This document shows positions 1 through 64,000 of a stretch of DNA of 64,000 nucleotides, piece after piece (position 1 is the stretch's first letter; every line of letters begins with the position of its first letter). This DNA comes from Macrostomum lignano (lineage: Eukaryota). The stretch lies in assembly GCA_002269645.1 (NCBI GenBank), contig NIVC01000897.1:186001-250000 (forward strand), in the 5' to 3' direction. The position numbers and the translations under genes are program-made. The notes under the pieces are model-generated. The model was given only the letters and a program-made list of their open reading frames with translations. It was not told the DNA's origin and did not search any database.

Positions 1-3000
1 TGTTTGACATGGTGGCTCTTTTATGTTTGGCATGGTGGCTCTTTTATGTTTGACATGGTGGCTCTTGAATGTTTGACATGGTAGGTCTTTTATGTTTGAC
101 TTGGTGGCTCTTTAATTTTTGACATGATGCCTCTTTTATGTTTGACATGGTGGCTCTTGAATGTTTGACATGGTAGCTCTTTTATGTTTGACTTGGTGGC
201 TCTTTTATGTTTGGCATGGTGGCTCTTTTATGTTCGACATGGTGGCTCTTTTATGTTTGGCATGGTGGCTCTTTTATGTTCGACATGGTGGCTCTTTTAT
301 GTTTGGCATGGTGGCTCTTTAATTTTCGACATGGTGGCTCTTTAACGCTTGACATGGTGGCTCTTGAATGTTTGACATGGTAGCTCTTTTATGTTTGACT
401 TGGTGGCTCTTTTATGTTTGGCATAGTGGCTCTTTTATGTTCGACATGGTGGCTCTTTTATGTTTGGCATGGTGGCTCTTTAATTTTCGACATGGTGGCT
501 CTTTAACGTTTGACATGGTGGCTCTTGAATGTTTGACATGGTGGCCCTTTAATGTTTGACATGGAGTCACCTATATGTTTTACATGGTGGCTCCTTTATG
601 TTTGACGAGGTGGCTCTTTAACATTTGACATGGTGACTCTTGAATGTTTGACATGGTATAGCTCTTTTATGTTAGACATAGTGGCTCTTTATGTTTGACA
701 TGGTGGCTCTTTAATGTACGACATAATGGCTCTTTAATGTTTGACAATGTGGCTCCTTAATGTTTTAAATGGTGGCTGTTGTATGTTCGACATGGTGGCT
801 ATTTTTTGTTTAACATGGTGGCTCTTTAATATTCTACATGGTGGCTTTTTAATGTTCTACATGGTGGCTCTTTAATGTTCTACATGGTGGCTCTTTAATA
901 TTCTACATGGTGGCTCTTTAATGTTCTACATGGTGGCTCTTTAATGTTCTACATGGTGGCTCTTTAATGTTCTACATGGTGGCTCTTTAATGTTCTACAT
1001 GGTGGCTCTTTAATATTCTACATGGTGGCTCTTTAATGTTCTACATGGTGGCTCTTTAATGTTCTACATGGTGGCTCTTTTATGTTCGACATAGTGGCTC
1101 TTTTTTGTTCTACATGGTAACTCTTTTATGTTTGATACAGTGGCTTTTTAATATCTGACATGGTGGCTCTTCTATGTTTGACATTGTGGCTCTTCTATGT
1201 TTGACATAGTGGCTCTTTAATGTTTGACATGGTGGCTCTTTAATGTACGACATAATGGCTCTTTAATGTTTGACATTGTGGCTCTTTAATGTTTTACATG
1301 GTGGCTCATTTATGTTCGACATGGTGGCTCTTTAATGTTTGACATGGTAGCTCTGTTATGTTCGACATGGTGGCTCTTTTAGGTTTGACATGGTGGCTCT
1401 TAAATGTTTCACATGGTGGCTCTTAAATTTCTTACATGGTGGCTCTTTTATGTTTGACAATGTGGCTCTTTAATGTTTTACATGGCGGCTCTTTTATGTT
1501 CAAATGGTGGCTCTTTAATGTTTGACATAAAGTCACATATACGTTTCACATGGTGGCTCTTAAATGTTTGACATGGTGGCTTTTTATGTTTGACATGTTG
1601 GCTTTTTTATGTTTGACATGTTGGCTTTTTTATGTTTGACATGGTGGCTCTTTAATGTTCGAAATGGTGGCTCTTTTTTGTTCTACATGGTAACTCTTTT
1701 ATATTTGATACGGTGGCTTTTTTAATGTCTGACATGTTGGCTCTTTTATGTTTGACATGGTGGCTCTTTAATGTTCGACAAAGTGGCTCCTAAATGTTTG
1801 ACAAGTGACTCTTTAATGTTCAAAATGGTGGCTCTTTTATGTTTGACATGGTGGCTCTTTTATGTTTGACATGGTGGCTCTTTAATGTTTGACATGGTGG
1901 CTCCTAAATGTTTGACATGGTGGTTCTTTAATGTTCGAAATAGTGGCTCTTTTATGTTCGACATGGTGGCTCTTTAATGTTTGAAATGGTGGCTTTTTAA
2001 TGTTCGAAATAGTGGCTCTTTTATGTTTGACATGATGGCTCTTTAATGTTTGACATGGTAGGTCTTTTATGTTTGACTTGGTGGCTCTTTAATTTTTGAC
2101 ATGATGCCTCTTTTATGTTTGACATGGTGGCTCTTGAATGTTTGACATGGTAGCTCTTTTATGTTTGACTTGGTGGCTCTTTTATGTTTGGCATGGTGGC
2201 TCTTTTATGTTCGACATGGTGGCTCTTTTATGTTTGGCATGGTGGCTCTTTAATTTTCGACATGGTGGCTCTTTAACGTTTGACATGGTGGCTCTTGAAT
2301 GTTTGACATGGTGGCTCTTTAATGTTTGACATGGAGTCACCTATATGTTTTACATGGTGGCTCCTTTATGTTTGACGAGGTGGCTCTTTAACGTTTGACA
2401 TGGTGACTCTTGAATGTTTGACATGGTATAGCTCTTTTATGTTAGACATAGTGGCTCTTTATGTTTGACATGGTGGCTCTTTAATGTACGACATAATGGC
2501 TCTTTAATGTTTGACAATGTGGCTCCTTAATGTTTTAAATGGTGGCTGTTGTATGTTCGACATGGTGGCTATTTTTTGTTTAACATGGTGGCTCTTTAAT
2601 ATTCTACATGGTGGCTTTTTAATGTTCTACATGGTGGCTCTTTAATGTTCGACAAAGTGGCTCCTAAATGTTTGACATAGTGACTCTTTAATGTTCAAAA
2701 TGGTGGCTCTTTTATGTTTGACATGGTGGCTCTTTTATGTTTGACATGGTGGCTCTTTAATGTTTGACATGGTGGCTCCTAAATGTTTGACATGGTGGTT
2801 CTTTAATGTTTGAAATAGTGGCTCTTTTATGTTCGACATGGTGGCTCTTTAATGTTCGAAATGGTGGCTTTTTAATGTTCGAAATAGTGGCTCTTTTATG
2901 TTCGACATGATGGCTCTTTAATGTTCGAAATGGTGGCTCTTTAATGTATGACATAATGGCTCTTTAATGTTTGACAATGTGGCTTTTTAATGTTTGACAT

Positions 3001-3640
3001 TGTGGCTCTTTAATGTTCAACATGGTGGCTCTTTAATGTTTGACATGGTAGCTCTTTAATATTTTTCATGTTATAGCTCTTTTATGTTTGACATGGTGGC
3101 TCTTTAATGTTCTACATGGTGGCTCTTTAATGTTCTACATGGTGGCTCTTTAATGTTCTACATGGTGGCTCTTTAATGTTCGAAATGGTGGGTCTTTAAT
3201 GTTTGACATAAAGTCATATATATGTTTGACATGGTGGCTCTTAAATGTTCGACATGGTGGCTCTTTATGTTTGACATGTTGGCTCTTTTATGTTTGACAT
3301 GTTGGCTCTTTTATGTTTGACATGGTGGCTCTTTAATTTTCGACAAAGTGGCTCCTAAATGTTTGACATAGTGGCTCTTCAATGTTCGAAATGGTGGCTC
3401 TTTTTTGTTCTACATGGTAACTCTTTTATATTTGATACGGTGGCTTTTTTAATGTCTGACATGTTGGCTCTTTTATGTTTGACATGGTGGCTCTTTAATG
3501 TTCGACAAAGTGGCTCCTAAATGTTTGACATAGTGACTCTTTAATGTTCAAAATGGTGGCTCGTTTAGGTTTGACATGGTGGCTCTTTTATGTTTGACAT
3601 GGTGGCTCTTCTATGTTTGACATTGCGCTTCTTTTATGTT
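1..3640. repeat. Minisatellite, ~22-23-bp unit (TGTTTGACATGGTGGCTCTTTTA), with an internal higher-order duplication; runs off the left edge
   Basis: Unit visible throughout. Block ~360-870 recurs at ~2130-2640 (offset 1770, e.g. ATGGAGTCACCTATATG at ~561 and ~2331). Confidence 0.97.
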
Positions 3641-3687
3641 TAGCAGTTTTGTGTTTTTAAGGTGTTTTAATAAAAAAAATCTTTTTG

Positions 3688-3750
3688 CACTACTAAGATT
3701 CGAACCCAGGTCGCTACATTAGCATTCCAGTCTGTTCGCATCAGGGCTAT
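3688..3750 (-). mobile_element. Degenerate tRNA-derived (SINE-like) head
   Basis: GATTCGAACCC on + is a B-box (GGGTTCGAATC) on -; no intact cloverleaf could be folded. Confidence 0.35.
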
Positions 3751-4338
3751 CTTTTTTTCAATTGGAGAACATCAATTGTGGCCCTTATAATTCAATTCTT
3801 ACAGCAAGTCAATTGGAGTAAAAAGTTATGACATAATCAATTTCTCAGTCAGCCAGAATCAGTCTCAATTTAAGTTGGCAATATGGTTACGCAATTTCAT
3901 TTAAGTTGTGTGTGCATTTCTTTGACACTGTTTTCAACTTGTTGTGATGCAATCTTTATCACAATCGGAATTCAGCCAGTCAGTTTTTTCTCTAGCATTC
4001 TTACAATGCATTTCAAGTCGAAAATTTTGCTTGACTTTTGCAAAAAAGCATGTTTTTCGAATATTTAATCCCTTTAACATTGAGCAATTTCTTAGCCAAG
4101 ATGCATGTACCGTCCCAGGAAAATTTCTGATTGAATGGTGCAAGTTTGAAGAAAATCGGTCCAGCCATTTTTTCTGAAATCTATCGCATACCTACCTACC
4201 TACCCACAGACAACTCATTTTTAGTATATAGGAAGGCCTTCCACCTCATTGGTAAGCCCAATGCCTAATGTGGAATGCTGGGCCTACCTAGTTGGCCCTG
4301 TGCAGTCCTGGCAGCCAATTGCTTGGCCGACTACAATA

Positions 4339-5068
4339 GCAGCAATAGCAACCTAGCAGCACTACAGCCCAGCAGCACCACAGCCTAGCAACATTGCAAC
4401 CTAGCAGCACCACAGCCTAGCAACATTGCAACCTAGCAGCACCATAGCCTAGCAACATTGCAACCTAGCAGCACCATAGCCTAGCAACATTGCAACCTAG
4501 CAGCACTGCAACCTAGCAGCACTGTAGCCCAGCAGCACTATAGCCTAGTAGCACTGCAGCCCCATAGCCTAGCAGCACCATAGACTAGTAGCATCACAGA
4601 CTAGTAGCACTGCAGCCTAGCAGCACTATAGTCTAGTAGCATCGCAGCCCAATAGCATTGCAGCCCAGTAGCATTGCAGCCCTATAGCACCATAGCCTAG
4701 TAGCATTGCAGCCCTGCAGTACCATAGTCCAGTAGCACTGCAGCCTAACAGTACCATAGCCCAGTAGCACTGGATACCAACTCCTGACACCAACTCCAGA
4801 CACCAACTCCAGACACCAACTCCAGACATCAACCCCAGACCAGCCTAGCAGCACCATAGCCCAATAGTACTGCAGCCCAGTAGCACCATAGCCCAGTAGC
4901 ACCATAGCCCAGTAGCACCATAGCCCAGTAGCACTGCAGCCCAGTAGCACTGCAGCCCCATAGCCCAGCAGCACCATAGTCTAATAGTATCGCAGCCTAG
5001 TAGCACTGTAGCCCAGCAACATCATAGCCTAGCAACACTGTAGCCCAGCAACACCATAGCCTAGCAGC
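4339..5068. repeat. Minisatellite, 16-17-bp unit (TAGCAGCACCATAGCC-like), with a nested 14-bp CCAACTCCAGACAC run at ~4777-4840
   Basis: Direct inspection. Confidence 0.93.
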
Positions 5069-6087
5069 TACAATAGTTTTGTATAGCTGGCTTGCTAAGC
5101 TAGGAGAGTTGGCATAGCCTATCACACCATGCCATCTTTTTGCACTTCCCTAGGCCTTTTAATATCATACTGTTTGTGTAAATAAATGTATGCGCAAAGT
5201 AGCACAAAATCTTTGCTGCCATTATATCTATTGAACTAAAAGGCCTTCTGCCTCAATAGTCAAATTGGCTAAGATATGAATTTTTATATAAAATCATTAA
5301 GAAATTTTTTATAAATATAAAATATATGTATTTTTTATAAACTTAAATATAATTTAGTCTTAAAAAATATATGTTTGATATGCAATTACTAAAAAAATAT
5401 TTTAATTAAGTTAAGAAAATCTCTTTTTTAAAACTTATTAAGCATTGGGGAGGTAATGCAAACAAAATCCACCATATTGAGCTAATGCACTAATGCACTG
5501 CAGGAAAAAACATTGCAGGCAAACCTTGGCAGAAAAAAACTTGGCAGGCAATTCCAGCCTAGGTAGACAAATCACCACAGACAATTTACTTATGGGCAAA
5601 ATGCACTATAGGCAAATCTTGGCAAGAAAAGCTTGGCAGGCAATTTGTCTATGGGCAATTCTCATAGAACCAGTATAGCTACTAGGCACTAGCAATATAT
5701 GCCCAACAATAGTTTAGAAAAAACAACTAGGGGGCCTAGAACTCTATGCTTATTTATTTTCTTATAAGTTATACTTCAACAATATTCATTTTAAAAAAAC
5801 TTAAATATATATAGGCTAGATGACTAGATCATTTCATTGGATTGAATACAATAATCAATATTAATATTATGATTATAAACATATTATATGTTTGAAATAA
5901 TTTAAATACATTTCCAAATATAAAATTAAAATGGTATATTTTACTCTACACTCTTTTCTAGACTGTGTAGGCCTATTAGGGATGGGGGTCTTAGATCAAA
6001 ATTGAAATACATATTAATTAAAATTATCTAAATGATATAAAAATTTTATAAAAAGGCCTAGCTTTATATTAATTAGGCCTAGTTTAA

Positions 6088-7251
6088 TAGAGGTCGGACG
6101 GGATCCTAATCCCGATCCCAAAATCTCAGGATCCCGAGGAAAATTAAATTCCTGCGGGACCAGACTCCCGACCCTAAAAAACTCGAGATTTGGGAACAGG
6201 TCTTTTGGCTCATTCCATATAAGATGGACATTTTTGGAAAATAGAAAAAAGTCAATATTTTTGCTTGCCATTGCCTTATCAGCCAATTTTTTTACCAAAT
6301 GTTTTTTATGTGTAATATCTACAATCTAAGAATAAATGAATGATAAAATGTTAGATTAGTATGCTATCAAGTGGCAAAAAGTCATTTTTGTAAAAAATTT
6401 AGACATTTTTCTAAGCAAAAGACATCATTAAGTTTGTGTACCTTTTAAAAACAAATAGAAAGCTTTGGAAGGTTGAAACAAACTATAGATAGAAGTATAG
6501 TACTTGCATCATCAGATAAAAGTATTGGTGACCAAATAATCTATTATATTTTTAATATATTGGTACCTCAAAGTTACTGAATTGACAGAAAAAAATATGT
6601 TACGACCATAATGTTACGACCATAAGGCTGCCTTTTCTTTTGTATCTTTGTTGCCTCTTTGAGTTTATATATTCTACAAAAAGAGTATGATTTCTAAAGA
6701 TGTTCTTAGTCAAATTTTAAAAAATGTATTGCAAAATATCAAAAATAAAAATGTTATAAGACTTTTACCTTTTAGTTTCTTTGTCAAAAATCCTGTTGTT
6801 ACGACCATAAGTGCCATTCAAGGTTTAATAGCATCTATACTAATGATGATATCTACATGAAACTCTATAAAAATATTTTTGACAAAATTATCTTTCATTT
6901 AAAATATTGGTTTAGTATATTCTATTATTATATTTCATTTTATAAGTAAAAATAGCCTGTCATGTTACGACCATGCTTATATGGAATGAGCCTTTTGATT
7001 AAAAATTTATAGAATTAGTGATTACTTGAAGGTATTTTGCTTTAACTTGTACTTGTTACATTATTTACTTTGTTGGTTATAAAACTTCATATCAATTTCG
7101 TTGTGTTTTACTTCTTAATCTTTACAATCTTTTCTCAATTTTGTTTAACTTTACATGGACAATACACTAAAAGACCTGATCCCGATTCCCGATCCCGAGA
7201 AAAAAATTATTCCCGATCCCGCCCAAAGATTTCAATCCCGTCCGACCTCTA
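6088..7251. mobile_element. Non-autonomous TIR element (MITE-like), outer element
   Basis: TAGAGGTCGGACGGGAT at 6088-6104 and its exact reverse complement at 7235-7251. The imperfect inversion extends inward to GGGAACAGGTCTTTT / AAAAGACCTGATCCC. A 12-bp direct repeat TAGGCCTAGTTT lies at 6074-6085 and 7252-7263. Confidence 0.8.
6207..6992. mobile_element. Non-autonomous TIR element nested inside the 6088-7251 element
   Basis: Perfect 17-bp TIR GGCTCATTCCATATAAG (6207-6223) / CTTATATGGAATGAGCC (6976-6992), TTTT on both flanks, internal GTTACGACCAT repeats. Confidence 0.8.
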
Positions 7252-10200
7252 TAGGCCTAGTTTTAGTTTAATTGCAATTTGAAAATCTGTTTTTTAAGTA
7301 AATGACCTATTGAATACTTTTTGATAATATTTAACCAATTATGCCATAGTAAGTAGAAATTTTGGCTTGAAATTGGATTATTGAATTGATTTCCTAAATT
7401 AATAATTTTTGTTTTAAGACAATACAATAATAATTGAGACCAAAGGCAAGGCTTCTATCAGTCTCAGTACAGTAGTCCAATTTTATAAGCTTGCTTTAGT
7501 CATTTAGCTAATGCAAATAAACTTAACTAGTGTCATTACTGTGCTCTTATTTTTATGTAGTGTAAGGACAGTAGGCCCTATAGGCCGAAGGACTATGCTT
7601 ATGCGGCAATGGGTTCTTTTTATTGAAGCATGTCGATTCTATTAATCTACGACTACGTTTTGCAAGATCTAAAAGGCTTGTTCACACCGCAATCAAAAAT
7701 AACCAAATTCAATGTCACGGTCACACCGTTTGTATACAAAATTTGATTTCTTTTTTACATTGATCGTGTAAATGGTCATTGGTTTGCTTATTCGAGACTT
7801 TTCGCATAATTAGCTCGAATTTCGTAGAAAGTTGTATTGAACGAAATTACCGGAAAATAAAAAATAGTTTTAATTTTTTGTAGCTTTTATCACCTTGCGT
7901 AAAAACTGTTTCATCCAATTTTTTTCGTTGAGTTTTACGTTTAAAAGATGACCATTGTTAGAATATCCTGATGCCTAATTCTCACTGGTAGACTCGGTAA
8001 AGCAAACAACATTATTATTTTATTTAGATAGCTAGCCTGCTTTCATCACAAGTGGTTAAAAACCTGTGCTCTTTTTTTCAATCTTGCTCTGAGGCTCGCA
8101 GTAGAGGTCTGTAGATGCAGTGAGAGGTATTTAAGGCAAAAAACTAGGTTTCGTGATTCATACTTTGTTATGCTGAGACAAAAAATGGTAAAAAGCAAAA
8201 GAAGGCCTATACACTCATAGATGGCACTCTTGATTCCTATAGAGAATGTGAAAAAATTCCATAATATTGTGACAGTGTAATTCATAGAATCATCTGATCT
8301 CGTATTTCCTTATCTCGCATTGCATGCATACCGTAGTACTTGTATTTTTTAATTTATTTTAACAATATTCTATACGCATTATTATTGCGCTAATGTTACA
8401 GTTAAATGCTTTGTTTTTGTAGCCTCGTATGTATTTACTCTATTATTTGTATTTCATTCATATCGTTATTATTTCTCGTAATTATGTAGATCTACCTATG
8501 TACATGTACTGGCGTATGTTATTCTTACCCGATATAATTTATCGATTAATTTGTACATGTACATTTCTCGCTGCGTGGGGGGTTTGTCTGGATTTTGGAT
8601 TAGGGATGTTGTTGTTTGTTATCTGTTTACCTTACCCCGGCCAATTAAATATACGCGCTTGCAGTCAGCCATGCACCGCTCTCTCCCTTCTCTCCTGGGT
8701 TTTCGCTCCGCTTCTCGCGGGCCCCTTAGCCGTCGCATTCAATTGCTTTAGTCGCACTAAAATTAAGCCGCTATTAATCCAAACCTAACCTTTAATTAAA
8801 CATACCAAATTTGATATCTGCAATTTACGCTAAGGGAAGTGGGCTGCTGGCTCTAGATTATTAAATTTAACCGCTACACAAGTCGTACGTCTTCCCTCCT
8901 TTATTCGTCACAATATATTATATTTTCATTAGCATATCCACATCGTTTATCACCTTTAATCATTAGATTTAGAAGGTTTAAGTATATCAAGCTTCACAGC
9001 TAGATATTGCTCACAAGACGAATTCAAAAAGCGAAAATAACTTCATGGACGTTTTCATCTTAATAAAACTGTGATAGCAGGCATTTAACGCGCTGCAATT
9101 TATTCATTGAAAGCTTACTAAACAACGTTTTTTGATTTGTTTTATTTAATGCTTTTTAAATTAAAATCTACGACAATTTGGCTTATTCAACAAAACGAGT
9201 ATGCAAAATAAGACAAAGTTCAGTGGTACAATACTCAGCATGTAATGTATATAAGTTTTGTTTCTATATCCAATTAGAACGAGTATAGACTCTTCTTTAA
9301 CGTGTATATTTTGTTTTTACTAAACACGTTTTCTTTGCTTAGCAATTTCTTTTTAAAAAACACTTTTACAATTTTTTGTGCAATTATCAGCTTACAGTAA
9401 CCTCACTGAAGTCCCTACAAATGGCTACAATAAGCTTCGGACCCATGAACCTTTTTAAGTTGTGCAAGTTTGTCAAAAATGTGCGTGCAAGTGTGCAATT
9501 TTTTTCAGCATGCACAGAATGTGCCCAAGATTTTATCTCGTATAAAAATTCCATCCTGGTAGGTTAATAATGATTGTAGTTAAGTGGTCTTTAACAGGCA
9601 CACATATGCTCACCCCCTGATTTACACTGGCCATTTGATTTACTTTTTGACCAAAAATGCAACCTAACTATAAAAGAAACCATTGACCATGCATCAATTT
9701 TTTTTAAATAGGCTAATATGAATAACTATGACTATCTTATTAAGGCTAAATGAATTGTTATCTAATTAGTATTCTGTCTATTCTCTTGGCCCTTTTTGGC
9801 AACTTAACCCTGGTCTACCACAATTTTGGCTAGTAGTTATATATGTATTAAGCATAAGTTGTTCAATTTGGGATCCTTAGATACCATTAACTTAGGCCTA
9901 ATATACATTGAAATTTGTTAATGCTTTCTTAGAGTAGCATAGTGTTGCTACCATTGTAATTTATGTTATGAAATATTAGATTCTTTGAGCTTGTTCAAAA
10001 TAGAGATTAATTGGTTATTTTATAGGCCTACCTAACAGGCAAATTACTTAAGATTGAGTAACTAGATTATTATTGATCCAATTATTATTAGCTTAAGACT
10101 CCTAATAAGAGTCTTATATAAAATTCAGTCAAGTGGCCATGTACAAGACTCCTACTCCTAGCAAAGCTTTAGTTAGGGCTAAAGTAATTTGAAAGTTGGT

Positions 10201-13200
10201 ATAGACGATAGTCTAAGTTGAATAAAAGGTTACTTGAATACTACTAAGCAGCCATAGTCTAGAAAATGGCCTTTATGACAAAAAATTCTAGCATATTTTT
10301 GCTTTTGCTAACAATTTTGGCATACACTTGGTATATAGAATATTCAGGCCATATTGTAGAAGCAGAGATATACGCTAGAATTTTCCGGCATATACTTGAG
10401 TTCTGTGAGGTACACCGGTATACATTTCTTAGCTATATACAGTGTGGCATAAAAGACTAGTGTACAAATTAATATAAATATTTTTTGTGCATTTTTCTGT
10501 GTTAAATTATTTCAAAAACTGTTCTTTCTGCTACTATTTTCTCATTTACTAATCATTTTAATTACTGGAATTGTCACGACAATTGTCATGTCATTATCAT
10601 TTTTTGTAATTCAATTTTTAATTTAAATATTCTTCAATTTTTTACTGTTTTTTAAGTTGGCGTACATTTAAAATTTGTTGGTGTACAATTGAAAATTTAA
10701 TGAAAATGTGTCTAGTGTACATAGAAAACCTTTGCAATATCAGTTTTTAGCAAATAAACAGTAGTTTGAAAGTTTAGAACTCCTTTATTTCTAATAATAC
10801 ATATTCTTTTAAAAAATGGTGTACAAACAACTCAGGACTCAATATAATTTTTTTAATTTTATGTTTGTAAAATAACCAAAACAAGAATTTTTTCTTCTGA
10901 CATATGCTTGCCATGATCTGGACTATGGTTAAATAGTCTAAACAAAAATAGGAAAACTAGAAAAAGTTTTAAAAGTAAAGAGAAAGTTAAAAGTTACAAC
11001 CAATACACAATTTTAAATAGGACACACATAAGCAGTTATCATTGCATGGGGCATGCCATGAGGCCATAGGTGGTTCAGCAAACAAAAATAATAATTGCAA
11101 AAAGCATGCAAAACTAAAGAAAACAAAAACCCAAGAGAAGTCTAGAAAAAGGCATGTATACCAGAAATTTCTAGGGTACATTTAAGAAATTTAGTGTACA
11201 TCTTATTATTCAAAAAGTGATTTTGGGTTTTGGTGAATATGTTTAATATTTTGGTATGTGACATGCACCAAAAAATACATTATCAATATAGATAATTGTG
11301 GTTTACAGTTTATGCTACTGGTTTATTATTCTAGTGGATTTCCTTGGATGTCCTTGATAGTCCCTAACCTTAGTATTGTTAATGTTAAAGGATTAAGTCA
11401 AGACACCAATGTAATATTAAGTTGTAATACAAGTTTAACAACTAAAAAAAAAATGTTTAATATACAAGTGGTTTGTTTTATATTTAATATTATGTTTCCC
11501 TTAAGTGCTTAGGCAAGACTCCCAGTTTTAGAGGCAAGACTCTTCTGTGCAAAACTATTTCCTATTTTTAGTTCCCTATCTTCCCCTTTTATCTTGAGTT
11601 CTTTGATAGAAATTTAGAAATTAAAAAACCACACATGGAAGACAATGCAATGCTTTTCTCTGAGATCTCAACTGCTTTATAATTATAAAGAAGCCCAAAA
11701 TTTGCAATCCACCCCACTATAATTACTTTCATTGGCCAAAACTATTGATAGTAATAAAAAAGCAAATATATCTTGTCTAAATTCTGCCTCTAAATTATGC
11801 CCTACTACAAATAATAGTCATAATATTTGTCTCTGCATTATCATTTATAATCATAAAATTTGATAACTATTTAATAACCCAAAACTGATTTCCATGTTTT
11901 TAACAAATTTAAATTTTAACAAAATGCACAAATTTTGTTTTTTCTTTTTATACTTGTGTATAAAATGTTATACAAGTATAATTATTTGCTATGCCAAAAC
12001 ATTTGCTGTACAATGTCATGTCCTTTGGCTGATCCACCACTTTGCTTATTATATAGTACATGGTATAGCCTGATAAAGTATAGTATATGGTACTTATAGA
12101 TGCTACGCTTCATATCATATTACCCTTAAAATATAGCATATTATCTTGTCCAAGAATGGCTTAATATAGGCATTTTTACCCAACAGAGGCAGTATGCACT
12201 TCAGCTTAGTATAGTGCTATAGGACCTTGTTGCTTTGCCCACCATACTTTTGCCAAGAGTGCATTGTTCCATAAAACAATTTGGCAATAGTCTCTATTAA
12301 AAGAAGTTTTCATATACACCCATTTGTAGTATAATTGGTTTATTAAAAATGTAACTATCATGAATAAATTAATAGCCAAATGACCTAATTAGATAGAAAC
12401 ATTTATTGTACCCTTTATATAATATAAACTATCTATTTGTATATATCTAGCCATCTAGGACTTTAGATTATAAAGAAAATAGGCACTTAAACCTACAGCC
12501 CTAAAAGTAGGGATCTCTGTTGTGCTATAACTATAGTCAGCTTGATTGTTATTAGACTCATTCCTGCTACATAGATAGGCAAGACATCTTTATGGTAATC
12601 TGGAAAAAACTTAGCCAACAACTTAATCCTTTTGATACCCTATTGAATGAAGTTAGGCATTAGGAAACATTAAGTTTACTATAAAAATAAGTATAAGCAT
12701 AGTGTAGATTTTGTACTTTGGTAGTCATTTGTATCAGCATAGTTGCTACATGCACAAGTTATTATATATTCTAAGTAGTTAAAAATTATTAAAATCAGAA
12801 TTGGTAAAATTAGTAAACCTAGGGAGCTCAATGTCTAAATATGCCATATTTTTCATACATAAGCACTATTGGGTTCAGTTAACCTTACCTGGAAGTGTGC
12901 CTGGTCTATGAAGCAGCCAAGGCAGAAATGATGATGTGGTATTATTGTCCTACTTGGGCCAGTAGGGGGTACTGATGGCTTGAAAAACTGGGTAGGAGGT
13001 TGGCCAACAGCAGGTCACTTTGTTGCCATTTGTGCTGTGATGTAAGTCTATGTAGCCACCTTGCCTTTAGGTAGTTCAAAAGAACCTGTTGCAGTAATGT
13101 TTACAATGTTAAGGGTACATGCAAAATATGAGGGGCATACAATGTATACTGCACAAATGCTAGCAAAATTTAATGATAAATATATAAATTGGACTCTGCT

Positions 13201-13647
13201 GGTAGCACTCACAAAGACTCATAGGTATCATTTTTTGCCGCATCTTATCATCAATTTGCACAAACTCTTGCTTGCCAGGAGTCTAGCAAACCTTGGATAT
13301 CTCCTCACATAAAAAAGCAATAATGGCAATTTGGAGGCCCTTTGACAAATGATCCAAATACGTTTTTGTTTGTGAATTTTCAGAATTTTGTGCTTGTAGG
13401 GCTACATTTCTAGGCCAAATTGCCTTGCCAGGACCAAACTACATTTATCTGACACATTGGGATTTCATGAAGTGCAGCCTTAGCCCTGAAATTTAGATGT
13501 AGGAGAAAACTATTTAGACTGGGATTCAGGATTGTTGCTATATATGCAACAACTTTTTATTTATAAAGTTGTTATGAAAAAAAGATCAAAAGTGCGTGGC
13601 TAAGGCTCATGCACCTTTTTATGTAGTTTTCATGCCTACAGGTATAA

Positions 13648-14193
<546 letters not shown>

Positions 14194-14460
14194 ATCCCGG
14201 GACGATTTTCAACCAAGTAACTGGAGAGTGATTGATGGCAGTGTCGAGTTTTTCGCGCATAAATAAAAGCTGTTCTTTTAAACTGAAAAAGCCTATGCAC
14301 TATGCACAGTTGGCTTGAAGTGTTTGGATAAAAATTTTTCGTTATGAGTGTTTATATTTTAACTGGCTTTACTCGTAGATTGTTTCCGATTAGTTCTCAA
14401 TCTAGATCCTCTCGCTGCATGCTTTAGCTTATCAGAATTTGTGTTGGATCCTTCTTTTCC

Positions 14461-17400
14461 ATCCTCGTACTAGATCCCTGCTCTCACAGATCCTCGTGAT
14501 AGATTTCTGCTCTCACAGATCCCTGCTCTCACAGAGTCTCGTGCTAGATCCCTGCTCTCACAGATCCTCGTGATAGATTCCTGCTCTCACAGATCCTCGT
14601 GATAGATCCCTGCTCTCACAGATCCTCGTGATAGATCCCTGCTCTCACAGATCCTCGTGATAGATCCCTGCTCTAACAGATCCCTACTCTCACAGATCCT
14701 CGTGATAGATTCCTGCTCTCACAGATCCCTGCTCTCACAGATCCTCGTGATAGATCCCTGCTCTCACAGATCCTCGTGATAGATCCCTGCTCTCACAGAT
14801 CCCTGCTCTCACAGAGTCTCGTGCTAGATCCCTGCTCTCACAGATCCTCGTGATAGATTCCTGCTCTCACAGATCCTCGTGATAGATCCCTGCTCTCACA
14901 GAGCCTCGTGATAGATCCCTGTTCTCACAGATCCCTGCTCTCACAGAGTCTCGTGCTAGATCCCTGCTCTCACAGATCCTCGTGATAGATTCCTGCTCTC
15001 ACAGATCCTCGTGATAGATCCCTGCTCTCACAGATCCTCGTGATAGATCCCTGCTCTCACAGATCCTCGTGATAGATTCCTGCTCTCACAGATCCCTGCT
15101 CTCACAGATCCTCGTGATAGATCCCTGCTCTCACAGATCCTCGTGATAGATTCCTGCTCTCACAGATCCTCGTGATAGATCCCTGCTCTCACAGAGCCTC
15201 GTGATAGATCCCTGTTCTCACAGATCCTCGTGATAGATCCCTGCTCTCACAGATCCCTGCTCTCACAGATCCCTGCTCTCACAGAGTCTCGTGCTAGATC
15301 CCTGCTCTCACAGATCCTCGTGATAGATTCCTGCTCTCACAGATCCCTGCTCTCACAGATCCCTGCTCTCACAGATCCCTGCTCTCAGATCCTCGTGATA
15401 GATTCCTGCTCTCACAGATCCTCGTGATAGATCCCTGCTCTCACAGAGCCTCGTGATAGATCCCTGTTCTCACAGATCCTCGTGATAGATTCCTGCTCTC
15501 ACAGATCCCTGCTCTCACAGATCCTTGTGATAGATCCCTGCTCTCACAGAGCCTCGTGATAGATCCCTGCTCTCACAGATCCTCGTGATAGATCCCTGCT
15601 CTCACAGAGCCTCGGGATAGATCCCTGCTCTCACAGATCCTCGTGATAGATTCCTGCTCTCACAGATCCCTGCTCTCACAGAGTCTCGTGCTAGATCCCT
15701 GTTCTCACAGATCCTCGTGATAGATCCCTGCTCTCACAGATCCCTGCTCTCACAGAGCCTCGTGCTAGATTGCTCTCACAGATCCTCGTGATAGATTCCT
15801 GCTCTTACAGATCCTCGTGATAGATTCCTGCTCTCACAGATCCTCGTGATAGATCCCTGCTCTCACAGAGCCTCGTGATAGATCCCTGCTCTCACAGATC
15901 CTCGTGATAGATCCCTGCTCTCACAGAGTCTCGTGCTAGATCCCTGCTCTCACAGAGCCTCGTGATAGATCCCTGCTCTCACAGATCCTCGTGATAGATC
16001 CCTGCTCTCACAGATCCTCGTGATAGATCCCTGCTCTCACGGATCCCTGCTCTCACAGAGTCTCGTGCTAGATCGCTGCTCTCACAGATCCTCGTGATAG
16101 ATCCCTGCTCTCACAGAGCCTCGTGATAGATCCCTGTTCTCACAGATCCTCGTGATAGATCCCTGCTCTCACAGATCCCTGCTCTCACAGAGTCTCGTGC
16201 TAGATCCCTGTTCTCACAGATCCTCGTGATAGATCCCTGCTCTCAAAGATCCCTGCTCTCACAGAGTCTCGTGCTAGATCCCTGCTCTCACAGATCCTCG
16301 TGATAGATTCCTGCTCTCACAGATCCCTGCTCTCACAGATCCCTGCTCTCACAGATCCCTGCTCTCAGATCCTCGTGATAGATCCCTGCTCTCACAGAGC
16401 CTCGTGCTAGATCCCTGCTCTCACAGATCCTCGTGATAGATTCCTGCTCTTACAGATCCTCGTGATAGATTCCTGCTCTCACAGATCCCTGCTCTCACAG
16501 ATCCTCGTGATAGATCCCTGCTCTCACAGATCCTCGTGATAGATTCCTGCTCTCACAGATCCCTGCTCTCACAGATCCTCGTGATAGATCCCTGTTCTCA
16601 CAGATCCTCGTGATAGATCCCTGCTCTCACAGATCCCTGCTCTCACAGAGCCTCGTGCTAGATCCCTGCTCTCACAGAGCCTCGTGCTAGATCCCTGCTC
16701 TCACAGATCCTCGTGATAGATTCCTGCTCTTACAGATCCTCGTGATAGATTCCTGCTCTCACAGATCCTCGTGATAGATCCCTGCTCTCACAGAGCCTCG
16801 TGATAGATCCCTGCTCTCACAGATCCTCGTGATAGATCCCTGCTCTCACAGAGTCTCGTGCTAGATCCCTGCTCTCACAGATCCTCGTGATAGATCCCTG
16901 CTCTCACAGATCCTCGTGATAGATCCCTGCTCTCACAGATCCTCGTGATAGATCCCTGCTCTCACGGATCCCTGCTCTCACAGAGTCTCGTGCTAGATCG
17001 CTGCTCTCACAGATCCTCGTGATAGATCCCTGCTCTCACAGATCCCTGCTCTCACAGAGTCTCGTGCTAGATCCCTGTTCTCACAGATCCTCGTGATAGA
17101 TCCCTGCTCTCAAAGATCCCTGCTCTCACAGAGTCTCGTGCTAGATCCCTGCTCTCACAGATCCTCGTGATAGATTCCTGCTCTCACAGATCCCTGCTCT
17201 CACAGATCCCTGCTCTCACAGATCCCTGCTCTCAGATCCTCGTGATAGATCCCTGCTCTCACAGAGCCTCGTGCTAGATCCCTGCTCTCACAGATCCTCG
17301 TGATAGATTCCTGCTCTCACAGATCCCTGCTCTCACAGATCCCTGCTCTCACAGATCCCTGCTCTCAGATCCTCGTGATAGATCCCTGCTCTCACAGAGC

Positions 17401-19142
17401 CTCGTGCTAGATCCCTGCTCTCACAGATCCTCGTGATAGATCCCTGCTCTCACAGAGCCTCGTGATAGATCCCTGCTCTCACAGATCCTCGTGATAGATC
17501 CCTGCTCTCACAGAGTCTCGTGCTAGATCCCTGCTCTCACAGATCCTCGTGATAGATCCCTGCTCTCACAGATCCTCGTGATAGATCCCTGCTCTCACAG
17601 ATCCTCGTGATAGATCCCTGCTCTCACGGATCCCTGCTCTCACAGAGTCTCGTGCTAGATCGCTGCTCTCACAGATCCTCGTGATAGATCCCTGCTCTCA
17701 CAGATCCCTGCTCTCACAGATCCCTGCTCTCACAGAGTCTCGTGCTAGATCCCTGTTCTCACAGATCCTCGTGATAGATCCCTGCTCTCAAAGATCCCTG
17801 CTCTCACAGAGTCTCGTGCTAGATCCCTGTTCTCACAGATCCTCGTGATAGATCCCTGCTCTCACAGATCCTCGTGATAGATCCCTGCTCTCACAGAGCC
17901 TCGTGATAGATCCCTGCTCTCACAGATCCTCGTGATAGATCCCTGCTCTCACAGATCCTCGTGATACATTCCTGCTCTCACAGATCCCTGCTCTCACAGA
18001 TCCCTGCTCTCACAGATCCCTGCTCTCACAGATCCCTGCTCTCAGATCCTCGTGATAGATCCCTGCTCTCACAGAGCCTCGTGCTAGATCCCTGCTCTCA
18101 CAGATCCTCGTGATAGATTCCTGCTCTTACAGATCCTCGTGATAGATTCCTGCTCTCACAGATCCCTGCTCTCACAGATCCTCGTGATAGATCCCTGCTC
18201 TCACAGATCCTCGTGATAGATTCCTGCTCTCACAGATCCCTGCTCTCACAGATCCCTGCTCTCAGATCCTCGTGATAGATCCCTGCTCTCACAGAGCCTC
18301 GTGCTAGATCCCTGCTCTCACAGATCCTCGTGATAGATTCCTGCTCTTACAGATCCTCGTGATAGATCCCTGCTCTCACAGAGTCTCGTGATAGATCCCT
18401 GCTCTCACAGATCCTCGTGATAGATCCCTGCTCTCACAGAGTCTCGTGCTAGATCCCTGCTCTCACAGAGCCTCGTGATAGATCCCTGTTCTCACAGATC
18501 CTCGTGATAGATCCCTGCTCTCACAGATCCCTGCTCTCACAGAGTCTCGTGCTAGATCCCTGCTCTCACAGATCCCTGCTCTCACAGAGTCTCGTGCTAG
18601 ATCCCTGCTCTCACAGATCCTCGTGATAGATTCCTGCTCTCACAGATCCCTGCTCTCACAGATCCCTGCTCTCAGATCCTCGTGATAGATCCCTGCTCTC
18701 ACAGAGCCTCGTGCTAGATCCCTGCTCTCACAGATCCTCGTGATAGATTCCTGCTCTTACAGATCCTCGTGATAGATTCCTGCTCTCACAGATCCCTGCT
18801 CTCACAGATCCCTGCTCTCACAGATCCTCGTGATAGATCCCTGCTCTCACAGAGCCTCGGGATAGATCCCTGCTCTCACAGATCCTCGTGATAGATTCCT
18901 GCTCTCACAGATCCCTGCTCTCACAGATCTTCGTGATAGATCCCTGCTCTCACAGAGCCTCGTGATAGATCCCTGCTCTCACAGATCCCTGCTCTCACAG
19001 AGCCTCGTGCTAGATCCCTGCTCTCACAGATCCTCGTGATAGATTCCTGCTCTCACAGATCCCTGCTCTCACAGATCCTTGTGATAGATCCCTGCTCTCA
19101 CAGACCCTCGTGATAGATCCCTGCTCTCACAGATCCTCGTGT
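14461..19142. repeat. ~4.7-kb satellite of two subunits: 16-bp CAGATCCCTGCTCTCA and 15-bp CAGATCCTCGTGATA (variants GAGTCTCGTGCTA, GAGCCTCGTG)
   Basis: Direct inspection; fills almost all of the RPS27A-RPL14 spacer. Confidence 0.98.
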
Positions 19143-19231
19143 TTATTATTTAATAATTTAAAATACTTTAAGTAATTGCTAATATTTGCTTTTATTGTAC
19201 ACTTATTTTGCAGCTGACAAGGTAGCTCGAA

Positions 19232-20491
19232 ATGGGCAAGCTCGATAAATTCGTCGAGGTCGGCCGCGTGGCCTTCATTGCCAACGGCAAAGACTCTGGA
19301 AAGGTGTGCGCTATCGCTGAAATTATCGACCAGAACCGAGTCCTGATTGACGGTCCGTGTAGCGGCGTTCGCCGGCAGGTGTGCGACATGAAGCGCCTGC
19401 ACCTGACTAGGTTCTGTATCGACCTGCCGCACTCAGCTCGCACCGCTGTTGTCAGGCGGAAATGGACGGCCGCTAAACTGGACGAGAAGTGGAAGGAGAC
19501 CAGCTGGGCTAAGAAGCTGGAGTCTCGCCGCCTGCGCACTAACATGAGCGACTTCGATCGGTTTAAACTGGCTCGCGCGAAACAGGTTAGCGGCTTTCAC
19601 TGCTTTACCATTTTGCCTTTTTGCCATATGTATTTGACGGAAAATTAGTTCGACTCTGCTTATATAATCTTCACTATAACCCCTTTGAGATTGCAATTCG
19701 AACCCCCAAGGATTCATTATGGACCCTTAATCCCATTGTTCCTAGCTATCGCCCCTACTAAACCCATCCTATTAAAAGTCTCTAATCCCTTTGTTTTTAA
19801 GAATCGGCACCACTAATCCGATGGGATTAAAAGTCTAATTCCATTGTTTCAAGAATCAGCCCTACTAATCCGATCGGATTAAAGGTTTAATCCCATTGTT
19901 TCAAGAATCGCCTCCCACTAATCCGATCGGATTAAAAGTCTAATCCCATTGTTTCAAGAATCGCCTCCCACTAATCCGATCGGATTAAAGGTTTAATCCC
20001 ATTGTTTCAAGAATCGCCTCCCACTAATCCGATCGGATTAAAAGTCTAATCCCATTGTTTCAAGAATCGCCTCCCACTAATCCGATCGGATTAAAAGTCT
20101 AATCCCTTTGTTTCAAGAATCGCCTCCCACTAATCCGATCGGATTAAAAGTCTAATCCCATTGTTTCAAGAATCGCCTCCCACTAATCCGATCGGATTAA
20201 AAGTCTAATCCCTTTGTTTCAAGAATCGCCTCCCACTAATCCGATCGGATTAAAAGTCTAATCCCTTTGTTTCAAGAATCGCCCTCATTAATCAAATCGA
20301 ATTAACAGTCATGTAATCCACTTGCATTGAAAATAGACGTGCATACATATAATCCTTTCAACTCTCCCCAACAGATCCGCAACAGCATCATCGCCCTGGC
20401 GGCCGGTAAAATCCGCAAGGAGGCCAAGGCCAAGCCGAACGCGCTTCGATTTCGCAAGCCAAACAAGAAGCGTCACATTAAGAAGGAATAA
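19232..20491 (+). CDS. RPL14: 60S ribosomal protein L14 (eL14), 156 aa; exons 19232-19585 and 20375-20491
   Basis: FVEVGRVAFI...GKVCAIAEIIDQNRVLIDGP...MSDFDRFKL motifs. Phase-0 intron CAG|GTTAGC ... CCCCAACAG|ATC; exon 2 reads IRNSIIALAAGKIRKE...KKE*. Acceptor TTATTTTGCAG 18 nt before the ATG. Confidence 0.96.
19808..20300. repeat. 53-bp minisatellite in the RPL14 intron; each unit carries the 16-bp palindrome TAATCCGATCGGATTA
   Basis: About 9 copies, period 53 (19921 to 19974). Confidence 0.95.
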
Positions 20492-20744
20492 TTGATTGAC
20501 AGAATGGGAAAAGACAATCTGTGGAGTGTTTCTGGACTTTTCTAAAGTCCATAACTAGTAATTGTCGGCTTCGTGCGTTCACTGTTGACCGTCAGCAGTG
20601 CCTAGTGACACTTGCTCTAAAAATACACTTGGTTTTGCCGAGCTAAATGTGAAGAGCCATTGTGCTGTTTGTTGGATGAAAAAACATGCTACTCGGACTG
20701 CTTTTGCCCGCCTTTGGTTCTTTTTTCTTTTTTGTTTCTTATAC

Positions 20745-21865
20745 AGACTGTCATACTCTCCAAGAGTCTGCTGTACAAACTGTCAGAATCTCCAAGAGTC
20801 TGCTGTACAAACTGCCAGAATCTCCAAGAGTCTGCTGTACAAACTGTCAGAATCTCCAAGAGTCTGCTGTACAAACTGTCAGAATCTCCAAGAGTCTGCT
20901 GTACAAACTGTCATACTCTCCAATAGTCTGCTGTACAGACTGTCAGAATCTCCAAGAGTCTGCTGTACAAACTGTCATACTCTCCAATAGTCTGCTGTAC
21001 AGGCTGTCATAATCTCCAAGAGTCTGCTGTACAAACTGTCATAATCTCCAAAAGTCTGCTGTACAAACTGTCAGAATCTCCAAGAGTCTGCTGTACAAAC
21101 TGTCAGAATCTCCAAGAGTCTGCTGTACAAACTGTCAGAATCTCCAAGAGTCTGCTGTACAAACTGTCATGCTCTCCAACAGAGTGTTGTACAGACTGTC
21201 ATGCTCTCCAACAGGGTGTTTTACAGACTCATGCTCTCCAACAGGGTGTTGTACAGACTGTCATGCTCTCCAACAGGGTGTTGTACAGACTGTCATGCTC
21301 TCCAACAGGGTGTTTTACAGACTCATGCTCTCCAACAGGGTGTTGTACAGACTGTCATGCTCTCCAACAGGGTGTTGTACAGACTGTCATGCTCTCCAAC
21401 AGGGTGTTTTACAGACTCATGCTCTCTAACAGGGTGTAGTACAGACCGTCATACTCTCCAACAGGGTGTTGTACAGACTGTCATGCTCTCCAACAGGGTG
21501 TTGTACAGACTGTCATGCTCTCCAACAGGGTGTTGTACAGACTGTCATGCTCTCCAAAAGGGTGTTTTACAGACTGTCATGCTCTCCAACAGGGTGTTGT
21601 ACAGACCGTCATACTCTCCAACAGGGTGTTGTACAGACTGTCATGCTCTCCAAAAGGGTGTTTTACAGACTGTCATGCTCTCCAAAAGGGTGTTTTACAG
21701 ACTGTCATGCTCTCCAAAAGGGTGTTTTACAGACTGTCATGCTCTCCAAAAGGGTGTTTTACAGACTGTCATGCTCTCCAAAAGGGTGTTTTACAGACTG
21801 TCATGCTCTCCAACAGGGTGTTGTAGACTGTCATGCTCTCCAACAGGGTGTTGTAGACTGTCTTA
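20745..21865. repeat. 32-bp minisatellite in two variant blocks (CTGTACAAACTGTCAGAATCTCCAAGAGTCTG, then TTGTACAGACTGTCATGCTCTCCAACAGGGTG)
   Basis: Direct inspection; switch at ~21165. Confidence 0.96.
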
Positions 21866-22425
21866 CTCCAGACTCTTGCAGACCTTGACACTCGAATAAC
21901 CAAAAACTAACTCATCTTGAATAATTTTATTGCAAAGCTCATTTGTATATTTAATTATTAATTGTTTCTTATGTATAGAACATATTATGCAGTATAGGAA
22001 TTAAGTTGTAATACTTTAGGGTGTTTTTCACTAGGTGGCATAAAAAACGAGTGAAAAGCATGCGTAAAAACTGGAGGAGTGTGCGTGCTTGAAGCGTGAA
22101 AAATACGAATTATTGTGTACACTGCATACAGGCAAAATAAAAAAAAATTAAAATGGCGCGAAACAATTCGACTTTAGCAGACTGAATCTACAGAAGATAT
22201 TTGATTTTCACTTCTTGTGCAGTTAAGCTACTGTACTATCTAAGTAGTAGTAATAGTATGATATTACGCTCGTATTACATAATTTTAAGAAAACAGAGAA
22301 ATACAAAGTGCTATTACAAATATAAAATGTTGAAAAACTACTATAGTTTTTTATGAATAATTTATCTTTTTAGTTACCATTTGGTATGTTGAAATTCGGG
22401 ATTTAAAAAATTTGATAAAAAAATT

Positions 22426-22507
22426 CGTCGCAAGCAGGATTCGAACCTGCGCGGGGAAACCCCATTGGATTTCTAGTCCAACGCCTTAACCACTCGGCCA
22501 TCGCGAC
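22426..22507 (-). tRNA. tRNA-Ser(AGA): tRNA-Ser, anticodon AGA, 82 nt
   Basis: Minus strand GTCGCGATGGCCGAGTGGTTAAGGCGTTGGACTAGAAATCCAATGGGGTTTCCCCGCGCAGGTTCGAATCCTGCTTGCGACG: 7-bp acceptor stem, TTGGA/TCCAA anticodon stem, long variable arm, A and B boxes, T7 terminator immediately downstream. Confidence 0.97.
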
Positions 22508-22741
22508 TTGTCACATCAACAACTTTGCGCCAGGTCCTATCCTAATCTAATCTAGATTCTGACTCAGTACATCTAATAAATTCGTACTGTATTTCCCTAC
22601 TTGTTGACATATGCACGGTATGAAAGCATAGCGTACGGGGGAGCAACTCAATCAGATACTGTGAAGCTGTTTCTCCTGACATACATGTAGTAACTACGAG
22701 TAGCTACACTTGGGTGTGAAACAGTAAGCTATCTAGATATA

Positions 22742-23695
22742 CGAGGGGCATTCAAAAAGTTTTGGCAACAGGCGACTAAAATCTAGTGGAAGCTTATTAT
22801 TCTAAAAGTAAGGGTTTACAGTCCTTCTATGTAGTCTCCGCCGCGCTCTATGCACTTCTGATGCCTCCGTATCCACGAATCAAAGGCGCCACGGTACTCC
22901 GATTCAGTGAATGCCCTCAACTCTGAATTGATAGCGCGGGCCAGGTCTTGCGGCCTCTGAAATCGGCGCCCAGCCAGCCTCTCCGTCAATTTCGGGAAGG
23001 CCCAGAAGTCGCACGGAGCTAAGTCCGATGTGACGATGTCAGAGAGGCGCTTGGTGCCGCCAGAACCAAAGCAGCGCAAGAACTCCTGACTGCAGCGAAC
23101 CCGCTCCTGGCGCTGCTCCTCAGTGAGCTGATGTGGCACCCAACGAGCTGTGATTTTTCTGAGACCCAGCTGATCATGCAGGATGGTGAAAACGCTGCTA
23201 TCAGATATGCCAAGTGTCTGGCTCAGTATGGCAACAGAAATGTTTGGGTCCTCAGCCACCAGCGATTGCACAGTGTCAATGTTGCTCTTGGTCACGGCTG
23301 TGCTCGGCCTCCCAGATCGAGGGTTGTCACTGAGGCTGCTCCTGCCGGCGCCAAAAGCCTCAATCCATCGCGCAACAGTTCTATAAGATGGAGCTTGATC
23401 CCCTATCACCTGTGCTAAGTCGGCATGGATTTTGGTGGCATTTTCTCCAAGTTGTACGCGTATGAAGATGTAGAAGCGCGCATTTTCTGAGCTGATATTT
23501 TCCATATTATGTCAGAAGCTGAAACTTAGTTATGGTTAGCTGTGAATTGTGCAATAACGGGTGAAGCTATTGAGCTGAAAGTTTATACGTTGGTATCAGG
23601 CATGTTACTAAAGACATTCCTAAAATTTAGTGCATTTTGCTTGAGCCAAAGTATATCTGCATATGCAGTTGCCAAAACTTTTTGAATGCCCCTCG
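22742..23695 (-). mobile_element. Mariner (Tc1/mariner) element, 954 bp, internally deleted
   Basis: Perfect 28-bp TIRs CGAGGGGCATTCAAAAAGTTTTGGCAAC / reverse complement; TA target duplication at 22740-41 and 23696-97. Confidence 0.97.
22816..23505 (-). CDS. Mariner transposase remnant, 229 aa, open frame, lacking most of the DD34D core
   Basis: N-terminal HTH region and ARWVPHQL motif intact. IVT joins directly to SDLAPCDFW, so the (G)DE and HDNA motifs are absent. Confidence 0.9.
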   Translation of the reverse strand: MENISSENARFYIFIRVQLGENATKIHADLAQVIGDQAPSYRTVARWIEAFGAGRSSLSDNPRSGRPSTAVTKSNIDTVQSLVAEDPNISVAILSQTLGISDSSVFTILHDQLGLRKITARWVPHQLTEEQRQERVRCSQEFLRCFGSGGTKRLSDIVTSDLAPCDFWAFPKLTERLAGRRFQRPQDLARAINSELRAFTESEYRGAFDSWIRRHQKCIERGGDYIEGL

Positions 23696-23748
23696 TATAA
23701 CGACCTGTGCCAGTGGTCCTTGGCAGCTAACTGCATGCGTCTTGGCAC

Positions 23749-24073
23749 TCAAGTGGGCAGCAGCGAGAACACCTGCACTCGGCCGTTGCCCCGATCGCAG
23801 GCCAGCAACTCGCCACAGCCCGCGCACACGGCCAGGCCGCCGAGGTCGCGAAACTCGCCAGGGCGCCGGCCGTTGCTCCCGGCGACGCCAACGCTGGCAA
23901 TTAGACGACCGTCGTCTGAGCAGTGCGCCTGGATGCGCTGGCCTCCGCTGGTCACCGCGTAGAGCACGCCTGCGGCTGCGTCCGCCGTCAGCCAGCTGGG
24001 CGAGTCCACTCGGAATTCCAGCTGACGCAGCCCCGTGTCCGCGTCCAGGACCACCACCTGAGGGTGTACAGCG

Positions 24074-24111
<38 letters not shown>

Positions 24112-27100
24112 CAGTCAGTCAGTCAGTCAGTCAGTCAGTCAGTCAGTCAGTCAGTCAGTCAGTCAGTCAGTCAGTCAGTCAGTCAGTCAGTCAGTCAGTC
24201 AGTCAGTCAGTCAGTCAGTCAGTCAGTCAGTCAGTCAGTCAGTCAGTCAGTCAGTCAGTCAGTCAGTCAGTCAGTCAGTCAGTCAGTCAGTCAGTCAGCA
24301 CCTGTCCGCCAACTGTGTCAGCTAGAAACAGTCGACCATCAAGAATGCCGATGCCCCAAGCGACTGCGCGAAGGGCACAACATCAATGACGATCTGGTGG
24401 ACGCGAGTCTCCAGCGACAGCACGGCGATGCTACGCCGATCGGAGTCGGCAACGAACAGCCGGCGCCGACTGGCATCGGCGCAGAGTCCAGACGGCCTCC
24501 CGACATCGGCGATGGCGTGCCGCAGGCGGCCGGCCAAGTCGGCCAGGTAAACTCGACCTCCATCGGCCGCGGCCAGCAGCTGGTCGGGACCGCCGATGTA
24601 CAGCAGGCAGGTCAGGCTGCCCACAGTGGTTGAAGCGATCGCAGCGTCAGCTACCGCCGATGAAGAAGAGTCCAACTGCAGTGAAGTCAGGCTTCGGCCC
24701 GAGCAGCTGAGGACCTGGTAAGTGGAATAAGCACATGTAAAAAGCTGAGAACCATTCGAAGCCCCGTGCACATCCTCCAGCCACCTTGATCCCAACATCC
24801 CCAATCGATCTCCGAATCCGCCTTGATCCCTACATCCCCATCGATCCTAACAGCCGCCTTGATCCCAACATTCATATCGATCCCCGCATTCGCCTTGATC
24901 CCTACATCCCCATCGATCCTAACAGCCACCTTGATCCCAACATCCCTATCCATCCCCGCATTCGCCTTGATCCCAACATCCCTATCGATCCCCACAGCCG
25001 GCCGTGATCCCAACATCCCCATCGATCCCCATAGCCACCTTGATGACCGAGCCACCCTGGGCCAGCAGGTAGACAACAGGCGACGGAAGCGGCTCCCATC
25101 CAGAGTCGCCGCCCTGGCCGTCCGTCAGCTCCATCTCTGTCGCTATTCGAATGCCGGCAAGGCCGGGGCGGCACACCAGGCCGCGGCCCGAGTGCACCAC
25201 AACCGCAGCGTCAGTGCAGCGGTAGTGAAAAATCTTCTTAGGGGGCCAGCGAACTCCAGCATCGCCGCCGGCTGCTCCGCCGCCTCCGCCGCCGCCGCAG
25301 GCGCCTCCGGCAGCATCGCAACTGCTCAGCCGACGCGCCAGCGGAGCTGCTAAGCGTCGAAGCTCTGCGCAGGCCTCACCAAGACGCTCAAGCGCTTCCG
25401 ACGTGGCCGCCTCGGCGCGAGCGTCGGCTTCGCCGGCCAGTCGACGCGTCCGCAGGCGGTCGAGCAGCGGCTGGAGCCGCTCGGCCAGCCGGCGCATCTC
25501 GGCCGTGTTGCCCTCGGCCGTCTCCCGCTCCAGCTGGTCGGCCAGGCTGCGGGCCTCGCGGCGCCGGTCGGCCTCGGATTGCGCCGCTGAGAGCGCAGAT
25601 TTGGCGCGACCTTCCGCCGCGGCGTCGGCGTCCCGTGCAAGAGTGAGCAGCTCGCGACAGGCGGTCTGGCGGTCCGCGGAATATCAGATTATTTAATAAT
25701 AACAGCTCTTGTCGCGTATTAAAGAAGAGAAGTGAAGGCTAGGCTAATAGGAAAAAATCAGACAGGGCAAACGTCCAACGGGCAAAACATCCGGCAGGCA
25801 AAACATCCGGCAGGCAAAACATCCGGCAGGCAAAACATCCGGCAGGCAAAACATCCGGCAGGCAAAACATCCGGCAGGCAAAACATCCGGCAGGCAAAAC
25901 ATCCGGCAGGCAAAACATCCGGCAGGCAAAACATCCGGCAGGCAAAACATCCGGCAGGCAAAACATCCGGCAGGCAAAACATCCGGCAGGCAAAACATCC
26001 GGCAGGCAAAACATCCGGCAGGCAAAACATCCGGCAGGCAAAACATCCGGCAGGCAAAACATCCGGCAGGCAAAACATCCGGCAGGCAAAACATCCGGCA
26101 GGCAAAACATCCGGGGCAAAACATCTTGGGGGAGGCAAAACATCCGGGGGCAAAACATCTTGGGGGGGGCAAAACATCCGGGGGCAAAACATCTTGGGGG
26201 GGGGGCAAAACATCCGGGAGGGTGCAAAGCATCAGGGGGAAAAACATCCAGGGGGGGGGCAAAACACCCGGGAAAAAACATCCGGGGGCCAAAACATCCA
26301 GGGCAAAACATCCGGGAGGTTGCAAAACATCAGGGGGAAAACATCTGGGGGCCAAAACATCCGGGGAAAAATCCGGGGGCCAAAACATCCGGGGTTTTAA
26401 GGAGACAGAGAATATCAATGCAGTTAAGAGATTCACTCAGCAAAAGTGAGGTTTGCATTGATTCTTGGCACAGAAGCAGATACTAGGACGCGATAAGACG
26501 CACTCAAAGCCCATTTGAGACACAAAGAGGCACACTAGTACAGTTGGATACTAGAGCACGTCAAGACGCAATGGATGCGCCAAGACGCAACAAGAGTACG
26601 AGCATATTCGGGGCTTGTCAACACCTTTGGCACAGACCATAAGTGCACGCGCACTGATGAACTGACCTGCAGCTCGGATAGACGGCCGCGCCGAGCCTCC
26701 TGTCCGGCCAGCATTCGACGCCAGGCGGCTTCGGCCTCGTCAGCGAGGCGGCGCGTCGTCTGGCAGAGTGACTCGCAAGCGTTGCCATAGAGATAGGCGT
26801 CTTCGAGCAGGTGCCGACTGCACAAATCGGCGTCGCAGTGCTCGCAACGACCGTGGCTGGCGCGGGAGCAGCCGCTGCGCTGGCAGGCGGCGCCGTTCGG
26901 CCGCGCCACGGCAAGCAAGTGGGCGCGGTTCGCCTGAGGATTTAAGGTGTGTGAAAATTGTTGTTAAACCAACAGTGCCTGTTGTTGACTGTCCAGTCCC
27001 TGTTGTTGACTGTCCAGTCCCTGTTGTTGACTGTCCAGTCCCTGTTGTTGAATGTCCAGTTCCTGTTGTTCAATGTCCAGTCCCTGGTGCTGAATGTCCA

Positions 27101-27987
27101 GTCCCTGTTGTTTGGTGTCCAGTCGCTGTTGTTTGGTGTCCAGTCCCTGTTGTTCAATGTCCAGTCCCTGTTGTTGAATGTCCAGTCCCTGGTGCTGAAT
27201 GTCCAGTCCCTGTTGTTGAATATCCAGTCCCTGTTGTTGGGGGCCAGTCCCTGTTGTTGAATGTCTAGTCCCTGTTGTTGAATATCCAGTCCCTGTTGTT
27301 GGGGGCCAGTCGCTGTTGTTTGGTGTCCAGTCCCTGTTGTTCAATGTCCAGTCCCTGTTGTTGAATATCCAGTCCTTGGTGCTGAATGTCCAGTCCCTGT
27401 TGTTGAATATCCAGTCCCTGTTGTTGGGGGCCAGTCCCTGTTGTTGAATGTCCAGTCCCTGTTGTTGAATATCCTGTCCCTGTTGTTGAATTAACTGTCC
27501 CTGTTGTTGAATATCCAGTCCCTGTTGTTGAATATCCAGTCCCTGTTGCTGAATGTCCAGTCCCTGTTGTTGAATATCCAGTCCCTGTTGTTGGGGGCCA
27601 GTCCCTGTTGTTGAATGTCCAGTCCTTGTTGTTGAATTAAAATTCCCTTTTGTTGGGGGCCAGTCCCTGTCGTTAAATGTCTAGTCAGTTGTGTGGAATT
27701 TGAGCGCCTGTAACAACACTTTGACTCGATTGAGAAACCGCGCATGTCACCTGCTCCAGCAGATCCAACATGGTACGATTCGGTGCCAAATCTTCTGGCC
27801 ACTTGTCGCAGACACCCGGACAGCCCAGCGGACACCGGACACCCTCCGGTACGCCGGCCAGCATTCGGGCGTAGCAGCGCAGACACACTGTGTGATTGCA
27901 CTGGCTCAGATGGCGAGGATCGACAAAGTGCTCCAGGCATACAGGGCAGGTGACCCGGTCTTCCAGGTCCTGACGAGCCTTGGACAT
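23749..27987 (-). CDS. TRIM-NHL-type E3 ligase (RING, B-box, coiled coil, NHL propeller); exons 27987-27751, 26933-26667, 25665-25039, 24714-24302, 24057-23749; apparent 1-nt deletion at ~24360
   Basis: RING CPVC...CNHTVCLRC...CPLGC; B-box-like CQRSGC...CEHCDADLCSRH; Ala/Glu/Arg coiled coil; NHL motifs GRPSGLCAD...RRLFVAD, WGIGILDGRLFLAD, LLACDRGNGRVQVF. All four introns are GT-AG and phase 0. Donors of exons 1 and 3 are less certain. Confidence 0.82.
24074..24298. repeat. (GTTA)n then (GTCA)n microsatellite filling TRIM-NHL intron 4
   Basis: Direct inspection. Confidence 0.99.
24785..25046. repeat. 36-bp minisatellite in TRIM-NHL intron 3, starting across the donor site
   Basis: Units begin CTTGATCCC; translated period is 12 aa in the spurious ORFs. 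Confidence 0.9.
25776..26395. repeat. 16-bp minisatellite GGCAAAACATCCGGCA in TRIM-NHL intron 2, degenerating into G-run variants after ~26110
   Basis: Direct inspection. Confidence 0.97.
26962..27672. repeat. 21-bp minisatellite CAGTCCCTGTTGTTGAATGTC in TRIM-NHL intron 1
   Basis: Direct inspection. Confidence 0.96.
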
Positions 27988-28008
27988 TGGTCCCCTGCAG
28001 ATAAACAC

Positions 28009-29345
28009 TGCAATGTTAGCTCTCAATCTACCAAGGTGTACACTGTAATGTAGCTTTCAATCTACCAGGTGTACACTGTAATGTAGCTCTCAATCTACCA
28101 TGTTGTACACTGTAATGTAGCTCTGAATCTACCAAGTTGTACACTGTAATTTAGCTCTCAATCTACCATGTTGTACACTGTAATTTAGCTCTCAATCTAC
28201 CATGTTGTGCACTGTAATGTAGCTCTCAATCTACCATGTTGTGCACTGTAATGTAGCTCTGAATCTACAAAGTTGTACACTGTAATGTAGCTCTCAATCT
28301 ACCAAGTTGTACACTGTAATGTAGCTCTGAATCTACAAAGTTGTACACTGTAATGTAGCTCTCAATCTACCAAGTTGTACACTGTAATGTAGCTCTCAAT
28401 CTACCAAGTTGTACACTGTAATGTAGCTCTCAATCTACCATGTTGTGCACTGTAATGTAGCTCTCAATCTACCAAGTTGTACACTGTAATGTAGCTCTCA
28501 ATCTACCAAGTTGTACACTGTAATGTAGCTCTCAATCTACCAAGTTGTACACTGTAATGTAGCTCTGAATCTACCAAGTTGTACACTGTAATGTAGCTCT
28601 CAATCTACCATGTTGTGCACTAATGTAGCTCTGAATCTACAAAGTTGTACACTGTAATGTAGCTCTCAATCTACCAAGTTGTACACTGTAATGTAGCTCT
28701 GAATCTAACACTGTAATGTTAGCTCTCAATCTACCAAGTTGTACACTGTAATGTAGCTCTGAATCGACCATGTTGTACACTGTAATGTAGCTCTGAATCT
28801 AACATGTTTACACTGTAATGTAGCTCTCTATCTACCATGTTGTGCACTGTAATGTAGCTCTCAATCTACCAAGGTGTACACTGTAATGTAGCTCTCAATC
28901 TACCAAGGTGTACACTGTAATGTAGCTCTCAATCTACCAAGGTGTACACTGTAATGTAGCTCTCAATCTACCAAGTTGTACACTGTAATGTAGCTCTCAA
29001 TCTACGATGTTGTACACTGTAATGTAGCTCCGAATCTACCATGTTGTACACTGTAATGTAGCTCTGAATCTACCAAGTTGTACACTGTAATGTAGCTCTC
29101 AATCTACCAAGTTGTACACTGTAATGTAGCTCTCTATCTACCAAGTTGTACACTGTAATGTAGCTCTCAATCTACCATGTTGTACACTGTAATGTAGCTC
29201 CGAATCTACCATGTTGTACACTGTAATGTAGCTCTGAATCTACCAAGTTGTGCACTGTAATGTAGCTCTCAATCTACCAAGTTGTACACTGTAATGTAAC
29301 TCTGAATCTACCATGTTGTGCACTGTAATGTAGCTCTCAATGTAT
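28009..29345. repeat. 34-bp minisatellite TGTAATGTAGCTCTCAATCTACCAAGTTGTACAC directly upstream of the TRIM-NHL acceptor
   Basis: Direct inspection. Confidence 0.97.
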
Positions 29346-29988
29346 CAAGCTGTACATTTTGAAACGCATTGGCATGCACATGTATACGAGAGCATGTACA
29401 TGTCCAAAACTCCAAATCCAGTAAGCTAGCACATAAACACGTGAGCACAATGCATTCAATCAATTTCAACCTTGAGTCCAAGACAGTAAGTGACACAGTT
29501 GCAGTATTGTGCACTGAATTCCTTCGGCAGTTCTGCAGCCAGCTACCTCGGTATATGCAATCCGCGCAGTGAGGAACAGAATTCACCAGCCTGAGAGACT
29601 GACAGAGAAGTCAGCACAGTACAGTTCTAATTTGACAGTTTATATAGACAGGCAGCTATAGACAGACACACGCACCGCATGTACATTTAGCTAATACATG
29701 TACGCATATTGGGCACACACACACACAACAGCAAAATGATGAAATAATATATAACTTCTGTAAATTACCCAGTCAGCCATGCAGTGAAGCTGGTGCTGCG
29801 TAGTGTGTGAACTGGTAAATGATTGCACATGTAGGCGGTGCAGGCTCCTCTTAGAGCGGTTGGCTTCATTATTTACATTAGCTATCAAACTTCAAATGCT
29901 GTTTTTTCTGAACTTTATCTGTTACAATAGAATAACAAACAAAGTCGTAGGCACAGACAGGCTAATTAACAGGTAGCAGCATTAATAT

Positions 29989-30317
29989 TAATTGAATTGA
30001 ATTGGAAATGCATTCGAGATTGTGTGAGTTTATTGCTTAATTAATTGATGACACCTGCCCTAATGGCCAGGTGTGCAACCGACAGCTCAGCCGCAGCTAT
30101 TGCGCGGCGCATCTGAAGGCTGCGTACGGCTGTTCAGTCCAAGGACTGGGGGGTCGCCACACACACACACACCCTAACTTTACAGCTGGGTGAACTGAAG
30201 CAATGCAGAGTTAAGTGTCTTGCTCAAGGACACAAACTGTTCCCAGTGGGATGGGGAATCGAACCCCTCGACCTTCAAGTCGTGAGTCTAACGCTCTAGC
30301 CACTAGGCTACAAGTTA
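29989..30317 (-). mobile_element. tRNA-derived SINE with CORE-like central domain and (AATTC)n tail
   Basis: Minus strand: A-box TAGCCTAGTGG, B-box GGTTCGATTCC, then GTGTCCTTGAGCAAGACACTTAACTC...CAGTTCACCCAGCTGTAAA resembling the MIR/CORE consensus, ending TTCCAATTCAATTCAATT. Confidence 0.8.
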
Positions 30318-30853
30318 GTTAACTTGTTGCAAGTTATTTGACAGGGATTGCTTAACGAAGAATGCCGAGTATATTACGCATCGCTATAACTTCAAAACAG
30401 GCTAATTCAACCAGCACGTGTGTTGCGTAGTGATGACGGTTTTCAAACACACCAGTAACTGCTGCCCAATATAAGCACTGAAAACTAGCTTGAAAATGAT
30501 GTTTACACAGAATGTTTACAGATGGCCGGCTGCGCCGGATAGACCAGCTGATAAAATATCAGAATTTCACATTCGCTAAAGTTTATATTCCGTAAGTTTC
30601 ACATTTCAGATGAAAGGAAAGGAGAGGAGAGAGATGAAAGGAGATTAGAGAGAAGAGAGCTGAGCAGACGCAAACCTTGAGCGGGCCTTCCTCTTGAGAG
30701 GCTTCGCCGGCCGGAGTTTGCCGACCTCTGCACCACTAACTTCAGAAGAGTGCAAACCCGGAAATTATTGAGACACTATAACAAAATGAGCAATGTTTTA
30801 AAACAAAATACAGCAACGGCGCAATTAAAAATTGTCTCTGAAAAAAAGCGCAG

Positions 30854-32433
30854 TCACAGTTTCAGTCCGACTCGCAGCCGAGCCGAACGGGCCCGAGGAT
30901 TCTCGGCCACTTCGGCCGGCCCGGCCATCAGGTAATCTTCGCCCCGATTCGAATCGAACCGCACCAGCTGCCAGAGCTGCGGCGGCGGCGGCGGCGGCTC
31001 GGCGTGCAGCGACTGCGGCGATCGTTGCCGCTTGAAAGCGTCGGCCCAGGCGGCCGGACAGCAGAGGTCGTCCAGCGACCGGTTGGCGAAGACGCGCTTG
31101 ACCAGGCGATCCTCAAGCGAGTGGAAGGACAGCACCAGGCAAGGCGCGCCGGGCTTGAGCAGCTGTCTGGCCAGCTGGAGCCCGCTGAGAAGCTCAATAA
31201 ATTCGTTGTTCACCGCGATCCGCAGCGCCTGCGATTGTGGTTTTTATTTTTCATATTTATATATTATGACAATAAACTCCATTTATACTACTGACACTAT
31301 TTAAATGATTTTTTAATGTCCCATGCGTATTGAAACTATTGAAAGCACCTAGAATAGTAATTTAGACGAAGATATATACTTGAACAAAATTTTACAAAAA
31401 TACATCTACACTGTTTATGAATATTTTTAAAACAAAATCTTTGCTTGCCGATATGTATCGAAGTACAGAAAACTCTGTCTAATTATTTAGACCGTCCTTT
31501 CAGACTGACATGTTGACAAAAAACATGTTCACCATACTAATCATTTTTAAACGGATCAACTAATAGCCGATATGTATCAGAAAAAAGCTTAGCAAAGGTA
31601 CAAAACATGAGGCTTGACTATCTGTTTCCTCTCACCTGAAACACTCGCGTCGCCGGGTGCGCACTGCGGCCCAAGCTGTCTTTCCGACGCGCGCTGCCCA
31701 CAGCGTCCGCCAGGCAATCGGCCAGCTGCTTCGTCGTGCGCAGAGGTCCGCGCGGCCCGCTGCGACGCTCAACCACGGCCCGGGCCAGCCGGCGCGCCAT
31801 TGGCTCTTCGCCGTAGGCGCGAAACAGAGCGGCGAGGTCGCCGGCCTCCAGCCCGTTGACGAGATCGGCGGCGGTTGGCGAGTCGGCCTCGGCCGGGCCG
31901 CCCATGCGCATGTCGAGCGGCCCGTCAGCTGACAGGGCGAAGCCGCGCCTCGCCTCATCCAGCTGTGTTGAGCACAGGCCCAGGTCAAACAGGGCGCCAT
32001 CGATGCCCTCAACGCCCGTCAGCTCGGCGTGCTCGGCCAGCTGGGAGAATTTCCCTAACAGCGGCACCACCGTGGCGGAGTCGGAGCCGGGCGGCAGAGA
32101 CTCGGACAGCTGTCCGGCAAGCCGGTAGGCGGCAGGATCGCGATCGTTGGCGTACACTGTGATCGGCGTCGACGCTTCGGACGCCGCTCTTAACAGTCGT
32201 CGGGTGTGACCGCCGGCGCCAAATGTGGCGTCGAGCAGCAGAATCCGGCTGCCGGGGCGGCGAGTTCCTTGGCAGGCGCCAACCAGCAGCTCGGCGACAG
32301 CGTCCGCCAGCACGGGCGAATGCGAGCCCGGCGCCGCCGAGGCAGCAGCCGCCGCCTGGGAGCTGAACTGCAGAACTCGAATACTAACAGGTCGCTGAGG
32401 AGAGAGTTTCAGTTTGGTTTTGATTAGGCCATT
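30854..32433 (-). CDS. METTL15: Mitochondrial 12S rRNA m4C methyltransferase (RsmH family); exons 32433-31636 and 31228-30854; no in-frame genomic ATG
   Basis: HSPVL, DATFGAGGHT, DRDP, DLGLCSTQLD..RGF...DGPLDMRM, HPATRVFQ|ALRIAVNNE, SFHSLEDRLVK, NPRARSARLR. Phase-0 intron CAG|GTGAGA ... ATCGCAG|GCG. N-terminal K/R/S-rich presequence-like stretch. Confidence 0.95.
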
Positions 32434-32469
32434 CTATACACAGGAGCGTTGTGGACAACCTGGCCCAAG

Positions 32470-32740
32470 GCTATGGGGCTATTCTATTTATTTCGCTGAC
32501 CCCTGAGCACACACAAGCGCTCCGATACTGTGCGCAGACACGCACTCATACACACAGCTCACACAGGGGATGTAAAGCAGCCCTTGTTGACTTTCTAATT
32601 GTCAAGAATGTACACTCTCTGTGCCTTAGGAGTTGGCCCTCATCCATGCACAAGCCCCAAATAAATGTGCCCGCGTACGGATTCGAACCCGGGGCGGTAA
32701 TGTGAGCTTCAGACGCGTTTACCGCTGAGCTGCTATGTCC
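32470..32740 (-). mobile_element. Second tRNA-derived SINE-like element just upstream of the METTL15 acceptor
   Basis: Minus strand AGCAGCTCAGCGGTAAA (A-box-like) and GGGTTCGAATCC (B-box); no valid cloverleaf; 3' boundary uncertain. Confidence 0.55.
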
Positions 32741-33011
32741 AGAGAGTAAATGGATAAGAGGAGACTCAGAATTACGTCTGACTGAGGAGGAAACCAGTCC
32801 AACTGTCCAAGCATCATCCCGAGAGCTACTCCAGCGCTTGGCATAGGTGTCATCCTCCATGGAGTCCCGGTCGGCGGCCAGGCCACAAAGGGGTCAAGCC
32901 ATTGCCGAAAGCTGATCGGAGGTAGCTATGGCTGCTTTGTGGATGACGCAAGCCCGATTTATCAGATAGCTGCATACTAACCGCGGTCAACTCTGCTTAA
33001 CTTGCAATGCT

Positions 33012-33475
33012 AACCCGATGAAAACGGTACCTAAGTCAAGAAGCGTCTCAGAGTCACTTGCGTCGCCCCAGAGTCGTTGCAGGTAACACAGGTAAAATAG
33101 GAAAGAAGTGGCTCTAGACGACTCTTTAAACGACAATGCCACTAGTCTTCGAAGTCGTCATAGGAGTCGCATGAGTCAATTTGAGGCGTTTTATTATCTG
33201 CAACTCTGGGGCAGTAGAGTGGCATCTGAGGCGTGCCAGAGTCGCTAAAGAATCACTGAGTTGCGTCTAAAGCGCACCTGCGTCACTTAATCAATTTGAA
33301 TCGCATTGCGCTTCTACTGTACCAAGCGCCAACACAGAGACTCTTGGGACGAATCTTTTGCGACTCTTACGATTCTGCAACCCAAGTGATGCGCTCGTGA
33401 CTCAACAGTCGCATTAAAGTCATTTGAGTCGCTAGAGTCATCTGTGAATTGTTTGCAATGACGTTTTCAACGGGC
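33012..33475. mobile_element. Possible MITE with dense GAGTC/GACTC motifs
   Basis: Imperfect terminal inversion ACCCGATGAAAACG / CGTTTTCAACGGGC and many GAGTC(G)/(C)GACTC motifs between. Confidence 0.4.
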
Positions 33476-33909
33476 AACCCCAAATATGCACTAATCCACA
33501 GGGCTAGCGATCCCTTTTCCTAGTTACTGAATTTTATAATAATAACTTAGTTAACAACCCACTATGGTCTTCCTAATCTTAGATTATTTCCATTGCTCTA
33601 ATACATTCTCACACGCAATCACTCAAAACAGAATGCAGTTGAATAATGATATTTATTTACATCAATAAATAGTTTTGTCCACACAGCTAAGGAGACGACT
33701 TGAATGACAGAGGAGCATCTAAAGTACAAAAGTCGATAATTTGATGAAAGATTGATGGAACAAAACCGGATTAATAAGCCTCGCAACTGTCAGAGAAGGA
33801 AATACCAACTCAGAGATACAGAACGATATCGATAACAATATTGATCAGACCATGGCTACTAGACAACTTTGCCAAGAACAACTACATTAAACTGCGCTTA
33901 TAGTGAAGC

Positions 33910-36900
33910 TCAGTCCGCGTCATCGCCATCTGCAAAACTGGGTCCGGCCGCACCCAGGCCGGCACTGCGAAGCTGGACTCGCGCTCCAGCCTCCAGCTCG
34001 GCTAGTTGCGCCTCATCCGGGTTGTCCCGCTCCTCCTCTAGGCTGGCCGTCAGATCCGGCTGTACGGAGGACCGGCACAGGCCGTAGAAAGCGGCCGGCC
34101 GGGTGTCCGAGCTCTGTGCGGAGAAACGCCAGCCCATGTGACGGGAGCACTGGGCACATTCCAGGATCTGCGTTGAAGACAGATGAGATTTACTATTGTA
34201 GATGAGTATAGTTAATGCTGTGCTGATAATGCCACGCTATATAAATGCTCACTATCATAAGTGCTCACCGTCAAATGCTTACTAACATAAATGCTCACTA
34301 ACATAAATGCTCACTATCATAAATGCTCACTATCATAAATGCTCACTATCATAAATGCTCACTATCATAAATTCTCACTGTCATAAATTCTCACTATCAT
34401 AAATGCTCACTATCATAAATGCTCACTATCATAAATGCTCACTATGATAAATGCTCAATATCATAAATGCTCACTATCATAAATGCTCACTATCATAAAT
34501 GCTCAATATCATAAATGCTCACTATCATAAATGCTCACTATCATAAATGCTCACTATCATAAATGCTCACTACGATAAATGCTTAATATCATAAATGCTC
34601 ACTATCATAAATGCTCACTATCATAAATGCTCACTATCATAAATGCTCACTATCATAAATGCTCACTATCATAAATGCTCACTATGATAAATGCTCAATA
34701 TCATAAATGCTCACTATTATACTCACAAATGCTCACTATGATAAATGCTCACTATCATAAATGCTCACTATAATAAATGCTCACTAACATAAATGCTTAC
34801 TATAATAAATGCTCAATATCATAAATGCTCACTATTATAAATGCTCACTATGATAAATGCTCACTATGATAAATGCTCACTATCATAAATGCTCACTATG
34901 ATAAATGCTCAATATCATAAATGCTCACTATCATAAATGCTCACTATGATAAATGCTCAATATCATAAATGCTCACTATTATAAATGCTCACTATCATAA
35001 ATGCTCACTATTATAAATGCTCAATATCATAAATGCTCACTATTATAAATGCTCACTATCATAAATGCTCACTATGATAAATGCTCAATATCATAAATGC
35101 TCACTATGATAAATGCTCACTATCATAAATGCTCACTATGATAAATGCTCAATATCATAAATGCTCACTATGATAAATGCTCACTATGATAAATGCTCAC
35201 TATGATAAATGCTCACTATGATAAATGCTCACAATGATAAATGCTCACTATCATTAATGTTCACTATCGTAAGCGCGCGCTAATAACAATTTCAGGACAG
35301 GTGCAAATATCAAATAGCTTCTAATATTCTTCAGAAGCTAATTGAGCAATGCTCCGGCCAAGAGACTCACCTGCCAAGCGTATCCGGGGAACCAGCTGTG
35401 CTCGGTGCAGGGCCGGCCAACCGGCCGCACCCCGGTGGCCGCCGCCACAGTCATCATCTCGTGCACGTGGCCGCCAGGATTAACGTAGGCGCCTGTGGAG
35501 CCGCCGGCGGCCAAGCAGAAGATGGCGGATTTGTCGGCGACTCGGTTCAAACAGCGGACACAGCGCAGGGTGGTGCAGCGACGGAGCAGGCGGAGGCAGC
35601 GGCGAAGGCAGCCGGACGGATGAGGGCAGCCGAGCAGGTCAGCGCGGAGCCAATCTGGCAGGGGCAGCTGCTCCAGCAGCCAGTTGGCAAAGGCGGTGGG
35701 CTCGTCTGGGCCGGCCTGTGAGTCCAACATTTAACAGGCGGTTTCAGACATGTGAAGTTTATTTAGTTACCATAGAAACCAATAAGAGGATCTGTGCTTG
35801 GTGAGGGCATCTTCCTAGCACTCTAAACACGTGTAAGACTAAGGAACTGTTGGTGGGGCACTGACCCTCCCCAATAGACTATTAAGGAATCTGTTAATGC
35901 TCAGGGGGTCACTAACCTCCAATAGCCTATTCAGGGATCTGTTAATGCTCAGGGGGTCACTGACCTCAAATAGCCTATTCAGGGATCTGTTAATGCTCAG
36001 GGGGTCACTAACCTCCAATAGCCTATTCAGGAACCTGTTAATGCTCAGGGGTCACTGACCTCCAATAGCCTATTCAGGAACCTGTTAATGCTCAGGGGGT
36101 CACTGACCTCCAATAGCCTACTCAGGGAGGCACTGCAGTAGCCTACCCAAGTCTTAAATACAAAGAAAGGTAGTCGCTTAAATTCTCAATGCAACCAGCA
36201 GTCACACCTGCACCTCCGACCAGGAACGATTGCACGAGGCCAGCTCAGTCCGCACCGCGCTGACCAGCTGTCTGGCATCGTAGGCATCGGCCACCCAGGA
36301 CGGGAACGGACAAGTTGACAGTGCGAGCGATCGACGGGGACTGGGCCGCCTGAACGAGCACGGACTCATTTGCCTGCGGTAGTAGGTAAACTAGCATGTT
36401 CTCATAGTACACTACTGCTTTCCCATTGGCTGAGACAGATCAAACCCTTAGTTTCTTTTTGCTTGTTGCAGTATTTTAATTGGTTGATGGTAATACATTC
36501 AAAGCTATCTAAGGAAGCAAGAATGAAAGACACGGCAGCACAGCGGCACTCACTTTGGCTCCGGCAGCAGTCGAATTTTGGCCAACAATCGGCCGGCAAT
36601 GTCTCGCCGGACACTCAACGCTTCGAATCGTCGACGGCCAATCAGCTTAGCTCGGATCATCGTCAAGCCGACGTTGTCGTCAACTTCCTCTCTGCAGGAC
36701 AGCAGCTCGGCCGTGCTGCTGTACCGGTAGCGGTGCAGCACGGCCACTGGGCCTACTTGGCCAGAGTGCATCCCGGACACCAGGGCCACGTCAGACGGGC
36801 GGAACAGCGCCACCGGCAGCAGCTGGCCGGGCAGCAGGATGCCCAGGGAGCAGGTGAGACATGGCAGCTCTATCACGCCTGAATCGGCCAGCGAATTAAC

Positions 36901-37335
36901 TGTTGAAGCGGAGACATTGGACGGCGCTTCAAGATCCCCGCCAAGGTAGGCGTGTTCTCTGGGCAGCTGGCGATTGAAAGTGATGAGGTGAGGCGCGTTG
37001 GCCGCTTCCATTGCTGATGAAACGTCATCGGGCTCCGGCTGCTGCGGCCAGGCCAGTCGGCGCGGAAACAGACGCAGCAGAGCGGGAAATCCGGCCGCTG
37101 CACCAATCTGATCGCCAGGCTGCTCATCAGCCTCCTCATCTCCGTCTTCATCATCTAGCTGCAAATCTTCTTCCGCCAGGTGAAACTCTTCCTCACCTTC
37201 TTCCATTTCTAATTGCTCTTCTTCTGCTTCTACTTCTTCCGCCATCATTGCTTCAGCTTCCCCAGCATCTTCGACATCGATGGCATCTTCGTAGCGAGGC
37301 TCGGCCTCATCGTCTATAGGCAGCTGGTCCGCCAT
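33910..37335 (-). CDS. CRBN: Cereblon, ~516 aa; exons 37335-36554, 36373-36208, 35715-35371, 34167-33910
   Basis: Acidic N-terminus; LON domain (FNRQLPREHAYLGGDLE, ILLPGQLLPV, IGRRRF); FPSWVADAYDARQL; CULT domain (CVRC, AYVNPGGHVHE, TEHSWFPGYAW|QILECAQC..HMGWRF). Intron phases 2,0,0 are consistent. AATAAA on - at 33652-33657. Confidence 0.96.
34235..35270. repeat. 16-bp minisatellite ATAAATGCTCACTATC in CRBN intron 3
   Basis: Direct inspection. Confidence 0.97.
35860..36125. repeat. ~48-bp minisatellite in CRBN intron 2
   Basis: CTGTTAATGCTCAGGGGGTCAC at 35891, 35939, 35987 and onward. Confidence 0.92.
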
Positions 37336-39556
37336 CTGTTTGAGTTGCAGCCGAATAGAATTTCAAAAGCATGAGAATATACGCGGCATAGTGCAAGACT
37401 AAGTACAAATATGCAGGCCGATTAAATAGACTACCTGGTTACTGTACTTTCTCAGTGTCATACATGCGCAACTGCTGGCCGACCTGGCCACTGTAAATTG
37501 TACAGGGGTAAGTTACAAAAATGCCCAAAGAATATCCCAAGGATCCCAAAGAATACAGACGTAGTACTAATTAGATGACGAGGAACTTAGCCTTAATAAT
37601 ACAGTGATAGTTACTCCTGCCGTTTACCCACAATTGCATCAATTTTGCTCTAGGGTTGTAAGTTGCATGGCCAGTGTAAATCAGGGGGGGGGGGTTGCGC
37701 ATGTATGCCCAGTGTACTAAATAAGCATACTACCTAAGCATCCAGCTTACAGCCAAGACATTTCCCCTAGCACTTATCTTTTTTTTTGAGATAAAAATGG
37801 GGGATCATTGGGATTTTGTGCCCAAAGATGGGCAATTTCACAGATTTGGCTTGGAGCAGCTTGCAATAATTGTCCAGATGACCTGGTACTTTTAGTAAGA
37901 AGGCAGATTTATATTTTTACAACCATATTTTTAAAATGTATTTAACATGGTTTAAAACTTTTACAATAAAAAATATAACTAGAAAAATCAATGCTAAGTT
38001 ATAGATTTTGGGTTAGCACTGGTATACAAAATATAATTTAATCAAATCTTGAAAGTCAAATCAAGAACATTATTAGGCACTATTAGTACAAGTAAAAAGT
38101 GAGATGGTAGTACTTCACACAAATCTATAAATTTATTTCACTTCCCCCAATTTTTTAAACATTGTCATTCAAATCACAAATAAAAGCACACAATGGTCCC
38201 CTTGATAGTTGGAGTGAATAGCACTTTAAGGTGAGGCTAAGAGTTAACAAAAATTATTGCACTACTAAAAAGAAATAAAAATCAATGGGCTCATAATGGA
38301 AAGCACTTGGTTAAAAAATGTTGGCTAACAAAGCAAGTTAGTTGCTACTTCTATCTAAATATACTAAATTTTATATAAGAAAAAAGCTTTGTGGGCAAAC
38401 CTTAGTGGAAAAAAACTTACTCAAGCAAATTGCATTGTAGGAAAATCTCAGTGGGCTATTTAATTGACCTACCCTTCAAGAAGCTCAATATTTAAATACC
38501 CTTATTCGAGGTGATATGCACATATAAAAATAGACCCTTTATTTTTGTTTTTTTTGGCCCTCCTTTCATTTACAAGGAAGGGGGTATACAAAACATTGAG
38601 TAATTGTGACTCTGGATTGCAGTATGACTAGTAGAATGGGACTTGAGCCCCTTAGTTGTACTTGCCTTGCAAGAAAGATGACCATTTACAAAAGTGTATA
38701 GTAGAGCCCAATTGATACTAGCCTTGAGGCTAAGCCCCATAATAAAGGTTTAAGTGTTCCTCCTTATTGTTTTTATCCCTTTGTTTTAGATTTGCATTTT
38801 ACCTTTTTGGCTATGTAGCTGTCCAATGTTATAAGCTCTGCCTTTTCTAGTCCATTTGTTGGCTCCTTTGATTGTCTCTTGGCTTTTATCATTGATAGTG
38901 GATTGATGTCCTAGGGAAAAGTTTGTCCCAAATAAGGAAAACCTCTCTAACCCCTTAGCTTAGGCTTATTAAAAAGCTAGATAGTAAAAAAGCCTTAAGG
39001 CTTGCAGCCCTATAGGAGAATCAATTTGAACATCTTTACTAATTTCAACCTATCTGATAAAAGACTTGCCCTTGGTAAATAAGTTACCTAGACTTGCTCC
39101 GATCTTAAAGCCATTTCTGTAGGGGTCCTAGTCATTTCGTCAACTGGCGTTTCGTCAACTGGCCATTTCGTCAACTCGGTTTTATCACTGGTCGTTTCGT
39201 CAACTAGCCAATGAAGCGATCTCAAACCTCGGTCACTTCGTCAACTGGCCAACAGGAAGTGTTCCAACATTGGTCACTTCGTCAACTGCCAATAAACTAC
39301 CCCCCAGCCGCAAAAAAGTAAAACTGAACCCTGAAATGACTAAGTCGACAAGCTAATTAATATTCATAATTGAATGAAAATTGCAAGGGCAAGACCAGTA
39401 ATTTTCTGGATCTCTTGGCGCTGTCTATTTTTTTAGCTGACGGCATTTTAGTGATTTTGGTTGCAGCGCCCGCAGCAGTTTAATTAAGTCTTGGGATTGC
39501 GGCAGACTCGAAATTTCGATCAGAGGCGCCAAAGGAGAAGGGCTGAATGGCTAAAA

Positions 39557-40108
39557 CAGGGGTCGTCAAACTCCAGTTCGCGGGCCACATGTGGCCTGCA
39601 AAGCCTCTCTATCCAGCCCTCGGGTCCTTTGAATCTTCACAATAGAAATCCGGACTGCTCAATTTTTGTGTCTTTTCAGCTCTTTTCTCTCACCTCTCTC
39701 TTCTCTCTCACCTGTCCTCTCCTCTCCTCTCTCCTTTCCTTTCATCTCTCACCTCTCCTCTACCTTTTCTTCTCCATTCTCTTCTCCCTTCCCTCCTCTC
39801 TCAATCCTCTCCTCTCCTCTCTTCTCTATTTCGTCTCTCCTCTCCTCTCAATCGATATTCTTCTATTTCATCTCTCCTCTCGATCGTATACTCTCTTATC
39901 CTTATTCCTTCGCATCTCCTTTCTTCTACGAGTACGCCAGCTCGTATTTCTCTTCTCTATTCCCTATCCTCTCTCCCTCCTTTGGCTTGCAATCATCAGG
40001 GACTCCTGGGTGCATTTTGCTTAGGGGCCCAGCGAAGCGGACCCAGAGGGGCAGTCATTGCGCTAGGTTCTCAATCTGGCCCTTGAGGTAAAAAGTTTGC
40101 TGACCCTA
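39557..40108. mobile_element. hAT-like MITE nested in the 39123-41272 element, containing a CT-rich tract (~39670-39985)
   Basis: CAGGGGTCGTCAAACT ... AGTTTGCTGACCCTA, typical hAT termini; TSD not recognisable. Confidence 0.6.
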
Positions 40109-40650
40109 CACGTAAAAGCACTATAGGCTTAGGCACATGGCCAAGTCTTGTGCAGCTACATGAGCAGGAATGTACGAATCAAGAGCATGCCGCTGTGGTA
40201 CTGCACCCAATATCGCCGATCGGTTTGCGCATCTGCCTGTGCCTTTGCATCTGTCTGCTCGTGTCTGCTTGTGCCTTCTTACAGTGCATTGTACATTTTA
40301 GTGTTAAGCATGACAGGGAGTGAAATACCTTATACATGTACGGCATAATCGATCGATGAGCGCGCGTGAATCGTGCATAATTATATACTCCGATCAAGAG
40401 CAATACCTGATATCAAGATTCGCTGCGGGGGCTTCGGTTTACTGTGCACAGCGGGGTGGAGGGGTGGGAATTAGGCGCACGCAGTCCACCAATTTTCACG
40501 ACTCCATATATAGGGGACTTTATAGCAGTCCTCGACACGTTTTGATAGAAGAAATACCCATGTTATGTAGTCGCGTGTATGGTCGCATAACACACAAATA
40601 CTCAATATTCATTAATGCCCGGACGCATATGGGTATGAGTGCGCATGGGG

Positions 40651-40926
40651 GGTTGCTTGTGAAAGTAGGTGACAACTTCGTAGCTAATGTGAAGTTTAGC
40701 GCTTGTGAAGTTTAGCGGTTGTGAAAGTAGGTGGTTTCGCTATTCTGAAGTTTAGCGCTTGTGAAATTTAGCGTTTGTGAAAGTAGGTGGCGAATTTGTA
40801 GCTATTATGAAGTTTAGCGCTTAATTGTGAGTTAGCGGTTATGAAGTTTAGCATTTGTGAAGTTTAGCGCTTGTGAAAGTAGGTGAGTTAGCGCTTATGA
40901 AAATTAGCGCTTGTGAAGCCTTCCCC
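40651..40926. mobile_element. Small insertion of ~15-bp tandem repeats (TAGCGCTTGTGAAGT) flanked by a direct repeat
   Basis: GCATGGGG at 40643-40650 and 40927-40934; GG...CC ends; TIR weak. Confidence 0.5.
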
Positions 40927-42072
40927 GCATGGGGTGACGCATTTGCATAGAATATTTGCATCGAAACATTTAACCTAATGGACATGCAGTCTGGTATTGC
41001 AAAATTGCAAAATTTGTTCGTTTTTAAAAATAATATAATTAATAAAACAAATCATCGATATAACAATAATTGTAAGCTATACAAGATATGCAGCTGTATC
41101 AGCTACATACGTTATCATTCATATAATGAAAATTTTAGTCACTTCGTCAAAAAGCAAATTGGAAGGACCTAGGCTTGGTCACTTCGTCAACTATCAGTAA
41201 AGGTGCCCCAACACTTTGGTCACTTCGTCAACCGAGTTGACGAAACGCCAGTTGACGAAATGACCATCACCCTTCTGTAGACTGGGTTTCTATTAATTTT
41301 CTAAAAATTTCCAATTTTAATCTTTTTGTGCATATTTTGGACTTGTCATTGGGGCTAGCTTAGGTAGATTAGTCTTTGTACTCATCCTCCTAACTCTATT
41401 GTTAGGTTGGTAGGCCCTAGTATCCCTATAGGCTTAGGCTGCTAGTAATATCCAATAAGGCTATTTCATTAGGCCTTGAGTCCTAGTCCTAATCTGGGCC
41501 TTTTGGGCTTTATATCCTTGGTAATATGGTCCCTAATATATCTAGCAGCAGAGCCTTTCCCTGGGCTGATCTGCGGATCATTTATACTTTTTATCCAATT
41601 TAAAAATAAATCTTGCCATCTTGGTAAACAATTTACTTAGAGGAAAAATGCACTATAGGCAAGTCTTGGCAAGAAAAGCTTGGTAGGCAAATTTCAATAG
41701 GCAATTTGTCTAAAAGCAATTTTTATGGACCTATTTAAACCATCAATTGGAAATTTTTTAAAAATAATAAATTTTTAATTGCTAGGCCCTGGCCTATAAT
41801 TATAAATATCTAGACCAAAATAGACTAAGCTAGACCTAGTTTAAGTTAAGAAAATTTATGAATATATTTTTGATATATATATATTTATTTATATATATAT
41901 ATCAAATATATATAAAAATAATATATTAGTACAAATAGCATATATATAAAAGTACATATATTAGTACAAGTAGCAAATTGTGTCAATATAATTCACTTGT
42001 TATATATATTTATTTTATATATATATTTTTGAATTGTATATTAGAAAAATTATAGTTAGTAAATTATTATAG

Positions 42073-42560
42073 CCAATGCATTCTAACACAAGCGGTCATC
42101 TTCTGAATAGATGTAGATTTGATGGCAAACTCAGAGTGCTGGAAGCCTGGCACATTAAGCATCATAAACCTAGTCTCAATACTTAGCTTGCTGGTGGAGG
42201 AGCCAATTTACAGCTCAAAGTTTTCTAGGCTTGGTGTGGGTTTGCGGCTCTCTCCCTGCTAATATTGTTTGCTCTGTGTTTGTTTGTTCTGTGTGATGGC
42301 CTAATAATTTAATTTATTTTCGTCTCTTAGGGGGCCTAATGTGCAATTATCGACCGGACTGAACCCATTCGTCTATTGCCCTGTACAGTTTTTGATTTTC
42401 TTTATTTATTTAAATATACAGAATTGTGAACCATGAGTGCAAGCCCTGAAGATGACCGCTTGTGTCGAAACGCGTTGGATATAATAATTTACTTATATGT
42501 TGGTGTTGGCCTTCATTTTTCTACTATTTATAAAACGAGCATCGCTACCAGGAGTCTATA
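42073..42560 (+). mobile_element. 5'-truncated Penelope-like retroelement: GIY-YIG C-terminus, pLTR with hammerhead-like motif, inverted pLTR fragment at the 5' end
   Basis: 42130-42226 reads LRVLEAWHIKHHKPSLNT*LAGGGANLQLKVF* (R..LEA..I....P.LN is the PLE endonuclease tail). CTGAAGA..GAC..GTC.GAAACGCGT at 42446-42475. 42073-42103 is a decayed reverse complement of that motif. Confidence 0.75.
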
Positions 42561-43722
42561 TTAGGGACACGGCCACCCTCTGTCTCAGTCTCTAGTCTAG
42601 TGTGAAGTCTAAGTGTGAAATATTTTAATGATAACGACACGGCCGCTGGCGCTATGCAGGCTTACTGACACAGCTGCTGTCTGTATCTTTGACTCTGACT
42701 CTCTCCAGTGAGACGCATTCTATATTACAGACATGACCGCCGCGTGTCTAAGAGATCCATAACGTTTTTCACTTGATTTATTTCATTTCCTTGAAAAACA
42801 TAAATTTGAAACTAAAAGTTTAAAATATCAACATTATTCAACACAAAGATTGTTACGTAAATACTTTAAAAATACAAAAAAGTGTTTACTTTAGAATAAA
42901 ATATTAATTTTTTACTTTTTACTGTTTGATTTGTTGTAAATGTTAGTATTTTTTAATGGTTTTGTATATTTTCGTCGTCGTCTTTGCACGTACACAGAGT
43001 ACACTTTTTTAACGCCATTTGTTGTTGTCACTACAGGTTCCAATGCCTTAAGCTTCTAAGGCCTTATGACCAGCATTGCATGGCCAAAGCTAAACTGAAG
43101 CATATATTTAAAAGTAACAAATGCGGAAGTAAAGGCAAGACGCATAACTATATCTAAAGTAAAGGGCCTACTTAACTTGCGTAAGTATGCAAAAAACTTT
43201 AGCTGAAGGACCTGCCAAGTTCTTTCTTAAAAAACACCTGATGGCAAATTGTGCAAATGTCCAGGACCAAATTTTAAGCCTAGTTTGACAGCTTTGGTAG
43301 CAGCAAAATAAATTGCAACTATTTGTTTCATAAATTGCAACTACAAACTATCAAATAGATTTAAAATATGCTCATAATGACATAACAAATTTATTTTAGA
43401 TTTTGTTTTAGGCCTACATAGGCTAATATATATTTTGTGATGTTTAAATTAATACGCTTAGAATATACTTGTTGTACTTAGTATGCCAACCTTGGTATAC
43501 TAAGCCTGGCTAAAGGATTTAAAGTAAAGCACAATAGGGTGGCTTTCTAGATTTAAAATTTTTTTAGTTTGATTTACTTTTTGATACCATATGATAGACA
43601 TTACATTTGTTGTATGAACAAAATGAAACCTTACTTTTGAATTTTAGTTAAGTAGTAAAAAAGTTATAATATTTTTAGTGTCATTTTTTGATATTCCTGT
43701 AATGCATTTTTCCTATAAGCTA

Positions 43723-44576
43723 GGTTCCTGGACACTTCGTCATCTTACCAGTTCGTCATCCAGATGACAAAGTGACCATGGTTTTTGGACGCTTCGTCAT
43801 ACAAAAAAATTGTTAGAAATCTAGATGACGAAGTGACCAAATTTTGAGGACACTTTGTCATCCCAAGATTTCGCAAAGCTGTAAAATTGCTATTCGATTG
43901 TTTTTTTATGCATGTAAATTGTTTCTCAATCAATAGTCTGTAAAATATAGGATTAAATACACGTTTAGGGATTCAACTTCTCACTATAATTGGCATCTAA
44001 ATGCACGCTGTATGTGTACAAGTGTTCATTGTAATTTTATTATAGCTTCGCTTCCACAAACATGTGTGGAGTTGTAACGATGTAGATTTAAATATGTTTA
44101 TGAATAGTGTGTTTTTGTGTATTTATTATTATGTTTTTTTCAGTTGCATTTAATATTGCTATTTAGGAATGTATATTTCCAATTTATTGTTATTTTTGTT
44201 TTTCTGTGGTCGTGGATTCCAAGATATTGTATGGGTAGAATTCAATTTTGTACTGATCGCGATCGCGATCTCGATCTCTTCTCCAGCTCTTCCCCCGTTG
44301 TAGACTCGTAGTTAATCGTCATTAATTATCAGTTAGTTAATCAGTTATCCTCAGTGTAGCCACCTATATTTATGACTACTCGATGCAACTTAGCTGACGA
44401 AGTTACATATAGCTATTCAATAAGTTTTTTAGACAAAGTGGATGATGACGAAGTGTCCAGGGAGTAGATGACGATGTGTCCACAATAGTATCATAGATGA
44501 CGAAGTGGTAAGATGACGAAGTGTCTAGAAATATAAGTGGATGACGAAGTGGTAAGATGACGAAGTGTCCAGGAAC
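43723..44576. mobile_element. Non-autonomous TIR element with 9-bp TSD (Mutator-like)
   Basis: TSD TATAAGCTA at 43714-43722 and 44577-44585; TIR GTTCCTGGACACTTCGTCATCTTACCA and its reverse complement; repeated GATGACGAAGT. Confidence 0.88.
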
Positions 44577-45432
44577 TATAAGCTAAGGCACTGTGATCAT
44601 TTTTGCTCAAAAGGTCTGATTTTCCAAGTTATAGATGACATAACTTTTGAACTATTCAAATTCAATGGATTTCCATTCCTTATATATTATTTTTTAGCAT
44701 TTTTCTTATAGATTATTTTGCATTATTTTGTTTTGCAAAATATAATTTATAGTTTTTCTTTTATTCTCAAAATATTAATATGCCATATATGGAATTTTAA
44801 TCCTTAAACCATAATTAAGCCACTTGTCCTTATATAGTCATAGATCATCTAGATTTAACACCAAGCCAATCTAGCTAGTTGGCAAGGGTCTAACCCAGGT
44901 AAACTGTAAAAATGCATATTCAAAACATTTTAAAAGTAGTACTAATCAGCTGATAAGGTATTTAGCCTTTATATTTTATATTTTATATAATGTATAATTT
45001 GAGTTGGGTTTCTTTCTAAGCATGCATTGTGTGGAGCTCAGAGTGAGATTGTCTATTGCTCTCTATATATTAGACTTAATAGATTGCCAAAAATTTCAAA
45101 TATCTAAATAGGTCATTACAACTATATATACATTGATTAGCTCATTAGAATTTAGATTCAAACTCCATTCGCATTTATCTGGGTTTGCCTAGGATTCAAT
45201 TGCTTTCACCACATTATTGCTAAAAGTTTTAGCAGGCACATTAAGCTAATAAAATTAACTTATAACCCATTTGTACCTTTACCTGGCTTTGTTATTTAGT
45301 ATTCATTACAATGAGCCTAATTGAGTTGCTCATTTTAAAAAAGTAAAAGGAAAAATAAATACTTCTAGTTGGTTTATACATAGTGTAATATATTGTATAA
45401 TTTTAAAAGATTATAATATCCTTTTATTTTAA

Positions 45433-46035
45433 GGTAGTGCTTATCCCCATGGTTCCATGAGAATGATTTTCTGCTTATCCGCATGGCATACTGATGAGAT
45501 AGCTGCCCTATCTTCTATATATGCCGTGAGAATAATTTTCTGCTTATCCACATGGCATACTGATGAGATAGCTATCCTATCTTCTACATATGCCGTGGGA
45601 ATAATTTTTTCCCACAACATTGTTGAAGCAATGCAATAATCTATACAACAAATTGCAAATTTATATGACTAGTAGAATTCTATAGAAGTGGCAATGGACT
45701 TTAATTGGTATCAGGATTAGACTTTGCTAAAAATTCAAATTATAAACAATTACTAGAGCAATTTACCATGAATCATACATCATAAATACAAAAAGTGTTT
45801 TTTGCATAAAAAACTATTAAATCTTTACTTCTATAAAACAAATGGTCAAGCAAAGTTATGTTGTTATACTGCACTCAAACCATCAGTACTAAACTAAATT
45901 ATTCCCACGGCTTATGTAGAAGATAGGGCAGCTATCTCGTCAGTGTGCTGTGCAGATAAGCAGAGAATTATTCCCATGGTACCCTTGGAATAAGACAGAA
46001 ATTATTGCTACGGTACAATGGGGATAAGCACTGCC
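45433..46035. mobile_element. Old MITE with long decayed TIRs, TTAA-type site (Kolobok-like)
   Basis: TTAA|GGTAGTGCTTATCCCCAT ... ATGGGGATAAGCACTGCC|TTAT; arms alignable over >100 bp with C>T/G>A differences. Confidence 0.7.
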
Positions 46036-47310
46036 TTATTTTAATCTAAGGTTTTTTATGTCTTTTCTTTGTATTTTCATTGTCAAATTCTGATTCTTTC
46101 TTTTCTTTTGCATTTGTTTATCATGAACTCTATAAAAAGTTTCTATTTGATTAAAAAAACATATTCTAAATTGCCAACGATCTATATTCATCTTTAAATA
46201 TATCCAACTTCAAAATTTTACCTAGCTAATGTAACTTAGTTTTCCCAAGAAATGCAACTTAGTTGCTTCTGGTTGTCACTTACTTGCCTTTGCCCTCTAG
46301 CTACAACATAGTCTGTTTATGCATCTTTCCCTTTGTTTTTTTCATTCTTTGCCTTTCCTTTTCTATCTCTTGCCTTTTTTCTTTCTTTCCCTCTTTATTT
46401 TGTCCAACTTTTTAGGTTTGTATTTTTGCAACTTACTTGGCTAGACCTCCTGCCACCTAGCCAAATCAGCCAGGTTGGCTAGGTATCAGGCATGTTTATT
46501 CATCTTAATAAAAGTAGCAATAAGAAATATTATAAGAAAAAAAAATAAAGATAACTATTTTGTAAAAATGCTACTTTACTGTTGGCTACTTGTTTCCATT
46601 AGACAAAATAGCAAATAAATTACCTGCCCTAGTTTAGACCTCTGGCAGACAAAATAATAGTAAAAAATGACTTGCACCTATATACAATAGGAAAAGTTAG
46701 CTGCTAGCCATTTTATCAACTCTGTAATATGACAAACATTTTGTAAATATGGGGAGCTAGATTTGAAGTTGATGAAATAGCTAGCTTTATCTTGGCTATT
46801 TTGTCAATTGTGAACCTTCTATTTATACTCAGCAACACTGAAAAGTCGCCATCACAAAAGATTCAATATGTGGTCGCCACTTTTTATGCTACACTGCACT
46901 ATTGCAAAATTTGTTATATTGTAGTTTCATACTGCCCAGTGAATCAGTATTTTTCTGTATTCAGTATCATAGGCTTGATAGTAAATTATACTTAATATAA
47001 GCCTATAAGTCTTTATAGAGCTTCATAGAATTGTTGTAGAGACTGGCATATGCATTTCTTATTTAGATGTTTTAAACTTTCCCCTTTACAGCATCTTAAA
47101 ATTGTTTGTTGAAAGTAAAAGTGAAATTCATAAGGGGGTTTGCTTAAATGCTGTAGCATATAGGGTACTAGTTCTATAGATTCACAATTCGCATTTCTGC
47201 CGGTCAGCAACGCCGCAACTAAAATAATAGGCAGCGGCAATTTTGCCAGTGCCCAACAAAAAAATGCAGCATTTTCTTCTGTACTATCGTCTGCTACTGC
47301 CAGTAGCAAT

Positions 47311-48785
47311 ATGAACATTTTTAGTCCAACTATTGTCTCGATGAAGCGAGAAGTTACTGAGCCAGCAGCCGAATGTGCTGGCGCCAGTGCTAGCGCCAGC
47401 AGCGGTAGCCACTCCAGTCGCGGCGCCACGCCGTTAATGGATACACTGCGCGCGATCTTGAATCTGACGTGTCAGTTGAAGCGCGGGAGCGAGTCTGCTC
47501 CATTCTAGACTCTGTACGCTCTCTATCAGACCTAGAGAAGCTGCTTTTATATCTGCAACTTCCTGGCGGAGGCGGAGCCCCTGGCGATCAGTGCCTGTCT
47601 GGCCAGTCGCAGCATCAGCAACCGCTGCAGCTTAGCAACCAGGCTGAGCAGGCGCACGCGCACACGTGGATTCTCAGCCACTTAGAAGAGGATCCGACAG
47701 TCTGTCTGCGCAAAGACGAAGTCTATTCAGACTATAAGCAGTATTGCGAGGCCCATGGTTGTAAGCCTTTAAACACGGCCGATTTTGGCAAAGCTATGAA
47801 GCGCGCCTTTCCCGGCGTTAAACCTCGCCGGCTTGGCCAGCGGGGACAGTCCAAGTACTGCTACGGCGGCCTCCGCAAGCAGGCCTGTCCACCGCAGCCA
47901 CGACTGACTGAACTGCTTGCGCCGTCAGGCTCCTTGGCCACGGCTGCTGCTGCGGCTGCTGCACAGCAGGCTTCTTCAGATGAAGATTGTAGCCTCAGCA
48001 GCGGCGGCGGCGGCTTACACGACTCCGTTGTGGTCCAATGGGCTCAAAAACTACTTGGCACCGAATTTTCATCGATGCGCTCGCTTGCTGAACACTTGGT
48101 TACTAATCAGTACGTGAGTCCGTGCTCAGCGCCAGCCCTATCCGTGCTGGCTTGTAGACTAATGGCTACACGATCTCAACAGCATCAGGCAGCGCAGAAC
48201 TCCTCGCTGTCGTCGAGTCCGCCGGCTGCGCACAGCGGTCGCCGACGTGGTCGCGAAGCTTCCACAGCGTCCAGCACCGAGGCCGCGGCCGCGTCAGGCC
48301 ACCAGGCAGCGCCGCAGCCGTCGCCGCCTCCGCTTCCTGGCCTTCTGCTGCCCAGCCCTTATCGAAGCCTTCGCCGGCCGTTGCCGCCGCCTTCGTCTAA
48401 TTATTCAGCGGCCGAGTCTGACGAGGATGACTTGGCAGCTGATCAAGAGATCGAAGGCTACACTGAAGAGGCCATGGAGGAGGACCCGGTCGGGCACACT
48501 GTTGGCCGCGGCCTTGCCATGGTTTCGCCGGAGCCGACTATGGGAGACGACGACAACAGCAACACCGACGATGATGTCGACGGCGGCGTCAAGTTCCGGG
48601 CTCGGCCGCCGGCTGGTAGCCCGCCACTGCTGGACTGGTGCCTGCCGGCCTCGCCAGTCCGGCCGCTCCGAGTCCAGCTGCCAACAGACGCGGCTGCCGC
48701 GGTGATCATCCCTGGCGGCGGCGTCGGCGTCGGAGCTACCGTCGACGAGTTCGAGCAGATGGACATTGTCGCCGTTGGTCGATGA
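47311..48785 (+). CDS. RFX5/7: RFX5/RFX7-clade winged-helix transcription factor; main ORF 47469-48785, N-terminus in another frame (apparent 1-nt deletion at ~47460)
   Basis: LSDLEKLLLYLQLP matches the RFX5/7 N-terminal helix. DBD AHTWILSHLEED...RKDEVYSDY..YC....KPLNTADFGKAMKRAFPGVKPRRLGQRGQSKYCYGGL. QWAQKLL...SLAEHLV follows. Start position uncertain (ATG 47311 or 47341). Confidence 0.88.
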
Positions 48786-49477
48786 ATCCTGCCAGCCAGC
48801 CAGTATTGCTATTAAAAACAGACAAATGGGACCACTGTTTTCTGGACTCTTCAATTTTGCGTACTGCGTTTGTGTACTATAAGAGTGTTCAATTATAATA
48901 TTTTTGCAGGATATATTCTCATTCAATTTGCTTTATTATTTATTAGGTTTGGCTCTTTGTCAAAATTATAAATGTACCAGAAGCATTTCCCTCCCTTCTC
49001 ATTGACAATTATTTCATGGCACGTATGAGTGTAAAAGTTAAATCCCAAGTAGTTCTTTAAAATGGAAAACGCTGCATATATTCTTGTAGGAATTGGATGG
49101 TAATTGGACCTAGCTGGTCAGTAGATTGGTGTCAATAACGAGCCTCTTGGTATTAATGCAGCTTGTTACTCCCTACTGGTATAATGTTGCTGTTTATAAA
49201 CAATTTATTTATGTGATTGGAGTATGAGCCCCTGAAATCTATATAACTAAATCTAAAACCACATATACTAGTAGTAGTCTAACTATACGTATTCCAATCG
49301 CAATTAAATTTGTGAAAAAAGTAGAGCGTCTACTTCTTTTCTGTAGTTTATTTGCGCAGTTTCACTTAAATTTAATGTGGCAGTTAAAATTTCCTTTCTT
49401 TCTTCGGGTTTGCGGCCTCAGGAGCATATGGGGTTAGGAATGAGCAGCAGTAATTAACTCGATGTACACAAGTGTCT

Positions 49478-49700
49478 AGGAGGCAGACCCAATCTAGCTC
49501 AGCCAATGAAAAAGCAGTAAAGGAGAGGTCTGAGTCATCTGGACGAAACTTAGTCTAGGGGACAGGCCCAATCTGGCTCAGCCAATGAGAGAGCAGTAAG
49601 GGGAGAGGTCTGGGTCAGGCGGACGAAACTTAGCCTAGGGGACAGGACCAATTTAGCTCAGCCAATGAGACAACAGTAAGAAGAGAGATCATAGTCAGGC
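49478..49700. repeat. ~80-bp tandem repeat (about 2.7 copies), two CCAAT boxes per unit
   Basis: CCAAT(C/T)T(A/G)GCTCAGCCAATGA at 49489, 49568, 49648. Confidence 0.8.
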
Positions 49701-50889
49701 GCAATCAGCGGGCAAGAGGAAAGCCCAACTGTTAATCGAGCGGGCTGGGGCGCCACGCCGCCACCCCTTTTCTTTCTTGCTTGCTATTTACACGCACTGG
49801 ATTTGGGTTTTTCAAGTTTTTCTGAAATCTGAAATTTTTCATCCTAAATAATTTCGAGTCTGAGACAGTCTGCAGTCGTAAAACAGGATGAAGATGCAAA
49901 TAGAATTGATCTAAAAATCTAGGTTCAATAACATTAAATTTTAATAGATAAAACGCTATTCTTGCTACTGCTACTGAAAAAAGAGTAGATATGCATAAAT
50001 GACATATCTATGCAGTAATTCTAGTATTTTAACTTTAAATTATTTATTACCCCACAAAGTCTTAATTGATTGCTACCTGTTACCGCTTTTATTTCGTTGT
50101 TGTTGTATTTATCATTCAAATCGAGAATTACATACAAATTGTTTAAATTGCGTTGCTAAGCTTTATATTACATCAGTAAGTAGTGCAGCTCTCTAATGGC
50201 TTCCATGCTCAAAATTTGTGTGCATCAAGTATTATCTAGGCTGGAAAGTTAATAGCTAATAACTTATTCGAATGAATTATGCTTTTGGCTTTGATGCCGT
50301 CTAATTTTGTGTATGCATTTTCTCTGTCTAATACTAAGCTTCTAATCTTAGCATTAGTCGGATATTTTTGTACCTGAGAAACTGTGCTATTTTTACAACA
50401 GCAGCATTGCAGCAGCTTGATGGCTCGCGCCCTAAACTATTATTAAGCCTCTCTGTGTAGGCCGAATTGAAAATGGACAAGTGCAAATAAACAAATTTAA
50501 ATTATTTGTATTTATTATTATTGTTTCAATTTTTATGTCTCTTACATAAATTTTGTTTTCTGAAAATTTTTTTAGGTATAGATTAGTTATTAATTAAACA
50601 TTTATATTGCATATCAGCAATAGGCCTACCCCAAGCTTGAGTGGTATGCGGCTGGCTTTATGCCAATTTTTTTACGAAAACAATGGCCGTTTATCAATTG
50701 CGCGGGGCACATTAACTATATTCCGGACAAGCGATTCAGACTTTGCGGCGTTGCCAGTCAAATCAGTGACCAGCGCCTTTTTTCAAATGCTTGGCCAGAC
50801 ATGCTATTTAGCCATCACGGTTTTTTAAATTAGACTGAGCAGCTAAGTAAGTGTTTTCTGATTAACCCCCAACTCGATTCATTTGAGGA

Positions 50890-52280
50890 ATTGACCCATT
50901 GACTCATGGGTAACTTGACCCATTGACTCATGGATTCCCCTGGATTCTTGACCCATTGACTCATGGATTCCCTTGGATCCCTTGACCCATTGACTCATGG
51001 ATTCCCCTGGATCCCTTGACCTATTGACTGATGGATTCCCCTGGATCCCTTGACCTATTGACTGATGGATTCCCCTGGATCCCTTGACTCATTGACTGAT
51101 GGATTCCCCTGGATCCCTTGACTCATTGACTCATGAATTATCTGGATCCCTTGACCCATTGACTCATGGATTCCCTGGATCCCTTGACCCATTGACTCAT
51201 GGATTCCCCTATATCCCTTGACCCATTGACTGATGGATTCCCCTGGATCCCTTGACCCATTGACTGATGGATTCCCCTGGATCCCTTGACCTATTGACTC
51301 ATGAATTCTCTGGATCCCTTGACCCATTGACTCATGGATTCCCTGTATCCCTTGACCGGTTGACCCATTGACTGATGGATTCCCCTGGATCCCTTGACCC
51401 ATTGACTGATGGATTCCCCTGGATCACTGGATCCATTGACTGACGGATTACCTAGATCTCTTGACCCATTGACTGATGGATTCCCGTGGATCACTGGATC
51501 CATTGACTGATGGATTACCTAGATCCCTTGACCCATTGACTCATGGATTCCCCTGGATCCCTTGACCCATTGACTCATGGATTCCCTGGATCCCTTGACC
51601 CATTGACTGATGGATTCCCCTGGATCCCTTGACCTATTGAGTGATGGATTCCCCTGGATCCCTTGACTCATTGACTGATGGATTCCCCTGGATCCCTTGA
51701 CTCATTGACTCATGAATTATCTGGATCCCTTGACCCATTGACTCATGGATTCCCTGGATCCCTTGACCCATTGACTGATGGATTCCCCTATATCCCTTGA
51801 CCCATTCACTGATGGATTCCCCTGGATCCCTTGACCCATTGACTGATGGATTCCCCTGGATCCCTTGACCTATTGACTCATGAATTCTCTGGATCCCTTG
51901 ACCCATTGACTCATGGATTCCCTGTATCCCTTGACCGGTTGACCCATTGACTGATGGATTCCCCTGGATCCCTTGACCCATTGACTGATGGATTCCCCTG
52001 GATCACTGGATCCATTGACTGATGGATTACCTAGATCTCTTGACCCATTGACTGATGGATTCCCCTGGATCACTGGATCCATTGACTGATGGATTACCTA
52101 GATCCCTTGACCCATTGACTCATGGATTCCCCTGGATCCCTTGACCCACTGACTCATGGATTCCCCTGCATCCCTCGACCCATTGACTCATGGGTTCCCT
52201 TGGATTCCTCGACCCATTGACTCATGGATTTCCCTGGATCCTTGACCCATTGACTGATAGATTCCCTGGACCCCTTAACC
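50890..52280. repeat. ~34-bp minisatellite (GATCCCTTGACCCATTGACTCATGGATTCCCCTG) with a 579-bp higher-order duplication
   Basis: Near-identical spurious ORFs at 51055/51634 and 51291/51870. Confidence 0.96.
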
Positions 52281-52664
52281 GATAAGATAAAGGACGAGTG
52301 CCCTAATAAAAGACACGCATAGTTAATACGCCATTAGGCCCAGCATATTGCCTCCCGGTCTTGAGTGATGCACGGTGCGATTATAGTGAAATTTCGCTAT
52401 ATGGTTAATACGGCTAGCCACGCATTAATATTGTACCTGGTAACAGGACAGTTCTATGCGCTCAGAAATGCTCCGTTGTCTTTTCTCGCAACATTGCCCG
52501 CTTTACAGGCTGGCAAATCTATGGCGCTAACATTTCTAGCTATGACGATATTGTTATTTTTTGTAGCATTGAACGCTAGTAGTATCAGTGAATGAATTTC
52601 AATATGTTTAGTATTATTTTTTTCAGCGGCTTAATGCTGGCCAGGTGTTGCTGAGCTCATACCG

Positions 52665-55600
52665 ATGAACTTCAATGCCAGTAGGCGCGGCGCGGCCATC
52701 GGCGGCGGCGATTCTGTGCCGGCATTTGACGACACTCGCGATCGGCCGCTGTTTTCTCGGCACAGCTCGCAACCCGTCATGTCCTGGCAGTCTGGCTGTG
52801 AGTCGCGTTTTTGTCTCTTGTTGGTTTTAGTGGTCCTTGGCCAATTTAATTATAGTAGTTTTTGTGATATTCTGTCATTGTAATTGTGACCAATGTGACC
52901 AATTCGATGCAGTGGTCCTTGACCTTGTCCTATTAACTTAGTGGTCCTCGGCCCTGTCAAGTCAGTGGTCCACGGCCATTGAGATTTATTGGTCTTTGGT
53001 CTTGTCAAACCAGTGGTCCTCGCCAAATGTGATTTAGTAGTCCTTGTTCCTATCAATTAGTAGTCCTATGCTTCTGTCAAATCAGTGGTATTGGCCATTA
53101 TTTAGACATTTTTTAAGTCTTAGATCACTTAGAGCTTTTATTTTAGCCAGTCCATATGACTATTGCATTGCAGCTATGTACCAGCCGTCGTCTCAGGTCA
53201 TACCTTCGGTGCAACAGAGCCTAGGCTTTAGTCAACGCCTAGAGCAAACCGGTGGTTACCAAGGACGCTCGTCAGTAGTCCGGAATTCGAATCCCGCGGG
53301 ATTTAATCAATGGGTAAATCGAGACGGCTATCAGGGCCGCGTAGCAGTCGCTTGGGCTGGCGACAGCTTCAGTCAGAGACCTCCGCCCGATGGTAACCAA
53401 GGACGCCAAGCCGGCCAATATATGGGGGGATTTAGTCAAGGCTCCTCCAGCCAAATGCCATTCGCAGCTCCTACTGGTGAGGCCTTCAGCCAGAGGGTAA
53501 CTAAGACCGGCGGTCGTCAAGGGCAACTAAACTCTAGAGGTGGAAGTCAGGCTTCTAGCCAGAGACCAACTCAGCGGGCCAGTTGTCAAGGACAACAGCG
53601 GGCCAGCGCTGGCCAGGCATTCAGCCAGCAGTCCTCGGAGCAGATCGGCAGCGGCAGTCAAGGACAACAGCGGGCCAGCGCTAGCCAGGCATTCAGCCAG
53701 CGGTCCTCGGAGCCTCAGGCATGGAGCCTGAAGCGATCGATGAGCCAGCAGGACCAATCAGCCAGCAAGCGAGGCCGCACCGGGCACAGTCAGGCTACAA
53801 CACTATCAAGCAATTCAATTGGGCGCACAGGCACTCCAGCCAGTGGAGCAATGAGCACCGGGCACAGTCAGCAACAGTTCAGGCCAGGGCTGGCTACTCA
53901 AACTGATTGGACGCGTTACTGCAGTCAGCCGTCGGTGCCAGCTGCCAGCCTGCTGCAGCTTGGCGAGGCAACAGTGCAGGATCTGTGGGACTTTATGAAC
54001 GGCCGGTTTCAGGCTATGGAAGCGCAGCAGGCGCATAGCCTGGCTGCTATCACCGCCAAACTCGACCAGTGTGAGTTTTCGCACCCTATTTATACTACTT
54101 AGTCATAATTATTAAGTAGTTAACAAGCGTTATTTTATAAAAATCGTATTGAAAATTAATTGCGCATAAATTTTTTTGCATATATTGCAATCTGAATAAA
54201 TATAAGTTCTCTCGCTCTCTCTAGATCTGTCAAACAGATTAGGATATTTGAATTTTTTTATCAATTTCAGTGCTCAACCACATGGCGGCCATGAGTTTTA
54301 GCGCGGCGGCCAATTCTACTCAGCAAAGTACTGTGTTTGAACTCTGCAACGGTGAGCGCTAGGACCGTGGCTAGGGGGTGGGGGTGGCTGCGAGCTTTTT
54401 TTATTGCCGATTCTGGCCTGCGCGTGAAATATTGGCTTCGATTTTTTGTTGCTATACATTTACCTCGGCAAGAAGTTGCTATAGTGTGGTTGCTCTTTGA
54501 GGCCGGCCTAACCGCGTCGCCATATATCATCATCATAGTTTACTTCTCTGGCTTATGATCCTGCAATCTGCATTTTAATCTACTTCTGTATTTCTCACAT
54601 CTATAACTAAAATAGTACTTTATTTAGTGAGTGAATAATGTAAATTAGCTGTATCATAATGAATATTAATTGTCTTCGACATTGACTACCAGATATCTTC
54701 TTTTATTAGCGTTGCTAAACTTATCCAATTATAAAATTATCTACCGCCAGGTCACATCCCGCCCTATCCATCCTCCACCCCCTGTCACATCCCGCTCTAT
54801 CCATCCTCCACCCCCTGTCACATCCCGCCCCTATCCATCCTCCACCCCCTGTCACATCCCGCCCCTATCCATCCTCCACCCCCTGTCACATCCCGCTCTA
54901 TCCATCCTCCACCCCCTGTCACATCCCGCCCCTATCCATCCTCCACCCCCTGTCACTTCCCGCCCCTATCCATCCTCCACCCCCTGTCACATCCCGCTCT
55001 ATCCATCCTCCACCCCCTGTCACATCCCGCTCTATCCATCCTCCACCCCCTGTCACATCCCGCCCCTATCCATCCTCCACCCCCTGTCACATCCCACCCT
55101 ATCCATCCTCCACCCCCTGTCACATCCCGCCCCTATCCATCCTCCACCCCCTGTCACATCCCGCTCTATCCATCCTCCACCCCCTGTCACATCCCGCTCT
55201 ATCCATACTCCACCCCCTGTCACATCCCGCCCCTATCCATCCTCCACCCCCTGTCACATCCCGCCCCTATCCATCCTCCACCCCCTGTCACATCCCGCTC
55301 TATCCATCCTCCACCCCCTGTCACATCCCGCCCCTATCCATCCTCCACCCCCTGTCACATCCCGCCCCTATCCATCCTCCACCCCCTGTCACATCCCGCC
55401 CCTATCCATCCTCCACCCCCTGTCACATCCCGCCCCTATCCATCCTCCACCCCCTGTCACATCCCGCCCCTATCCATCCTTCACCCCCTGTCACATCCCG
55501 CCCCTATCCATCCTTCACCCCCTGTCACATCCCGCCCCTATCCATCCTCCACCCCCTGTCACATCCCGCCCCTATCCATCCTCCACCCCCTGTCACATCC

Positions 55601-56241
55601 CGCCCCTATCCATCCTTCACCCCCTGTCACATCCCGCCCCTATCCATCCTTCACCCCCTGTCACATCCCGCCCCTATCCATCCTCCGCCCCCTGTCACAT
55701 CCCGCCTTTATCCACCTTCCGCCCCCTGTCACACCCCGCCTTTATCCACCTTCCGCCCCCTGTCACACCCCGCCTTTATCCACCTTCCGCCCCCTGTCAC
55801 ACCCCGCCTTTATCCACCTTCCGCCCCCTGTCACACCCCGCCTTTATCCACCTTCCGCCCCCTGTCACACCCCGCCTTTATCCACCTTCCGCCCCCTGTC
55901 ACACCCCGCCTTTATCCACCTTCCGCCCCCTGTCACACCCCGCCTCTATCCATCATCCGTCCTCTTGCGTTCCGCCTGCCTGCCTGGGTCACCCTCTATA
56001 CGGGACCCAAGCTGTGTTTTACAAAATGATCGGCAATTTATTAAGCACAAAGCTGCCAATTTTGTTTTGCACAGAGCCAATGCATTGCCTTTGTCCCGCA
56101 GACACCAATGCTAGCAGTCAGCCAGCGCCTGTCTGCGCACAACCGCAACCTCCGCTGGCGGATTTAACGCCAACCCCGAAGCGTAAATCGAATTTGCGGC
56201 TGCGTCGTAAAACTCCAACTATACGAGATGCTCTATCCGAG
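52665..56241 (+). CDS. Unrecognised protein with Q/S/G-rich FSQ-repeat domain and short coiled coil; exons 52665-52797, 53174-54070, 54271-54351, 56102 (or 56075)-56241; 3' end not resolved
   Basis: All three junctions are canonical GT-AG with consistent phase 1 (GGCT|GTGAGT..TTGCAG|CT ATG; CAGT|GTGAGT..TTTCAG|TG; AACG|GTGAGC..CGCAG|AC). Exon 2 is a ~300-codon open frame that is not a DNA tandem repeat. Confidence 0.7.
54750..55955. repeat. 33-34-bp C-rich minisatellite (CCTGTCACATCCCGCCCCTATCCATCCTCCACC) in intron 3 of the orphan gene; variant switch at ~55700
   Basis: Direct inspection. Confidence 0.97.
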
Positions 56242-56489
56242 GTAGGAGGGCTGCTCATTTAATATGCAGTTTAATTTACTTTTCTTAATAGTAATCTGTC
56301 TAGCCTGTGCCCATGGCACTTGTACTTTTATAATTAACAGATTAGAGCTGGCCGCTTCTTTGTGCATGCTATCCAACATTGGAAATCAAATTAAAGGCGC
56401 CGGCTTTCCTTTTGATTCATCTCAGATCTCTAGCTAAATTTATTCGGTTTTCACTTTCGATAGACCGTTGGGATCTGAATTACTCTGGG

Positions 56490-58775
56490 TACTTCATCAT
56501 GCTGTTGCTCAATGAATTGATTCCAGAGTCTGAGTCCTTCATCATGCTGTTGCTCAATTAATTGATTCCACAGAGTCTGAGTCCTTCATCATGCTGTTGC
56601 TCAATTAATTGATTCCAGAGTCTGAGTCCTTCATCATGCTGTTGCTCAATGAATTGATTCCAGAGTCTGAGTCCTTCATCATGCTGTTGCTCAATGAATT
56701 GATTCCACAGAGTCTGAGTCCTTCATCATGCTGTACTCAATGAATTGATTCCACAGAGTCTGAGTCCTTCATCATGCTGTTGCTCAATGAATTGATTCCA
56801 GAGTCTGAGTCCTTCATCATGCTGTTGCTCAATTAATTGATTCCACAGAGTCTGAGTCCTTCATCATGCTGTTGCTCAATTAATTGATTCCAGAGTCTGA
56901 GTCCTTCATCATGCTGTTGCTCAATGAATTGATTCCAGAGTCTGAGTCCTTCATCATGCTGTTGCTCAATGAATTGATTCCAGAGTCTGAGTCCTTCATC
57001 ATGCTGTTGCTCAATGAATTGATTCCACAGAGTCTGAGTCCTTCATCATGCTGTACTCAATGAATTGATTCCACAGAGTCTGAGTCCTTCATCATGCTGT
57101 TGCTCAATTAATTGATTCCACAGAGTCTGAGTCCTTCATCATGCTGTTGCTCAATTAATTGATTCCAGAGTCTGAGTCCTTCATCATGCTGTGCTCAATG
57201 AATTGATTCCACAGAGTCTGAGTCCTTCATCATGCTGTACTCAATGAATTGATTCCACAGAGTCTGAGTCCTTCATCATGATGTGCTCAATGAATTGATT
57301 CCACAGAGTCTGAGTCCTTCATCATGCTGTACTCAATTAATTGATTCCACAGAGTCTGAGTCCTTCATCATGCTGTTGCTCAATTAATTGATTCCAGAGT
57401 CTGAGTCCTTCATCATGCTGTTGCTCAATTAATTGATTCCAGAGTCTGAGTCCTTCATCATGCTGTTGCTCAATTAATTGATTCCACAGAGTCTGAGTCC
57501 TTCATCATGCTGTTGCTCAATTAATTGATTCCACAGAGTCTGAGTCCTTCATCATGCTGTTGCTCAATTAATTGATTCCACAGAGTCTGAGTCCTTCATC
57601 ATGCTGTGCTCAATGAATTGATTCCACAGAGTCTGAGTCCTTCATCATGCTGTTGCTCAATTAATTGATTCCAGAGTCTGAGTCCTTCATCATGCTGTTG
57701 CTCAATGAATTGATTCCAGAGTCTGAGTCCTTCATCATGCTGTTGCTCAATGAATTGATTCCAGAGTCTGAGTCCTTCATCATGCTGTTGCTCAATGAAT
57801 TGATTCCACAGAGTCTGAGTCCTTCATCATGCTGTACTCAATGAATTGATTCCACAGAGTCTGAGTCCTTCATCATGCTGTTGCTCAATTAATTGATTCC
57901 ACAGAGTCTGAGTCCTTCATCATGCTGTTGCTCAATTAATTGATTCCACAGAGTCTGAGTCCTTCATCATGCTGTACTCAATGAATTGATTCCACAGAGT
58001 CTGAGTCCTTCATCATGCTGTACTCAATGAATTGATTCCACAGAGTCTGAGTCCTTCATCATTCTGTACTCAATGAATTGATTCCGCGGAGTCTGAGTCC
58101 TTCATCATGCTGTACTCAATGAATTGATTCCACAGAGTCTGAGTCCTTCATCATGATGTGCTCAATTAATTGATTCCACAGAGTCTGAGTCCTTCATCAT
58201 GCTGTTGCTAAATGAATTGATTCCACAGAGTCTGAGTCCTTCATCATGCTGTTGCTCAATGAATTGATTCCACAGAGTCTGAGTCCTTCATCATGCTGTT
58301 GCTCAATTAATTGATTCCACAGAGTCTGAGTCCTTCATCATGCTGTTGCTCAATGAATTGATTCCACAGAGTCTGAGTCCTTCATCATGATGTACTCAAT
58401 GAATTGATTCCACAGAGTCTGAGTCCTTCATCATGATGTACTCAATGAATTGATTCCACAGAGTCTGAGTCCTTCATCATGATGTACTCAATGAATTGAT
58501 TCCGCAGAGTCTGAGTCCTTCATCATGCTGTACTCAATGAATTGATTCCACAGAGTCTGAGTCCTTCATCATGCTGTACTCAATGAATTGATTCCACAGA
58601 GTCTGAGTCCTTCATCATGATGTACTCAATGAATTGATTCCACAGAGTCTGAGTCCTTCATCATTCTGTACTCAATGAATTGATTCCACAGAGTCTGAGT
58701 CCTTCATCATGCTGTACTCAATGAATTGATTCCGCGGAGTCTGAGTCCTTCATCATGCTGTACTCAATGAATTGA
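56490..58775. repeat. 44-47-bp minisatellite (CTTCATCATGCTGTTGCTCAATGAATTGATTCCACAGAGTCTGAGTC)
   Basis: Direct inspection; variants carry the palindrome TCAATTAATTGA. Confidence 0.97.
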
Positions 58776-59984
58776 AAAAACGCGTAGTTTCCAAACCGAA
58801 TCGAATTCTCCTTCTCTAATCAAGGATTTGATTAGATTGTCACAGCAAATTCCGTCTGTAGGGAAGTTTCCGCGGACGCTTTAAATTTCATTCGTAAAAA
58901 TACTGGCCACTTGTTGAGTAAAACTGTTAAAAGAATTCGAGTTCCAACCTTGCAACTCAAAGCAGAGCCTAGCAGGGAGCGAAGCACTTACAAGTCAGCA
59001 TTATTATTATATTTTCTAATTCCGAGCATTCGAGCGTGAATTTTAAGCCGTGGCATCGAGCGCTTGCGGGCGCCGCAAATTTAGTCAAGTGGGCCAGAGG
59101 CCATCTTCAAGCTGCCGCTATCCAATTCGGTGCTTTAACTCGACCCGCCGTTCAGGCTTTCCCTTGAGGCCTGCTGGCCATGCAATTTTGGTCATTTCGA
59201 TTGCTGCTTACAAGCCTTACTCTCTCCCGCCTTGTTCTGTCTGTCCGTCCGGCCTACTGTTGAATTGACCGCCGCGACAGTGCATGGCCTGTGGCTATAT
59301 GCGTAGTTAGGCAAATAATCCCACTGAATTGCCCGCGCTGCCTTGATGCTGTGAAGGAGGTGGGAGGGGGCGGCGTGTTGGCACAAACCCGGGCGGAAAC
59401 CGCGTGCAGGGCGACAGTCTCTCTAGCAACTTGGCCGGCTGTAGAAGGGAACACTTTTTACAGCCTTAAAGTCTCTGCATTCTTCTGTGCATATCGGAAG
59501 CGATTGCAGCACTCCGCATAGCAACAGTCAGCTCGATTTACAGACTGCTTTAAACTGTTTGCATCTGGTTTTGAAATGCAGCCATTACGATTTATTTCGA
59601 GCCAGGCTTTACATCCTGTTTTCGTGCTTCAGTCTTATTTATTGCTAACTATCGGGGGGCTCTCTCCCTCTTCTAGGAGCAGCAAGTGTGCCAAGTGAAG
59701 CTGAAGTTTGCCAACAGTACAGTGTATATTTATAAGAATGCTTCTCAAGCCTCAACTTCTAGCAGTGCCAAAATAGATTCTAAAAACAAAATTAACTTTA
59801 GCTGTATGTATAAGAATTCTTTTGATAAATTTTTTTCTGCTCAATTATTTCAACGGGTACTTCTACTGGGGCTTCATCCAGTTCGGTATATCTAATGCGC
59901 TTTTTTCATTTAGAAACACCGACAACTTGGCTTATTAACCCAAAATTTGTATGTCTATAAATTCAGCACTGTGAACTCGCCCTT

Positions 59985-62900
59985 CAAGCCCCTGTGGAAT
60001 CGCCCCTCCAACAACCCTGTAGAATCGCCCCTCCAACAACCCTGTAGAATCGCCCCTCCAACAACCCTGTAGAATCGCCCCTCCAACAACCCTGTGGAAT
60101 CGCCCCTCCAACAACCCTGTAGAATCGCCCCTCCAACAACCCTGTAGAATCGCCCCTCCAACAACCCTGTAGAATCGCCCCTCCAACAACCCTGTGGAAT
60201 CGCCCCTCCAACAACCCTGTAGAATCGCCCCTAGACCCTGTTAGACCCTGTGTAATCGCCCCTCCAACAACCCTGTGGAATCACCCCTCCAACAACCCTG
60301 TAGAATCGCCCCTCCAACAACCCTGTGGAATCACCCCTCCAACAACCCTGTAGAATCGCCCCTCCAACAACCCTGTAGAATCGCCCCTCCAACAACCCTG
60401 TGGAATCACCCCTCCAACAACCCTGTAGAATCGCCCCTCAAACAACCCTGTGGAATCACCCCTCCAACAACCCTGTAGAATCGCCCCTCCAAGCCCCTGT
60501 GGAATCGCCCCTCCAACAACCCTGTGGAATCGCCCCTCCAACAACCCTGTGGAATCACCCCTCCAACAACCCTGTAGAATCGCCCTTCAAGACCCTGTGG
60601 AATCGCCCCTCCAACACCCGTAGAATCGCCCTTCAAGCCCCTGTGGAATCGCCCCTCCAACACCCCGTAAAATCGCTCTTCAAGACCCTGTGGAATCGCC
60701 CCTCCAACACCCCGTAGAATCGCCCCTCCAACACCCTGTAGAATCGCCCCTCCAACACCCCGTAGAATCGCCCTTCAAGCCCCTGTGGAATCGCCCCTCC
60801 AACAACCCTGTAGAATCGCTCCTCCAACAACCCTGTATCGCCCCTCCAACAACCCTGTAGAATCGCCTCTCCAACAACCCTGTGGAATCGCCCCTCCAAC
60901 AACCCTGTAGAATCGCCCCTCAAACACCCCGTAGAATCGCCCTTCAAGACCCTGTGGAATCGCCCCTCCAACACCCCGTAGAATCGCCCTTCAAGCCCCT
61001 GTGGAATCGCCCCTCCAACACCCCGTAAAATCGCTCTTCAAGACCCTGTGGAATCGCCCCTCCAACACCCCGTAGAATCGCCCCTCCAACACCCTGTAGA
61101 ATCGCCCCTCCAACACCCCGTAGAATCGCCCTTCAAGCCACTGTGGAATCGCCCCCAACACCCCTGTAGAATCGCCCCTCCAACACCCCGTAGAATCGCC
61201 CTTCAAGACCCTGTGGAATCGCCCCTCCAACACCCCGTAGAATCGCCCTTCAAGCCCCTGTGGAATCGCCCCTCCAACACCCCGTAAAATCGCCCTTCAC
61301 GACCCTGTGTAATCGCCCCTCCAACACCCCTGTAGAATCGCCCCTCAAACACCCTGTGGAATCGCCCCTCCAACACCCCGTAGAATCGCCCTTCAAGCCC
61401 CTGTGGAATCGCCCCTCCAACACCCCGTAAAATCGCCCTTCACGACCCTGTGTAATCGCCCCTCCAACACCCCTGTAGAATCGCCCCTCAAACACCCTGT
61501 GGAATCGCCCCTCCAACACCCCGTAGAATCGCCCTTCAAGACCCTGTGTAATCGCCCCTCCAACAACCCTGTGGAATCGCCCCTCAAACACCCTGTAGAA
61601 TCGCCCCTCCAACAACCCTGTAGAATCGCCCCTCCAACAACCCTGTAGAATCGCCCCTCCAACAACCCTGTAGAATCGCCCCTCAAACACCCTGTGGAAT
61701 CGCCCCTCCAACACCCCGTAGAATCGCCCTTCAAGACCCTGTGTAATCGCCCCTCCAACACCCCTGTAGAATCGCCCCTCAAACACCCTGTGGAATCGCC
61801 CCTCCAACACCCCGTAGAATCGCCCTTCAAGACCCTGTGTAATCGCCCCTCCAACAACCCTGTGGAATCGCCCCTCAAACACCCTGTAGAATCGCCCCTC
61901 CAACAACCCTGTAGAATCGCCCCTCCAACAACCCTGTAGAATCGCCCCTCCAACAACCCTGTGGAATCGCCCCTCAAACACCCTGTAGAATCGCCCCTCC
62001 AAAACCCTATAGAATCGCTTTTCCAAAACCCTGTAGAATCGCCCCTCCAACACCCCTGTAGAATCGCCCCTCCAACAACCCTGTGGAATCGCCCCTCAAA
62101 CACCCTGTAGAATCGCCCCTCCAACAACCCTGTAGAATCGCCCCTCCAACACCCCTGTAGAATCGCCCCTCAAACACCCTGTGGAATCGCCCCTCCAACA
62201 CCCCGTAGAATCGCCCTTCAAGACCCTGTGTAATCGCCCCTCCAACAACCCTGTGGAATCGCCCCTCAAACACCCTGTAGAATCGCCCCTCCAACAACCC
62301 TGTAGAATCGCCCCTCCAACAACCCTGTAGAATCGCCCCTCCAACACCCTGTAGAATCGCCCCTCCAAAACCCTATAGAATCGCTTTTCCAAAACCCTGT
62401 AGAATCGCCCCTCCAACACCCCTGTAGAATCGCCCCTCCAACACCCCGTAGAATCGCCCTTCAAGACCCTGTGTAATCGCCCCTCCAACAACCCTGTGGA
62501 ATCGCCCCTCAAACACCCTGTAGAATCGCCCCTCCAACAACCCTGTAGAATCGCCCCTCCAACAACCCTGTAGAATCGCCCCTCCAACAACCCTGTAGAA
62601 TCGCCCCTCAAACACCCTGTGGAATCGCCCCTCCAACACCCCGTAGAATCGCCCTTCAAGACCCTGTGTAATCGCCCCTCCAACACCCCTGTAGAATCGC
62701 CCCTCAAACACCCTGTGGAATCGCCCCTCCAACACCCCGTAGAATCGCCCTTCAAGACCCTGTGTAATCGCCCCTCCAACAACCCTGTGGAATCGCCCCT
62801 CAAACACCCTGTAGAATCGCCCCTCCAACAACCCTGTAGAATCGCCCCTCCAACAACCCTGTAGAATCGCCCCTCCAACAACCCTGTAGAATCGCCCCTC

Positions 62901-64000
62901 CAACAACCCTGTGGAATCGCCCCTCAAACACCCTGTAGAATCGCCCCTCCAAAACCCTATAGAATCGCTTTTCCAAAACCCTGTAGAATCGCCCCTCCAA
63001 CACCCCTGTAGAATCGCCCCTCCAACAACCCTGTGGAATCGCCCCTCAAACACCCTGTAGAATCGCCCCTCCAACAACCCTGTAGAATCGCCCCTCCAAC
63101 AACCCTGTGGAATCGCCCCTCAAACACCCTGTAGAATCGCCCCTCCAACAACCCTGTAGAATCGCCCCTCCAACAACCCTGTAGAATCGCCCCTCCAACA
63201 ACCCTGTAGAATCGCCCCTCAAACACCCTGTGGAATCGCCCCTCCAACACCCCGTAGAATCGCCCTTCAAGACCCTGTGTAATCGCCCCTCCAACACCCC
63301 TGTAGAATCGCCCCTCAAACACCCTGTGGAATCGCCCCTCCAACACCCCGTAGAATCGCCCTTCAAGACCCTGTGTAATCGCCCCTCCAACAACCCTGTG
63401 GAATCGCCCCTCAAACACCCTGTAGAATCGCCCCTCCAACAACCCTGTAGAATCGCCCCTCCAACAACCCTGTAGAATCGCCCCTCCAACAACCCTGTGG
63501 AATCGCCCCTCAAACACCCTGTAGAATCGCCCCTCCAACAACCCTGTAGAATCGCCCCTCCAACAACCCTGTAGAATCGCCCCTCCAACAACCCTGTGGA
63601 ATCGCCCCTCAAACACCCTGTAGAATCGCCCCTCCAAAACCCTATAGAATCGCTTTTCCAAAACCCTGTAGAATCGCCCCTCCAACACCCCTGTAGAATC
63701 GCCCCTCCAACAACCCTGTGGAATCGCCCCTCAAACACCCTGTAGAATCGCCCCTCCAACAACCCTGTAGAATCGCCCTTCAAACACCCTGTAGAATCGC
63801 CCCTCCAACAACCCTGTAGAATCGCCCCTCCAACAACCCTGTAGAATCGCCCCTCCAACAACCCTGTGGAATCGCCCCTCAAACACCCTGTAGAATCGCC
63901 CCTCCAAAACCCTATAGAATCGCTTTTCCAAAACCCTGTAGAATCGCCCCTCCAACACCCCTGTAGAATCGCCCCTCCAACACCCTGTAGAATCGCCCCC
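59985..64000. repeat. ~24-25-bp satellite (CCCTGTAGAATCGCCCCTCCAACAA) with higher-order structure; runs off the right edge
   Basis: Near-identical 81-aa spurious ORFs at 61403, 61694, 62619 and 63230 mark repeated multi-unit blocks. Confidence 0.98.

What the first reader, a model, noticed from the sequence alone, without database searches (positions are those of the whole stretch)
32313..32440. METTL15 has no start codon of its own but is in frame with an acceptor AG: the spliced leader may donate the AUG
Seen: on the minus strand the METTL15 frame is open from 32433 (AAT GGC CTA ATC AAA ACC AAA CTG... = NGLIKTKLKLSPQRPVSIRVLQFSSQAAAA...HSPVL). It has no in-frame ATG before the conserved core and is preceded directly by ...CCTGTGTATAG|, whose TAG is an in-frame stop. 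The only nearby ATG (32432) gives ATG GCC TAA. Established: flatworm SLs end in AUG, and that AUG can initiate translation in schistosomes. Inference: trans-splicing at this AG yields M-NGLIKTKL..., so the mitochondrial presequence and the protein itself would depend on trans-splicing. Alternative: one C is missing from ATG GCC (C)TA, giving MALIKTKL...
Basis: partly seen in the sequence, partly recalled or inferred. Interest (0 to 1): 0.75.

Follow-up and report, generated by a model that had tools for sequence, protein, structure and literature searches.

The report
Start codon borrowed from spliced leader

Summary
The window is Macrostomum lignano (contig NIVC01000897.1). The METTL15/RsmH frame is open from 32433 on the minus strand and is bounded by TAG. 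It has no in-frame ATG before the catalytic core, and the only nearby ATG reads ATG GCC TAA.

The general idea that the spliced leader (SL) donates the AUG is well supported:
- The published M. lignano SL ends in ...TTGCATG.
- No genomic ATG can give a protein that keeps the SAM-binding motif.
- GenBank models of all three genomic copies are 5'-partial.

The proposed acceptor is wrong. Two paralogous copies carry the identical TATAGAATGGCCTAATC, which rules out the missing-C assembly error. They also lack 2 bp at (CT)3, 32406-32401.

The acceptor that works in every copy is CTCTCTCCTCAG| at 32396-32395, with the first exon base at 32394. It gives M-RPVSIRVLQFSS... The GenBank and UniProt models begin exactly there, or 3 nt later in one case. 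Every coding indel downstream of it is a multiple of 3.

No SL-containing read for this gene could be examined. This is an ordinary new example of a known mechanism (Cheng et al. 2006).

The parts
32434..32436 (-). In-frame TAG stop bounding the open frame.
   Evidence: The context is GTATAG, with no CAG. It is out of frame with the core in paralogs L001 and L003.
32424..32432 (-). Three-codon mini-ORF ATG GCC TAA in the outron. Trans-splicing would remove it.
   Evidence: It is identical in all three genomic copies, so it is not an assembly error.
32401..32406 (-). (CT)3 tract that is (CT)2 in paralogs L001 and L003.
   Evidence: Alignment. Frames computed: MNGLIKTKLKLSSATC* in L001 and L003.
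32395..32406 (-). Polypyrimidine tract plus CAG (CTCTCTCCTCAG). This is the most likely SL trans-splice acceptor, with AG at 32396-32395.
   Evidence: GenBank models PAA59314 and PAA58944 begin at the first base after this CAG. PAA75191, the window copy, begins 3 nt later. UniProt models also start RPVSIRV. It is in frame in all copies. It matches 5 of 6 positions of the published YTNCAG motif.
31636..32394 (-). Exon 1 (759 nt). It begins CGA CCT GTT (R P V) and ends ...GTG TTT CAG|gtgagagg. It encodes the presequence and most of the methyltransferase domain.
   Evidence: With the SL AUG it gives M-RPVSIRVLQFSSQAAAAASAAPGSHSPVL....
31229..31635 (-). Intron (407 nt, GTGAG...CAG, 30% GC).
   Evidence: The spliced product restores the conserved motif HPATRVFQ|ALRIAVNNE.
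30854..31228 (-). Exon 2, coding part, ending in TGA at 30856-30854.
   Evidence: The total CDS is 1134 nt, 377 genomic codons plus the SL Met.
32368..32369 (-). Alternative in-frame acceptor AG (TTCTGCAG|TTC). It matches YTNCAG perfectly and would give M-FSSQAAAA..., with no basic residue in the presequence.
   Evidence: No annotation supports it.
32356..32357 (-). Alternative in-frame acceptor AG (CTCCCAG|GCG). It would give M-AAAAASAAPGSH...
   Evidence: No annotation supports it.

Best explanation
The gene is one of three Macrostomum lignano copies of METTL15, the mitochondrial 12S rRNA m4C methyltransferase and RsmH homologue. Its pre-mRNA carries an outron that ends in CTCTCTCCTCAG (AG at 32396-32395).

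Proposed mechanism:
- The 35-nt spliced leader (...CAATTTATTGCATG) is trans-spliced onto 32394.
- The mature mRNA therefore reads ...UUGCAUG|CGACCUGUU...
- The SL's terminal AUG is the only AUG ahead of the catalytic domain and serves as the initiator.
- The product is a 378-residue protein, M-RPVSIRVLQFSSQAAAAASAAPGS-HSPVL..., whose short N-terminus is basic, free of acidic residues and rich in Ser/Ala, and is the presumed mitochondrial presequence.

Shown here: no genomic start codon, the frame relationships in all copies, where coding constraint begins, the annotated 5' ends, and that the SL ends in ATG.

Inferred: that SL reads really join at 32394 for this gene, that the ribosome starts at the SL AUG, and that the protein goes to mitochondria.
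For: 1. Organism and gene: 97-100% identity to M. lignano BOX15_Mlig033630g1, Mlig020506g1 and Mlig020506g2. Next-best hits are animal METTL15 at 40-47%. Pfam PF01795 E=1.7e-68. Catalytic and SAM motifs are conserved.
2. No usable genomic ATG: the first in-frame ATG is codon 162, after the SAM motif.
3. The M. lignano SL is CGGTCTCTTACTGCGAAGACTCAATTTATTGCATG, and the trans-acceptor motif is YTNCAG (PMC8629364; PMC5173321). In Macrostomum the terminal ATG is regarded as a translation start (PMC10468722). [quoted passage not shown] 2006, as cited in PMC9851317, and PMC12582326).
4. ATG+CGA at 32394 is in frame in all three genomic copies.
5. Indel pattern between copies: 9, 3 and 9 nt inside the CDS defined from 32394, against 1, 2, 4 and 37 nt outside it. 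The 2-nt indel lies just 5' of the acceptor, inside its pyrimidine tract.
6. Three GenBank models and two UniProt models are 5'-partial. They begin with R or P of RPVSIRV, at the first base after the CAG or 3 nt later. That annotation cut transcript 5' ends at peaks of SL-containing reads (TBONE; PMC5730564).
7. Both neighbouring genes have ordinary genomic ATGs, so the partial status is specific to this gene.
8. None of the 3 GTRAG donors in the 1515-nt intergenic region has an in-phase upstream ATG.
Against: - No SL-containing read, EST or cDNA for this gene could be inspected. The link between the annotated 5' end and SL reads rests on the published pipeline description, not on data for this locus.
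- The GenBank model of the window copy itself starts 3 nt after the acceptor, not exactly at it.
- CCTCAG departs from YTNCAG at position -5 (C for T). The downstream in-frame CTGCAG| (first exon base 32367) matches the motif perfectly.
- The frameshift argument rests on a single evolutionary event shared by two near-identical copies (0.5-0.8% apart).
- The SL AUG context (UUGC AUG C) is a weak Kozak context. This is my own knowledge, not a test.
- Orthologues in parasitic flatworms have their own genomic Met.
Confidence: 0.72

Rival explanations
1. One reading: SL trans-splicing at the AG of TATAG (32435-32434) gives M-NGLIKTKLKLSPQRPVSIRV..., a 39-residue presequence.
For: It is in frame and open in the window copy. 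The extra residues add three Lys and look presequence-like. The pyrimidine content upstream of the AG is moderate at 0.69.
Against: In paralogs L001 and L003 the same site gives a 16-codon dead end because of the 2-bp deletion. The site has no CAG, being GTATAG against YTNCAG. All five database models start at or 3 nt after 32394. The AG is merely part of the bounding stop codon.
Confidence: 0.06
2. The SL still donates the AUG, but the main acceptor is one of the downstream in-frame AGs: CTGCAG| (first exon base 32367) or CCCAG| (32355). These would give shorter N-termini, M-FSSQ... or M-AAAAAS...
For: Both are in frame in all copies. CTGCAG matches YTNCAG perfectly. GC content rises to coding level (0.71) only from about 32367.
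Against: No annotated model starts there. The resulting N-termini have no basic residue before the core, which is poor for a mitochondrial presequence. Four of seven AGs being in frame is not significant (binomial p about 0.17, my calculation).
Confidence: 0.1
3. A cis-spliced upstream exon that carries the ATG exists and was missed by the annotations.
For: The CAG at 32395 would serve equally well as a cis acceptor. Sharing of acceptors between cis- and trans-splicing is reported in parasitic flatworms (PMC12582326). Fifteen plain GT sites upstream have an in-phase ATG.
Against: Two independent RNA-based annotations stop at the acceptor in all copies. None of the 3 GTRAG donors in the 1515-nt intergenic region has an in-phase upstream ATG. 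The upstream gene ends at about 33910 with AATAAA at about 33656.
Confidence: 0.07
4. Assembly error: one C is missing, ATG GCC (C)TA, so the gene would have its own ATG at 32432 (MALIKTKL...).
For: None beyond the near-miss itself.
Against: ATGGCCTAATC is identical in three separately assembled contigs. In L001 and L003 the repaired frame would still hit TAG after 16 codons.
Confidence: 0.01
5. Non-AUG initiation (for example CTG or ATT in exon 1) on a transcript that is not trans-spliced.
For: Near-cognate codons exist in frame, such as ATT at codon 5 and CTG at codon 8.
Against: It is unnecessary given an SL that ends in AUG. The outron ATG GCC TAA mini-ORF would precede such a start. The annotated 5' ends coincide with a splice acceptor.
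Confidence: 0.03

Closest known systems
SL-donated initiator methionine in Schistosoma mansoni (Cheng, Cohen, Ndegwa & Davis 2006, J Biol Chem 281:733; later called 'slORFs', PMC9851317)
   Same: The flatworm SL ends in AUG. The recipient mRNA has no AUG of its own ahead of a conserved ORF. The SL AUG is in frame directly at the acceptor.
   Different: This is a different flatworm order (Macrostomorpha, free-living). Use of the SL AUG in M. lignano has only been remarked on (PMC10468722), not tested. No read-level or translation evidence for this gene was available here.
Human and animal METTL15 and bacterial RsmH (MraW, PF01795)
   Same: Full-length domain match and conserved SAM and catalytic motifs. 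An N-terminal extension of 25 residues precedes the conserved H-x-P-V motif, as in other animal METTL15 proteins.
   Different: Orthologues, including those of parasitic flatworms, encode their own initiator Met. The M. lignano copies do not.
[quoted passage not shown] 2017; Ustyantsev & Berezikov 2021)
   Same: The gene 5' end lies at a pyrimidine-rich ...CAG acceptor. The gene is evolutionarily conserved, the class reported as enriched among trans-spliced genes. It is about 1.5 kb downstream of a same-strand gene.
   Different: Most trans-spliced genes keep a genomic ATG, as both neighbours do. Here the ORF is open to the very first exon base and depends on the SL.

Membership tests
SL-donated start codon (flatworm SL 3'-AUG initiator) | The species' spliced leader ends in AUG immediately before its GU donor | tested here: met
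   Literature only. The SL is ...CAATTTATTGCATG followed by GTAAG (PMC8629364; PMC5173321). No SL RNA gene lies in the window.
SL-donated start codon (flatworm SL 3'-AUG initiator) | The mRNA is SL trans-spliced at a defined acceptor, shown by SL-containing reads or cDNA | not testable with these tools
   The evidence is indirect. Five database models begin at or 3 nt after CTCAG|, and the annotation pipeline used SL-read peaks to set 5' ends. No reads were accessible. Gene IDs were not found in the papers or supplements held.
SL-donated start codon (flatworm SL 3'-AUG initiator) | The SL AUG is in frame with the conserved ORF at that acceptor | tested here: met
Met at 32394 in all three genomic copies.
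SL-donated start codon (flatworm SL 3'-AUG initiator) | No genomic in-frame AUG could yield a functional protein | tested here: met
   The first in-frame ATG is codon 162, after the SAM-binding motif. The first ATG in any frame is 395 nt into the mRNA.
SL-donated start codon (flatworm SL 3'-AUG initiator) | Translation actually initiates at the SL AUG | not testable with these tools
   This needs initiation-site ribosome profiling, a reporter assay or N-terminal proteomics.
METTL15 / RsmH (PF01795 MraW methylase) | Full-length match to the family profile above the curated cut-off | tested here: met
   231.8 bits against a cut-off of 27, profile positions 3-305 of 309.
METTL15 / RsmH (PF01795 MraW methylase) | Conserved SAM-binding and catalytic motifs, and closest to animal METTL15 | tested here: met
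   D56, TFGAGG 58-63, DRD 85-87, LDMRM, YGEE, HxAT..FQALRI.VN.E and FHSLED are invariant across 9 sequences. The best non-self hits are animal METTL15.
METTL15 / RsmH (PF01795 MraW methylase) | Mitochondrial localisation and m4C methylation of 12S rRNA | not tested
   Only a composition check was made: the 25-residue N-terminus has 2 Arg, no acidic residue and 12 Ser/Thr/Ala.

The most novel reading that the evidence does not exclude
All three M. lignano METTL15 copies have lost any genomic start codon, so the enzyme depends obligately on SL trans-splicing for its initiator AUG. Production of a mitoribosome-maturation enzyme would then be hard-wired to the trans-splicing machinery. A more speculative extension concerns the three nested in-frame acceptors that work in every copy (first exon bases 32394, 32367, 32355). 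They could give isoforms with and without a basic presequence, and hence dual localisation.
Probability: 0.7. Interest if true: 0.3.

Novelty: new member of a known kind. Interest (0 to 1): 0.2.

Why it matters
If confirmed, this is a clean, conserved-gene example in a free-living, transgenesis-capable flatworm of a protein that cannot be made without the SL's AUG. That would give a convenient reporter for asking whether, and how efficiently, the SL AUG initiates in Macrostomum.

It is also a practical annotation point. The many '5'-partial' M. lignano proteins in GenBank and UniProt that begin right after a CAG may in fact be complete once the SL Met is added.

It does not change the understanding of trans-splicing. 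The mechanism was shown in schistosomes in 2006, and its likely use in Macrostomum has been noted in print.

Tried and rejected
- A second protein search with only the 117 N-terminal residues was meant to fish out short RNA-derived fragments carrying the SL Met. It returned no hit at all, not even the known self-match. I treat this as a limit of the tool's word index, not as evidence.
- The full-length search showed no Logan or RNA-derived protein above 47% identity other than the GenBank cluster. I therefore did not spend the third search.
- The gene IDs Mlig033630 and Mlig020506, and 'METTL15', were not found in the paper texts or held supplements.
- The SL sequence is not in the window at up to 3 mismatches.
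- A tRNA-like stretch upstream (about 32680-32750) was checked as a possible SINE or Pol III element. ARAGORN and Rfam at E<=1 found nothing, and there is no second copy in the window. I dropped it.
- Assembly error: rejected through the paralog comparison.
- Operon with the upstream gene: about 1.5 kb CDS-to-acceptor and about 1.2 kb after the AATAAA. That is above the published 1-kb repeat-adjusted threshold, but I cannot apply the repeat adjustment. Left open.
- Scans of the viral, metagenome and prokaryote contig collections for the SL-exon junction were not run, because those collections cannot contain flatworm transcripts.

Full report
**What is there.** The minus strand at 32440-32381 reads tgtatag aat ggc cta atc aaa acc aaa ctg aaa ctc tct cct cag cga cct gtt agt at.
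- The frame is closed by TAG at 32436-32434 and open from 32433. It translates NGLIKTKLKLSPQRPVSIRVLQFSSQAAAAASAAPGSHSPVL....
- The ATG at 32432 reads ATG GCC TAA.

**Gene model.** The gene has two exons.
- Exon 1 ends ...GTG TTT CAG|gtgagagg at 31636.
- A 407-nt AT-rich intron occupies 31635-31229.
- Exon 2 runs 31228-30854 and ends in TGA.
- The product matches Pfam PF01795 (MraW/RsmH methylase) over the whole profile, E=1.7e-68.
- It keeps every invariant motif in an alignment with animal METTL15 and a bacterial RsmH.

**Organism and copies.** The protein is 97-100% identical to three Macrostomum lignano GenBank proteins: PAA75191, PAA59314 and PAA58944, all labelled 'partial'. Two UniProt entries also match. 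The next hits are animal METTL15 at 40-47% identity.
- Locus L002 (NIVC01000897.1) is identical to the window.
- L001 (NIVC01002278.1) and L003 (NIVC01002315.1) are paralogous or homeologous copies. Their CDS differs from the window's by 1.3-1.5%.

**The lack of a start codon is real.** Downstream of the TAG there is no in-frame ATG until codon 162, at window 31911. That lies after the DATFGAGGH SAM-binding motif. The first ATG in any frame is 395 nt into the mRNA. The same holds in all three copies. Both neighbouring genes, a Yippee/Mis18-like gene upstream and a RING gene downstream, have ordinary genomic ATGs.

**It is not an assembly error.** The stretch TATAGAATGGCCTAATCAAAACCAAACTGAAA is identical in the three independently assembled contigs.

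**Where the mRNA starts.** The decisive comparison is between copies.
- L001 and L003 have (CT)2 where the window has (CT)3, at 32406-32401.
- Twelve bases of pyrimidine tract, CTCTCTCCTCAG, end at 32395.
- An SL ending in ATG joined to 32394 gives ATG CGA CCT GTT... = M-RPVSIRVLQFSS... This is in frame and open in all three copies.
- PAA59314 and PAA58944 begin at the first base after that CAG.
- PAA75191, the window copy, begins 3 nt later.
- Both UniProt models begin RPVSIRV.
- Indels between copies are 9, 3 and 9 nt inside the CDS counted from 32394, and 1, 2, 4 and 37 nt outside it. Coding constraint therefore starts at or after 32394, not at 32433.
- Codon differences between the window and L001 are 9 synonymous and 8 non-synonymous. 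This is consistent with mild purifying selection, though the counts are small.

**What the literature adds.**
- The M. lignano SL is CGGTCTCTTACTGCGAAGACTCAATTTATTGCATG, followed by a GTAAG donor. The enriched trans-acceptor motif is [T/C]TNCAG, and about 30% of genes are trans-spliced (PMC8629364; SL also in PMC5173321).
- The Mlig_3_7 annotation trimmed the SL from reads, mapped them, and cut transcript 5' ends at those peaks with TBONE. ORFs were then called with TransDecoder (PMC5730564). An ORF open to the first base of a trans-spliced transcript would naturally be deposited as 5'-partial.
- Wiberg et al. state that the Macrostomum SL probably includes the final ATG as a translation start (PMC10468722).
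- In Schistosoma mansoni the SL AUG is in frame with 28% of trans-spliced transcripts, and more than 40 cDNAs need it to initiate in the correct frame (Cheng et al. 2006, as summarised in PMC9851317, and PMC12582326).

**Chance considerations.**
The AG belongs to the bounding TAG.
- Thirteen stop-free codons are expected about half the time.
- Seven AGs lie between the TAG and the conserved core, and four are in frame in the window (first exon bases 32433, 32394, 32367, 32355). The binomial p is about 0.17, so this is not remarkable.
- By motif alone, CTGCAG| (32367) is the best YTNCAG match, CCTCAG| (32394) misses at -5, and GTATAG| (32433) lacks the CAG.
- Only 32394 has annotation support.
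- Of the sites that are in frame in every copy, only 32394 gives an N-terminus with basic residues: 2 Arg, no acidic residue and 12 Ser/Thr/Ala in 26 residues. That composition is expected for a mitochondrial presequence.
- Its 25-residue N-terminal extension is within the range seen in the nine aligned sequences, from 4 residues in the bacterial RsmH to more than 60 in a bird METTL15.

**Alternatives.**
- A missed cis-spliced ATG exon cannot be excluded without reads. However, none of the 3 GTRAG donors in the 1515-nt intergenic region has an in-phase upstream ATG. Two annotation generations also stop at the acceptor.
- Non-AUG initiation is unnecessary given the SL.
- The upstream gene ends at about 33910, with an AATAAA at about 33656. 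Whether METTL15 has its own promoter or is the downstream gene of a polycistron is open.

**Verdict.**
- It is wrong in place. The acceptor is at 32396-32395, not 32435-32434, and NGLIKTKLKLSPQ is outron, not protein.
- The missing link is read-level evidence for this gene.
- The mechanism is established in flatworms and anticipated for Macrostomum, so this is a new example of a known kind and of low to moderate interest.

Noticed in passing
window 32680-32750 (minus strand): A tRNA-like stretch (AGCTCAGCGGTAAA ... GGGTTCGAATCC) lies about 290 nt upstream of the METTL15 acceptor. ARAGORN did not call it, Rfam gave no match at E<=1, and there is no second copy in the window. It may be a decayed tRNA or SINE relic.
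   Followed up: partly
window 32516-32552 and 32401-32406 (minus strand): A 37-nt segment is present in the window copy but absent from paralogs L001 and L003. A (CT)3 versus (CT)2 slip lies just upstream of the acceptor. The upstream kilobase shows five gaps in all, of 37, 2, 4, 37 and 2 nt.
   Followed up: partly
L002:1057, L001:1305, L003:1443 (upstream Yippee/Mis18-like gene; in the window its CDS ends at about 33910): In two copies the genomic ATG sits directly after an AAACAG. An SL AUG spliced there would be in frame, giving M-MADQ.... In L003 the GenBank model is instead 5'-partial and starts 1 nt after a TTCTTCAG further upstream. This suggests alternative or mis-assigned trans-splice sites.
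   Followed up: no
L002:10405 (downstream RING/zf-RING_UBOX gene): The genomic ATG lies 7 nt after a CTGCAG. If that is the trans-splice site, the SL AUG would be out of frame with the main ORF.
   Followed up: no
window 22426-22507 (minus strand): ARAGORN called a tRNA-Ser (anticodon AGA).
   Followed up: no
window 6001-12000, 54001-56000, 60001-64000: Composition is very patchy. There are 28-34% GC blocks at 6-12 kb, and strongly negative GC skew (-0.51 to -0.57) at 54-56 kb and 60-64 kb. These are probably repeats or strand-biased low-complexity sequence.
   Followed up: no
tool behaviour: A 117-residue N-terminal query returned no hit at all, although a 97%-identical database protein exists. 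Short or low-complexity queries can be lost by the word index.
   Followed up: no
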